55,542 nucleotides of DNA from Thermoprotei archaeon (GCA_003650815.1 QMSB01000002.1:1-55542), one strand, 5' to 3'; positions 1-55,542 are shown, counted from the stretch's first letter. A program made the numbers and translations. Notes: generated by a model from the sequence alone, not told the origin.

Positions 1-1143
1 AACATACTCCCTACCACCTATCTTATAGTAGTAGAATGTGTCTCCTACTTGTAGAATAAAGTAGTAGGCTTCCCAAGGATACTTATCGAATATTTCTGGG
101 AAGAAGTAGTATGCGTCGCTTAAAGCACTAAAGCATATAGGCCTACTGTAATTCCAATCCATGTTTAAATGAGATGAAATAAATTTGGCTGCTTTAACAA
201 CACCACTATCAGAATAAAAGCCGTAATTAGAGCAATTACCAATAAGCCAAGCAACCTGAACACAAGGCTCAACCCCAATCCCATCAACTAAATCCAATGC
301 CCTAGACAAAACACTAACCCTATCCCTAACCCTAGCATCCCTATCAACCTGATCCAAAACAAGTAAAGCAAGCTTATTATCAGCATAAGGAGCAATTTTC
401 TCAACGAGCTCAGGATAATTTTCGTAAACTGAAACAAGCCAAGAATTACTTTCAACAATTTTCTTTGCTTCATTCAAGCTAAAGTATTTTGAGAGTATTT
501 CGAGAACTTTTTCTTCACTAGTTTTTTTGTAATTAAAGCTTTTTTCATAGCTAGCACTCTTACCCCATTTATCTATAGCGGTTAATTTGATTAAGATGTT
601 TCCTTCATTTACGTTGCTTAATGCTTTGAGTAAGTATTTTCCTTCACTAAGTTTAACTAGAGTATAGTTTGCTGGCTTACTGTTGATGAGTAGGGTGATA
701 TTGAGTAGTGAGTATTCCTGGATTAAAGCAGTTAAATTAAGTTTTCCTAGGTAGGTGTTGTAGTTGATGTTGGATATTTTGGGGGGTTGTGCGTAGAGTT
801 TTTTGAAGGTTGTAGTAGCGTTGTTTTGTGAGTAGTCTACTGCGGATACTGTTAGTTTGTAGTAGCCTTCTTGTTTGTTGTCGTATGGTAGGTTGATGGT
901 TTTTGTTCCGCTCCATTTTCCTTTATATAGTTTTATTATTGTTCCGTTAGGGTATTTGAAGTAAATTAATGTTTCTTTAACACCTTTATTATCTACTATA
1001 GTAATAGTAGCTTTACTGTCTACTATAGTTACTTTAATTGAAGGCTTACTAAAATCAAGTAAGAATACAGTAGATAGAATGGCTGTCAGCAAGATAACTG
1101 AAGTAAATATGAGTAGTTTTTGTCTGCTAGTTACTCTACCCAC
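1..1143 (-). CDS. hypothetical membrane-anchored extracellular protein (3'-partial, runs off window start)
   Basis: The frame is open from GTG at 1143 down to position 1 (381 codons). It is absent from the ORF track because there is no stop in the window. The N-terminus VGRVTSRQKLLIFTSVILLTAILSTVFLL looks like a signal-anchor helix. It is followed by beta-rich repeats (KATITIVDNKGVKETLIYFKYPNGT...). No catalytic motif was recognised. Confidence 0.5.
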   Translation of the reverse strand, partial: MGRVTSRQKLLIFTSVILLTAILSTVFLLDFSKPSIKVTIVDSKATITIVDNKGVKETLIYFKYPNGTIIKLYKGKWSGTKTINLPYDNKQEGYYKLTVSAVDYSQNNATTTFKKLYAQPPKISNINYNTYLGKLNLTALIQEYSLLNITLLINSKPANYTLVKLSEGKYLLKALSNVNEGNILIKLTAIDKWGKSASYEKSFNYKKTSEEKVLEILSKYFSLNEAKKIVESNSWLVSVYENYPELVEKIAPYADNKLALLVLDQVDRDARVRDRVSVLSRALDLVDGIGVEPCVQVAWLIGNCSNYGFYSDSGVVKAAKFISSHLNMDWNYSRPICFSALSDAYYFFPEIFDKYPWEAYYFILQVGDTFYYYKIGGREYV

Positions 1144-1313
1144 ATTTATAGTAAGGCTGAAAGAAATAAGTATTTATTTTAGGAGGTCTCTGGGCTTGTG
1201 TTGAGATCTAGCCTGATATTGCTTCTGGTTTTGTATTACAGTTTTGATTGTTTGGTGGGGGAAGTAGGCTAATATTTCTTGTGGAAGTGTTTTTAGGTGG
1301 AGGAGTGGGGTGT

Positions 1314-1484
1314 ATGAGGCATAGGTGGGTGTTTGTTTTGCTTGTGGCTTACTATGTTCCACTGTTGTTCTTCTTGTTTCTTCTTGTGGCGTGGGTTTTC
1401 TTGTCTCGTAATATTCTGATATTTATTGCGAGGGGGTTGATAGTGGGTGTTCCGCTTGTTTTTGTTGCAGTTAAGTTTCCTTGA
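1314..1484 (+). CDS. small predicted two-helix membrane protein (hypothetical)
   Basis: ATG 1314 is preceded by a GGTGGAGG SD-like motif. The product MRHRWVFVLLVAYYVPLLFFLFLLVAWVFL...GLIVGVPLVFVAV is almost entirely hydrophobic. Its stop directly abuts the next ORF start (1485). Confidence 0.35.
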   Translation: MRHRWVFVLLVAYYVPLLFFLFLLVAWVFLSRNILIFIARGLIVGVPLVFVAVKFP

Positions 1485-1808
1485 GTGTTTACTGCTGAAT
1501 TTATTGCGAGTGATCCTGAGCCGAGTGGTGTGCTTCAGCACAGTGTTTTTCCGTGTAAGGTTCTCTGCTATCAGGTTTTGGAGAAGTATGGTCCTTTTAA
1601 TCCGTCTCCGCTGCTGCCTTTAGTTAGGCGCCTTTATGTTGTGAAGAGAAGAGGTAATATCTATGTCTTGGTTGAGCTGCATGGATTCTTTAGTGTGTTG
1701 TTAGGGAGAAGGAAAGGAAGGTTAAGAGTGTTCTTGAGACAGTTTTTAGCTCGTGTAGAGTTGTTGAGTGCTGTGTGGGGACTCTTCGAGATAAGTTTAG
1801 GGAAGTGA
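1485..1808 (+). CDS. hypothetical protein (107 aa); contains the left copy of a 54-bp direct repeat
   Basis: ORF-track frame that is tightly packed with its neighbours. It shares the G+T-rich codon usage of the adjacent ATPase. No known motif was recognised. Confidence 0.3.
   Translation: MFTAEFIASDPEPSGVLQHSVFPCKVLCYQVLEKYGPFNPSPLLPLVRRLYVVKRRGNIYVLVELHGFFSVLLGRRKGRLRVFLRQFLARVELLSAVWGLFEISLGK
1572..1625 (+). repeat. left copy of an imperfect 54-bp direct repeat (47/54 identical to 4761..4814)
   Basis: Hand alignment of caggttttggagaagtatggtccttttaatccgtctccgctgctgcctttagtt against caggttttagggaagtatggtccccttaatccttctccgctgctgtcttcagtt. Confidence 0.7.
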
Positions 1809-2872
1809 AGCTTTTCCCCAAGGACTATGCTAAGAGAATGTTTTACTTCTACAAGATTCCTGGTCTCTCAGACTGTGTTGTGGTTGTCTCTAGGGATGGT
1901 ATAGGAGTGTACTATTTTAGTGAAGGATTTTTCCCGAGGCATATGTTTAATCTTAAGCTGAAGTACGAGTTCAGTGAAGTACTTTTCGGCGCTTTGCTTG
2001 AGAAAGTTTTTGAGGGTAGTTATCCGAGCCAGACGCCTGATTCTGCTAGCAGTGGAGGAGGAACGGTTATTGGTAATAAGATGATTGGAGACGTTGTTAC
2101 AGACGAGTGTATTTTCTTTAAGCCTAGGGGCCATGTTTTAATGGTTGGTAAGACTGGTTCGGGTAAGACTACTTTGCTCGCGAATCTCGTTGACTGCTAT
2201 AAGAAAATGGGGTTTAATGTTGTCGTACTCGATAGCTTTGGTGAGCTGGCTAGTTTGGGTAGGGAAGTTGTTGCTGGTGTAGATTTCTTTGTTAATCCGT
2301 TTGACTTTATGGAGCCTGAAGAAGTACTAGACGTAATTGAGAAGGCTAGTGTTCTTTTCCTCGGAGAGCGGGGAATGTTTTCCTATATGGTTAGAGACGT
2401 TATTGTAAAGGCTCTCAATAGGATTGAGGGGAGTGTTTCTCTTGGAAAGCTTATCGGCGAGCTAGAGGAAATGAGGAGTAGTGAGACTAGAGAAGACATT
2501 AAGAGCGGCTGTGATGCGGCTATAAGGAGACTGAGGCTTTTCAAACACCCCGTTTTTGAGAAGACTTCTCGTCCAGACATGAAGGGGATTTTTGTTATTA
2601 ATTTATCTAATATGAATTCTTCTGTGCGTTTCTTTTTCTCACATATATTGATGGAGCTTCTTTACCGTACGTGGGATCCACGGGAGCCACTGGTGCTGGC
2701 AGTCGATGAATTAATGCCTGTGGAATATGTTCGAGAAGACCGTGTACCCAGTATAGTTGAAGAAATCGCTAAATGCGCACGCAAACTAAACATTATTTTC
2801 ATACTAGGAAACCAGGAGTATAGAACACTGCCGCTAGCAGTTAGGAATATGCCGGAGCACTTTTTTATTTAG
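1775..2872 (+). CDS. HerA/FtsK-superfamily (DUF87-like) P-loop ATPase, N-terminal and core part; probably one frameshifted gene with 2901..3293
   Basis: Walker A motif MVGKTGSGKTTLLANLV followed by VVVLDSFGEL. Walker B-like motif LVLAVDELMP. The ORF stops at TAG 2870-2872, immediately after a T6-A-T3 tract. Confidence 0.65.
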   Translation: MGTLRDKFREVKLFPKDYAKRMFYFYKIPGLSDCVVVVSRDGIGVYYFSEGFFPRHMFNLKLKYEFSEVLFGALLEKVFEGSYPSQTPDSASSGGGTVIGNKMIGDVVTDECIFFKPRGHVLMVGKTGSGKTTLLANLVDCYKKMGFNVVVLDSFGELASLGREVVAGVDFFVNPFDFMEPEEVLDVIEKASVLFLGERGMFSYMVRDVIVKALNRIEGSVSLGKLIGELEEMRSSETREDIKSGCDAAIRRLRLFKHPVFEKTSRPDMKGIFVINLSNMNSSVRFFFSHILMELLYRTWDPREPLVLAVDELMPVEYVREDRVPSIVEEIAKCARKLNIIFILGNQEYRTLPLAVRNMPEHFFI

Positions 2873-2900
2873 GGCTATAGACGTCAAAGAGCTGGAGTAT

Positions 2901-3293
2901 TTGTCGAAGCTTATTTCAGGTATTACGGGAAGAAACTATCAGGATGTATATAGAGAGCTGAGCATGCTTCGTGAAGGAGAGTGCTACTATATAACTAAAA
3001 ACTATGCGACGAAAGTGAAGGTGAAGTATTATCCGTTGAAGTGTGTTGAAAGGAGGTCTGTAGTCGATGAGGAGAGACTTATAGCTGTGGCTCGTGAGCA
3101 TAGGGTTAGTGTTGAGAGACTTAGGCGCGTGCTGACGTTAGTTTCTAAAGAAGATTTTCTTGAAGCCTTAAAGAGGAAAGACTACAGGTGGTTAGCTAGG
3201 TATAATTTGGCTCATGTGTCTAGAGGAAAGCTGAGCAGACTCGGCGAAGCTACTGCAGCCTACTATTCTATAGACGTCTCTCAAGTAAGCTAG
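2901..3293 (+). CDS. C-terminal part of the HerA-like ATPase, lying in the +1 frame
   Basis: This frame is open from 2838. Read through the T-tract it gives ...EHFFFRAIDVKELEYLSKLISGITGRNYQDVYRELSMLREGECYYI.... That resembles the HerA-type C-terminal L..L..GEa motif. Confidence 0.5.
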   Translation: MSKLISGITGRNYQDVYRELSMLREGECYYITKNYATKVKVKYYPLKCVERRSVVDEERLIAVAREHRVSVERLRRVLTLVSKEDFLEALKRKDYRWLARYNLAHVSRGKLSRLGEATAAYYSIDVSQVS

Positions 3294-3530
3294 GTGTTTA
3301 GAGAAATTTTTCATGATAGTTAAGCTACTATTGTATGAAACCTTATTCCTAGCCGACTTCTCTCTATCACTAACCTCAAATTTACTACCTAAACTATCTC
3401 CATTAGTATCTTTATTAAAGGGGTCGGTATGATGCTTATTAACTTCAATCCGATCAGATAGCCCGTCTCCATCGCTATCCTTGTGCTTGTTCCAACAATT
3501 TAAGCATAATAGCCTAAAGGACCAGCGCAA
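3192..3530 (-). CDS. short ORF with DxDxDG calcium-binding (thrombospondin type 3-like) repeats; possibly a gene fragment
   Basis: Contains DSDGDGLSDRIEVNKHHTDPFNKDTNGDSL. It has a TTG start with a stop codon 4 codons upstream (12 nt before the TTG start). Its 3' end overlaps 2901..3293 by ~100 nt on the opposite strand. Confidence 0.3.
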   Translation of the reverse strand: MRWSFRLLCLNCWNKHKDSDGDGLSDRIEVNKHHTDPFNKDTNGDSLGSKFEVSDREKSARNKVSYNSSLTIMKNFSKHLAYLRDVYRIVGCSSFAESAQLSSRHMSQIIPS

Positions 3531-3825
3531 TAAGTCCGCTAATTAAGTAGCCTTCGGTAATGGCGAGACCGTGAGTAAAACGGAGCCTTTCTTATTTTTC
3601 AAATAAGAACTTAGAATTCTCCTCAGTTTTTCCTGATATTAGCTTGATGACGCTTTTCTCCAGCTTCTTAAGTAATCCTATGTATTAGGTTAGGAACAAG
3701 AAAGTATAAAGCTTAAACAATGGAACTATTAACAAATAATTAAATAGGCTACCTTAACGAATAGTCAGTTGAGTAACTGCAGTAAAATCACAACGCTTTT
3801 AAGCCAAAGGTTATCAGTTATACTT

Positions 3826-4026
3826 ATGAAAAAGATTACGATTGAAGTGCCTGAAGAAGTTAGTGAAGAAGAAATTAAGCTAGTTTGTCGGATTCTTGCT
3901 GCTCGAAGGGAGATTTTAAGAGATATTTTAGAGGAATATGGATTGCTAAAGCTGCAAGAAGAGTCGCTTAAAGAATTCCTAGAGTCTGAGCCAGAACTAT
4001 ATAGTGAAGAAGATGTCAAAAGGTGA
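3826..4026 (+). CDS. putative antitoxin partner of the MazF/PemK-like toxin
   Basis: A 66-aa acidic protein (MKKITIEVPEEVSEEEIKLV...) whose stop overlaps the toxin start by 14 nt, the typical type II TA arrangement. The family was not recognised. Confidence 0.45.
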   Translation: MKKITIEVPEEVSEEEIKLVCRILAARREILRDILEEYGLLKLQEESLKEFLESEPELYSEEDVKR

Positions 4027-4345
4027 CATAGTTCTAGTATACTTTCCTTTTACAGACCTTAAAGGCAGAAAACTTAGACCAGCACTAGTGCTCTACGAAG
4101 GTAAAAGAGACCTAGTTCTAGCATTCATCTCATCGAGACTCGAAAAATATGATCCTAAAACATCGGTAATCATAAGAAAGGAAGACCCAGGATTCGAGGA
4201 AACAGGGCTCAAAGTGTCGTCGATCATAAGGTTAGATAAAATAGCAACAATACACAAAAGCCTAATAGCAGGAAAAATAGGAACTCTTCCACAACACTTT
4301 AGAGAAAAAGTCAACAAGAAAATAAAAACTCTCCTTACAATCTAG
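4013..4345 (+). CDS. MazF/PemK-family toxin (type II toxin-antitoxin endoribonuclease-like)
   Basis: The N-terminal MSKGDIVLVYFPFTDLKGRKLRPALVL matches the PemK/MazF signature (GDIv.v.fp....g.k.RPalVl). Size is ~110 aa. A GTG at 4004 is an alternative start. Confidence 0.7.
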   Translation: MSKGDIVLVYFPFTDLKGRKLRPALVLYEGKRDLVLAFISSRLEKYDPKTSVIIRKEDPGFEETGLKVSSIIRLDKIATIHKSLIAGKIGTLPQHFREKVNKKIKTLLTI

Positions 4346-4461
4346 CTTAACATGCAATTCATTAAGATCAAGAGCCTTGGAAATACCTTGGAGTAGACTT
4401 AATTAATGGAGAAATAGCCTTGGTTAGGGACATTATCGGAGTTCTGTCAGTCAAAAATGAA

Positions 4462-4555
4462 CAACTTTTCTTAGGAGTATTTAAGAAAGTGCTATTAAAA
4501 CGATCGAAAACTCGCTTAACGAGACTTCAACTTTTCTTAGGAGTATTTAGGAAAG
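4462..4555 (+). repeat. CRISPR-like mini-array: two 28-nt direct repeats separated by a 38-nt unique spacer
   Basis: Repeat 1 is caacttttcttaggagtatttaagaaag (4462-4489). Repeat 2 is caacttttcttaggagtatttaggaaag (4528-4555). They differ at one position. Both end in GAAAG, as many crenarchaeal CRISPR repeats do. No third repeat and no cas genes are present in the window. Confidence 0.35.
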
Positions 4556-4760
4556 AAGGCTACAGCTGCTTACTCGGTAAAAGGCTGATGAAATCACTGA
4601 AGAGATAATAACATCAACAGTATAAGACACTAGAGGTCAACGCTTTACGAACACAAGCTCTCCCTACCAAAACTCAAGTTACATTAGTAAACAAAAATGG
4701 CGGGCAGTCTTAGTCGATTCAGCCAACACATATAACTTAATCCCTGATTCTCGATGCTGC

Positions 4761-4814
4761 CAGGTTTTAGGGAAGTATGGTCCCCTTAATCCTTCTCCGC
4801 TGCTGTCTTCAGTT
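4761..4814 (+). repeat. right copy of the imperfect 54-bp direct repeat
   Basis: See 1572..1625. Both copies read C(Y)QVL(E/G)KYGP(F/L)NPSPLL in the same + frame. Confidence 0.7.
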
Positions 4815-5740
4815 TTCTTAAATGCTGCTAGAGTACTAGTCTTTTTGTAGATTTCATTATAGCCTATTTCGAAGACTGTTAGTCCTGTCAGGAACATGAT
4901 TAATGAGGCTATAATGAAAGCTATGAAGTCTGAATCCGTAATGGTTATTGCAGCGAACAGTGTTTTTCGCCAAGCTATATAAGTCTATGTATACGGGAGA
5001 CAGCCATCACTAGTCCTCTAAGAGTAACCCGTCTGATGACTCCTAGACAGGCAATGAAGGGTCACCTGACCCCAAGCTAAAAGAGGGGTCTCCACGGCTT
5101 CTCTGCGACTAAACACTTTTCGTTAGTCAACTTCAGTCTGTTCACTATAATACGCACACCTTTACATGACTCTAAGAGCAGATAATCTATGAAAGGTGCT
5201 TTCTACAGCCTACGTATAATATCTCCACAAATTGACAGAAGTTTCAACAAGTAAATAACTTCACGGCAGTCAATAGATTCTGCATTACTGACTGGCATGA
5301 AAATCAGTAAACGTGTGGCAGTTGCCAAAGCACTCGAATGAATATGTGTAGTGCTTCATTGGATAAGTAGATAGAGATGGAGTCGAGAATGGTTGCTGTT
5401 TTAGCGATAATGGGGGTAGTTTTGTCAGCCTTTACTTTAGGACTAGTTTCTGCTTACTAGTGAAGGGCTTGGCTAGAATAAGAGAGAGATGGCAGGAGAC
5501 TTAGTAATGGCTATAGTGCTGACAATAGTTTTCAGCCATTTCCTTTATCTTCAGCTCACTGATGAACCCGGTAGATACGGAAGTAAAGCTAATAGATTTT
5601 AGTCAATAACGACAGCCTGCTAGTAGACTAGTTCTGAGAGTAAGACCTAAGGCAAGTGTTCTATTTGAAGCTACTTTAATTCACTGAATTTAATTTGCAA
5701 GAGGAAGCTTTATTAGTTTGTTTTGTATCGGGGGTGTAGT

Positions 5741-5917
5741 ATGGCGTATGTGGCGAAGACTCTGATGATAGGGAGGTGTAGGCGCTGCGGTAAGAAGGTT
5801 TACAAGGGTGATGACTACCTGTTTTGTGAGAACTGCAAGCTTATCCTGTGTATCGAGTGTAATAAGGAGGCTAGGGGCGTTTGTCCTGCTTGCCAGAGTG
5901 CACTTAAGTTAATGTAA
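5741..5917 (+). CDS. small zinc-ribbon protein (four CxxC motifs)
   Basis: MAYVAKTLMIGRCRRCGKKVYKGDDYLFCENCKLILCIECNKEARGVCPACQSAL contains CRRC, CENC, CIEC and CPAC. A TTG at 5723 is an alternative start. Confidence 0.5.
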   Translation: MAYVAKTLMIGRCRRCGKKVYKGDDYLFCENCKLILCIECNKEARGVCPACQSALKLM

Positions 5918-5920
5918 TTG

Positions 5921-6448
5921 ATGTCAAGTGCCGCAAAGTACTACAACATAATCTCTAGTGTATATGATGAGCTTTACGGCGGAGAGCAGAGGAGAAAATA
6001 CGAACTTTTATACCGCTTCCTAGGGAAAGGTCTTCTTCTAGACGCTGGCTGCGGTACAGGACTTTTATCAGAGTTTCTGGCGGAGAGAAAGCTGTGCTGT
6101 GAGTACATAGGCGTAGACGTGTCCATCGGAATGATACAAGTAGCTAGAAGAAAGGGGCGGCGAGGGAGCTTTATTGTCGGATGTGTTGAGTATCTACCAT
6201 TCAGACGCTGTGTCTTCGACTATGTGGTCGCAGTAACGCTTGTCCAGAACTTACTAGACATAGGAGTTTTCATTAAAGAAGCTGTAAGAGTTCTTAGGAA
6301 AGGTGGAGTGCTTATAGTAACTGTTTTACTCAAGAAAAGGGATCTAGTAAACGATGTCTTAGACGCGGCTTTTCATAACGGACTCAGATTGATGTGCTGT
6401 ATCTGGGCGCCGCGGTCAGCTGACGAAATTTTAGTGTTCGTAAAGTAG
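5921..6448 (+). CDS. class I SAM-dependent methyltransferase
   Basis: Motif I LLDAGCGTGLLSEFL, the acidic loop IGVDVS, and motif LRKGGVLIVT. Confidence 0.75.
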   Translation: MSSAAKYYNIISSVYDELYGGEQRRKYELLYRFLGKGLLLDAGCGTGLLSEFLAERKLCCEYIGVDVSIGMIQVARRKGRRGSFIVGCVEYLPFRRCVFDYVVAVTLVQNLLDIGVFIKEAVRVLRKGGVLIVTVLLKKRDLVNDVLDAAFHNGLRLMCCIWAPRSADEILVFVK

Positions 6449-6475
6449 TTAAACCACGAGGATAAATAGCAAGTG

Positions 6476-7243
6476 ATGGAAGGAGAACCTGAGGTTAATG
6501 TTTTTAAGCATGAAGAAGACTTCGTTAGTTTTCTCAAGTCTTCGATAGCTAGGGAAATGGCTATAGTTGTTCTTGGACTCTGTAGCGTTGACTACAGGGG
6601 TCGCGCTCAGTCTAGGCTCGGTGAGGGCATTCACGTGGTTCTAGTGAAGTCGGATGGTGCTGTTCTTGTACACGGACCGGAGGGCTACGAGCCAATAAAC
6701 TATCAGCCTAAGACAACGAGCTTAACCGTATTTAGAGATGGCGAAAAAATAGTATTAAGAGCTGTCAGAACCAGACCCTACGAGGAACTCAAGATAATTT
6801 TCACAAAAATCTACAGTGCTATAGCCTTTAAGACGCACTTTAGACCCGAGTTCATAATGTACGGCAGAGAAGAAGACTTGAGGAGAGCTGTCGTCAGAAA
6901 TCCTGCTCTAGTTGAAGAAGGGCTCAGAGTCGTTGAGATAGAGAGGAAAGTAAGGCCCGGTTTCATCGACTTGCTCTGCGTCGACAAAGAAGGGAAGCTT
7001 GTTGTAATAGAGTTTAAGAGAGAAGAAGCAGGTATTAGTGCTGTTAGACAGCTCTATGAGTATGTTAAGGCACTGAGCAGTGAGCTAGGGCGCCCTGTTA
7101 GGGGTATCTTGGCGGCACCTAGAATTTCTAGGGACGCTAGATCTCTTTTAACCACTTTAGGTCTCGAATATAGGCGTCTCGATTTGCGTAAGTGCATGAG
7201 ATACATGACTATTACCGGGCTGGAGAAGTTTATTAGGAAGTGA
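6476..7243 (+). CDS. nucS: endonuclease NucS (EndoMS), RecB-like nuclease fold
   Basis: The C-terminal GFIDLLCVDKEGKLVVIEFKREEAGISAVRQLYEYVKAL carries the D...E.K nuclease motif. The length and N-terminal half-barrel region are typical of NucS. Confidence 0.85.
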   Translation: MEGEPEVNVFKHEEDFVSFLKSSIAREMAIVVLGLCSVDYRGRAQSRLGEGIHVVLVKSDGAVLVHGPEGYEPINYQPKTTSLTVFRDGEKIVLRAVRTRPYEELKIIFTKIYSAIAFKTHFRPEFIMYGREEDLRRAVVRNPALVEEGLRVVEIERKVRPGFIDLLCVDKEGKLVVIEFKREEAGISAVRQLYEYVKALSSELGRPVRGILAAPRISRDARSLLTTLGLEYRRLDLRKCMRYMTITGLEKFIRK

Positions 7244-7257
7244 GATAAGACTATTAC

Positions 7258-7902
7258 ATGACACGTCTTCAAGTGGCTTTAGATCTTACTTCTCTCGAAG
7301 AGGCTATTCGAGTGGCCCGTCTTTCGGCTGAAGCAGGTGTTCACATTCTAGAGGCGGGGACTCCTTTAATTAAATCAGAGGGTATATGCACAGTAAAAAA
7401 GTTGAAAGAGCTATTTCCCGATAAGACTGTGTGTGCTGATATGAAGACTATGGATGCTGGTCGGCTTGAGGCAGAGCTAGCCGTAAGTGCTGGAGCCGAT
7501 ATTGTAACTGTGATGGCTCTCGCCGCTGACGAAACAATAGAAGAGGTTTGTAGTGCTGCTCATAGCGGTGGAGCGAAGGTAATGGTTGATCTAATGAATG
7601 TATCTGACATATTGAGAAGAGCAGAGCAGGTACGTGATCTTGGGGCAGACTATTTGTGTCTGCATGTCGGAGTAGATGTACAGAAGAAGAGGGGAATTAC
7701 TGCGGAGGACTTGGCTAAAGAAGTGAAATCCTTAGTGAAATCTGGGTTTAAAGTAGCTGTAGCAGGGGGTATCAACAAAGAAACTGCCAGAGTATATTCT
7801 GAGCTAAATGTAGAGATAATTATCGTTGGTAAAGCTATAGTAGCTTCTCCTGACCCAGCAAAAGCTACTAGAGAAATTCTCCAGGCAATGTACTGCCGTT
7901 AA
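7258..7902 (+). CDS. hps: 3-hexulose-6-phosphate synthase-like (OMP decarboxylase/KGPDC superfamily)
   Basis: The N-terminal LQVALDL, then EAGTPLIK and ADMKTMDAG, are characteristic of HPS/KGPDC enzymes. Confidence 0.7.
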   Translation: MTRLQVALDLTSLEEAIRVARLSAEAGVHILEAGTPLIKSEGICTVKKLKELFPDKTVCADMKTMDAGRLEAELAVSAGADIVTVMALAADETIEEVCSAAHSGGAKVMVDLMNVSDILRRAEQVRDLGADYLCLHVGVDVQKKRGITAEDLAKEVKSLVKSGFKVAVAGGINKETARVYSELNVEIIIVGKAIVASPDPAKATREILQAMYCR

Positions 7903-7949
7903 GGACAGTCTGCTATTAGCTGTTTTCTAAGACCTCTCAGAGAGTAGAG

Positions 7950-7958
7950 TATATAAAA
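7950..7958 (+). promoter_or_regulatory. TATA box candidate upstream of tmcA
   Basis: tatataaaa lies ~36-47 nt upstream of the candidate start codons. Confidence 0.4.
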
Positions 7959-7993
7959 GCCGGCATGTATTGTAGTGAAGACACTTACTCTGT

Positions 7994-10345
7994 TTGCGGG
8001 ACATGATTATGAAGATGAGTGATTTGAGTAAGATTATAACTAGTGTTGTTCAAGGAAAGAAGCTAAATCATAGGAGAATGGTAGTTATAACAGGTGATAG
8101 TGACGTCAAAATCATATCAGCGTGTGCTAACTTGGTTAAGAGCTATAGTGAGTTTGTGAGAAAGAATCCTCGTATTCTTTATACCTATCAGATATTCTAC
8201 GAGGATGGAATATATAGGAGAAATCTGTTTAAGAAAGAGCTCGGGTCGCTTTTCGAAGTAGATTACGTTCCCTATCATGAGAGCCAGCAGGTACTTGGAG
8301 CTACTTATGACATAGCTGTACTAGATCTTATAAACGATTTGAGGCCAAATGACCTAGGAAGGCTTACCGGGATTATAGCTGGAGGCGGTCTGCTCATCTT
8401 ACTGACTCCTCGCTTTGAGGAGTGGGATAAGATAATTACGAGGTTTCAGGAGAATCTGCTCACGCCACAGTATGGAGTAGATAAACTACGCCACATTTTT
8501 GTTAAACGGTTTATACAGAAGCTCTTTGTTCACAAGGGAATAACTATCTATGACGCTGACCGCGAGAAGTTTCTAAAGGAGCCTGAGATACTCGAAAAAC
8601 TCCCTGAGCAGGAAAAACGAGAGCTCCTACTTCCTGAAAAAGCTCTTTTCCCCCTTAAGGTATACTCTCTCGCGCTGACTCAAGACCAAGTAGAAGTACT
8701 GCATCTCTTGGAACTCCTCTACGAGAGACCTAAAGGCAAGCTCGCGATAGTAATCACTGCTGACCGAGGTAGAGGGAAGTCCTGTGCTCTTGGAATAGGA
8801 TTGGCTGCGCTGGCACACAAGCTAAGGAGACGTAAGGGTAGGGCTAGGATTCTAGTTACGGCTCCCAGCGAGATGAACGTGCAGTCTCTCTTTGAGTTAG
8901 CTCAGAAGACTCTAGAGGTCCTTAAGCACTCTGTTGAAGTAGAGAAGAAAGGAGACCTTAAGGTTGCTCTTAAAGCTAAAGGTATAGACATAGAATACTA
9001 CAAGCCTCTAGACTGTATAGGCAGGTCAGCTGATATAATTGCAGTAGACGAGGCTGCCGGGCTTCAGGTACCAATGTTGTACAAGATCCACAGAACCTTC
9101 AGCAGGGCTGTATTTTCGTCAACTATTCACGGATACGAGGGTGCTGGAAGAGGCTTTTCTGTGAGATTTCTAGGAGCTCTTAGAGAGGATCCTGAGACTA
9201 CTATTTACGAGTATGAAATGCATGAGCCTATAAGGTATGCTGAGAATGATCCCATCGAGATATGGTCTTTCGACACACTGATGTTAGACGCGGAGCCTGC
9301 TAGCCTAGACAAAGATGACCTTGAAGATATTGCTGAAGGACGGATTGAGTACTATAAGCCCGACATATACAAGTTCTTCTTAGAGCAAGAAAATGAAGCT
9401 AAGCAGTTCATAGGTATTTACATAATGGCTCATTACAGGAATAACTGCGATGACCTAGGCATGATAATGGATGCTCCTCACCACACTATCAGAGCACTCC
9501 GTACTACAAGAGGAAAAATTTTAACAGCGGTAGAGCTGGCAGAGGAAGGTAGTATACCTGATACACTGATACCCGAGCTCATTAAGGGTGGATGGATCGC
9601 AGGCAATATAATTCCTGATAGACTCCTTAAGCACTATAAGTTGATCGAATTTGCTAAGCTGACTGGCTGGAGAATAGTGAGAATAGCTACTCACCCCCAA
9701 GTGATGAGGAAAGGCCTTGGCTCTAGGGCTCTGAGCGAAATATGTAGAGAGGCTGTTGAACGAGGATACGATTGGGTGGGCGCTGGCTTTGGAGTCAACG
9801 AGCCTCTCTTGAGGTTCTGGATCAGAAATCACTTTATACCTGTGCACATAAGCCCTGACAGAAATCCTGTTAGCGGAGAATACACAGTAATAGTGGTCAG
9901 ACCTCTTACAGAGACCGCTGAAGAACAGATAAGTATAGCGAACAGAGAATTTAGGCTCAAGCTAATTAACTCTTTGTGCGAACCTTATCATGATTTAGAG
10001 CCAAAGATAGCTTTAATGCTTATTAAAAGCACTAAAGCACCTGTATTCGAGGACTACAGTCCCGCTTTATCAGATATACAGAAGCATAGAATCAAGACTT
10101 ATGCTGAAGGCTACATGACCCTCGAGAACTGTATGGACTGTGCTTTCGAGATGGCTAAAACTTACTTCTATAATGTTCCCAAGAATATTCCAGAGTTAGC
10201 GGAAGATGAAGAGCTTCTGCTTATTACGAGGATTCTGCAGGCTAAGAGCTGGCGGCTAACTTGCGAAGAACTAGGCTTAGCTCCACCATTTGTTATGACT
10301 AAGATCAGAGAGATCATTGGAAAGTTAGTCGAGTACTACCTTTAG
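7994..10345 (+). CDS. tmcA: tRNA/rRNA cytidine N4-acetyltransferase TmcA (Nat10/Kre33 homolog)
   Basis: Helicase-like P-loop ADRGRGKS, Walker B AVDEAA and STIHGYEGAGRGFSVRF, plus a GNAT region (RIATHPQVMRKGLGSRAL). The start is uncertain (TTG 7994 or ATG 8005/8011). Confidence 0.85.
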   Translation: MRDMIMKMSDLSKIITSVVQGKKLNHRRMVVITGDSDVKIISACANLVKSYSEFVRKNPRILYTYQIFYEDGIYRRNLFKKELGSLFEVDYVPYHESQQVLGATYDIAVLDLINDLRPNDLGRLTGIIAGGGLLILLTPRFEEWDKIITRFQENLLTPQYGVDKLRHIFVKRFIQKLFVHKGITIYDADREKFLKEPEILEKLPEQEKRELLLPEKALFPLKVYSLALTQDQVEVLHLLELLYERPKGKLAIVITADRGRGKSCALGIGLAALAHKLRRRKGRARILVTAPSEMNVQSLFELAQKTLEVLKHSVEVEKKGDLKVALKAKGIDIEYYKPLDCIGRSADIIAVDEAAGLQVPMLYKIHRTFSRAVFSSTIHGYEGAGRGFSVRFLGALREDPETTIYEYEMHEPIRYAENDPIEIWSFDTLMLDAEPASLDKDDLEDIAEGRIEYYKPDIYKFFLEQENEAKQFIGIYIMAHYRNNCDDLGMIMDAPHHTIRALRTTRGKILTAVELAEEGSIPDTLIPELIKGGWIAGNIIPDRLLKHYKLIEFAKLTGWRIVRIATHPQVMRKGLGSRALSEICREAVERGYDWVGAGFGVNEPLLRFWIRNHFIPVHISPDRNPVSGEYTVIVVRPLTETAEEQISIANREFRLKLINSLCEPYHDLEPKIALMLIKSTKAPVFEDYSPALSDIQKHRIKTYAEGYMTLENCMDCAFEMAKTYFYNVPKNIPELAEDEELLLITRILQAKSWRLTCEELGLAPPFVMTKIREIIGKLVEYYL

Positions 10346-10540
10346 TCGTTTTTCCTTAACTGTTCTAGGTGGACCATCCGTTTTTGTCTGAAAAATAACT
10401 ATCTTTGCTATTCTCAAAGAATCTTCCGCTATAGTGTCTTCAATATTTCTGACGATTAGTATTCGCTGTTTCTCGGCTGTCACAAGCTATAATACTTATT
10501 TGAGCACAAAACTCTGTGCCGAGAGAACTCTGAAACTATT

Positions 10541-10849
10541 TCACCAAGACCTATACTTCTTTTTAGCTCTTATATCTCTAATAATTTTACATAGCTGTTT
10601 TAGGAGCGCGTTTTTCTTTAAGCTGTTTTTCTTAACCTTTACTCTACCTCGGCTGCTCCACCAGGCTCTAGGATACTTTTTGTCTTCTTCAATATCATAC
10701 TCGAGTCCGAGAATTTGAAGCGCCTCGGCTATTTCCTTTGGTGACGGATTCTTTACTGCTAGTGATAAAGGAACTCTTCTACCCTCACTTCTAGATTTTG
10801 TAGAATCAAGATACTCGGCCCAAATTATGATATAATCTTTCTGCCTCAA
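10541..10849 (-). CDS. srp19: signal recognition particle protein SRP19
   Basis: IIIWAEYLDSTKSRSEGRRVPLSLAVKNPSPKEIAEAL matches the SRP19 core motif (WP.Y.D...sr.eGRrv). Confidence 0.85.
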   Translation of the reverse strand: MRQKDYIIIWAEYLDSTKSRSEGRRVPLSLAVKNPSPKEIAEALQILGLEYDIEEDKKYPRAWWSSRGRVKVKKNSLKKNALLKQLCKIIRDIRAKKKYRSW

Positions 10850-10863
10850 GATAGATACCTAGG

Positions 10864-11256
10864 TTAAGTTTCTTCCAGTAGAATCGCGTTAAGAACTCCG
10901 TCTTGACCCGGTCTTGAGGTAACGAGAGCCTCACCTAACTCTGTGCTTATGATACAGCCCTTTGTTATGATCTGCCTTCTAGCATACTGTCTGTTAGCGG
11001 GGTTTTTCACTACCTTCAATATTCTCGCCTTCTGGCATACACCTTTAGATGGAATAAAGACATTCGCGTAGGCTACTTTCTTTAATCGAAGCTTGAAATT
11101 GCCTCCTCTAACTCTAATTTTCTTGACTATGTTTTCTTCTCCTAGAGTCGTCAGAGTAGGTGGTCTCCCCATATGGCATTTTCGCTTTACTTTACGGTGA
11201 GGTCTCTTCATGCCTCCAGTAGGCTTTCTGAGATCATTTCCCTGATAGATGCCCAT
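10864..11256 (-). CDS. rps8e: 30S ribosomal protein S8e
   Basis: The product begins [15 protein letters not shown], contains [12 protein letters not shown] and has the C-terminal [11 protein letters not shown]. Confidence 0.9.
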
Positions 11257-11399
11257 GAGTCACACCCCGACTGGCGTACTTTCATACAGTATCTCTTTTA
11301 AATATTTTATGCGTAATACTGAGTGCAATCAGTTAATGTCTAGACAGAAAGGAATATTAGAGGCTATTGGAAAATCTTATATATCAAAGAGGGGGTCCG

Positions 11400-11654
11400 A
11401 TGAGGAGACTGGGAAAAGTTCTGAAAATCTCTTTGAATAAATATCTTCTTGTAAGGGCTGATTTTGCTCCGAGGGAAGGGGCCTATGTCTATGATAAGCG
11501 GATGAGGAAAATAGGCTCCGTGTACGATATTATCGGTCCTGTCTCGAGACCATATGTAGTTGTGGTGCCGCAGATGTCTGACTTTAAGTCACTTCTTTTT
11601 TCAGATGTGTATGTCAAACCACATGATTTTTTGAGAAGGAGAAGGCGTAGGTGA
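11400..11654 (+). CDS. gar1: H/ACA ribonucleoprotein subunit Gar1
   Basis: MRRLGKVLKISLNKYLLVRA...KIGSVYDIIGPVSRPYVVV matches the archaeal Gar1 core. Confidence 0.8.
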   Translation: MRRLGKVLKISLNKYLLVRADFAPREGAYVYDKRMRKIGSVYDIIGPVSRPYVVVVPQMSDFKSLLFSDVYVKPHDFLRRRRRR

Positions 11655-11658
11655 AATA

Positions 11659-12600
11659 ATGGTTAGTGAAGAAGTCTGTCTGGATAGGAGAGAGGGAGAA
11701 ATCATTTGTCCGTACTGTGGGAGCAGAAAAATCGTGAGAGACTATGAGAGAGCTGAGATCACGTGTGCTGTCTGCGGAATGGTTATTGCTGATCATTTGA
11801 TTGATCAGGGGCCTGAGTGGAGAGCGTTTAATGAGGAACAGAGAGCTAGACGCGCTAGAACTGGGTCTCCTATAAGCATTCTTAAACCTGATAAGGGGCT
11901 CACTACGGATATCGATTGGAGGAATAAAGATAGTAGTGGCAGATCTCTTAACTTAAATAGGCGTATTCAGGCTTTGAGGTTTAGGCTCTGGCAACAGAGG
12001 ATTAGGGCTAAAGATTCTCTTGAAAGAAATCTTCAACAGGCTCTTAATGAGATAAAGAGACTTGGCTCTAACATGAATATTCCCCCTAGCGTTCAGGAAA
12101 CAGCAGCTATGATCTACAGGAGAGCTCTTGAGAAAGGATACATCAGAGGAAGATCTATAGACAGTATGGCCGCCGCGTGCCTCTACATCGCTGTCAGGAT
12201 ACATGGATTACCCCGTAGTCTCGACGAAATAGCGTCTGAGTCTAGAGCTAATAAAAAGGAGATAGGTAGGAGCTACCGTTTGTTGGTTAAAACAGATATA
12301 GTTAAGGTTCCCCCCATAACTATTGAGAATTATATACCTACGCTTATTAGAAGACTGCACTTACCGTCAGAGATAGGGAGAAAAGCTACTGAAATACTTA
12401 AGGTCGCAACGATGGCAGGACTTACCAGCGGGAAGGGACCTAAGGGGCTCGCTGCCGCAGCGGTGTACTTGGCTAGCGTCATGTTGAACTGCAAGAAAAC
12501 ACAGAGAGAAATAGCGCAAGCAGCAGGAGTTACCGAAGTCACTATTAGAAATAGGTTTAAAGAGCTTATGGAGAAGCTAGAGTTTGTGCTGAAAGTATAG
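11659..12600 (+). CDS. tfb: transcription initiation factor B (TFB/TFIIB)
   Basis: N-terminal Zn ribbon CPYCGS...CAVCG, the B-reader/linker QGPEWRAF, and two cyclin-fold repeats. Confidence 0.95.
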   Translation: MVSEEVCLDRREGEIICPYCGSRKIVRDYERAEITCAVCGMVIADHLIDQGPEWRAFNEEQRARRARTGSPISILKPDKGLTTDIDWRNKDSSGRSLNLNRRIQALRFRLWQQRIRAKDSLERNLQQALNEIKRLGSNMNIPPSVQETAAMIYRRALEKGYIRGRSIDSMAAACLYIAVRIHGLPRSLDEIASESRANKKEIGRSYRLLVKTDIVKVPPITIENYIPTLIRRLHLPSEIGRKATEILKVATMAGLTSGKGPKGLAAAAVYLASVMLNCKKTQREIAQAAGVTEVTIRNRFKELMEKLEFVLKV

Positions 12601-12603
12601 ACT

Positions 12604-12984
12604 ATGAGATCAAAGCTAGACCCTCTAGAGAGAGAAATACTTGAGCATCTGCTTAAGAAGGGAGACAAAGGTATAACGCAAGAGGAGCTACTCCCTCTGC
12701 TCAATGTTGATAAGAGAAGTTGTTCTAGAGCACTACTAAGGCTCGAGAAAAAGGGATTTATTGAAAGACGTAGGGCAGTAGTTAAAGGCAAGAAAACTTA
12801 TGTTATTAAGCCAGTACTACTTGAGAAAAAACTCCTTGAATTATATAATGCTGTTAGACAGATCCCGTGTTTCCGCTGTCCTTACCTCTTCTCCTGCGCC
12901 GAAGGTGGAGATCCCTCGCCGGAGAAATGTAGAATTCTACTATCTTTCTTAAAGGGTGTTAGAAGTGAGCTTGCAAAAAATTAG
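12604..12984 (+). CDS. winged-helix protein with a C-terminal 4-Cys motif (possible TFE-beta/RPC34-like factor)
   Basis: The wHTH region is ITQEELLPLLNVDKRSCSRALLRLEKKGFIERR. The C-terminal CFRCPYLFSCAEGGDPSPEKC provides four Cys, compatible with an FeS or Zn site. Confidence 0.55.
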   Translation: MRSKLDPLEREILEHLLKKGDKGITQEELLPLLNVDKRSCSRALLRLEKKGFIERRRAVVKGKKTYVIKPVLLEKKLLELYNAVRQIPCFRCPYLFSCAEGGDPSPEKCRILLSFLKGVRSELAKN

Positions 12985-13537
12985 ATGTTTTATAGCTGTT
13001 GACATAGATGACCCTGTCATAGTAGATAGGATAGTGAGTATTCAGTATAGGCTCTCTGGAACAGGAGTTCGTATGAAGCTCGTTGAGAAAAATAACCTCC
13101 ATATAACGCTGAGATTTCTGGGAGAGATATCGAGACCCCTCCTCGAAAAGGTCATAGATATAATTAAAACGGTATCTTTTAATAGTTTTCAAATAAAGCT
13201 TCAAAACATAGGGTGCTTTCCAACACCATCGAGGCCGAGAGTTATATGGATTGGAGTCACTGAAGGAGAAGAGAAGCTAAGAGAAATTCACAATGAATTA
13301 GAAAGTAAGCTTAGGAAACTAGGATTTCCTAAGGAAAAAGAGAGATTTGTAGCCCACTTAACTATAGCTAGAGTAAAAAGCTTTAGTCAAGTGAGTAGAC
13401 TTATCCAAGTACTAAATGAGTTGCGGGATATCGAAATCGGAGAGTTCACAGTGAACTGTATAAGGGTCAAGAAAAGCACTCTGACACCTAAGGGCCCCAT
13501 ATATTCAACACTATACGAACAAAAAGCTACTAAATAA
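12956..13537 (+). CDS. thpR: RNA 2',3'-cyclic phosphodiesterase / 2'-5' RNA ligase (ThpR/LigT, 2H family)
   Basis: Two HxT motifs are present (HITLRFLGE and HLTIARV). The start is ambiguous (GTG 12956, GTG 12965 or TTG 12971). Confidence 0.85.
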   Translation: MLEVSLQKIRCFIAVDIDDPVIVDRIVSIQYRLSGTGVRMKLVEKNNLHITLRFLGEISRPLLEKVIDIIKTVSFNSFQIKLQNIGCFPTPSRPRVIWIGVTEGEEKLREIHNELESKLRKLGFPKEKERFVAHLTIARVKSFSQVSRLIQVLNELRDIEIGEFTVNCIRVKKSTLTPKGPIYSTLYEQKATK

Positions 13538-13765
13538 AAACATATGAGATAAAAAACTACGATAAAGTAACTATGAGTAATACCAAAAACTCATATATTT
13601 TTTAACCAATTCGACTAAATCTGAAAATTCTTTATCCTATTTTCCCCAATGACGCAGTTATTAGAGACTAATTCAAATTTTTAACTTAAGTACTAATAAG
13701 ATTGCTATTTTATCAGCTTGAATAACAGGGATAGTCTTCTCATTAACCATAAGAGTTATCATTAT

Positions 13766-13773
13766 CTTTTTAA
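13766..13773 (+). promoter_or_regulatory. TATA box candidate for a leaderless cca transcript
   Basis: ctttttaa is centred ~23 nt upstream of ATG 13793. Confidence 0.4.
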
Positions 13774-13792
13774 CTCATATACTCGACACTAT

Positions 13793-15238
13793 ATGAGCAA
13801 AGAGATAATGAACGAGATCATCGCGTCTGTACTGCACAGGATAAAGCCTTCTCAAGAAGATTATGACGAAATAAATAGTATATGTGAAAAATTCATATCT
13901 TCTTTAACTAAAAAGGCTGCTGAAAGAAATATTAAAGGGATAGAAGTAAGAACAGTAGGTTCCATAGCAAAAGACACGTGGCTTAAGGATGACCGAGACA
14001 TAGACATATTTGTACTTTTCCCTAAGTCCTGCAGCATAGATACTGTAAGGAGACTTGGCTTTGAGTTAGCTAAAGAGACAGCACTAGAGATTGCTGGTAG
14101 TTTCTCATCTGAATATGCCGAACATCCTTATGTTTCAGTTAGCTACAGAGGATTTAAGGTAGAAATAGTTCCCTGCTATAAAATAGCGCCTGGAGAAAAG
14201 CCGATAACTGCTGTAGATAGAACCCCCTTGCACACAGAATACATCAATAAGAAGTTATCAAGTAGCCAAAAAGATCAAGTTAGAATACTCAAGAAGTTTC
14301 TTAAGGGAATAGGAGTCTACGGCGCAGAAATCAGGATCAAAGGCTTTTCAGGCTACTTGACTGAACTATTGATTGCTAACTACGGAACTTTTCTAAATGT
14401 TCTCAAGGCAGTTATCTCGTGGAAACCCTACAAAACTATAATCGACGTAGAAGGAAAGCTAAGCGAAGAGCAAAAGAAGAAATATTTGAAAAAATTCTCT
14501 TCACCCCTCATCGTCGTAGACCCCGTAGACCCTGAGAGAAACGCTGCTTCTGCCGTCTCGATAGACGCGCTGGCCGAGCTCAGATATGCTGCCCAAATGT
14601 TCCTGCTTAAACCATCACTAGACTTCTTTTTCCCGAAGGAATCCGAAGTGAGCCTAGAGGAGATCAGAAAAATAGTGAAAGAAAGAGGAACAGATCTTAT
14701 CGCATTAGAAACACTTTATCCAAAACTCCCTGAAGACATCTTCTGGGGGGAAGCCTACAAGTCTCTTAAGAGACTATGTAATCTTCTCAGATGCTTCGAC
14801 TTTAATGTAATAAACTCTGGCGTATGGACAGATGAGAAAAACCGCTTAATCTTTATACTAGAGCTTGAGGCAAGCGTTCTCCCTCCTGTTAAAAAACATA
14901 AAGGCCCCCCTGTAGGCTCGATGAATGAGCAAGATTTTCTGTTCAAGCATTTGAACAATCCAAGAGACCTATCACGCCCGTTCTCTGAAAATGGAGTATG
15001 GTATGTATTTTTCCGTAGAAAATATACTTCTGCAGAAACCTTACTGAAGGAAAGAGCACTCTCTTGTGGTTTAAGTAAACACATAAGAGGAGCTATGTCT
15101 AAGAAAATGAGGATACTGAGTACATCAGACATACTAGATATAGCTGACCATAGTGTCGTCTTCAGACAGTTTTTATATAAGTGGCTTACTAAGCATAGAC
15201 CATGGATTTATGTTAGTCAAAGTCTCGAAAGAAAATAA
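13793..15238 (+). CDS. cca: CCA-adding enzyme (archaeal class I tRNA nucleotidyltransferase)
   Basis: VGSIAKDTWLKDDRDIDIFVLFP is the nucleotidyltransferase GS...D.D motif. The track start at 13718 lies in AT-rich promoter-like DNA, so ATG 13793 is preferred. Confidence 0.9.
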   Translation: MSKEIMNEIIASVLHRIKPSQEDYDEINSICEKFISSLTKKAAERNIKGIEVRTVGSIAKDTWLKDDRDIDIFVLFPKSCSIDTVRRLGFELAKETALEIAGSFSSEYAEHPYVSVSYRGFKVEIVPCYKIAPGEKPITAVDRTPLHTEYINKKLSSSQKDQVRILKKFLKGIGVYGAEIRIKGFSGYLTELLIANYGTFLNVLKAVISWKPYKTIIDVEGKLSEEQKKKYLKKFSSPLIVVDPVDPERNAASAVSIDALAELRYAAQMFLLKPSLDFFFPKESEVSLEEIRKIVKERGTDLIALETLYPKLPEDIFWGEAYKSLKRLCNLLRCFDFNVINSGVWTDEKNRLIFILELEASVLPPVKKHKGPPVGSMNEQDFLFKHLNNPRDLSRPFSENGVWYVFFRRKYTSAETLLKERALSCGLSKHIRGAMSKKMRILSTSDILDIADHSVVFRQFLYKWLTKHRPWIYVSQSLERK

Positions 15239-15965
15239 ACTCCTCTTAGAGGACATATTATGCTATCCTAAATACTTAAGTTCACCTGAAGTATTTGAAA
15301 AAAGAGTAAAAGAACTACTAAGCTTAAAGATAGAGTATATTTTTTTGAGCGGAAAAACTCAGGTAGGCAGGCTCAGAGTTCTAGGCAAAGGTTGCACGTC
15401 AATTGTAGTCTTAGCCCTCTACAAGAAAAAACTATGTACCTTGAAAATAAGGCGTCTCGACGCTAATAGACCAAGTATGCTAAACGAAGCACGCAATTTA
15501 AGGATAGTAAACGCGCTTAATATAGGGCCCCGTCTACTTAAAGAGTCACATGATTTTCTGCTCTTAAAATACATTAACGGTCTTGAGATATTCGAATGGT
15601 CTGCTCACTGTACATCAGCTAAAGTATTTAGAAAAGTTCTCAGCTCACTCCTGAAACAATGCTATCTCCTAGACATACATAGCATATACCACGCAGAACT
15701 CTCTAACCTAAAGGACCACGTAATAATCGACGCTGAAGCTTCAAGACCAATAATAATCGACTTTGAGACAGTTAGTCTCAATTCTAGAAGAAAGGTTTTG
15801 CCAGCTGTAATTCAGAACTTCATTTATCGAAGATGCCTACTAAGAGAAAAATTCATCGATTTAATAGGAGAAGTAGACACTCAACTACTCATGCAAAAAC
15901 TCAGAAAATACAAAAAGTTTCCTAGAGAAACCTTTAAAGAAATTTACAAAATTATCCTAAATTAA
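15210..15965 (+). CDS. predicted protein kinase-like protein (COG2112-type Ser/Thr kinase fold)
   Basis: Contains LGKGCTSIVV..KLCTLKIRR (glycine loop plus Lys), HAELSNLKDHVII and IIDFE. ATG 15210 overlaps the end of cca. Confidence 0.55.
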   Translation: MLVKVSKENKLLLEDILCYPKYLSSPEVFEKRVKELLSLKIEYIFLSGKTQVGRLRVLGKGCTSIVVLALYKKKLCTLKIRRLDANRPSMLNEARNLRIVNALNIGPRLLKESHDFLLLKYINGLEIFEWSAHCTSAKVFRKVLSSLLKQCYLLDIHSIYHAELSNLKDHVIIDAEASRPIIIDFETVSLNSRRKVLPAVIQNFIYRRCLLREKFIDLIGEVDTQLLMQKLRKYKKFPRETFKEIYKIILN

Positions 15966-16074
15966 CTTCTGCCAATTTTACAGAAATCGAGAGAGCTGAA
16001 CATTTAGCTGGTATAAGTAGACCGCTCAGAAAGGAATATATTTTTTCTAAGAGATTGTTGCAGGGGACCGCTCA

Positions 16075-16503
16075 ATGGTCAGAGTTAATGGATATTATGT
16101 TCCAGACGACTACTATGTATGGAAAAAAGGACATACCTGGGCTAAAATCGAGGAAAACGGTCTAGTGAGAGTAGGTATAACAGATGTAGGGGCTAAGGCT
16201 GCGGGAAAGATAATACTTATAAAGATTAAACCAAAAGGCTCTAAGGTAGTTCAAGGAAAGCCTCTGGCTATGGCTGAGAGCGCCAAGTGGGTAGGTAAAG
16301 TAGAGTCTCCAGTCTCGGGCACAATAGAGGAAGTGAACGAAAATGTAGTTAGAAACCCCTCATTATTGTCAACTGACCCTTACGGTGACGGCTGGATTGC
16401 CTTAATAAGGCCATCTAACTTATCTGAGGATTTAAAGAAGCTTGTTAAAGGCTCTGATATAGCTGGGTGGTATAAGGAAGAAATCAAGAGACTATTAGGG
16501 TGA
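16075..16503 (+). CDS. gcvH: glycine cleavage system H protein-like lipoyl carrier
   Basis: Contains HTWAKIEENGLVRVGITD, a lipoyl-lysine context AMAESAKWVGKVESPVSG, and DPYGDGWI. Confidence 0.8.
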   Translation: MVRVNGYYVPDDYYVWKKGHTWAKIEENGLVRVGITDVGAKAAGKIILIKIKPKGSKVVQGKPLAMAESAKWVGKVESPVSGTIEEVNENVVRNPSLLSTDPYGDGWIALIRPSNLSEDLKKLVKGSDIAGWYKEEIKRLLG

Positions 16504-16508
16504 ATTCT

Positions 16509-16637
16509 GTGAGAGAGCGTTACGTGTGCTTAGACTGCAAGAAACGAAAAAGAGGAGGATACTTCAGTTTAAGAGAGGCGGCAGATGAAGTAAAATGCCC
16601 ATATTGTGGAAGTACAAGAGTAAAGAAACTTAGCTGA
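16509..16637 (+). CDS. 42-aa zinc-ribbon protein, possible RNA polymerase subunit P (Rpo12/RpoP)
   Basis: A GTG-start ORF not present in the track: VRERYVCLDCKKRKRGGYFSLREAADEVKCPYCGSTRVKKLS, with CxxC...CPYCG. It sits next to rpl37ae, where rpoP lies in many archaea. Its C-terminal tail is shorter than in typical RpoP. Confidence 0.45.
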   Translation: MRERYVCLDCKKRKRGGYFSLREAADEVKCPYCGSTRVKKLS

Positions 16638-16686
16638 AAGTTTAAATAATAGTTAATAGTCTTAAGGGAGAAACGAGGTGGCTACA

Positions 16687-16989
16687 ATGGGGCGCACTAA
16701 AATAGTAGGACCAGCTGGAAGATTCGGCGCTAGATATGGTGCGACACTTAGAAAAAGAGTAGCACTCATAGAGAGAAAGATGAAAAGTAAGCATAGATGC
16801 CCCTTCTGCTACTCACTCGTAAAAATGAAAAGACTGAGTATAGGAGTATGGCAGTGCCCTAAGTGTGAAAAAATATTCGCGGGCGGAGCCTGGGTCCCTA
16901 AAACAGTTGTAGGAAAAACTCTTGCACCAGAGGAAGAAAAACTAGCTAAAGGTAGGATTGTCCCTGGAACAAGACCTAAAGAAGAATAA
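16687..16989 (+). CDS. rpl37ae: 50S ribosomal protein L37Ae (eL43)
   Basis: MGRTKIVGPAGRFGARYG with Zn ribbon CPFC...CPKC. A GAGGTG SD lies 8 nt upstream. Confidence 0.9.
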   Translation: MGRTKIVGPAGRFGARYGATLRKRVALIERKMKSKHRCPFCYSLVKMKRLSIGVWQCPKCEKIFAGGAWVPKTVVGKTLAPEEEKLAKGRIVPGTRPKEE

Positions 16990-17556
16990 ATGGGCATACT
17001 CATCACAAGCAGTAGGAGACCTAATCCTAGGCTACGCACTTTTTGCAAAGACTTAGCAAGAGTGCTACCTGATGCTATAAAAGTTAATAGAGGCAAAATG
17101 AGTATTGAAGAGGTAGCGCTCAAAGCGTATCAACTGAAGATAGACCATGTAGTGATAGTAGGTAAGGGTCGAGGAGGTAATCCTGGAAGACTAATATTCA
17201 TTAAGGTCTACGAAGATAGATATGAAGTATTACCTCTCATAATAGGTATTCACGGAGTCACGCTTATACGCGAAATACCCGAAGCAAGTATACCTACCAC
17301 TGTAAAAACAGCAGTCATAGCCATAAAAAGCGAGTGCCTTAAAGTAGGTGAAAGTCTCTCAGATAGCTTAGGGCTACCCTTCATTGAAGTAAGCAGGCTT
17401 CAAGACACTCAAGGTCTATCTGACATAATTCTCTGGATAGACAGCTTAAAGCAAGGCTACGTATTTAAGTTCATTAACGGTTTATCTCTAAAGCTAAGCG
17501 GCCCTATAATTCGCGTAAACAAGGTGGTCTATAAATGCCCTCTCACACTGCAGTAA
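16990..17556 (+). CDS. Brix-domain (Imp4-like) ribosome biogenesis protein
   Basis: ILITSSRRPNPRLRTFCKDLARVLPDAIKVNRGKMSIEEV matches the archaeal Brix N-terminus. Confidence 0.8.
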   Translation: MGILITSSRRPNPRLRTFCKDLARVLPDAIKVNRGKMSIEEVALKAYQLKIDHVVIVGKGRGGNPGRLIFIKVYEDRYEVLPLIIGIHGVTLIREIPEASIPTTVKTAVIAIKSECLKVGESLSDSLGLPFIEVSRLQDTQGLSDIILWIDSLKQGYVFKFINGLSLKLSGPIIRVNKVVYKCPLTLQ

Positions 17557-17798
17557 TTCGCATAGCCTTTCAGGATAGAAAGCTAGCCTCAACTCTATAT
17601 AAAGCAATAGCTCCTGACGCCGAAGAAAGAGAAGTAACACCTAAAGGCACTGTTCATGTAAGTCTAGCAGAAGATACTCTAGTGATTTTAATTAAGGCTA
17701 AAGACCTCGCAGGTCTAAGAGCAATGATTAACAGCTATCTCAGAAACCTCATGGCCGCAAAAAAGAGCCTAGATTCTCTTCTTTCGCCTCAGGGTTAA
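17535..17798 (+). CDS. Pcc1-fold KEOPS subunit (Pcc1 or Pcc2 paralog)
   Basis: A beta-alpha-beta-beta-alpha pattern: AVIRIAF..ASTLYKAIAPDAEE...VHVSLAEDTLVILIKAKDLAGLRAMINSYLRNL. Confidence 0.65.
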   Translation: MPSHTAVIRIAFQDRKLASTLYKAIAPDAEEREVTPKGTVHVSLAEDTLVILIKAKDLAGLRAMINSYLRNLMAAKKSLDSLLSPQG

Positions 17799-17898
17799 GG
17801 AATTCCTGGTGTCTGAGACTACATCGAGCTCTCCTTTAGACTTAGAGCTAGTCGTGAGAGCGAGAGTTTTTTAAGAAGCTAGTTTACTAATTTTCCGT

Positions 17899-18261
17899 AT
17901 GAGTGAAGGAATACCTCCAGGTTTGCAGGCGCAGATGGCTAGACTTCAACAACTTCAAGAAGAGCTTCAGCGAGTCCTACTTAGAAAAGAACAGTGGAGG
18001 ATCCTTATACTTGAAATAGATCGAGCTCTAAAAGAGCTAGAAAAAGTATCCGAGGACACCCCTGTCTACAAGATCTCAGGACCCCTTATGATTAAATGGA
18101 GTAAGGAGGAAGCTGTTAAGGAATTGAAAGAAAGAAGAGAGGATGCCGAACTTCACGTAAAGACTTTAGACCGTCAAGAAAGTCTAATAAGAAAGCAGAT
18201 AGAAGATCTGAGAAAAAGAATTTCAAGTCAGCTAACTTCGCTTAAACAAGGATCTGCATGA
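17899..18261 (+). CDS. pfdB: prefoldin beta subunit
   Basis: Coiled-coil QAQMARLQQLQEELQ, then the beta-hairpin core PVYKISGPLMIK, then a second coiled coil. Confidence 0.85.
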   Translation: MSEGIPPGLQAQMARLQQLQEELQRVLLRKEQWRILILEIDRALKELEKVSEDTPVYKISGPLMIKWSKEEAVKELKERREDAELHVKTLDRQESLIRKQIEDLRKRISSQLTSLKQGSA

Positions 18262-18545
18262 AACTTTCAGAAGAATTCAGAGAAAAACTCCTTAACAAAG
18301 TTGCAGACACTGTATATAGGTTCATATATTCGAAGGTAAAACACCCCGAAGATATTTTAGATATAATCATTGAAGTTGATTTTTCGGAAGATAGTGAATT
18401 CACAATTGATGTTTATGTAGACGTAAATCCCTTCTCTAAAATAGACCCTAAAGAATTAGCTGAAGCTGCAGCAGAAGAGGGGCTGAAGGTCGCAGAACAT
18501 GAACTCCTCAAGTATAAAAAGTCTGAAGTCGCTACTAGACAATAA
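18258..18545 (+). CDS. small acidic conserved hypothetical protein
   Basis: Translationally coupled to pfdB through an ATGA overlap. The family was not confidently recognised. Confidence 0.45.
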   Translation: MKLSEEFREKLLNKVADTVYRFIYSKVKHPEDILDIIIEVDFSEDSEFTIDVYVDVNPFSKIDPKELAEAAAEEGLKVAEHELLKYKKSEVATRQ

Positions 18546-19524
18546 GAGAGTACTTATTACTTGTCATAGAAACGCCGACTTAGATGCTGCTGCTAGTGTA
18601 GTAGGTTTTTCATCAATGTTGGACAGGGCTCCTTCCGAGACAATAATAGTTTTTCCTGAAGGACTAAGCAGACTCTCTAAGAAGTTTTTGTCATGTCTAG
18701 ACATTGATGTAGATTATCTGTGCGATGCCACTAATGTAGGAGACATAGATTATTTAGTGCTGCTTGACACAAACTCTCTTTCACAACTTTCAGAAAAGCT
18801 CGTAGAAATAGCGAGAAAAACAAAAATAGTAATTATAGATCATCATCTATGGCGCAGAAAATACCCTGAAAACACTGTCATAGCTATAGTTGATAAAACT
18901 TATCTTTCAACGTCAAGCATAGTGTATGATTTAGCGAAGAAAGAAGGACATAAGTTTAACAAAAATATTCTCACACTCCTTCTAGGAGGAATACTATATG
19001 ATACAAAGAGGCTCTCTTTACTAAACTCTAAAGTGCTACGACTCGTGGCCAATATATTAGACGAGGGCGGCGACTATGCCACCGCTTCTAGGTTACTAAG
19101 GCATGAAATGGATATATCAGAAAAAATAGCTCGCTTTAAGGCGTCCCAAAGAGTAAAAGTGTATAGAATTGGAGACTTACTTATAGCAGCGACCAGAGTC
19201 GATGCATTCGAAGCTTCAGTAGCCCGATTGTTCTTAGAAATGGGTGCAGATGTAGCAGTAGTAGTCAGTCAACAAAAGAGAGGCAAGGTCCGAGTAATCG
19301 CGAGAAGTTCTCCCGAGTTCTTTAAGAGAACAAAAATCAGTTTAGGCTCACACATAATGCCAGTAATCGGTGAGATAATCCAGGGAGAAGGAGGAGGACA
19401 CGATACAGCAGGAGGCGCTCAGGGGGTATATGACGCAGATAGGCTAGTAGAACTTGTCGTCAAAATAATCGTGGAAAAAATCGTGGGACAGCAGATAGAT
19501 CTGAAAATTATCGAAGTCAAGTAA
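18499..19524 (+). CDS. DHH/DHHA1 family phosphoesterase (NrnA-like)
   Basis: Motifs HRNADLDAAAS, LLDTN, IIDHH and GGGHDTAGGA. Confidence 0.8.
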   Translation: MNSSSIKSLKSLLDNKRVLITCHRNADLDAAASVVGFSSMLDRAPSETIIVFPEGLSRLSKKFLSCLDIDVDYLCDATNVGDIDYLVLLDTNSLSQLSEKLVEIARKTKIVIIDHHLWRRKYPENTVIAIVDKTYLSTSSIVYDLAKKEGHKFNKNILTLLLGGILYDTKRLSLLNSKVLRLVANILDEGGDYATASRLLRHEMDISEKIARFKASQRVKVYRIGDLLIAATRVDAFEASVARLFLEMGADVAVVVSQQKRGKVRVIARSSPEFFKRTKISLGSHIMPVIGEIIQGEGGGHDTAGGAQGVYDADRLVELVVKIIVEKIVGQQIDLKIIEVK

Positions 19525-19561
19525 TCAAAGCTCTTATAAACACTTGCACTCTATTTTTAAC

Positions 19562-19909
19562 ATGGACATGGACTACAAGAAATTCAAGAAACTCTTCCCT
19601 CATCTAGCAGAGGAGATATCAAGAAAAGAAATGTGTATTTCCATCAGCGGCGTCAGATGGCACGAGGAAGAAGAGGAAGACGAGCTCCGAAATCCAGGAG
19701 TGATCTCTTTCATCAGAAGATGCCGAACAGAGAAAGAAGCACTAGAAGTTATCGAGTGGATGGAGAAAAGAGGAGAAATTTCAAAAGAGTACGCAGACGA
19801 CCTTAGGAAACAGCTCAAGACTAGGGGCTTAAGGTCTTTCGGACCTTTCAAGGAAGACGGATACTATTTCAAAAAATACTACTTCAAGCAGCGGAGGAGG
19901 CTTGAGTAG
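19562..19909 (+). CDS. conserved archaeal hypothetical protein (DUF2095-like)
   Basis: Contains FPHLAEEIS...ISFIRRCRTEKEALEVIEWMEKRGEISKEYADDLRKQL..GLRSFG. The family assignment is from memory only. Confidence 0.45.
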   Translation: MDMDYKKFKKLFPHLAEEISRKEMCISISGVRWHEEEEEDELRNPGVISFIRRCRTEKEALEVIEWMEKRGEISKEYADDLRKQLKTRGLRSFGPFKEDGYYFKKYYFKQRRRLE

Positions 19910-20516
19910 CCTTTAAGGGAGGAGCCTTTAAAGGTATCTCGAAGGTAGGTGTCAGAACCTTTATCTTCCTCACTTCACATTTGCGGAGAGGATATATCTT
20001 CTTAGCTCTGTTGAATATCTCCGCTGAGATTTTTCCGAGCACGGCCTCCTGAATAAAAGCGTCGAAGTCTAGTTTGGAGGCAAACTCCTCTACGACCTCT
20101 TTCATCATCTTCCTTATAGCCTTCTTTTGCGAAGTCTTGGCTCTATGAAGAGTGATGGCCATAACCATTACTCTCAAGTGGACTCCGTCCTTTGTATATA
20201 CGTCGAATATTCCATCTACTTTAGAGGATCCTCTTCTAACAAGACTCCTTATGTAGTCTCTTGTTAATTCAAAGCCTTTGAACTGGGTATGAGCTCTGTC
20301 GCCATCAACTTTTACGATTTGAAACTTTAGCTTGTAAGGTAGTTGAGTGATATCCTTAGTCAGGTCAAAGAGACTTACTTCAATAGTTCTTCTGAGAAGG
20401 TGTTTATCAGTTAAAGCAGGTACTAAGCCCAGTTCAGCGTAACCGAAGGCGCTTGACGCATATACGGTATACCATTTCTTCATACTCCACTTATCTCGTC
20501 GTCTTCTCTCAGACAA
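19884..20516 (-). CDS. rps3ae: 30S ribosomal protein S3Ae (eS1)
   Basis: Contains KWSMKKWYTVYAS, IEVSLFDLT and FKGFELTRDYIRSLVRR. Confidence 0.9.
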   Translation of the reverse strand: MSERRRRDKWSMKKWYTVYASSAFGYAELGLVPALTDKHLLRRTIEVSLFDLTKDITQLPYKLKFQIVKVDGDRAHTQFKGFELTRDYIRSLVRRGSSKVDGIFDVYTKDGVHLRVMVMAITLHRAKTSQKKAIRKMMKEVVEEFASKLDFDAFIQEAVLGKISAEIFNRAKKIYPLRKCEVRKIKVLTPTFEIPLKAPPLKATQASSAA

Positions 20517-20535
20517 GGTTTCACCTCTACGCCTT

Positions 20536-20826
20536 CTAGAGACTTCTATTACTGCTATTTAAATTTGTCTTTATAGCATCTAACGATCGATAAGCCGCGG
20601 CAATACATCTGAGAATATCATTTACGGTCTGCTTGGCTCTGTCGATTCTTCCTTCGCTGTCGATGATTAGTATATGTAGCTCATTACCAAGAGCACTAGA
20701 CTGCACTCTCAAAAAGGGGGAGCTCTGCTCATTGTCAGGTGTGAGAGAGGCATTAATACTTTGAGCAGTATTTTTGCTTTTGAAGGATAAGATTATCAAT
20801 ATTACTACCTGCCCGTGTTTTTTCAT
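20536..20826 (-). CDS. second Pcc1-fold protein (KEOPS Pcc1 or Pcc2 paralog)
   Basis: It can be aligned by eye to 17535..17798 (AQSINASLTPDNE...LHILIIDSEGRIDRAKQTVNDILRCI). It is coupled by an ATGA overlap to the upstream RecJ-like gene. Confidence 0.5.
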   Translation of the reverse strand: MKKHGQVVILIILSFKSKNTAQSINASLTPDNEQSSPFLRVQSSALGNELHILIIDSEGRIDRAKQTVNDILRCIAAAYRSLDAIKTNLNSSNRSL

Positions 20827-22259
20827 GGCAACTCCCTCTCCAAGGTTCTTAAAAACCAGTTGATTTTCTCCTCGGGTATTGTTGCTCCAGCTGCCTTTTC
20901 ATGTCCTCCAGCCTCGCAACCAGTTATTTTAGCTATTTTAGATACAAGGTCTCCTAGAGAGAATTTGGGTATGTCTTTTAGTAATCTGAAGGAAACTTTA
21001 ACGTGGTTAGGCTTGGAGGAAGAGGCTATGAGAGCTAATAGTGTGTATTTTCCTTTAAACATGGGCTTCGATGAAAGTATGGATGAGATAGCTCCGCTTA
21101 TCCTCTCGTCTATTAGACTAAAGCAGTCTACTACTATTGTTTTATTCAAGTAGTTAATTGGCACTTTCTCTTCACTAATTGTTTTTAGGGTTTCACTCAA
21201 TATTCTTCTGTATTTATTTAGAATATTTAGTACTTCATTATAGTAGCTTAGCTTGTTTAGGCAAATTAGTATGCCTATCCATTCTTCTCTTAGTCTCCCA
21301 CATGCGTTAAGAAGAGAAGCGAATTCTCTTGCATCATAGAGCTCTGGATATTTCTCATATGCGTTGATAAAGTATGAGTAACCTAGGATTTTCTCAGCTT
21401 CTTGAGGAGGCACTCCTTCACAAATCATGTGCTTAACTAGCTCTACTACAAGTGTCTTTACCTCATCTTCACTTAAGTCTTTGAGGTATCGAGGCTTTCC
21501 TTCATGGTCAAATGGCTCTATCGAAATTCTTTTGAGGAAGTCTATACAGGCTCTTTCGTCTCCGGTGAGCCCTGGTATATACGGCTCTATCGTGTACTCT
21601 AGACATTTATGAAGAGGTCGTCTTCTTATTCCAAAAAGCCTAATGTTTATTTCACGTGAGATAATCTTTCTCTCCAATGCGTCCTTTAGGATTAGCTTAT
21701 TTAAGCCTAAGAAATCACACTTCTCTCCTTGGTCCTGCCTATCGCCTAATGCTCCAATAACTGCTAGGTGTACACTTTTCTCACCGACGTCTTTATCCAG
21801 CTCTTTAGCTAGAAGATAAGTTATTCCTGCTGTGCTGACTTGGGTAGACCCGTTAATACCATAATTCCATGGATTTACTTCATGTATTTTTTCACTGCTA
21901 ACAGATTCTGCTGAAGGTATGTGATGATCTAAGATAACTATATTAAGCTTAAGGTTTACTGCCATTTCTTCAAGTAATTTTCTATGCCTACTTCCCATGT
22001 CGCATAAAATGAGACACTTATATTCTGGGTATTTTTCAATTAATAGTCTCAAGTCTTCTGCTGAGGGCTGTTCTATGATTTTTATGTGAAAACTTGTCTT
22101 TCTTTTAATTAAAATGTTAGCAATAATCGCAGCTGATGAAAGTCCGTCGGCGTCATAGTGAGAAATTATTAGAAAGGGACCCTCTGAAACTAACTTCTCT
22201 AAATAACTGGCTACTCTCTTCAGCTGACTATTAAAAGCTTTCGCATTGTTGAGCGACAT
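20823..22259 (-). CDS. RecJ-like DHH family exonuclease (archaeal RecJ/Cdc45/GAN-type)
   Basis: Motifs ISHYDADGLSSAAI, ILCDMG, ILDHHIP and GGHEKAAGATI. Confidence 0.8.
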   Translation of the reverse strand: MSLNNAKAFNSQLKRVASYLEKLVSEGPFLIISHYDADGLSSAAIIANILIKRKTSFHIKIIEQPSAEDLRLLIEKYPEYKCLILCDMGSRHRKLLEEMAVNLKLNIVILDHHIPSAESVSSEKIHEVNPWNYGINGSTQVSTAGITYLLAKELDKDVGEKSVHLAVIGALGDRQDQGEKCDFLGLNKLILKDALERKIISREINIRLFGIRRRPLHKCLEYTIEPYIPGLTGDERACIDFLKRISIEPFDHEGKPRYLKDLSEDEVKTLVVELVKHMICEGVPPQEAEKILGYSYFINAYEKYPELYDAREFASLLNACGRLREEWIGILICLNKLSYYNEVLNILNKYRRILSETLKTISEEKVPINYLNKTIVVDCFSLIDERISGAISSILSSKPMFKGKYTLLALIASSSKPNHVKVSFRLLKDIPKFSLGDLVSKIAKITGCEAGGHEKAAGATIPEEKINWFLRTLERELP

Positions 22260-22705
22260 TAGCCAAATATACTTATTCTCTCTACCTTATATTCCCAGTG
22301 AGGTGGTAACACTCCTTCCCTTTTATAGTATTTAACTAATCTTGCTATCTTAGCTTCTACTAACTGTAGGCCTCTTCTAGAATGATAATCCTTTGGATGC
22401 TCTTCTAGATGTTTTCTAATTCTTATGGCTCTTTTAATTAAGTTAGCTAAGTCTTCTGGAATTGATGGCGCTAATCCATGTTCTTTAAGTATTTGACATA
22501 TTTTCTTTCCTGTTACCTGCTTTACTAGTGGTATTCCATACTGATCTCTCAGTATTATTCCTATCATGGACGGAGGATATCCTTTTCTAGCTAATGTTAT
22601 GACTAAGTTTTCTACTTCCTCAGGCGTATACTTGACCCAAGGTGGTGTAGTTCTTCTAGCTGGCCTCGTTGAGTGAGACTTACCCTTCTTCTTCCGCTTA
22701 TTCAC
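22259..22705 (-). CDS. rps15: 30S ribosomal protein S15 (uS15/S13e)
   Basis: Contains [39 protein letters not shown] and [19 protein letters not shown]. Confidence 0.9.
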
Positions 22706-22838
22706 AGAACTATCGAAGACCGGAGGTAAATATATTTTTTTATATATAAGGAAGAGACCTTTGACTACAGATGTTTAGATATATACCTAACTGAAATTTT
22801 ATTAATTTCAGGAATAATATCTTATTACATTGTTTATT

Positions 22839-23537
22839 TTAGGTAGTTATCTGCCCTCTCTTTCTCTTAATTCTTCGCTCACTTACATACCGTCCTCGCA
22901 TTCTTATGTCCTTTACATTGCTGAGTATCTTCTCCGTCTTATTTTTTCCTCTAGCTTTCTCATAACCTCTGATAAAGTGCTTGAAAACATCCTCCGCTAT
23001 AGAGAAGTGTGTACTCTCTAAAGAGCGTAAGAACAGGTGTAGATCTACGCTCTGGTCTTCGTAGTCTCTAGAAAATGCTCCTAGCCCAAAGTCAATAAGC
23101 ACTGGTTTTGCGTTACACACCATTATATTAGATGTTGTGAGATCCCCGTGAACGATTCCGGCCTCATGTAGACAACCTGCAAAATAGCCTGCTTCCTCGA
23201 GTATGTTCGCTAAGTTATTTACCTTTTTCTTTTCAAGCACTTTTTTCAGCAATTCTCCTTCGAGAAATTCTATTACAATGGTTGTTTTCGCTAAGTCGAT
23301 GGCATAGACTGCTGGTGCTGGAACTCCGCTTTTGATACTGTAGTGAAGAAGCTTTGCTTCTAGTAATGTCCTGCGTCTTCTCAGAAACTCGTCGAGTTCT
23401 CTGCATCGGTATGGTTTAGGTATTCTTACTTTCTTTACTGCAGGATGTCCTAGAAACGTTGTCTTTACTATTAGGGCTTCAGCTCCCCAGCTCAGAACTT
23501 CTTCAGTCTTGCTTAAACCATGGTATATCGACTTCAT
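22839..23537 (-). CDS. bud32: KEOPS kinase/ATPase Bud32
   Basis: Contains GAEALIVKTTFLGHPAVKKVR, the catalytic loop HGDLTTSNIMV, and LIDFGL. Confidence 0.85.
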   Translation of the reverse strand: MKSIYHGLSKTEEVLSWGAEALIVKTTFLGHPAVKKVRIPKPYRCRELDEFLRRRRTLLEAKLLHYSIKSGVPAPAVYAIDLAKTTIVIEFLEGELLKKVLEKKKVNNLANILEEAGYFAGCLHEAGIVHGDLTTSNIMVCNAKPVLIDFGLGAFSRDYEDQSVDLHLFLRSLESTHFSIAEDVFKHFIRGYEKARGKNKTEKILSNVKDIRMRGRYVSERRIKRKRGQITT

Positions 23538-24534
23538 CTAGACGCCACCTAGGTCTAATATAGCTTTTTTCGACTGGTATAGTTATGCCATGAGAGTAGC
23601 ATAAGTAGCCTGTGTAAGCTATCATGCCACCGTTATCACCTGCATATTCTGCTGGAACAGTCATGAAGTTCACTGAATGGAGTTTACACATGATTTCTAG
23701 TTTCTTTTGTAGGACCTTACTTCTAGCTACTCCTCCGGTTAGGACTACAGAGTTCTTCCTTGTATGAGCAAGAGCTCTTTCAGTTACTTCAATTAACATT
23801 CCGTAAGCTGTCTCTATGAAACTATAGCATAGGTCTTCTAAGGAATAGTTAGTATCCGAAGACGCGATCTCCAGTGCCTTAGTTAAAAGCCCTGAAAGAG
23901 ATAAGTCTTGACCCTTTACGATATAAGGCAGCTCAATAAATTTCTTAGCCTTTTTGGCTTTCTCCTCTAAGTGAGGAGGACCTGGTAGCCCTAGACCTAT
24001 TTCTCTCGCAAACACATCTAAACAGTTTCCTAGCGCTATGTCCAATGTTTCTCCAAATACTCTGTAGCGTCCGTCGCTGTATGCAGCTATGATAGTGTTT
24101 CCCCCAGAAACATAAACTACTAATGGATCACTTACTTTTAAGAGATAGCGTGCTATTTCTATGTGAGCTACGCAGTGATTCACCGGAACAAGAGGCTTGC
24201 TGTAGTGTGCAGCTAATGCTCTAGCAACACTACATCCTACTCTCAGGCAAGGACCTAGACCTGGACCGAAAGACGCGGCTACTGCTGTAATATCTTCCAT
24301 CTTAACATTTGCTATAGACAAAGCTTTTGACAAAACTTTGTGAGCTACGGACGCATGATGTTCTGCTGCTTCGCGGGGATGAATTCCTCCTTCTAGAGGT
24401 ACGTAAGCGTCGTTGACGTTTGCTAGAATCCCCTTGAGACTAGAAAATATTCCTACACCGAAAGTGTGGGCTGTAGTCTCAATACCTAAGATTATTATCT
24501 CGTTTAAGCTCATGAGACAGCTACTTAAATACAC
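23503..24534 (-). CDS. kae1: tRNA N6-adenosine threonylcarbamoyltransferase Kae1
   Basis: Contains ILGIETTAHTFGVGIF, metal-binding VNHCVAHIE, YVSGGNT and LTGGVA. Confidence 0.92.
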   Translation of the reverse strand: MYLSSCLMSLNEIIILGIETTAHTFGVGIFSSLKGILANVNDAYVPLEGGIHPREAAEHHASVAHKVLSKALSIANVKMEDITAVAASFGPGLGPCLRVGCSVARALAAHYSKPLVPVNHCVAHIEIARYLLKVSDPLVVYVSGGNTIIAAYSDGRYRVFGETLDIALGNCLDVFAREIGLGLPGPPHLEEKAKKAKKFIELPYIVKGQDLSLSGLLTKALEIASSDTNYSLEDLCYSFIETAYGMLIEVTERALAHTRKNSVVLTGGVARSKVLQKKLEIMCKLHSVNFMTVPAEYAGDNGGMIAYTGYLCYSHGITIPVEKSYIRPRWRLDEVDIPWFKQD

Positions 24535-24540
24535 TGAAGA

Positions 24541-24714
24541 CTATTTGCCTTTCTTTGCAACGAAAATCGTGTAGCCGCATCTTCCACAGTGATGTCTTTC
24601 AACTGGCTGTAGATGGTGAGCCATTATAGACCCGCAGCGCGGACACTTCTTGTTCTTGAGCCTTATATATCCTTTCTCATAATCATATTCGTATAGCTTA
24701 TGGACATGCGCCAT
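24541..24714 (-). CDS. rps27ae: 30S ribosomal protein S27ae (eS31)
   Basis: A 57-aa ORF below the track threshold: [57 protein letters not shown] (CPRCG...CGRCGYT zinc ribbon). Confidence 0.85.
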
Positions 24715-24724
24715 ATACTCAACC

Positions 24725-25087
24725 TCAACTCTTACGTTTTAGCTCCTCTAATTTCTTTTTCCTCTCCTCGGGCGGAAGATTTTTTAAGATTATATGTAGC
24801 GGCTCTACTTTCTGTGCTCGCTCAGGAGTCCTGTAGATATGAACCTCGGCTCTACTTCTTCCTACACCGAATTCCGTGATTATTTTCCGAATATAAATAG
24901 TGTTTAAGTCTACTTTGAGCTGCTTGGACAGGTACTGTCTCACGTCGTATACTTTAGGTGTACTCTTTGCAAAGTGATGGATTGTCATTTCTAGTTCTCT
25001 CCTTTCGAGTAGAGGATTTACTCTCTCTCTAACTATTTCTATCTCAAAGCCGTATTCATTCTTCTCTGCCGCTTGACCGCCCTCCAT
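24725..25087 (-). CDS. rps24e: 30S ribosomal protein S24e
   Basis: Contains [15 protein letters not shown] and [13 protein letters not shown]. Confidence 0.9.
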
Positions 25088-25147
25088 AATCTTCTCCTCA
25101 TTAGAAATTTGTGAATATATATTAAGCTTACTACTTAAGTACAGGCC

Positions 25148-25354
25148 TTACCGCACTCTTAAAGCGTATCTTCCAGGCTTTTCTATTCCTAGCTTACTTG
25201 CGACAAGAGATTTCTCTGGATCGGTAACTATTATCATGCCGCTCCACTCTGTGGAAAATTCTCTCGATCCGCAAATAGGACAAGTCTCGGTCTTTATATC
25301 GACGAGAGCTTTACAGTTCTTACAGGCTTTCCACGAAGAAAGTCTTCTAGGCAC
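25148..25354 (-). CDS. spt4: transcription elongation factor Spt4 (RpoE'')
   Basis: Contains KACKNCKALV...CPICGS and WSGMIIVTDPEKS. Confidence 0.85.
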   Translation of the reverse strand: MPRRLSSWKACKNCKALVDIKTETCPICGSREFSTEWSGMIIVTDPEKSLVASKLGIEKPGRYALRVR

Positions 25355-25360
25355 TTAACA

Positions 25361-25933
25361 TCACCTGGTTTTAGCTTTTTTCTTGAGCTGAGTTTCTTCT
25401 TCTATCCATTCTATTTTACCTAAAGCTGGCTGTCTCATAGTCATATGTACTCGAAAAGTCTTTAATTCTCCGGTACCGTAGCTCACTGAAGTTATTCTAG
25501 CTCTTATAATATCTCCCTTCTTTACTATCCTTTGCTTCTTTTTGCCGATTAGCGCTTGCTGAGCTCTATCGTAAGTGAATTCTTCTTCTTCCTCTATTTG
25601 CGAGACATGAATAAAACCATCAATGGGACCTAATCTTACAAATATGCCATATTTCTCGACGGTCTCTATGTCCCCTTCGACAACTTCGTTTTGAAGTGGA
25701 GTGAAGACTAGGGCATCGAAAAATACTTTATGGTAGAGAGCTCCGTCGCCCGGAATAATTTTACCTACATCAGAAACTTTGACGTTAACTACAGCTATTA
25801 CTATCCCTAGATTAGGTATTGTTCTGCCCTCGTAGTTCTCTTTGACCAATTCTAGTGCTGCCTCCTCTATAGGTTTCTTGAAATAACTGGGTGGAATACG
25901 CAATACATCTTCTATCGAGACTATTTGATACAC
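25361..25933 (-). CDS. rpoE: DNA-directed RNA polymerase subunit E' (Rpo7)
   Basis: The N-terminal MYQIVSIEDVLRIPPSYF, then EGDIETVEKYGIFVRLGPIDGFIHVSQI (S1 domain). Confidence 0.9.
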   Translation of the reverse strand: MYQIVSIEDVLRIPPSYFKKPIEEAALELVKENYEGRTIPNLGIVIAVVNVKVSDVGKIIPGDGALYHKVFFDALVFTPLQNEVVEGDIETVEKYGIFVRLGPIDGFIHVSQIEEEEEFTYDRAQQALIGKKKQRIVKKGDIIRARITSVSYGTGELKTFRVHMTMRQPALGKIEWIEEETQLKKKAKTR

Positions 25934-26006
25934 GCCAGAAAAATATATTAATGCTATATATTTTTAGCCGTTTACTCACTGCTTACAGAAACACCTTACT
26001 AAAGCC

Positions 26007-26435
26007 TTAGTCACTGTAAGCAAACTCTATTTTTCTTTTCTTAATATTAATGAATATGACAGGTATTTTTTCAGAGACGAGTATTCTCGCGAGATACTTA
26101 TCGTTTGTAGCTACAATACATCTATGTTTCTTAGCATACTCGATGATTTTCATGTCCACTGGCTCGTATTTGCTGTTATAATTTTCTATTCTACAGTGAG
26201 TTTCTATAAACTTTTCTATAAGCTTGAATACCTTTCTTATCTTACTCTTATTCTTTTTTGAAATATTTTCTAGTTCTTCTATGCTGTCCCTTAAGATCAC
26301 TAGCTCGTAGTTCTTTCCATATTCTCTTCTTAGCCAGTAATTGATATCAATTTTATTAGTTATTGCCGTTATTAGAAAACTTAGGTCTATTAGGATTATT
26401 TTCTTATCCATAAGCGAGTATATACAAATTAACAC
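26007..26435 (-). CDS. PIN-domain protein (Fcf1/Utp24-like, COG1412-type)
   Basis: The C-terminal CIVATNDKYLARIL motif, in the conserved position next to rpoE/spt4. Confidence 0.65.
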   Translation of the reverse strand: MLICIYSLMDKKIILIDLSFLITAITNKIDINYWLRREYGKNYELVILRDSIEELENISKKNKSKIRKVFKLIEKFIETHCRIENYNSKYEPVDMKIIEYAKKHRCIVATNDKYLARILVSEKIPVIFINIKKRKIEFAYSD

Positions 26436-26495
26436 CTTGAGTATAACCAGTTAAGCAGTACTTTATTAGTTTAACGACCTATTTTTAAACAATTA

Positions 26496-27863
26496 ATGAC
26501 AAAATATTTCTACTGGCTGGAGCACTTACTACCGATGCGACGAAGAGTAATTATTATGGGCGCTGGCGGCCGCGATTTTCATAATTTCAACGTCTTCTTC
26601 AGAGATAATGAAAACTACGAGGTTATAGCGTTTACAGCCGCCCAAATACCGAATATAGCTGGAAGAATATATCCACCTGAGCTTGCCGGGAGACTTTATC
26701 CTAATGGAATACCTATTTTTCCTGAGGAAAAACTTCCAGAGCTCATAGAGAAGTACCAAGTAGACGAGGTAGTTTTGGCATACAGCGACTTGCTCTTCGA
26801 CGACGTAATGAACAAAGCTTCTCTCATACTGTCGAAAGGTGCTACCTTCAAGATTCTCGGGCCCAAAGACACTATGTTGAAGTCTGAAAAACCTGTAATA
26901 GCGGTCTGTGCAGTGAGAACAGGTGCTGGAAAAAGCACTACTACTAGATATGTTGTGAGAGTACTCAGAAAAAGAGGTCTCATAGTAGGAGTAGTAAGAC
27001 ACCCAATGCCCTACGGAGATCTCAGCAAACAGATAGTGCAGAAGTTTACATGCTACGAAGACTTAGATAGATACGAGTGCACTATAGAGGAGAGAGAGGA
27101 GTATGAGCCTCTTATAAGTATGGGTGTTCCTGTTTACGCTGGTGTAGACTACGAGAAAATATTAAAGCTAGTTGAGAAAGAAAACGATATAATAATATGG
27201 GATGGCGGAAACAACGACTTTCCGTTTTTTAAACCTGATTTAATGATAACGGTCGCTGATCCCACTAGACCAGGGCATGAAGTCTACTCTTATCCAGGAC
27301 AAGTGAACGTTAGGTTAGCAGACATAATTCTCATAAACAAGGTTAACATTGCCTCAGAAGAGAATGTAGAGAAAGTAGTTTATAATGTAAGAAAACTTAA
27401 TCCAAAAGCCATTATCCTTAAAGCATCTTCTGTTATTAAGGTCGATAATCCTGGGCTCATTGAGGGAAAAAGGGTTTTAATTATAGAAGATGGCCCATCT
27501 GTAACACACGGACACTTAGGCTATGGTGCAGGCTACAGAGCGGCTTTAAAGTATGGAGCAAGCGAGATAGTTGATCCGAGACCATATGCTGTGGGTTCTA
27601 TAAAGACTGCTTACAGCCAGTATCCTCATCTAAGCAAAGTTCTTCCAGCCTTGGGCTACGGCTATAATCAAATCAAGGAATTAGAGGAGGTAGTGAATAA
27701 AATAGACTGTGATGTAATTGTGCTTGGAACACCCACTGACCTGCGAAGAATTATCAGGATAAACAAGCCCGTGGTGAGAGTATACTATGAACTAGAGTTT
27801 TCAGAAAAACCGGATTTAGAGGATCTCATAGTAGAAAAACTAAAGTCACTGAATGTTCTCTAG
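26496..27863 (+). CDS. COG2403-type predicted P-loop GTPase
   Basis: Contains VIIMGAGGRDFHNFNVFFRDN, P-loop AVRTGAGKSTTT, RHPMPYGDL, TIEEREEYEP and WDGGNND. Confidence 0.6.
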   Translation: MTKYFYWLEHLLPMRRRVIIMGAGGRDFHNFNVFFRDNENYEVIAFTAAQIPNIAGRIYPPELAGRLYPNGIPIFPEEKLPELIEKYQVDEVVLAYSDLLFDDVMNKASLILSKGATFKILGPKDTMLKSEKPVIAVCAVRTGAGKSTTTRYVVRVLRKRGLIVGVVRHPMPYGDLSKQIVQKFTCYEDLDRYECTIEEREEYEPLISMGVPVYAGVDYEKILKLVEKENDIIIWDGGNNDFPFFKPDLMITVADPTRPGHEVYSYPGQVNVRLADIILINKVNIASEENVEKVVYNVRKLNPKAIILKASSVIKVDNPGLIEGKRVLIIEDGPSVTHGHLGYGAGYRAALKYGASEIVDPRPYAVGSIKTAYSQYPHLSKVLPALGYGYNQIKELEEVVNKIDCDVIVLGTPTDLRRIIRINKPVVRVYYELEFSEKPDLEDLIVEKLKSLNVL

Positions 27864-28676
27864 TTGCCTTTTAATAGACTCAGCGATATCTTGACTTATT
27901 TTGCGTCCTAGCTCTGCGCAGTACATTATTTCATCTAAGGTAAATACTCCACGTCCTCCTTTTTGTATCGCACAAATTTGACCTTCTTCGTTGAATGATA
28001 GTGTAAGTCGGGCGTCCATTATTAACTCTTCTTCATAACAAGGGTCTACGACTATCTTATCTCCTATTTTAGCGAAAGTTACGGGTATAGCTTGGTGCTG
28101 CACTGGGAGAGGTTCTTTCTCTTCTAGTATCTTGATGCTCTCGTTTTCAGTAGAAACCTTAGAGATCTTTGCGCAAAGGAGTGCACAATATGCGGCAAGA
28201 CCAGACGCGTCCATAAGGTTTCCATCATGGTTTAGCGCGTAGATATCTATGTAGAGCGCCCACACTCTTCTTCCTTGAATTATACACAATTTCCTGAGAT
28301 CTACTGCTTTCGTGCTTCTAAGTCCCCTGTCAACGACTCTCGCTATCTCAATATCATCCTCGCCGGGGGGTCCTGGCTCAAAAGTAGGTGATGCTAAAGG
28401 TATCAGTTCTGTGTTCACTATTAGTACTCCCTCGTCTGGAGTGTCTGAAAATGGCATCCCTAAGACACACTTTACTCCGGCTATAACCATAGTATTCCCT
28501 ATATTTACTATAGCCGAACCCTCAGCTTTCTCTATGACGTTAAACTTTACGGAAATTTCCCTGTACTCATCTAGTTTCCGCCCATCAATTCTAGTGCCTT
28601 TCTCTAATAATGCTTCTATTGTTCTCTTCTTAATTACAGGAATTATCTCCTCTGACTTAGCCAAGCTCCTCACCAC
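27846..28676 (-). CDS. rrp42: exosome complex component Rrp42 (RNase PH-like, inactive)
   Basis: Contains [29 protein letters not shown], in operon position after rrp41. Confidence 0.9.
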
Positions 28677-29388
28677 TTTCTAGATACTTAGATTTAAGAG
28701 CCTCTTTCTGCAACTTATATATTTGCATTATTCCGTTTTTAGCAAGCTTTAATGCTTCTTTCAATTCATCAAGCGTTATAAGGCCGTCTGCCTGTAATAA
28801 TGTTATTTGGTCTAGTCCTGGCATCATTGCCACAGGAATATCGGCCTCTCCGTACTGATCTTCTAAGTGGTTTAGATCTAAAGCTATTTTCCCCTCTATT
28901 TTACCTACGGCAACTGCTGCCACTAAGTCTCTCATAGGTATTCCGGCGTCCGCAAGCGCTACGGCAGCCGCTGTTATCGACGCACATCTAGTTCCACCAT
29001 CCGCCTGTAGGACCTCTATGAAAACATCAATAGAGGTTCTAGGAAACATTTCTAAGAAAAGTGCAGGCTCTAACGCCTGTCGAATAACTTTTGATAACTC
29101 TACTTCTCTTCTTGATGGAGCGGGACTTTTTCTTTCAGGCACAGAGAAAGGCGCCATATGATATCTACATCTCAGTACCGCTCTATCAGGAAGAGCCTGA
29201 TGTCTCGGATGAAGTTCTCTTGGACCATACACAGCTACCATGATCTTGTTTTTCCCCTGCTCAATATAGGCTGATCCGTCAGCATTTTTTAGAACACCTA
29301 CTTCTATCTTTATTGGCCTCAGTTGATCCAGTTTTCGGCCATCTATTCTAAGTCCTTCTTCATTTAAGAGACAGATTTTCCCCTTCAT
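28657..29388 (-). CDS. rrp41: exosome complex exonuclease Rrp41 (RNase PH-like)
   Basis: Contains [32 protein letters not shown] and LQADGGTR. Confidence 0.92.
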
Positions 29389-30089
29389 CAGATAACACCT
29401 TCCTTTTTTGCTTTAATAATCATACTCTTAATTCTGTCGGTCAATCCCGAGATATGTGCTTCTCTCTCTATTATTTTTATCAGCCGGACAGCAAATAGTT
29501 CTCTAGCCTTATTCCTACTTGTCACGAGTATTCTTCCATTCTGTCCAACTATTATTTCACAGCCTAACTCTTTTTCTAACATAGAGATCATGGATCCTTT
29601 CTTACCAATAACTCTTGGAACTTTAACTGGAGATATCTCTACTAGAGATCCTTTTTCTACTTTTCCGAGCCTTGACTCTTTTATTGTGAGCTGAGGGTCT
29701 CTTGTGAGGTCAAAGGCCGTAACCTTTGCGACTATTATGTCACCTATGTCGAGAAACTTTCTGAGCTGTATCTTTGTTATATCTACAGGTTTAGATAAAG
29801 CATCAGACACTTGTAGGTATCCTGTATAAGGAGAATTTATGTCTACTAGCCAGCTAGCTATACCCACGTCTATTATTTTCCCTATAACTATGTCATTTAC
29901 TCTAGGAATATAGCATCCTTTTAGAGGTATTACTGATATCACTCTTCCGTCCTTTATTTCAGCTAAGCCGAGTACGCTGGAGTATATTCTATTCTCTATG
30001 GCGTATACATTACTTCCTAGTGAATAGTTTCCTTCAGCTAGAAGATCTCCTGGAGCAACTATTTGCCGCTGAGTAAAAAATACTGGCAT
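29388..30089 (-). CDS. rrp4: exosome RNA-binding cap subunit Rrp4 (S1 + KH)
   Basis: S1-like region [12 protein letters not shown]...WLVDINSP and KH region [27 protein letters not shown]. Confidence 0.9.
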
Positions 30090-30093
30090 GAAC

Positions 30094-30804
30094 TCACCTG
30101 CCTCCTGAACGGCTAACTATTTTTACTTCTCCAGATCCTCTTGTGAGAGAAGCTACTTTATCTATGAGCGTTGACTGAAGACCTGCCGGTATCTCTATTT
30201 CTGCTATCCACGATCCGTCACTTTGATACTCGCTTCTAATCAGCTTGCCTAGTCGCATCACATAGCCTTGAACTTTTCCTATGTACTGCGGCGGTATTTT
30301 CAGCCCCACGATAACTTTCTCCATCTTTAAAGGCAGTACTTTTCTGAGCTCTTTTAAAACATCTGTTACTTGTACTTCCACAGGCTTAAATGGATCAATA
30401 CCTACTCTTACCTGCTGAAGAGCTAGTTCTATTCTTTTGGGAGGAATAGGCAATCCTGTACGTGCATCGACACAGTTCCTCGCAATATACTCTATTATTT
30501 GTCTTCTTTTAGCTTCTATTAGCTCTCTTCGCTGCTCTGCTGTTAGCTGAAGTTCTCCTTCTTTCAGTATTCTCTCAGCTACTTTATAAAAATCCAATGT
30601 ACCAAAGACTTTTCTTATATTCTCTTCAGAAGCTTTGAATCCCTTTCTCGCGTCAGAATAGATAATTTCGCCTTCTACAATCTCTCGTATATTAAGCTTC
30701 TTTCCACTTCGGTATTGCCAGGCTTTTTCTGCATCAACTATTATTTCGAATCTTAATTTACCTTTAGTTAAACGAGCTATAACCTTTTGCCTCTTATCGC
30801 TCAT
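30094..30804 (-). CDS. sdo1: SBDS-family ribosome maturation protein (Sdo1)
   Basis: Contains [25 protein letters not shown] and [12 protein letters not shown]. Confidence 0.9.
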
Positions 30805-31525
30805 GGTAAATCTCCCTCATTTTACTCAAATATTTCTTCAGCTCACTAATAGGTATTTTTCTAAACTTTTTAGTCTTAACATCAACATATCCGGCTTCAA
30901 TTATCTCTATTTTTGCCCCACCCTCAATAGTTTTATCAAGCACATAAAGTGATAGAAGAACTGCTTCTTCTAGAGACATATCCTCCTTGTACATCTTCTC
31001 TAGCAGACCGAGAGCAGTTTCTCCTCCCGAGCCTATGGCATGCGCATAAAGACTCAGATAAGAGCCTTGTGGATCTGTCTGCATCAGCTTAGGACCTGTC
31101 TCATCTACTCCAGCTATGAGAAAAGCTACTCCAAAGGGTCTTACTCCTCCATGCTGTGTAAAAGCCTGCTTTATATCACATATTCTCTTAGCTAGTACTT
31201 CTACAGGTATGGGCTCTCCGTAGATCAATCTATGTATTTGAGCATATATTCTGGCTTTGTCTATCAATACTCTTGCATCAGACGCCAGTCCAGCAAAAGT
31301 CAAGCCTATGTGTCCATCTATTTTTTGAATTTTTTCGAATGGCTCAGCTAGTGGATACTGTTTTTTATTTTCGACCGCCAAAACGACGCCTTCTTTACAT
31401 TTGATGCCAATAGAAGTGTATCCTCTACGAACAGCTTCAAACGCATACTCTACTTGATAGAGCCTACCATCTGGGGAAAATATGGTTATTGCTCTATCAT
31501 AGCCCATTGATGGAGCTGTCATCAT
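30794..31525 (-). CDS. psmA: proteasome subunit alpha
   Basis: Contains [24 protein letters not shown]. Confidence 0.95.
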
Positions 31526-31558
31526 TGCTTCTCACCGTCATTTTTTCTACACTCCTTG

Positions 31559-31568
31559 CTATAAAAAG
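31559..31568 (-). promoter_or_regulatory. TATA box candidate upstream of psmA
   Basis: The minus strand reads ctttttatag ~34-43 nt upstream of ATG 31525. Confidence 0.4.
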
Positions 31569-31668
31569 ATTATTGTAAGGCTATATTACATACATTAAAT
31601 ATGCGTTACAAAACTAATTACATTATATTAAAATACTTACATGTCTATAAGCTAATTATAGAGCAAAA

Positions 31669-32124
31669 TTATATTAATCCTATATTCTTTAAGTATTCTC
31701 TAGCCTTATTTAGCTTTTTAACTCCCGATGGGAGCTGGATCTTCACTTTAATGATGTCGTCAGAAAATGGTGCTAGTGCTACCTCGCCTTTATAAGCTTT
31801 TTGCTTATCTAGCCGTAAGTAAAGGTTTCCTGAGGAATCTAACCGTAATTTTAGGGTCTCTTTTATTAATTCTTTATCAAAGTCGCTTAGTCTTTCTGAA
31901 ATACATTTTACTACCTCATCTACTTGCTTGGGAGTCGATAACTCAGCTTTTACAACTACTATAGGATTTCCAAAATATCCTCTTAAATTCTCGGTTGATA
32001 TTTTTACAGAACTCCTTAAGTGAGAAGGTATTAAGTTTAATACTGCTTGTTTTACTTTCCTTAGATCTTCGGTTGCGTGGCAAAATGCTTCTATCGATAT
32101 TTTACTGCATGAATTACTCTCCAT
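31669..32124 (-). CDS. UPF0201/COG1931 predicted RNA-binding protein (exosome-superoperon associated)
   Basis: Contains [22 protein letters not shown] (the HaTED..KV signature) and [13 protein letters not shown]. Confidence 0.6.
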
Positions 32125-32656
32125 GGCTCTTCATTTTCTCTAAAATTCTCTTAACAGTCTCTTTATACTTCTTTTTCTTAGTATATCCGAGTAACCAGTT
32201 GTAGTGAGGATCATTTTTGATTACTGGATGGTGGAGATCGACTAGAATAACTTCATACCATTTGTATTCACCGTCTTCTCCTACCCAATACGAACCTAAG
32301 ACCTCCATGTTAGGGTACTTTCTCGCAGCTTTTTCTTCAGCAATTAATTGGAGACTCTTCTTGGGCGTGTGCCCGTAAATACCCATTCTCTTAGGTCTTC
32401 TACCAGACCGTGGTCTTGGCTTATTCATAGTACCCTTTCTTACTTGGACTCTGACTACAATGATTCCTTGCTTCGCCTTATATCCAAGCGCTCGTGCTCT
32501 ATTTAGCCTAGTTGGCTTAGGAATTCGTGTTACAGTAGGCTCTCTTCTCCATTTAATGAGTCTTTCTTTGAGTACATCTCTCAGGAGCCCCTTGTATGGT
32601 TTTTTCCACATCTTAGCAAGATACTTATACAGTGACATTGCTATCTCCTCACTCAT
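32114..32656 (-). CDS. rpl15e: 50S ribosomal protein L15e
   Basis: Contains [42 protein letters not shown] and GRRPKRMG. The true start is likely the second Met (32638). Confidence 0.9.
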
Positions 32657-32951
32657 AAATATTAGCGCTATATTAGTTTTCTGCTCATAAAGCTTATTTA
32701 GCTATTGTTTGCAGAACTAATGTGAGTATTTCAGTCTACTACCGAGGTTTCTGAGAGTAGTATTATAGGCTTTTAAGAACTAAAAGTTAAGTATTCTAAA
32801 AATTTGTGAAGTTTACTATAGGTTCGGGTCTTATTTTGTTCACTGGTATAGAAGTTTATAAGTATTCATATAGGCTCTCTTTAACAGCTATCACTATATC
32901 TCCTCAACTGTCACTTCAGACCTAAGCGCCCTATCCTCTACCTCACACTCC

Positions 32952-33881
32952 TTAAGCTTTAATTAATTCTATTATCTTATTAGCTATAATAACTCCAGCT
33001 TTTCTTTGAGCTTCTCTAGTCATTGATCCTATATGTGGTGTGGCGATGACTCTGGGGTGGTTAATTAGTTTAATTTCCCACTCCTCCGTTGGAGGCTCCT
33101 TAGTGAAGACGTCTAGTGCTGCGCCAGCAACAATGCCGCGTTCTAGGGCTAAAAGCAGAGCTTTTCCGTCAATTACTTCTGCCCTCGAAGTGTTTATCAA
33201 GTACACTCCCCTTTTCATGAGCTTGAACTTTTCATCATTTATCATATGATAAGTCTCTTTAGTTAACGGAACATGAATGGTTATTATATCACTTATTTTC
33301 AGCAGTTCGTCGAGAGACTTGGCTGGAGTAATTCCTAGCTTTCTACATGTTTCCTCCATTTTATGTCTTCTAAATCCTACGACTCTCATCCCGAATCCCT
33401 TCGCTATTCTACATACTTCGCTTCCTATATTACCGAGCCCTATTACCCCGAGAGTTTTCCCCTTAAGCTCAAAGCCAAGTAGTTTTTTCTTCAACCATTC
33501 TCCTCTTTTAAGACCGCTCCACCCTATGTGAATCTGCCTAGCTAAACAGAGAATAAGTCCGAAAACAAGTTCAGCTACTGCTGTTGAAAGCGCCTCAGGG
33601 GCGTTAATTACTTTTATTCCCCTACTCCTAGCATAATCTACATCTATGTTATCAAGACCAGATCCTGCTCTAGCGATTATCGTAAGATTTTTTCCTGCAT
33701 CAATAACCTCGCGGGTAACTTTAGTAGCGCTTCTGACTATTATTACGTGATAACCCTTAATAATTCTGGCTAGAACCTCGGGGCTAGGGGACTCTGCTCG
33801 TTCTACTATTAAGCCGCGCTTCTTTAAGATGTCTATAGCTTCTTCTGCTATAGGATCACATATAAGAACCTTGTAGCTCAC
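32952..33881 (-). CDS. D-isomer-specific 2-hydroxyacid dehydrogenase (SerA/GyaR-like, no ACT domain)
   Basis: NAD-binding motif GVIGLGNIGSEV, plus RAEVIDGKAL and the catalytic PHIGSMT. Confidence 0.85.
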   Translation of the reverse strand: MSYKVLICDPIAEEAIDILKKRGLIVERAESPSPEVLARIIKGYHVIIVRSATKVTREVIDAGKNLTIIARAGSGLDNIDVDYARSRGIKVINAPEALSTAVAELVFGLILCLARQIHIGWSGLKRGEWLKKKLLGFELKGKTLGVIGLGNIGSEVCRIAKGFGMRVVGFRRHKMEETCRKLGITPAKSLDELLKISDIITIHVPLTKETYHMINDEKFKLMKRGVYLINTSRAEVIDGKALLLALERGIVAGAALDVFTKEPPTEEWEIKLINHPRVIATPHIGSMTREAQRKAGVIIANKIIELIKA

Positions 33882-34025
33882 GGAAACTATACTTCACTCA
33901 CAGTATTTAACCCTTTACGAATGCCAGCAGGCAGAGAAGGTCACTTGACTCTGAGCAGAAGGAGAGTTTAGTGTTATAGATAAAGCTTTTAGGATAGCTT
34001 GCTCTCTTCAAAGAAGGTAGACTAA

Positions 34026-34880
34026 ATGGTCTCTAAGCCTGATAGAGTGCTCATAGAGCTAAGGAAGGTGTCCTTCAAGTATAAGGGGGCGACGGAGTAC
34101 GCTATAAGAGATATCTCGTTAAGAATACATGAAGGAGAATTTGTCTTAGTAGTAGGTCCTTCAGGATGCGGTAAAACAACTTTGTGTAGAGTATTTAACG
34201 GTTTAATACCTAATTTCTATGAAGGTGAATTCAAAGGTAAGGCAGTGGTTTGCGGATATGATGTTGCTAAAACCCCAACATATATCCTTTCCAAGTATGT
34301 GGGTATGGTGTTTCAAGAACCTGAAAATCAACTCTTTTTCTCAACAGTAGAGAAAGAAATAGTTTTTGGCCTAGAGAACTTGGGTCTTCCTTCCAATGAA
34401 ATAGCTAAGAGGCTTAATGAAGTTGTTGAGTATTTTAAACTGAAACCTTTGCTTAAAAAAGCCCCTTATGAACTTTCTGGGGGGGAGCAGCAAAAAGTAG
34501 CGATAGCTGCGTGTATCGCGATGAGGCCTAAAGTGCTGGTGCTTGATGAACCTACGGCAAATCTAGATCCTATGTCGGCAAAGGATGTTATAGACTTAGT
34601 TAAGAAGCTGAATAGAGAAAGAGGGTTGACTGTTATAATAGTAGAGCACAGAGTAGAATTGATAGCGCCTATAGCTACAAGAATGATAGTCATGAATAGA
34701 GGCAGAATAGTGAGAGATGGTCCTGTGAGAAAAGTACTTTCTTGTGAAGATTTAGTAAGTAAGGGCGTTGCCGTACCTAAGGTTGTTGAAATATATTTTA
34801 AGCTTAAAGCCAAAAACATCAATTTACGAACTGTGCCATTAACTCCTGAAGAACTTAAACAAGAATTATTAAGGGGATAG
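34026..34880 (+). CDS. ecfA1: ECF transporter ATPase component EcfA (CbiO-like)
   Basis: Walker A GPSGCGKTT, signature LSGGEQQKV and Walker B VLVLDEPT. Confidence 0.85.
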   Translation: MVSKPDRVLIELRKVSFKYKGATEYAIRDISLRIHEGEFVLVVGPSGCGKTTLCRVFNGLIPNFYEGEFKGKAVVCGYDVAKTPTYILSKYVGMVFQEPENQLFFSTVEKEIVFGLENLGLPSNEIAKRLNEVVEYFKLKPLLKKAPYELSGGEQQKVAIAACIAMRPKVLVLDEPTANLDPMSAKDVIDLVKKLNRERGLTVIIVEHRVELIAPIATRMIVMNRGRIVRDGPVRKVLSCEDLVSKGVAVPKVVEIYFKLKAKNINLRTVPLTPEELKQELLRG

Positions 34881-34883
34881 TAC

Positions 34884-35729
34884 ATGCCAGAGCCTGACGC
34901 AATACAGGTAAAGGATCTTTACTTTAGGTACGAGGATTCAGACACTTACATACTGAAGGGAGTGAGCTTCAGTATAGAGAGAGGGGAAAAAGTGGCTATA
35001 GTGGGTGAAAATGGCGCAGGAAAGACTACTTTAATAAAACATTTTAATGGATTGTTAAAGCCTACTAAAGGTTCTGTCAGAATTTTTAGCATTGATACTA
35101 AGACTAAAACTGTAGCAGAGCTTTCGAGAAGAGTAGGTCTAGTGTTTCAGAATCCTGATCACCAGTTTTTTGAGGAAACTGTTGAGAAAGAGATAGAATT
35201 TGCTCTTAAAAACTTTAATTTTGATGAAAGTGAGAGGAAACGAATAGTATCAGAGATGCTGCGCTTCTTTGAATTGGAAAAATATAGAGATAGGTCGCCG
35301 TTTCTTTTAAGCGGTGGCGAGAAAAAGAGACTAGCTATAGCCTCTGTACTGTGCTATAATCCTGATATTCTTGTGCTTGATGAGCCTACTGTGGGCCAGG
35401 ATCCTATTCAAAAAGAAAAGCTAAGTGTGCTTCTAGACAAAATTGTAAGCATGGGCAAAACAGTCGTAGTAGTCTCACATGACATGGACTTTGTGGCAGA
35501 AAACTTCAGTAGGGTTATAGTTTTGAGTAAAGGCGTAGTAATTGCTGACGGGAAAACGGAAAATGTGCTTACTAATGAGTCTATTTTAAACAAAGCTAGG
35601 CTTTTACCACCTCAGGTCACCTTATGTGCCTGGAGTCTTTCAAATATTGGCTTAAGAAGAGATATCATTAGAGTTGATGATATTGTTGAGGAAATACTGT
35701 TGTTACTTCAAAGGTGTGCACCATGCTGA
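34884..35729 (+). CDS. ecfA2: ECF transporter ATPase component EcfA'
   Basis: Walker A GENGAGKTT, signature LSGGEKKRL and Walker B ILVLDEPT. Confidence 0.85.
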   Translation: MPEPDAIQVKDLYFRYEDSDTYILKGVSFSIERGEKVAIVGENGAGKTTLIKHFNGLLKPTKGSVRIFSIDTKTKTVAELSRRVGLVFQNPDHQFFEETVEKEIEFALKNFNFDESERKRIVSEMLRFFELEKYRDRSPFLLSGGEKKRLAIASVLCYNPDILVLDEPTVGQDPIQKEKLSVLLDKIVSMGKTVVVVSHDMDFVAENFSRVIVLSKGVVIADGKTENVLTNESILNKARLLPPQVTLCAWSLSNIGLRRDIIRVDDIVEEILLLLQRCAPC

Positions 35730-36457
35730 AGGCTCTTAAATCATTTAAATACATTGAAAAAAGCACGATAATACATAAACTTGACCCGCGTAGCAAAATT
35801 CTTTCAACAATTCTTCTTTCCTTAGGCGTTCTTGTAAGCCAAAAAATCACTCCATTAATAATAGTGACTATATTTTGCATAATATTAGCTATTACAGCAA
35901 AATCTCTCAGACAGCTATTAAGAGTTATACGTGGTATAGCTCCATGGGCAGCATTTATCTTTCTACTAAACTGTTTGACTGGATCAGATAAATTAATGTT
36001 ATCTATAGCCATGTCTATTAAATTCGTATCGCTTGCAGCAGTCTTTTCTCTATTTTTTATAACGACTTCTCCAGAGGACTTTATGTTAGCACTAAATAAT
36101 CTAGGCATGCCTTATGAATACACTCTGGCTTTTACTATGGCTATGAGATTTGTTCCCTCATTAGCTAGAGACCTACAGACAATAATAGACGCTCAGAGGA
36201 GCAGAGGGCTTGAATTGGATAAAGGCAATTTCATTGAGAGAGTAAGGAAATATATCCCAATACTTGTGCCGTTGATAGTATACGAAATTAGGAGAAGCTT
36301 TATGATAGCAGAAGCCTTGGAGTCTAGAGCCTTTGGCTCAGGTAAGCGAAGCTCATTCTATAAGCTTAAAATAACTTACAGAGATTTCGTGTTTGCCATA
36401 TTATCTTCAATACTGTTAGCTGTGATTCTGTTTATAGACATAGCTCTTCCATGGTAA
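35714..36457 (+). CDS. ecfT: ECF transporter transmembrane component EcfT (CbiQ-like)
   Basis: A multi-TM protein with ALESRAF and RSRG motifs typical of the EcfT coupling helices. It overlaps the end of ecfA2. Confidence 0.8.
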   Translation: MCTMLKALKSFKYIEKSTIIHKLDPRSKILSTILLSLGVLVSQKITPLIIVTIFCIILAITAKSLRQLLRVIRGIAPWAAFIFLLNCLTGSDKLMLSIAMSIKFVSLAAVFSLFFITTSPEDFMLALNNLGMPYEYTLAFTMAMRFVPSLARDLQTIIDAQRSRGLELDKGNFIERVRKYIPILVPLIVYEIRRSFMIAEALESRAFGSGKRSSFYKLKITYRDFVFAILSSILLAVILFIDIALPW

Positions 36458-36475
36458 AAGGCTTACTATGTTTTC

Positions 36476-37033
36476 TCATATACTTTCAGTACTCCTCCTT
36501 TTCAGCACTTCTACCCAGGGATTTTCCCTCAAATAGCTAGGTAGAGTTTCTACTTTAGTTTCGGGCGCGCCTTCTTCTCGAGTAGGCAGCTCACTTATTT
36601 TGATGATATATCTTAAAGACCTTAAGTTTTTGTTTAATTCTCTTAGTTGTTCCGTTAAGTTCGATAGTTCTTTAACTAGAGCATGAAGCACTTCAATGTC
36701 TATTTGAGACTTAGTTTCTGCATGCTTAACATACTCTACCTCAACGGTATTTTTTAAATGTAACTCTTTAAAAGCTTCAGCAATTATCTTTGCTAATACT
36801 CTTAGCAGCATCTCTTCGTTTACAAGTATTTCACCGCCTTTACTTGTAATACTTTTCGGCCTAGACTCTACCGCCTGTCCTTTTTCTCTTTGAATTTTCC
36901 TGTATTTAGATAATGCTTTATAAACTGTTTTTATGGATACTTTAAGCTTCTCTGCTATTTCTTTCGGAGCTAGTCCATTTAAATACTCTTTTACAATAGC
37001 CTTTTCGGTATCTGTAAGCCTTATTGACGACAA
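36476..37033 (-). CDS. HTH (resolvase/LuxR-like) plus coiled-coil protein, putative regulator
   Basis: The N-terminal LTDTEKAIVKEYLNGLAPKEIAEKLKVSIKTVYKAL forms the HTH. A central heptad-like segment LVKELSNLTEQLRELNKNL follows. Confidence 0.5.
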   Translation of the reverse strand: MSSIRLTDTEKAIVKEYLNGLAPKEIAEKLKVSIKTVYKALSKYRKIQREKGQAVESRPKSITSKGGEILVNEEMLLRVLAKIIAEAFKELHLKNTVEVEYVKHAETKSQIDIEVLHALVKELSNLTEQLRELNKNLRSLRYIIKISELPTREEGAPETKVETLPSYLRENPWVEVLKRRSTESI

Positions 37034-37096
37034 TGCAGTGACCCTAGTGTAGAGATGAGATAGAGAATATTTTAATGTTATGTTTAGCTAAAGCCT

Positions 37097-39301
37097 CTAA
37101 GGCTTAATGAAGTCTTCCGGTCTGGGAATTTCTTTAGGTAGACCCTTTCTTTCTCTTATTTTCATTATTAGATCTACTAGCATAGACTCTGGAACTGGAG
37201 CCCATCTATAGAACTGTGTTGACCAAAATGCTCTTCCAGCAGTGGCACTGCGTAACTCGTCGGCTAAATCGAAGGTCTCTGAAACGGGTATCTCTCCCTT
37301 GACGTGCATTAGCATACCGCTTTTCTCTAAGTTAATTATTCTGCCTCTTTTTCTGGTAATTACGTTTAAGACCCCTCCAAGATAGTTTTCTGGCACCTTT
37401 ACTTCTATCTTGTATATAGGCTCTAGCAGTGTTGGTCTAGCGGAGAGAAAGCCTGCGAAGATAGCGTTTTTAGTGGCAGGCATTATTTGTGCAGGACCTC
37501 TGTGGGCAGGATCTTCATGTATTATAGCGTCGTGGAGTATTACTTTAACACCTCTGACTGGCTCGTGGCATAAAGGACCCTCCGCGAGAGCCCATCTGAA
37601 GCCCATTATTATAGTGTCTCTTACTTCTCGTAGATGCTGGACACCTTTAGTTAGATCTACGAGAATATTCAAGTTGTCGTCAATAGCCCATATTCCTCTA
37701 GCTTCGTCTGTGTCCCATCCGGCTTGTTCACGTAGAATCTTCGCTCTCTTTCTCCAATCTTGGTCATCATACACTACACCCTTCTGAAGGAGCTTCAGCG
37801 TCTCTTCATTAAGAGGCTCTATGCTTATGTAGAGCTTGTTATGCTTATTAGGAGACTTTCCTTCAAAAGGTCCGGCAGATGCTCGAATAGTTTCTCGGTA
37901 CCTTATTACTGGAGGAGATGTCACTACCTCTATTCCTGTCCTCTGTTTTAAGTCCCAGAGAGCTATTTCTAAGTGAAGAGTACCCATACCGCTAAGTAGG
38001 TATTCTCCTGTCTCCTCGTTTATATATACGTGTAGAGTAGGGTCTTCAATAGCCATTTTTCTTAGAACTTCCACTAACTTAGGTAGATCGCTGCTATTTT
38101 TCGGCTCTATGGCTATAGTCACTACAGGCTCGCTTATATACCTCAGCCTCTCGAAAGGTGCTGCTATATCCTTATACTTTATATCGACAATAGTCTCTCC
38201 AGCTCTTGCTCTCTCTAAGCCTAGCAGCGCTGCTATATTTCCTGCAGTAATTTCATCTGCTATTTCTCTCACAGGGCCCATGTATAGACCTACCTGCAGA
38301 ATTCTCTCTGAAGCCTTTGCTCCTATTAAGTATACTTCTTCGCCTGTGTAGACAGTACCGGAGAACACTCTGGCAGTTGTCACTAAGCCTGCGTGAGGAT
38401 CTGCGACAACTTTTGTTGCACAAAGTACTGTTGGACCGTCGGGATCACATTCTAGCATAGCTTTTCCTATTTCTGAGTTTAAGTCTCCTTTCCACAGCTT
38501 GGGAATTCTATACTTCTGAGCTTCAGCAGGGTTAGGTATATGTTCTATTACCATATCTAAGATAGCTACGTACAGCGGAGCTTCTTTTGCTAACTCCTCG
38601 TAGTACCCTCTGTTATATGCGTCAATTATGTTAGAAAACTTGAAGCCTAGTTTCTTGGCGAGAGGAATAGTGAGACCCCACTTGTGTAGTGCTGCTCCAA
38701 ATGCTACTTGACCTTTAGCTGGATCTACTTTCCACTTATCTCTGTATTCTGGCTCAGCATATAGATCAATAAGCATGTTAAATTCTTTAATTATATGAAC
38801 AAACCTCTGCTGTATTTCACTTGCAGAAAGCTTCAGCTCTCTAATTAGCCTGTCAACTTTGTTTATGTAAAGTAGCGGACGGACTCTCTCCTCGAGAGCT
38901 TGTCTAACAACAGTCTCGGTTTGAGTCATGACTCCCTCTACTGCGTCGACAACTACTATTGCCCCGTCCATGGCTCTCAGAGAACGGGTGACATGTCCTG
39001 TAAAGTCTACGTGACCTGGAGTATCTACTAAGTTAATTACGTAACCCTTACCTTCCCATTCATGGTACAGACTTACATTAGCTGCCTTAACAGTCATTTG
39101 TCTGAGCTGCTCGATTTCAACGTAGTCGAGAGCTAAAGCCTTGCCCGCAACTTTAGGAGATATTAACCCCGCACCCATGAGTAAGCTATCTGATAGAGTT
39201 GTCTTGCCGTGGTCTACGTGAGCCAAAGTACCTATATTTCGCACTCTTTCAATATCTCTCATAATTTTTAATACTTCGCCTGTTTGCTTAAACTTAGGCA
39301 T
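37097..39301 (-). CDS. fusA: translation elongation factor 2 (aEF-2)
   Basis: G1 motif [10 protein letters not shown]3 motif [13 protein letters not shown] and the diphthamide-loop region HEDPAHRG. Confidence 0.97.
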
Positions 39302-39405
39302 GCTACTCCACCTTTACACACTCAAGCTAGATTGACCCTTAATAAACTTGTCTCTTAATAAATTTAGCTCCTAAAACAAGCTGTTTCAGAGACTTAATAC
39401 TCGCC

Positions 39406-39831
39406 TTAAACGATCATTGTAGCCATTGATGCTATTCTAGGCCACCTATCGGCAGCTTCTTTTGCGACAGGACCTCTGATTTCACTACCTTTAGGGTCTC
39501 CTTCTGGAGAAACTATCACTATGGCGTTGTCTTCAAAGCATATCCATGTACCATCTGGTCTCCTATAGGGTCTTTTCTGCCTTATGACTATGCCTCTCAT
39601 CACCTGCTTCCTAAGTTCTGGTCTGCCTTCCCTTATTGAAACAACTACCATATCTCCCACAGCTGCTCCTGGTATGCGTCTTCTTACAGTTTTTGCTCTA
39701 ATAACACCTATTATTTTAGCTAGCTGAGCCCCTGAGTTGTCGCTTACCCTGACCAGAGAGCCCACAAATATTCCAGGTGTTATATGAAGTCTATATGATA
39801 CTCCCGATACCTTCGCTCCTCTCTTAGCCAC
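39406..39831 (-). CDS. rpl14: 50S ribosomal protein L14 (uL14)
   Basis: Contains [15 protein letters not shown] and [10 protein letters not shown]. Confidence 0.92.
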
Positions 39832-39894
39832 AGCCCCTCCCTCTCCTTATTTTTAAAGCTCTCTTAAAATATTTTCGGAAATATTGATAGGATC

Positions 39895-40224
39895 TCACTT
39901 TCTTTTCCCTAGTACCACGAAGGCTACTGTTTTTGCTATAGGTCTACATTCGCCTATGATTACTCTGTCTCCTACTTTCACGTCAATACACGGCGGTAAG
40001 TGTGCATGTATTTTTCTTCTTCTACGCTCATACCTCTTGTACTTCGGCACGTATACCAAGTACTCATGAAGTACTACTGCCGTTTTATTCATTTTCTTTT
40101 TAACAAGAGTACCTTCTAGTAGTACTCCTCTCACAGATAAAGTTCCGTGAAAGGGGCAATCTTCGTCATCACAGGTTTTCTGAGGAGGCTCGACCCAGCT
40201 TATTCCTATGCTTCTTTTAACCAT
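39895..40224 (-). CDS. rps17: 30S ribosomal protein S17 (uS17)
   Basis: Contains CPFHGTLSVRG, KMNKTAVV and VGDRVIIGECRPIAKT. Confidence 0.92.
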   Translation of the reverse strand: MVKRSIGISWVEPPQKTCDDEDCPFHGTLSVRGVLLEGTLVKKKMNKTAVVLHEYLVYVPKYKRYERRRRKIHAHLPPCIDVKVGDRVIIGECRPIAKTVAFVVLGKRK

Positions 40225-40235
40225 GTTCTCACCAC

Positions 40236-40466
40236 CTACTTTTTACCCTTCACATTCTTTTTAGACTTTTTAAGCTCTTCCTCTCTTTCTATAGTTAAGA
40301 CTCTAGCAATATTTTTTCTTAAAATTCTTATTCTCGAAGGATTGTCTAAAACTCCTCGGCTCTCTTGAAGAGCTTTTAATCTCATAAGCTCGGTTTTTAG
40401 CTCTATAAGTAGCTTTCTCCTTGCTTCAGGGCTCATTTCTCTTATTCTACTAGGCTTAATTGACAT
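40236..40466 (-). CDS. rpl29: 50S ribosomal protein L29 (uL29)
   Basis: Contains IREMSPEARRKLLIELKTELMRLKA. Confidence 0.9.
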   Translation of the reverse strand: MSIKPSRIREMSPEARRKLLIELKTELMRLKALQESRGVLDNPSRIRILRKNIARVLTIEREEELKKSKKNVKGKK

Positions 40467-40488
40467 TATATCACCTTTTCATGAGTAT

Positions 40489-41112
40489 TTACTCAGTAGG
40501 CTCCTTTATTTTAATGTCTTCGGGGGTCTCTACGGGAGGCATTATCCTTACCTCGATACCATACATTCCTGGCTTGAGTAACACTTCTACTACTGCTTCA
40601 TCTACGTAGACTTTTCTTAGCTGACCTACCTTATATATAACTCCTCTCGAGTACTTTTCATATCTAGCTCTTTCCGAGGTAAGTTTCCCGCTAATGACTA
40701 TTTCTGCTCCCCTGGCGCCAGCTTCCATTATTCTCCTTAAAGCTATGAAGGCGGCTCTCCTAAACTTAACACCTCTTGCAAGCGCATTAGCTATGTGATA
40801 GGCTACTATTTTAGCATTAAGATAGGGACTTGGTATTTCTATTACCTCTATCTGTGGGTTATCGAGCCCGAATTTTGATTGAAGTATTTTGGCAAGCTGC
40901 TTAACATTTGAGCCTCTCCTCCCAATAACCATGAAAGGCCTTTCTGCATGGATAACTACTCTAGTACCGAGAGGGGTTCTCATTAGGTCTACTTTTACAT
41001 AGCCTGCTCTGCTCAGAACTCTTCGCAAATACTCGTTTATCTCCATTCTACGCAGTCCTCTTATGATAAAGCGTTTCTCTACATCTACCTTTTTTTCAAG
41101 ACCAAAACTCAT
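40489..41112 (-). CDS. rps3: 30S ribosomal protein S3 (uS3)
   Basis: A KH domain (VIGRRGSNVKQL) and the C-terminal domain (RGAEIVISGKL). Confidence 0.92.
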   Translation of the reverse strand: MSFGLEKKVDVEKRFIIRGLRRMEINEYLRRVLSRAGYVKVDLMRTPLGTRVVIHAERPFMVIGRRGSNVKQLAKILQSKFGLDNPQIEVIEIPSPYLNAKIVAYHIANALARGVKFRRAAFIALRRIMEAGARGAEIVISGKLTSERARYEKYSRGVIYKVGQLRKVYVDEAVVEVLLKPGMYGIEVRIMPPVETPEDIKIKEPTE

Positions 41113-41117
41113 ATTCT

Positions 41118-41579
41118 CTACCGTTCTTCAACAGCTATTTCTACGTGAACTAACTGTTGGAAGTAAGGAGTTGCTCTACCAAATGCACGTGGAATATATT
41201 TCCTTATTTTGATACTTTTGTGCGCTGCTGCATGAACTACGTAAAGTCTTGAAACATCAAGACCTTTATTTATAGCATTGTTTTCAGCGTTCTCTAACAC
41301 TTTAAGTATAGCCTTAGCGGCTTTTACTGGCCAGCGCACAGCTGGCCACTTATCTACAGCTTTATGATGAGGAACTTTCTTTTTATAAGTCCTAAAGGGT
41401 ATTCCTTGCTTAAGCTCTATAACGTTTTCTAATATTTTCTTAGCTTCGTCTAGTTTTCTATTCTTAATGAATCTGCATATTTCTACGGCGTGCTTGTATG
41501 ATATTCTCAAGTCTCTCCCAGCTGCCGTAGCCGTTCGTACTGGATCCAAGTCCTGGCGCGAAAAGTGCCATCTAGTCAT
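41118..41579 (-). CDS. rpl22: 50S ribosomal protein L22 (uL22)
   Basis: Contains DLRISYKHAVEICRFIKNRKLDEA and RAFGRATPY. Confidence 0.92.
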   Translation of the reverse strand: MTRWHFSRQDLDPVRTATAAGRDLRISYKHAVEICRFIKNRKLDEAKKILENVIELKQGIPFRTYKKKVPHHKAVDKWPAVRWPVKAAKAILKVLENAENNAINKGLDVSRLYVVHAAAHKSIKIRKYIPRAFGRATPYFQQLVHVEIAVEER

Positions 41580-41606
41580 AATATACGAGTGAAGAAAATT
41601 ATGGTA

Positions 41607-41618
41607 GATTTAAACTTT
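41607..41618 (-). promoter_or_regulatory. BRE/TATA candidate upstream of rpl22
   Basis: The minus strand reads aaagtttaaatc ~28-39 nt upstream of ATG 41579. Confidence 0.4.
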
Positions 41619-41763
41619 TCTGTTAACCACTTCCTTAAGCGGGTTACTGACATGACCTGATGCCTTAGTGCTCTACTAGTGTCTTAGGCGAAGGTCTTTA
41701 ATAGTACTTAGAGAACTTAGATTAATGAATCATTAATGAATATTACTGAAAGAGGGGATATCT

Positions 41764-42624
41764 ATGAAGCTGGCGCCATATGTAAGGTTAACTCGCCTCG
41801 AACATGGATTTCTAAGTGTAATCGGAGTCTTGGCAGGAATGATAGCTAATGATATAAGTCACGCGCAGTCTATTCAATGGGTTTTAGCAGTTCTCGTACC
41901 ACTTCTTACTGAAGCAGGGCTTTTTGCACTAAACGATTATTTTAACATAGAGGAAGATAAAATAAATGCCCCAAATAGACCTTTAGTTACTGGCGAAATA
42001 CCAGAACGTCACGCACTTCTCCTAGGTCTAGTCTCTTTAAGTCTAGCGTATATCTTTTCGTTAGCCGCCCTGCTTATTAATAAAATAGACTCCGTTTTAC
42101 TGATTACACTGATTATCTTATCAGGCGTACTCTATGATGTAAAAATAAAAAGGCTAGGATTTCTCGGAAACTTAGTAGTGTCATTCTCTACTGCGTCAAC
42201 TTTTCTCTACGGAGGCTTACTAGTAAGGAGAATTTATCAGATAAATACTGCTACATGGATTATTTTCATCACTGCTTTTACCTCATGTCTAGGGAGAGAG
42301 ATTCTAAAGGGTATTAGGGACTACGAGGGCGATAAGAAAGCAGGAGTAATTACATTGGCTGTCAAGTATGGCTTAAATACAGCTACGCACATAGCTGGCG
42401 CATTAATAGTCATAGCCATAGCTGCAGCTCTATCTAATACACTATTTGTGAAAAACTCTTTGGCATACCTGCTTTTCGTAACTCCAGCCGTAATTTTGTT
42501 CCTACTTTCGGTAAAAATGGTTGCAAAAGCGCCTGAAAACGTTGAGCTATCTGAGAAAGCTAGGAAGTATACCCTTTATGCGATGGGACTAGGACTAATA
42601 GCCTTTCTACTAGGAACTATATAG
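41764..42624 (+). CDS. UbiA-family prenyltransferase, likely digeranylgeranylglyceryl phosphate synthase
   Basis: Contains ALNDYFNIEEDKINAPNRPLVTGEI and a second Asp-containing motif REILKGIRDYEGDKKAG, with ~8 TM helices. Confidence 0.7.
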   Translation: MKLAPYVRLTRLEHGFLSVIGVLAGMIANDISHAQSIQWVLAVLVPLLTEAGLFALNDYFNIEEDKINAPNRPLVTGEIPERHALLLGLVSLSLAYIFSLAALLINKIDSVLLITLIILSGVLYDVKIKRLGFLGNLVVSFSTASTFLYGGLLVRRIYQINTATWIIFITAFTSCLGREILKGIRDYEGDKKAGVITLAVKYGLNTATHIAGALIVIAIAAALSNTLFVKNSLAYLLFVTPAVILFLLSVKMVAKAPENVELSEKARKYTLYAMGLGLIAFLLGTI

Positions 42625-42625
42625 G

Positions 42626-43033
42626 CTATTTCAGTGGCACATACATGCTGGATCTTGTTGCTTTGAGTCCTGGTTCTCCGTGTTCAACCTTCTTTGTCGT
42701 TAACGCAAATTCGCCCAAATAATGTCCTATCATTTCAGGGGTTATAGTAACTGGAACATACTCTTTACCATTATAGACGCCGATAGTCACGCCTACCATT
42801 TCTGGGAGAATTATTATGTCCCGTTCATGAGTTTTTATGAAAACCTTCTTGCCTTCTTTCATAAGTTTTTTCGCTTTGCGTATCTTCTCTAAAAGTCTTC
42901 TTTTCTCGTAAGATAGTCCTCTAAGTAGGCTTCTTCGCTGTCTAGCTGGCAGTAGCTTTATGAATTCATCCATAGGCATTTTTAATAGCTCCTCAAACGT
43001 ATATCCTCGGTATCTGAATTCCCTAAAGCTCAT
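42626..43033 (-). CDS. rps19: 30S ribosomal protein S19 (uS19)
   Basis: Contains [34 protein letters not shown]. Confidence 0.92.
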
Positions 43034-43166
43034 AGTCTTTATTCTCTCTGAGGTCTCAGTTATAAATGTTTCTCGAGAAAATCTCTGCTTTTAGTTTGAG
43101 AAAAGTTAATAATAGTTCATTAAAATGATTGTGCCTCTTTGAATGCTGTTTTATAATGATAGTAGA

Positions 43167-43889
43167 CTATCCCTTCCTTCTACCAGTTCTTCTAGGAGCT
43201 ATATGACCTACTTTTTGCCCAGGAGGCGCTGTTCGAGGAACTGGTGTGCCGCCCTTTGGATGAGCTCCTCCGCCGTGTGGATGAGCATATGCTCCCATGG
43301 CTTTTCCTCTGACTACTGGATACTTCCAAGCCTTTGATCGAGAGAGATGATATTTTTTGCCAGCTTTTAGAAACGGTTTCTCTGTTCTTCCTCCAGCTGC
43401 CACAACCCCTATAGTTGCTCTGCATCTGACATTGACTTCTTTAGTCTTTCCAGAGGGAAGTTGTATTAGAGCTTTCTTACCGCTCTTTGCGAGAAGAATA
43501 GCGTAAGTCCCGCTGGACCTAGCTATTTTTCCGCCGTCTCCTGGATTAAGCTCTATATTACATATTTTTGTTCCCTCAGGAATAGCACTTAGAGGAAGGA
43601 TATTGCCTCTGCGTGGAGCCGCCCTTTCGCCGTACTCTATTATCTGCCCTACATAAAGCCCTTCAACGGCTACCGTAAGCATCTCGCTTTTATCTTCGAA
43701 AACTATTTTAGCTAGTGGAGCCCCTCTGCCAGGATCATGAAGAAGATCGATTACCTTTCCTCTTAAGACACCCTTAAGCTCTTCTTCACGATATACTCTG
43801 TACTTAGCTGGCCCCACTTTTTTCCATCCTGGATATCTAAATACAGACCCTCCACGTCCTCTTCTCTGAACGAGTAATCTCTTACCCAT
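43167..43889 (-). CDS. rpl2: 50S ribosomal protein L2 (uL2)
   Basis: Contains GGRTEKPFLKAG and MGAYAHPHGGG. Confidence 0.95.
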   Translation of the reverse strand: MGKRLLVQRRGRGGSVFRYPGWKKVGPAKYRVYREEELKGVLRGKVIDLLHDPGRGAPLAKIVFEDKSEMLTVAVEGLYVGQIIEYGERAAPRRGNILPLSAIPEGTKICNIELNPGDGGKIARSSGTYAILLAKSGKKALIQLPSGKTKEVNVRCRATIGVVAAGGRTEKPFLKAGKKYHLSRSKAWKYPVVRGKAMGAYAHPHGGGAHPKGGTPVPRTAPPGQKVGHIAPRRTGRRKG

Positions 43890-43900
43890 TTATATCACCC

Positions 43901-44182
43901 CTATAGGAGACCTAATCTTGAGGCTATTTCTTCTGCGCTATACTCGGGTGCAAGTTTTACATAAGCTTTTTTCTCTCCCTCAGGTGTTATGAGAGTGTTC
44001 ACTTTGATAACTTTTACCTCAAACATTTTTTCGACAGCTTCTTTTATTTGATGTTTTGTAGCTTTTCTGTCCACTATAAATACTAGGGTGTTTTCCTGTT
44101 CTACTTTTGATAGAGCCTTTTCCGTCATGAGCGGTCTTATTATTATAGAATAATAGTCGAGAATCATTTTTACCAGCCTCAC
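43901..44182 (-). CDS. rpl23: 50S ribosomal protein L23 (uL23)
   Basis: Contains [11 protein letters not shown] and [22 protein letters not shown]. The start is either GTG 44182 or ATG 44167. Confidence 0.9.
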
Positions 44183-44976
44183 GTTATTTCAAATAATACT
44201 TGATCCAGTCTCTCCTTATACTTCTCTTCTAATAAAGTTATAGCTGATTTCGTCCATAGAGTTAAGCGTCCGGAGTGTCCTCCGGGAGCTAGATGCATTG
44301 TACTAAGCTGGTCTACTGTCACAATATCTACACCGGGTAAGTTCCTCGCCGCCTTGATGATAGGTGCTGCTTGCGGTATTACTATTAGCACGCTCTTAGG
44401 CTTCTTATATCTTCGACCTCGCATTTTTCCCTTTCCCGCTCTTATTTTAATGCCTTTTTTAGCTCGCTCTACGTCTTCCCATAATCCCAGTCTTTTGAAA
44501 ACTTCACGCACATCCTTCGTTTTCTCAAGCTGAATTATATCATCTACCACTATCAGCGGAATGCTAGGAACTTTTTCTATTCTATGTCCACGAGCCTCGA
44601 CAAGCTCTCTTTTAGCTGTACTAGCTATAGCTGATAGTATAGCGAGTTGTCGTTCCTTTTTATTGATCTCCTCGTGAATCACTTTATCTACTACGGGTGG
44701 ATGCGCTCTTCTACCCTTTACAGTCATTGGAGCAAAAGCTGCTCTTGAAGACCCCTTTATTCTTGGAACACGAGCAACACCGTAGCCAACTCCCCAGCTT
44801 TCGGCAGTAGTCCTTTTACCTGCCATAGGATCTCTTCCTTGAGGCTGTATTCTAGCTGTTAGTGCAGAAAGAAGATCTCTCCTTATTATATCCACTCTTA
44901 TGGGAACATTAAATACCTTGGGGAAATCTATTTCTTCGCAGACTTTTCCTTCTAAGTCGTATACAGGAACTTTCAT
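44179..44976 (-). CDS. rpl4: 50S ribosomal protein L4 (uL4)
   Basis: Contains [15 protein letters not shown] and [10 protein letters not shown]. Confidence 0.92.
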
Positions 44977-44986
44977 TATAGCTCAC

Positions 44987-46081
44987 CTACACGTGGATAT
45001 ACACTATTTCTGGGGCCTCCTGTACAGGAGGTAAGCCTATTGGTCTTACTGGATACCTGATTTTGATTAACCGCTTTACGGGTCCTGGTACAGTTCCTTC
45101 GATTAAAATGAAGTCGTTTTTTAGAACACCGTAGTGCTTTAATCCTCCTTTTGGAACTACATTAAAGTCATTCAAGTTCTCTTTAAGAACTATCTTCAGT
45201 ATTCTCTTATTATATTCTGTCCTTTGATGGAATCCCATCTGACCGGCTCTCGGAATTCTGAACATTACTCCTGGTTTTTGTGGTCCTATGCTTCCTGTTC
45301 GCCTATGTCCTTTTCTATGCTTATGCCATCTTGGAAGAATCTTTACACCGAATCTCTTTATAACTCCTTGAGTGCCCTTGCCTTTAGTTACTGCAATAAC
45401 GTCTACAAATTGACCTTCCTTAAAGACATCAGTTACCCTCAGCTCTTTACCTATTTTCTTAATAGCATATTCTAGTGCTTTAATAGGATCCCCGCCTATA
45501 TTAATTTCAAATACTTCGGGTTTCTTTTTGCCTATTGTAGTCAGCCTCGGCTGAGCCGCTACAATTAGCCTAACGCTAGCTATTTTATCTTTAACGGATT
45601 CTATCTTCTTTAACTGCTCTTCAAAACGCTTTTGTGCTTCTTCTTTAATTTTTTCATCAGCTTTAATTTCCTTTTCAATTTTCTCCCTCCCCTTTTCTTT
45701 TCTGATTTTTATTCTGTAAAATATTGCTGCTTTAGGTACTGTGAACTTTCTCTTAAGGTCTTCAGGCAGCTCTTTGCTCCATACCTCTCCTAGACACTTA
45801 TAGCCATAAGGAGTTTTTTCATATACCCTTATGCCACAGATTAATAAAGGAGGACACTCAACAATAGTTACGGCTTTCGCTACCTCTTTTCCAAAGAATG
45901 GATGGTTTGGATTATTCTCTCTGTAAATAACATGAGTCATACCCGCCTTATATCCTGCGAAAGCTAATGGAATAGTTTCAGATATTTTAGGCCATCGTCT
46001 TATTCTCGCTACTATACTTTTAGCTCTAACTCTAGGATAAACCCCTATTGATCCTCTACGCGGTCTGTGATCTTTGACCAT
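44987..46081 (-). CDS. rpl3: 50S ribosomal protein L3 (uL3)
   Basis: Contains HRPRRGSIGVYPR, FAGYKAGMTHV and TKGKGTQGVIKRFG. Confidence 0.95.
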   Translation of the reverse strand: MVKDHRPRRGSIGVYPRVRAKSIVARIRRWPKISETIPLAFAGYKAGMTHVIYRENNPNHPFFGKEVAKAVTIVECPPLLICGIRVYEKTPYGYKCLGEVWSKELPEDLKRKFTVPKAAIFYRIKIRKEKGREKIEKEIKADEKIKEEAQKRFEEQLKKIESVKDKIASVRLIVAAQPRLTTIGKKKPEVFEINIGGDPIKALEYAIKKIGKELRVTDVFKEGQFVDVIAVTKGKGTQGVIKRFGVKILPRWHKHRKGHRRTGSIGPQKPGVMFRIPRAGQMGFHQRTEYNKRILKIVLKENLNDFNVVPKGGLKHYGVLKNDFILIEGTVPGPVKRLIKIRYPVRPIGLPPVQEAPEIVYIHV

Positions 46082-46268
46082 TCTAATCCCCTTAGCTAGC
46101 TGAAGTGAGAAAATATCAGGATGGTAATAAATATTTTGCCTTCAGACCTCTCAACGCCTTAACTCATCTTGAACATACTCACTACTGAGCTTCTCCTGAC
46201 ATATGTTTATTTCATTACTTTAAATAAAATATCTGTTTTACAATCTTAATGACAATTATATTAAATTT

Positions 46269-47114
46269 TCATATAATATTTAATATTGATAAGACTATTA
46301 ATACAGCTTCCTCTGTCCTAATAGTCTTTGTTCCCTGGAAAGGAGCGAAATTTACTATGTAATCACAAACTCTATCAGGATCTGCTCCTTCCTCACGGAA
46401 AATCTCGTATATACCCCTCTTAGGTCCTCCAAAGAGAACTAAGAGATCTAATGCTTTATTCAGTTTTTGCTTTAATTCCGAAATTATAGTAGTAATAAAA
46501 ACGCCGTGCCGTGAGGTGCCAATGACTAGACCCGCCTTGCTTTTCTTGATAGCGTCTAAAAGACTATCTGCCCTCACTACTTTATATCCCCAATATATGG
46601 GGACCTCCTCTCTCTTAATGATTTTTTTAGCAGACACGTCTACTGTAACTCTTTTCATTACGTGAGAAGAATTAAATTCGCAGACTAGCGGGTAATCTAA
46701 ACCTATATCGACAATGGCTTTACCTCTCTTCGAATCCCATTTAATGATAATGCCTTCACGATATTCACGACCCCTTACCATAATTCTCTCAGATTTAAGT
46801 GGATGATGAGGAGTTCTTAGCGGAGGAAGTATGCCCACATACCTTAGGCTTTTATTACGCAATATAAGATATTTTCTTAAATATTGTGGACACTCCATGT
46901 ACTCAAGAATTTTAATTATTAAATCTTGGTTTTGTAGAGATTTTTCTCCTTCTCTATAAACGTAGATCTTATCTACTCTGAATATGGCTGCAGCTCTACC
47001 TATCAATCCTATTTTCGCAGTCTTTTCTCTTAAGCTTTGAGCTTCGCTGATGAGTGATGAAGGAATAGCTATAGACCAGCAGGGTCTTGTTCTTCTCGGT
47101 GGATATTTTGTCAT
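46269..47114 (-). CDS. SPOUT-superfamily putative RNA methyltransferase (DUF171/COG2106)
   Basis: SIAIPSSLISEAQSLREKTAKIGLIGRAAAIFRVDKIYVY matches the DUF171 N-terminal signature. Confidence 0.7.
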   Translation of the reverse strand: MTKYPPRRTRPCWSIAIPSSLISEAQSLREKTAKIGLIGRAAAIFRVDKIYVYREGEKSLQNQDLIIKILEYMECPQYLRKYLILRNKSLRYVGILPPLRTPHHPLKSERIMVRGREYREGIIIKWDSKRGKAIVDIGLDYPLVCEFNSSHVMKRVTVDVSAKKIIKREEVPIYWGYKVVRADSLLDAIKKSKAGLVIGTSRHGVFITTIISELKQKLNKALDLLVLFGGPKRGIYEIFREEGADPDRVCDYIVNFAPFQGTKTIRTEEAVLIVLSILNII

Positions 47115-47275
47115 CTACTTAACTATCTTCTTTTACTCTTCTTTCGTTTCTCTTTACTTTTACCTCTTTTCTTCGACTCTTCTTTACTTTCGGATTTTTC
47201 TACGTCAAAGAATATAGAAGTTCTCTGTCTACCCCCCATATTCCCAGAACTACTTAAGTGAAGACCTTAATTAAT

Positions 47276-47488
47276 TTAACTTCTTACCCTCCAATAAGCA
47301 ACTTTTCCTCGTTTAATTTCCTCAATAAATCCCTCCTTTTCTAAAAGCCTTAATATATAGAATACTTGTGAATGAGAAAGTCCTACTCTTTTCACTATTT
47401 CTGATGTAGGTAGCTCTCTTTCGGCTTTAATTAGCTCATAAATAGTCTTTTTTCTCTCTTTAACAAATTCTGTAGTCCTCCGGGGCAT
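47276..47488 (-). CDS. small winged-helix DNA-binding protein
   Basis: Contains LPTSEIVKRVGLSHSQVFYILRLLEKEGFIEE. The track start at 47542 lies in TATA-like ataaattataaattatat, so ATG 47488 is preferred. Confidence 0.5.
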   Translation of the reverse strand: MPRRTTEFVKERKKTIYELIKAERELPTSEIVKRVGLSHSQVFYILRLLEKEGFIEEIKRGKVAYWRVRS

Positions 47489-47594
47489 GTTGCATATTAC
47501 GCAGAGATATAATTTATAATTTATGTCTTCAAAGGTTTGCACTTCAGCATCAACTATGAAAGTACTGCGCTATCAAGACTATGTTAAGGCATAG

Positions 47595-49028
47595 TTAACT
47601 TTTGAGCAATTTTCTGAGCAGCGGATAGGCTTCCAATGCTCTCTCCTGGGCAATTATTCCCTGATATTGAACTAGTATTCCTGCTAATAGCAGTATGCCT
47701 ATACCAGATCCTATGACACCTAAAATGTCTCCAAGGACGCTTATTATAGCTACTATAATTGAGCTAAGAACTGTTAGTATAGGGATGTACTTTCTGAGAA
47801 GGTTAGCAATAATTCTCGAAGAGAGCCTAAATCCACGGATTTGCATACCTGCACTCACGAGCTGTTCTGCTTGAGACTTGGGATCCATTCCTGTTAGCTC
47901 TACCCACAGCATACCGAAGAGCATACAGAAGCCTATTGTTATTAATGCATATAGCGCTACATGAATAGGATCGTTTATTAAGGACTCTATCCCTCGTGGC
48001 GGTGTTATGTAGTAGACTAGACAGCCTGGGAGAGGCACTATTCTACCATCTTTTATCTCAAATTTTGCGAGTAAATTTAACCACTCGTTACTATTATCTC
48101 TGTTAAATCTAGACCAGATGATTTGAGAAAACATGTATATGTCTGTGTACAATATGCTTGCAAAGATCAGTGGAATTATTGATACGTATAGGAATTTAAA
48201 TGGAATCTTTGCCTTTAATCCTCGGTACTTCGCTAATGATACGCCTACTTCTACCTGCATATTCTCCATGTATATGATTAACACAAAGAATGCTATCATT
48301 GAAATGAGCCCTATCAAGTCCGGTAGTCCTCTTCTAGATATAACAGTGAGTAAAATCTCCCAGTTACCTGTGCTAGTTGCATTGAGTAGAGCAACACTTA
48401 GTGCTGGCACCACTCCTAGAGGTAATCCATCGAAGGGACCTACTGGCGAGAAAACTTGCCAGAAAACTTGCTGAGCTATTCCAGCGGCAATAAATAAGTT
48501 TACCCCACTTCCTATTCCCCATCCCTTCTGTATCATTTCATCCATCAGTATTACAGCAATAGAGGCAAATAGTAGTTGAGTGAAAACTATAGCAGCTACA
48601 TTAGGTGAGAGATAACCATAGCTCCCTCCGAGTATAAAAGCCAAGGCCTCGACAGCGGCAAAAATTATTGCTAGTAATTTTTGAGCTCCTGTGAAGAAAG
48701 ACCTATCTTCAGGCTTTGACAGATCTAGCTCTAATATTTTGCTTCCCACGAGTAACTCTAAAATGATCCCGCTAGTCACTATTGGGCCTATTCCTAACTC
48801 AGCTAATGTCCCCTTTCTCGACGCTAAGATTATTCTAAAGAAGAATAGCTCTTCAAATCCTCCTCGCCCATAAGGTATTCCGTAAAGCGGCACTTCACAC
48901 ATTATAAGGTAAACAATAACAACTAGTGCTGACCAAAATAATTTCTCTTTCAGTGAAACTGGCCTACGCGGTCTTGGAACCTCTGGTAGAATCGTAAATA
49001 TAGGTTGTAGCGCGTTTTTTATAGACAT
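47595..49028 (-). CDS. secY: preprotein translocase subunit SecY
   Basis: A 10-TM profile, with GIGPIVTSGIILELL and the C-terminal GIGILLLAGI. Confidence 0.95.
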   Translation of the reverse strand: MSIKNALQPIFTILPEVPRPRRPVSLKEKLFWSALVVIVYLIMCEVPLYGIPYGRGGFEELFFFRIILASRKGTLAELGIGPIVTSGIILELLVGSKILELDLSKPEDRSFFTGAQKLLAIIFAAVEALAFILGGSYGYLSPNVAAIVFTQLLFASIAVILMDEMIQKGWGIGSGVNLFIAAGIAQQVFWQVFSPVGPFDGLPLGVVPALSVALLNATSTGNWEILLTVISRRGLPDLIGLISMIAFFVLIIYMENMQVEVGVSLAKYRGLKAKIPFKFLYVSIIPLIFASILYTDIYMFSQIIWSRFNRDNSNEWLNLLAKFEIKDGRIVPLPGCLVYYITPPRGIESLINDPIHVALYALITIGFCMLFGMLWVELTGMDPKSQAEQLVSAGMQIRGFRLSSRIIANLLRKYIPILTVLSSIIVAIISVLGDILGVIGSGIGILLLAGILVQYQGIIAQERALEAYPLLRKLLKS

Positions 49029-49043
49029 GAGCTCTCACCACTA

Positions 49044-49499
49044 TTAAGTAGATGCCTCGCTTAAAAGAATCACTTTACCCCCGGCACTCTCTACTTTCTT
49101 AACAGCTTTTTTAGATGCCTTTAAAGTTACTAAAATGACTGGTTTAGAGATATCGCCCTCTCCTAAAATCTTATTATAACCTAATTTTGTGAGATCAACG
49201 TAATATTTCTTATCTCTTATCTCCACTAATCCCTTCTCGACTAAATTGTCGAGAATAGAGTCCAGGTCTTTTAAGTTAATAGCTCTTATTTCAGGCTTTA
49301 TAGCTGGAGGTCTAGTGAAGCCGTGTTTTCCATACCAGCCAGGAGCATACTTAATGACCCAAGTCCACATGTGTTTGTGAAAACCAGCGTGTCCTCTACC
49401 TCCTCTACCACCACTTTTTCTATGTTGCCCTACTCTACCCCATCCGTGAGTTCTCCAGCCCCTCAAACTTCTAGACTTCTTCTTTCTCCTGACTACCAT
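49044..49499 (-). CDS. rpl15: 50S ribosomal protein L15 (uL15)
   Basis: Contains RGWRTHGWGRVGQHRKSGGRGGRGHAG. Confidence 0.92.
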   Translation of the reverse strand: MVVRRKKKSRSLRGWRTHGWGRVGQHRKSGGRGGRGHAGFHKHMWTWVIKYAPGWYGKHGFTRPPAIKPEIRAINLKDLDSILDNLVEKGLVEIRDKKYYVDLTKLGYNKILGEGDISKPVILVTLKASKKAVKKVESAGGKVILLSEAST

Positions 49500-49770
49500 T
49501 GAACCACCGTCTAAACTAAATCTGAAAGTAAGGCTCTTGCAGAGCTATATAGCTTTTTCGTAGTTCTCAGAAACGCTTGACCTAATACTTTTCCATAATC
49601 CTTTACCGGTAGGTGAAATAAAGACTACTTAAATTAACTGTTTTCGGAAGGTTCAATATCACTATTTGACTCTTGTTTCGGTTTTATTAAGATAAATACT
49701 TCTTGCTGTAACTCCTGAAAAATGTCACTGCGACTCTTCAGCTTGCAGCACTTCGAACTCTAGCGGAAAG

Positions 49771-49778
49771 TTTATAAA
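49771..49778 (+). promoter_or_regulatory. BRE/TATA candidate for the inverted rps5-rpl30 unit
   Basis: cggaaag tttataaa lies ~37-46 nt upstream of GTG 49815 / ATG 49824. Confidence 0.5.
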
Positions 49779-49814
49779 CCTTAAGCATAAAGAGCCATAG
49801 TTGAACCACTTAAG

Positions 49815-50461
49815 GTGAATATTATGAGCGCGCTAGACATGTGGGTTCCTAAGACAAAAGTAGGCAGACTGGTAAAAGAGGGGCGAATAACGTCAATAGA
49901 CGAGATATTCGAGCGAAACTGGCCTATCAAAGAGGTAGAGATAGTTGATACTCTTCTTCCTGACCTCAAACATGAAGTACTGAACATAAATTTAGTTCAG
50001 CGCCAGACGGATAGCCCGCAGTAGCGGGCCCGTAGGCTGGCGAAATAAGCAGATTTCAGGCTGTAGTAGCTGTCGGTAACGAAGACGGCTACGTAGGCGT
50101 CGGTGTAGGTAAAGCTAGGCAAGTGCGTCAGGCTATAGAGAAAGCTATACTAGATGCTAAGCTCAATATAATTCCTGTCAGAAGAGGATGTGGAAGCTGG
50201 GAGTGCCTTTGTAACACTCCTCATAGCGTTCCATTTAAAGTTCGTGGAAAGTGCGGCAGTGTCGAAATAATTCTAATTCCAGCTCCTAAAGGAGTAGGGC
50301 TTGTCGCCGGAGAGACTGCTAAAGCAATACTTAGACTAGCAGGTATTAAGGATGTATGGACAAGAACTAGAGGGGAGACAAGAACTACAATAAATTTCGC
50401 GAAAGCAACTTACGAGGCTCTTAAGAAGACATATGTCATCAAGACTCCCGACAGGTGGTAA
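49815..50461 (+). CDS. rps5: 30S ribosomal protein S5 (uS5), interrupted by a 23-nt BHB intron (exons 49815..50012 and 50036..50461)
   Basis: Exon 1 ends ...LVQRQTD. Exon 2 reads [37 protein letters not shown]...GETRTTINF. Joined, they reproduce the conserved uS5 core. Unspliced, the frame hits TAG at 50022-50024. The start is GTG 49815 or ATG 49824. Confidence 0.85.
50013..50035 (+). other. predicted archaeal BHB (bulge-helix-bulge) intron within the rps5 mRNA
   Basis: Outer helix 50001-06/50037-42. Bulge agg at 50034-36. 4-bp helix 50007-10/50030-33. Bulge ata at 50011-13. Inner 6-bp helix 50014-19/50024-29 with loop agta. Confidence 0.75.
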
Positions 50462-50936
50462 CACCTTGAGAAAAAGGCTAGTCGTAGTCAGAATTAGAGG
50501 CACTGTAGGTGTCCGTAGAGACGTAGAACACACGCTTAAACTACTGCGCCTCGTCAGAAAATTTCACGCTGTAGTAATAGACGATCGCCCGGACTACATG
50601 GGGATGCTCCAGAAAGTAAAGGACTACGTCACTTGGGGAGAGATCGACGCCGAGACTTTAGCAGAACTTCTTAGGAAAAGAGGGAGACTTACAGGAAATA
50701 AAAAGCTGTCTGAAGACATCGTTAAGGAACTAGGCTACGAGAGTATAGAAGATTTCGCTAAGGCAGTAATTGAGTTTAAAGCAGAGCTATCCGACATTCC
50801 AGGATTAAAGCCTATATTCAGACTTCATCCTCCTAAAGGAGGGTTCAAGAGAACTACAAAAAGAATGTATACTGATCGAGGAGAAACGGGCTATAGAGGA
50901 AAGGATATAAACGAGCTTCTACGCCGAATGATATAA
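50433..50936 (+). CDS. rpl30: 50S ribosomal protein L30 (uL30)
   Basis: Contains [25 protein letters not shown]. The start is either ATG 50433 (overlapping rps5) or TTG 50466 just after the rps5 stop. Confidence 0.9.
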
Positions 50937-50942
50937 GTCAAT

Positions 50943-51557
50943 CTACTTATTAGAGCTTAGAAGCTTTTCGTATTTTGAAATAATTTTAGTCTTTACTTCT
51001 TCGAAGTGCGACACTATATCCTCCGGCCGTAAACCTCTCTTAATATACTGAGAGAATTGCTTTTCGTAGAGACTCGGATCTTTCTCCAAGAGAAATTTTG
51101 CATACGCCGCTACATGTTCTCCTTGTATTCGCTCGTCTGAAGGGAAAACTTCAGGCGAGCAAGGTACTTTAAGTCCGGCATCAATAGCTCCTTTTATCAC
51201 TGCAAACACTTTTCCTCCCTTTACCGGTCTATGAAGCCCTATATCTGGAATAGCTTCCTCTATTCCCTTAAGCCTAGCTTTGTAGCCTGCAATAAGTCCT
51301 GTAAGGTAAGCTGCTGAAGTATTTGAACAGTCCCCCAACCAACCATATTTTTTAGCCAAAATTTTTGATGATATTCCTATGACTGTTTCATCTCCCTGAG
51401 GCTTCGCTTTCACTATTTGCACGATAATGTATTTTAGTGTCTTTCTTACAATTAGTCTGAGCTTACCTGAAATAATCATTTTTCTCCTTTTGTAATAGTT
51501 AGTTAAGCCTAGGCGTCTTCTTCTGAAAGGAACTCTATAGCGCCCACCTCTAGCCAT
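50943..51557 (-). CDS. rpl18: 50S ribosomal protein L18 (uL18)
   Basis: Contains [19 protein letters not shown] and [16 protein letters not shown]. Confidence 0.92.
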
Positions 51558-51562
51558 GGCTC

Positions 51563-52003
51563 TTACCTCTCCATAAGTTTATGTTCCTCGATATAAGCTT
51601 TTAAGTGTGAAACACTTCTGAAATAACCTCCTTTAGCCAGCCTGTAAAGCCTCCTATAGGTCTTTGGGCTTATTTTTCTTCTACTCTTTAGCTTTCTTAA
51701 AAACTTCCTTAAAGCTCTTATCCTAGCTACCCATAGTTCCTTTTCATCAAATCTTGGCCCCTTCCTTTTGCCAGGTCCTCGTCTTCTTCCCTTTTTCCTT
51801 TTTAACTGCCTTAATTTTATTCTGTACCTAGAGTTTCTTTTCTTGGGCTTTACTTTTATAACTCCTTCTTTGATAAGCTTTTTCACCTCTTCTCTAGTAA
51901 TTACTGTTACTAGTTCGTTGTGCTTAGACGGATCAATCCATATGCGAGATACTCCTACTCCAAGCACTTTTGCTGCCAGTCTTTTTACATGATCTACTGA
52001 CAT
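51563..52003 (-). CDS. rpl19e: 50S ribosomal protein L19e
   Basis: Contains [19 protein letters not shown] and GPGKRKG. Confidence 0.92.
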
Positions 52004-52022
52004 CGTCTATGCACCTCTCCTC

Positions 52023-52469
52023 TTAGAGCTGAGGGTTTAATATTTTTATATTACGTTTCAATGCTTCTTCTATTATTTCTTTTCTTTTCTTTTTACCCAC
52101 TGTAGAAGCTATCCTTATGGCTTCTTTCCGAGAATCTATTTTCTCGAGATCCTTTACATTATAAACCAAAACTTCACGAAAGCCTGATGGATGATACCTC
52201 CTCACTACTTTAGGTGTCCTATATCCTATCTTAACTCTAGCAGGATAACCCTTTCTTTCAAGCCTTATCTTATTATCAAGTCCTTTCGGCCTTCTCCAGC
52301 TGCCACCTATTCTTTTAAATCTCCATTCGTCCATTCTCATGAATCTAGGCTTTTTCCTCTTCATGTATGTTTTTAGTATAAGCATTCTTTCTTCAAGTGA
52401 TGATAGTTCTGGTTTAATTTTAATCTGGGATTCAAGTTCCTCTTCCATTTTCACCCCCCTAGTAAACAT
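52023..52469 (-). CDS. rpl32e: 50S ribosomal protein L32e
   Basis: Contains [31 protein letters not shown] and [12 protein letters not shown]. Confidence 0.9.
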
Positions 52470-52851
52470 AAGCTATGAGCACTCCGCCTACACCTAGTTT
52501 CTTAGCTTCTCTATGAGTCATTACTCCTTTAGAAGTTGATACTATTAGTATACCTAAGTCTCTTGAAGGGAGATAACGTTTTTCCCATTCTTCGAATTCA
52601 TTCTTTTTAACAGGAAATCTTGGTTTTATTACCCCGCATTTATTTATTCTACCGAGTAGCTGAACTCTTAATTTGCCAGACCTTCCGTCATCAATGTACT
52701 CTATTTCTCCAATATATCCTTCCTTTTGCATGACACGAAGTACTTGTGCTATGAATTTTGATGCTGGGTATATTATACACTCCTTGTGTCCTCTTACCTC
52801 ATTATTCATTATTGTCGCCAGAGCGTTAGCAAGAGTGCCCATCAATACCAT
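52459..52851 (-). CDS. rps8: 30S ribosomal protein S8 (uS8)
   Basis: Contains [19 protein letters not shown] and [17 protein letters not shown]. Confidence 0.92.
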
Positions 52852-52904
52852 GAAATCCCCCTCAAGAAATTTACCTGCCTTCTATATACTTTTCTCTCGC
52901 GCTT

Positions 52905-53069
52905 TCACATGTACTTCTTAAATCCTATTTCTTCCGCTACTTCTCTAAAGCACCTTCTGCATAAATTTAAGCCATACATTCTTATTAATGCTTCATGAGT
53001 TCCGCAACGTCTGCATCTTCTAGACCCCTTTCCATATTTCCTTATCTTAGGTGGTCTGATTTTACCCAT
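52905..53069 (-). CDS. rps14: 30S ribosomal protein S14 (uS14, zinc-binding type)
   Basis: A 54-aa ORF below the track threshold: [54 protein letters not shown] (CRRCG...CRRC). Confidence 0.88.
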
Positions 53070-53073
53070 TTCA

Positions 53074-53640
53074 TCACCTTCTAGTAGTTTTAATTACAGC
53101 TACACCTAATACTTTTTCTAAAAATTCTATTGCCTCTTCTCTTGTCACAAAATGGTTCTTCCCTATACTAGACTTTCTGCGCTTTCTTCTAGCTACCCTA
53201 AACCCGGGCCTTTCTAGCGATATACAGACATCAAATCCGAAAATACCGACCGTGGGATCATACTTTACTCCCGGCAGATGAATATGCTCTTTTATTCCAA
53301 AGCAGATATTACCTCTTTTATCTACGCCGCTCTCCTTAATTTTGTAATCAATTACAGGTAAGACCTTCTCTAAAAATTTCAGCGCCTTTTCTCCACGTAG
53401 AGTAACTATACATGCTATATTTTCTCCCCTTTTGATGCCAAATTCCTTTATTGTACGTTTTGCTTTCCTAAATGAAGGTTTTTGCCCAGTTATTTCTTCA
53501 AGAACCATCGCCGCCTTCATTAAACGCTCTCCAGACTCTCCAACAGCCATATTTACAACTACTTTACCTAACACTATGCTTCTCATAGGGTGCTCTTTAG
53601 GCAACACCCAAGGCTTCTCTAACATATAACTTTTCGGCAT
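53074..53640 (-). CDS. rpl5: 50S ribosomal protein L5 (uL5)
   Basis: Contains [15 protein letters not shown] and [11 protein letters not shown]. Confidence 0.92.
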
Positions 53641-53642
53641 GA

Positions 53643-54386
53643 TTACATCACCTCAAATATCTTGATCTCAGGCTTATCCTTTCCTATGATAAATACATAT
53701 TCCATTATCGTTCTTAACTCTTCGCCCTTTTCAGTCTCTAAAGTTACTATTGCTTTAGACTTCTTGAATACTTGAGTACCTCCCTTTATTTTGCCTACCC
53801 TACCTACGTTATTTCCTCCTATTACTATTGCGTAAGCTCCTTCTTCAAATTTGTAATGTCCTAATAATTCTTGCCTGGGTATGCTTACTTTTATGGTATC
53901 ATAAGTTTTAAAGACATCTTCTTCAGGGTTCATTGGGTTGGCTACTTTAATTAAGCAGTTCCGTCCATCATGTAAGTTAAGCTGAATATTTCCTCCTTTA
54001 ACCGTAGTTTTGTTCTCTATTCTACACAACTTGAACTTAGCCTCCTCCTCGCTTATCGGAATAAGATCGAGAAACTTCACCGGATGCGGTAGAACTCTGA
54101 AGAACTCTCGTGAAGGAATTATTTCGATAACATCCATTAGACCTACTGGATACTTATAGTCTCTCCTTACTTTACCGTCGACTTTAATTTTTCCCTCTCC
54201 GAGAATAATTCTGGCCTCGCGCATAGTCTTAGCGTACTTCAAGTAGTCTCTCAGTATTATTCCGAGAGGTATACAACGTTCAAGGGGATGAGGCCCTGGC
54301 TTAGGCTTTACCGTCCAGTGATACTCTTTTCTGAGTATTCTCCAGAACCAGGGAGCTTTATGTCTAGTTAGATGTTTTGAAGTCAT
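53643..54386 (-). CDS. rps4e: 30S ribosomal protein S4e
   Basis: Contains [29 protein letters not shown] and GGNNVGRVG. Confidence 0.92.
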
Positions 54387-54754
54387 TCTATCACCTGCTT
54401 TCGTTTAATTATTTCCTTTCTACGAGGATCTGATAGATCTAGCTTTGTTATCAATACTTTTGACGGGTGGATAGGCACATATACCGTGGTTCCGTCAGCC
54501 TTTTGCCTAGTAGCTCCTTCTATATAAATTCTCCTCTTCTTTAAGTCTGCTCTAACCACTTTTCCTTCATGTCCAGCATAGTCTCCTCTCAAGATAATAA
54601 CAGTATCCCCTTTTCGAACAGGTATTCTCTTTATTCCTAACTCTCGTCGAAGAGGCTCCGCCAGCTTCGCTGTCATATGTTTTTGCCGTCTATGCAGTGG
54701 GGCGTTGAAATAAAGGTACCTTTGCTTGCGAGGCTGTGTAGGTGAGGCTCTCAT
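54383..54754 (-). CDS. rpl24: 50S ribosomal protein L24 (uL24)
   Basis: A KOW motif ([21 protein letters not shown]). A GGAGGT SD lies 5 nt upstream of the ATG. Confidence 0.9.
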
Positions 54755-54917
54755 AATATAACCTCCTTTGAAAGGATAAAAGCTAATTAATAAGGTTTGC
54801 TCCCATCTTTCAAGTCAGCTTACTTGGTCAGTATGTTTACTTGAGGATAAAGCTTCAGGACTCATGTTTATTTAAATAAGTTAATAAAACCTAAAAATTC
54901 TACTTATACTTGAGTAA

Positions 54918-55292
54918 TCATTTCTCCCTTTCCCGCATTCTTCTCTTGTAGTCTTCCTTTATCTTATTCCAGTCTATGTGCTCATGTATTATTGCCCTTA
55001 AATGCTCTTTAAGTATTTGAAGAGCTTTTTCCCGACCCAGTCTCCCAGCATTCCATGTCACGAAAGGCGAATAGAAGCGAGCAGACTCGAATTTCACATT
55101 ATCGTCTTCTATTTTGAACTTTATGTAACCTAATTCTCTTAGATGGCAGGTGTCATTAGGACACAATATATCTATTTCATTTAACTCTTTTTTCAGAAAT
55201 AGTAGCTTGTAGTCTCCTGGACTTTCTATTATTCTTCCACACGGGCACTGAATTTTAGCCTCCTGAACACTACTCTTAGCCAAACCTATCAC
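54918..55292 (-). CDS. hypothetical Cys/His-containing protein
   Basis: CPCG...CPNDTCH suggests a metal site. The C-terminus is basic and Lys/Arg/Glu-rich. The family was not recognised. Confidence 0.4.
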   Translation of the reverse strand: MIGLAKSSVQEAKIQCPCGRIIESPGDYKLLFLKKELNEIDILCPNDTCHLRELGYIKFKIEDDNVKFESARFYSPFVTWNAGRLGREKALQILKEHLRAIIHEHIDWNKIKEDYKRRMREREK

Positions 55293-55464
55293 CTAACAAT
55301 CTACTACTTCCTACCTGTAATTTTAACTTTTTGTTTTAGCGAAAGAACACTTAAGCTGCGAGCTTTGCATATCCTCTGTAACTACTAATCGCTAAAGTGA
55401 AGTCTCTGCTGATACTTTACTTTAAGAAAATTACAAGCTATGGTAGCAGGGAGACCCCGCCTAG

Positions 55465-55542
55465 TGCGCCGGCCGGGATTTGAACCCGGGTTCACCGGCT
55501 TTCTTCGTGTAAATGCTTGGGAGGCCGGTATCCTCCCAGGCT
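55465..55542 (-). tRNA. tRNA-Gly(CCC), 5'-truncated by the window end, with a ~17-nt intron at the canonical 37/38 position (55501..55517)
   Basis: The minus strand reads ...AGCCUGGGAGGAUA CCGGC CUCCCA[AGCAUUUACACGAAGAA]A GCCGG UGAAC CCGGG UUCAAAU CCCGG CCGGCGC A. The T-arm, anticodon stem and acceptor 3' strand are all GC-rich against the AT-rich flanks. No CCA is encoded. Confidence 0.7.

Follow-up and report, generated by a model that had tools for sequence, protein, structure and literature searches.

A Predicted Bulge–Helix–Bulge Intron within the Coding Sequence of Ribosomal Protein uS5 in Several Archaeal Lineages

Introduction

The gene encoding ribosomal protein uS5 (rps5, referred to here as S5) in a Thermoprotei archaeon is interrupted by 23 nucleotides that, with a probability we would place at roughly 90%, constitute a genuine archaeal bulge–helix–bulge (BHB) intron, cut by the splicing endonuclease EndA and sealed by the ligase RtcB. 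The interruption lies on the plus strand of a stretch of genomic DNA of 55,542 nucleotides (GCA_003650815.1, QMSB01000002.1:1-55542), denoted here as the window, and occupies positions 50013–50035. It is not peculiar to the source genome: inserts at exactly the same codon are widespread over several lineages. The only coding sequence previously reported to carry introns of this type is that of cbf5, to which the S5 gene would be added as a second.

The Interrupted uS5 Gene and Its Spliced Product

The first-pass annotation of the window had proposed that two open reading frames, 49815..50024 and 50123..50461, are the two halves of a single uS5 gene, and that the excision of 23 nt, creating a GAT|GCT junction, would restore the frame. 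Both proposals stand. The two pieces are present in different frames, and the examination of ORFs, Pfam domains and alignments identified them as parts of uS5, while the deletion of 50013–50035 yields a 612-nt reading frame followed by a stop codon, whose product has 204 residues when read from the ATG at 49824, the position equivalent to that at which homologues begin with MS.LD.W (Table 1). This spliced product covers the Pfam families Ribosomal_S5 (1–65 of 65) and Ribosomal_S5_C, and it aligns with solved archaeal uS5 chains without any gap across the junction (E = 2e-94), the Sulfolobales-type chains sharing an identical QTDAGEISR. The predicted junction reads CAGACGGAT|GCTGGCGAA (or CAGACGGAU|GCUGGCGAA), so that the intron separates an Asp codon from an Ala codon and has phase 0. 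The unspliced sequence contains stops in both relevant frames, a UAG in the exon-1 frame (50022–50024) and a terminal UAG in the exon-2 frame (50033–50035), and the insert has to be excised for an intact uS5 to be encoded.

Upstream of the gene, a TATA-like element is found about 46 nt from the S5 ATG, a position that suggests a promoter role. Downstream, the gene for ribosomal protein L30 is probably co-transcribed with S5. Its start is likely the TTG at 50468, rather than the ATG at 50433 of the mechanical ORF list: in the closest related genome (L001), L30 begins with MGKRLAVIRIRG immediately past the S5 stop, and the homologous genes carry a recorded Pfam L30.

No second copy of S5 was found in the window. 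When nine exact spliced protein sequences were looked up in a collection of 15 billion proteins, none was present, and a full-length search of 5.8 billion protein clusters did not recover an assembled spliced sequence either, the best uninterrupted uS5 being only 80% identical. The absence of any uninterrupted uS5 above this value implies that every known close relative is interrupted. A Pfam scan of 20 ORFs of the window did not detect EndA, RtcB or cbf5; EndA and RtcB are encoded by archaea generally and would be expected in this host as well.

Table 1. Coordinates of the S5 gene, its intron and neighboring features in the window.
Feature	Position	Strand	Sequence or product	Basis
TATA-box-like element after a purine-rich stretch; putative promoter of the inverted S5-L30 unit	49771..49778	+	TTTATAAA	sequence
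Shine-Dalgarno-like element preceding the S5 start codon by 5 nt	49814..49818	+	GGTGA	sequence
uS5 exon 1, 63 codons	49824..50012	+	MSALD...VQRQTD	ORFs, Pfam, alignment, selection
Complete hBHBh' motif	50001..50042	+		sequence, RNAfold, BHB geometry scan, covariation
Outer helix, 6 bp	50001-06/50037-42	+	cgccag/ctggcg	part of hBHBh' motif
Central helix, 4 bp	50007-10/50030-33	+	ACGG/CCGT (RNA, ACGG/CCGU)	part of hBHBh' motif
5' bulge, 3 nt	50011-13	+	ata (RNA, AUA)	part of hBHBh' motif
Predicted intron, 23 nt	50013..50035	+	A GCCCGC AGUA GCGGGC CCGU AG	in silico splicing, cbf5 cleavage rule (PMC2738675)
Inner helix, 6 bp	50014-19/50024-29	+	GCCCGC/GCGGGC	part of hBHBh' motif
Loop	50020-23	+	agta (RNA, AGUA)	part of hBHBh' motif
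3' bulge, 3 nt	50034-36	+	agg (RNA, AGG)	part of hBHBh' motif
uS5 exon 2, 141 codons and stop	50036..50461	+	AGEISRF...TPDRW	ORFs, Pfam, alignment, selection
Ribosomal protein L30 gene, directly downstream of S5	50468..50936	+	L30	ORF list, comparison with L001

A Canonical BHB Motif across the Exon–Intron Boundaries

The insert and the adjoining exon ends together form a complete hBHBh' motif, whose geometry, as described in the first-pass annotation, was reproduced exactly by the sequence and by RNAfold. On the 5' side, the strands of the outer and central helices and two bulge nucleotides are supplied by the final 12 nt of exon 1; on the 3' side, the first 7 nt of exon 2 (G CUGGCG) provide the third bulge nucleotide followed by the outer-helix strand. 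Each 3-nt bulge is located 3' of its central-helix strand, which is the orientation found in pre-tRNA, and the central helix is flanked by 6 bp on the outer and 6 bp on the inner side. The hBHBh' structure was both the minimum free energy and the centroid fold, with −27.3 kcal/mol and 81% of the ensemble, and it was also present when folded in a 151-nt context. The fold has a z-score of −4.1, and none of 200 dinucleotide shuffles attained equal stability. The motif has a G+C content of 74%, compared to 46% in the S5 gene and 40% in the window.

A geometry scan of both strands, in which inserts of up to about 140 nt were allowed, identified this motif as the sole all-Watson–Crick 6/4/6 BHB in the 55.5-kb window and, by far, as the top-scoring one; from the base composition, about 0.006 such motifs per window would be expected by chance. 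The other candidates returned by the scan (for example, 21307-21405 and 30040-30141) are weak, AU-rich and contain G-U pairs, and they were judged to be chance occurrences. A regular expression for the intron core, run over 647 kb of related loci, matched S5 sites only. Searches for tRNAs with Aragorn (the window and 12 related loci) and for RNA families with Rfam (the window) found nothing.

Distribution of the Insert among Related Genomes

The first-pass annotation had looked to the Desulfurococcales for kin, and suggested that such relatives be examined for an insert at the same codon. The genome and protein searches indicated a different kinship, the closest relatives being uncultured Thermoprotei, Thermofilaceae-like metagenome-assembled genomes (MAGs) and Candidatus Nezhaarchaeales. 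A genome collection scanned with the spliced protein, taking one genome per species, yielded 80 loci. In the closest genome, L001, an uncultured Thermoprotei MAG whose uS5 is 95% identical over the full spliced protein, the same codon is interrupted by 24 nt with identical stems, the differences being a UUUAA loop and one bulge base. Thermofilaceae and other relatives, at 72–77% identity, are without insert.

Further cases were identified through the truncated genes that the interruption leaves behind. A protein collection searched with the truncated N-terminal ORF contained gene-called S5 N-termini ending in ...QRQTDSP*, and the contigs from which these derive carry inserts of 19–21 nt at the same codon. 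A pattern search of metagenomes, in which nothing but the flanking codons was specified and the insert could be any sequence of 12–42 nt, retrieved seven loci, and in all seven the insert is a BHB. Exhaustive searching with HMMER, together with a second word search, brought in about 20 further clusters of truncated N-termini, these ending in QTD(T/A/I)(A/T)*, two of which are NCBI-annotated hypothetical proteins from Candidatus Nezhaarchaeales MAGs, on contigs of up to 1.6 Mb. Five loci from these clusters have inserts of 22, 24, 29, 30 and 36 nt. Four loci were set aside: L099 and L100, in which the S5 N-terminus is fused to a PD40 beta-propeller ORF and which are probably chimeric contigs, and L101 and L102, where the interruption is an in-frame TGA with no insert.

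Sixteen distinct versions of the insert were obtained in this way, all at exactly the same S5 codon and with lengths of 19, 20, 21, 22, 23, 24, 29, 30 or 36 nt, and they fall into three uS5 groups. Group A (the window, L001 and L094) has introns of 23–24 nt and an inverted S5-L30 gene order; group B (the L081–L097 types) has introns of 19–23 nt in a colinear cluster; and group C (L098 and L103–L106, including Nezhaarchaeales) has introns of 22–36 nt and a colinear gene order, with downstream genes that differ. The uS5 proteins of groups A and B are 71–78% identical, about as distant from each other as each is from the intron-less Thermofilaceae. In a single-gene neighbor-joining tree of uS5, the intron-bearing clades, A and B among them, were not united; the tree is unsupported and, therefore, no conclusion was drawn from it regarding one gain versus several. 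The identity of the site, of the central helix and of the bulges would point to a common origin with later losses or transfer, a history that has also been proposed for cbf5.

Covariation of the Motif and Selection on the Exons

Comparison of the 16 variants revealed which elements of the motif are held constant and which are free to change. All of them retain the 4-bp central helix and both bulges, and in the window as well as in all 16 variants the two 3-nt bulges lie on opposite strands and exactly 4 bp apart. The central helix is ACGG/CCGU in 15 variants and ACAG/CUGU in the remaining one, from the Nezhaarchaeales MAG L103, where the change is compensatory: the synonymous Thr codon ACA in the exon pairs with a U in the intron. 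The 5' bulge is AUA, ACA or ACG, and the 3' bulge is AAG or AGG. Positions 1–6 of the inner helix are paired throughout, and four of the six display two to four types of pair (GC, AU, CG and UA in the case of I1), the remaining two being invariant or varying only with the length of the helix. The loop, of 3–12 nt, varies freely in sequence and length. In a formal count, based on 11 variants, the central and inner helices were 100% paired, and the covariation score was 0.138, compared to 0.043 for shuffles (0 of 500 reached the observed value) and to 0.036 or less for slid controls. The BHB structure is, therefore, maintained by compensatory change.

The CAG/CUG core of the outer helix is found in 16 of 16 variants, and the extension to 6 bp, by means of the Arg codon CGC, is restricted to the clade of the window. 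Among the relatives, the outer helix comprises at least 3 bp and the inner helix 4–10 bp. In most other lineages the outer helix has only 3 bp and RNAfold prefers a slightly different pairing near the 3' bulge, so that those introns would need an endonuclease of relaxed specificity. Enzymes of that kind require at least one of the two flanking helices, and relaxed motifs are the substrates of broad-specificity EndA of the α2β2 or ε2 type. The EndA of Thermoproteota is of the heterotetrameric α2β2 form.

Both exons are under strong purifying selection. Between lineages, synonymous differences are near saturation (pS 0.54–1.0), compared to pN values of 0.00–0.21 across both exons and of 0.01–0.21 in exon 1, with the same pS range; omega, where calculable, is 0.01–0.14. 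The spliced ORFs are intact in all 16 variants. Selection also acts on the synonymous exonic sites that take part in pairing. The Ala codon is GCT in every intron-bearing variant and the Thr codon is ACG in 15 of them, the sixteenth having the ACA that is matched by the compensating intron U. In contrast, among 45 intron-less genes encoding QTDAG, in which all four codons are used at both the Thr and the Ala sites, ACG occurs nine times and GCT five times, and none of the 45 has the half-sites CAGACGGAT|GCTG. In the genes of the window, CGC represents 5% of the Arg codons and ACG 9% of the Thr codons, and these rare codons are placed exactly where the BHB pairing needs them.

Proposed Splicing Pathway

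By analogy with the established biochemistry of BHB substrates, EndA and RtcB, and with the cbf5 precedent, we infer a pathway of cleavage and ligation for the S5 transcript. The S5-L30 transcript would fold locally into the hBHBh' structure, a mimic of the anticodon arm in a pre-tRNA that contains an intron, and the S5 intron would be at the equivalent of position 37/38. EndA would then cut each 3-nt bulge between its second and third nucleotides, which is the rule established for cbf5 introns (PMC2738675); when this cut is applied in silico, the window and every relative regain the reading frame together with the conserved QTD|AGE junction. RtcB would ligate ...CAGACGGAU to GCUGGCGAA..., bringing exon 2 back into frame, and translation of the spliced mRNA would produce the full-length, 204-aa uS5 with its conserved QRQTD-AGEISRF core. 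The excised 23-mer would probably be circularized or degraded. Because the stops in the intron close both relevant frames, the unspliced mRNA would give rise only to a 66-aa N-terminal peptide. Archaeal transcription and translation are coupled, and a ribosome could, for this reason, arrive at the site, about 190 nt into the reading frame, ahead of splicing.

Alternative Explanations

Translational recoding would dispense with splicing altogether, the ribosome passing the insert by programmed frameshifting, by stop-codon read-through or by a hop of the T4 gene-60 type. The insert is short and forms a stable hairpin, which is common among recoding signals, and there is a stop codon a few codons past the presumed take-off point; even so, this explanation is already disfavored and we regard it as very improbable. 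The insert lengths (19–36 nt) fall into all three classes modulo 3, so no single frameshift works. Furthermore, all 16 variants have an intron whose last three bases, directly before GCU, read UAA or UAG in the frame of exon 2. In most variants the exon-1 frame is also closed by a stop, within the intron or at its end, and in the others it does not match the frame of exon 2. The stops in the exon-2 frame at the 3' junction leave no path made of sense codons, which rules out frameshifting and read-through. In the case of a gene-60-type hop, the take-off codon (GAU or GAC) does not match the triplet preceding the landing site (UAA or UAG). Recoding would also leave unexplained the exact 4-bp spacing between the two 3-nt bulges and the covariation of the central helix.

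Only 55 kb of the genome are visible and the search for a second copy covered this window, which leaves room for a pseudogene inactivated by the insertion, with a functional uS5 encoded elsewhere or uS5 being dispensable. Such an inactivated gene is, however, hardly compatible with the strong purifying selection acting on both halves across lineages saturated at synonymous sites, with ORFs that are intact in every variant, with the conservation of the structure of the insert itself or with the position of the gene in a normal ribosomal-protein cluster, and the protein collection contains no uninterrupted uS5 that is more than 80% identical. In addition, uS5 is, to our knowledge, a universal single-copy ribosomal protein, and we give the pseudogene little credence. 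A split protein, in which the 66-aa N-terminal piece and a C-terminal piece started internally would assemble on the ribosome, could accommodate the annotation of two ORFs by gene callers and appears equally implausible: the first start in the exon-2 frame, the GTG at 50123, would drop the 29 most conserved residues, whose codons are nonetheless under purifying selection, and the C-terminal pieces that have been called, of 52 to 141 aa, differ arbitrarily from one locus to the next. Finally, a sequencing or assembly artefact, a possibility that applies in general to any sequence derived from metagenomes and that the first-pass annotation had named as fatal to its claim, is refuted by the finding of the insert in dozens of independent assemblies (ENA, JGI, NCBI and Logan), with sequences and lengths specific to each lineage. 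It is the least probable explanation of all, and a spliced BHB intron is the reading retained in what follows.

Comparison with Known Systems

The cbf5 pre-mRNA intron was reportedly the subject of work by Watanabe et al. in 2002. The presence of such introns in the cbf5 genes of Desulfurococcales and Sulfolobales was described by Yokobori et al. in 2009 (PMC2738675), those of Sulfolobales being 22–31 nt long and cut by EndA at the same bulge positions, while cbf5 is intron-less in cultured Thermoproteales (PMC2738675). According to a 2020 study, which adds a case in the 5' UTR of a Haloferax gene, cbf5 was the only mRNA BHB intron previously reported (PMC7714728), in agreement with the statement of the first-pass annotation that it is the only one well established in a protein-coding sequence. 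A full-text search of the literature accessible without subscription returned nothing on an intron in S5, nor anything on Nezhaarchaeota introns.

The S5 and cbf5 introns have much in common: both are short, interrupt a protein-coding sequence and have their boundaries set by a BHB-type structure, with a predicted cut between the second and third bulge nucleotides; both are patchily distributed among lineages, suggesting gain and loss; and both reside in genes of the ribosome-biogenesis and translation apparatus that gene callers mis-annotate. They differ in their host gene and in their carriers, which for S5 are Nezhaarchaeales and uncultured Thermofilaceae-like Thermoprotei. They also differ in phase, the cbf5 intron being in phase 1, between bases 1 and 2 of the catalytic Asp codon, and the S5 intron in phase 0, and in structure, most cbf5 introns having an unconventional, relaxed BHB, whereas the S5 motif of the window is a canonical hBHBh'. 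Moreover, cDNA and cleavage in vitro support the splicing of cbf5, while that of S5 is predicted from sequence. Since its host is rps5, the S5 intron lies outside the orthologous family of cbf5 introns and would be of the same mechanistic kind only. The Haloferax volcanii HVO_1309 transcript described by Schwarz et al. in 2020 (PMC7714728) is likewise an mRNA substrate of the splicing endonuclease, and removal of its intron appears important for expression (PMC7714728). However, this intron is located in a euryarchaeal untranslated leader, not in a reading frame, and its removal rebuilds no protein.

In structure, the S5 motif resembles pre-tRNA introns, which have an identical geometry (a helix, a 4-bp helix and one 3-nt bulge per strand) and the same size range. 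Archaeal pre-tRNA introns are said to have been surveyed by Marck and Grosjean in 2003, at the canonical position 37/38 and at non-canonical ones. Once spliced, the S5 exons would pair into a stem of 6 bp that closes a 7-nt loop, the intron being at the 37/38 equivalent. In contrast to a pre-tRNA, the host is an mRNA without a tRNA-like body, and the loop departs from an anticodon loop in having C at the equivalent of position 33 and U at that of position 37. A functional analogy, and no more than that, can be drawn with the unconventional cytoplasmic splicing of HAC1/XBP1 in eukaryotes, in which a short structured intron is cut from a seemingly mature mRNA by a protein endonuclease, the exons are rejoined by a tRNA ligase and the reading frame is changed, allowing the active protein to be produced. 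The XBP1 intron has 26 nt, and this system, which relies on the IRE1 endonuclease and on RtcB or Trl1 as ligase, serves a regulated stress response. It differs from the S5 case in employing IRE1 instead of EndA and in recognizing twin stem-loops instead of a BHB.

Implications

Phylogenomic studies and estimates of genome completeness routinely use uS5 as a single-copy marker. In the intron-bearing lineages it is called as fragments, the first exon being labeled as a hypothetical protein in the NCBI entries of Nezhaarchaeales MAGs, so that the marker is silently lost or truncated. A search for conserved ORFs that are cut short, paired with a scan for BHB geometry, would offer a genome-wide route to more introns of this type.

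It is conceivable, although we consider it rather unlikely, that the intron, rather than being carried along neutrally, acts as a conserved checkpoint through which the output of uS5, and that of L30 from the same transcript, would depend on how active EndA and RtcB are. The same machinery also matures tRNAs and cuts pre-16S and pre-23S rRNA free of their BHB processing stems; if the checkpoint were real, the supply of ribosomal proteins would follow the capacity for rRNA and tRNA processing. Three observations are consistent with such a role without demonstrating it: the intron has been retained over a saturating synonymous divergence, the stops in both frames provide a clean off-state, and the sole other BHB intron in a coding sequence is in a ribosome-biogenesis gene, cbf5. 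In a stronger and still more speculative version, uS5 would bind the BHB hairpin of its own pre-mRNA, thus feeding back on splicing. The N-terminal domain of uS5, which is the one interrupted by the intron, has a dsRNA-binding fold.

Among archaeal protein-coding genes, cbf5 alone has been documented, for more than twenty years, to carry an endonuclease-spliced intron, and a second case would provide a comparative basis, in this instance with an essential, universally conserved ribosomal protein as host, several lineages as carriers and clear covariation. The synthesis of a core ribosomal protein would then depend on the enzymes that splice tRNA and rRNA, which raises the testable questions of whether the production of ribosomal proteins and the maturation of rRNA are coupled, and of how splicing outruns coupled translation in these archaea.

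Gene order around the intron-bearing S5 gene

The orientation of the genes that surround the S5 intron bears on its age. S5 and L30 are read on one strand and their neighbours on the other (see the table), so that the stop codons of L30 and L18, which are convergent, face each other 6 nt apart, while L15 and S5 diverge from an intergenic gap of 325 nt. This inversion is common to the window and to two further loci of its own clade, L001 (its closest relative) and L094. The other intron-bearing clades lack it, and in them the gene order is the usual L18>S5>L30, with L15>SecY following L30 where those genes are present. Since the inversion is confined to a single clade and the usual order holds in the others, the S5 intron either predates the inversion or arose independently of it.

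The ribosomal-protein clusters are rearranged elsewhere as well: next to SecY comes a Methyltrn_RNA_3 gene, after which the order is L3-L4-L23-L2-S19, and a UbiA prenyltransferase gene sits between S19 and L22-S3. Translation-related genes are numerous in the window (CCA-adding enzyme, Kae1/TsaD, TmcA/NAT10, TFB, EF-2 and S15); Aragorn found no tRNA gene across the entire 55.5 kb, and no Rfam family reached its gathering score at positions 1-55542.

With regard to L30 itself, the ATG provided by the mechanical ORF list implies a 29-nt overlap with the 3' end of S5. Comparison with L001 suggests that the true start would instead be the TTG located directly past the S5 stop codon, in which case the translation of L30 could be coupled to that of full-length S5.

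Location of the features discussed
Feature	Position	Strand
S5-L30 region	49044-51557	plus (S5, L30); minus (L19e, L18, L15, SecY)
Rearranged ribosomal-protein clusters	40489-47114	
UbiA prenyltransferase gene	41764-42624	opposite to the surrounding cluster
L30 start, ORF list (ATG)	50433	plus
L30 start, suggested (TTG)	50468	plus
Ligated-exon hairpin, predicted	50001-50012 + 50036-50042	plus
In-frame TGA, contig L101	~1054-1056	
In-frame TGA, contig L102	~853-855	
S5 break, contigs L099 and L100	~337 onward	

Predicted structure of the spliced RNA

Once ligated, the exons are predicted to form a hairpin with a 6-bp stem (CGCCAG/CUGGCG) and a 7-nt loop (ACGGAUG), that is, with the same dimensions as an anticodon arm, the S5 intron occupying the equivalent of position 37/38. 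Only the window's clade extends this stem beyond 3 bp, to 6 bp, and it does so by means of the rare Arg codon CGC (5% of the Arg codons in the window).

S5 genes interrupted at or next to the intron site in other contigs

Two unrelated metagenome contigs, L101 and L102, carry an archaeal S5 gene that is intact except for one in-frame TGA, which coincides exactly with the codon for the conserved Gly in QTDAGE and lies one codon past the intron site. This TGA could represent a low-coverage G>T error, enriched by a filter that selects ORFs ending here, or it could reflect site-specific recoding; in both contigs the upstream L18 gene apparently also ends in TGA. In two other contigs, L099 and L100, a Pyrobaculum-like S5 N-terminus stops just past the equivalent codon (QTH), at a break point matching the position of the intron, and the reading frame runs on into an ORF that carries a PD40 beta-propeller repeat. 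These are probably short chimeric contigs.

Public annotation of intron-bearing uS5

For P0174 and P0178 (NCBI QXZ45_05490 and QW701_00030, from Candidatus Nezhaarchaeales MAGs) and for loci L103 and L081-L088, public annotation labels S5 exon 1 'hypothetical protein'; exon 2 is called, if at all, as a piece of 52-141 aa whose internal start is arbitrary. Therefore, the universal marker uS5 is fragmented or missing in the annotations of these intron-bearing MAGs, and both completeness estimates and marker-gene phylogenies can be affected.
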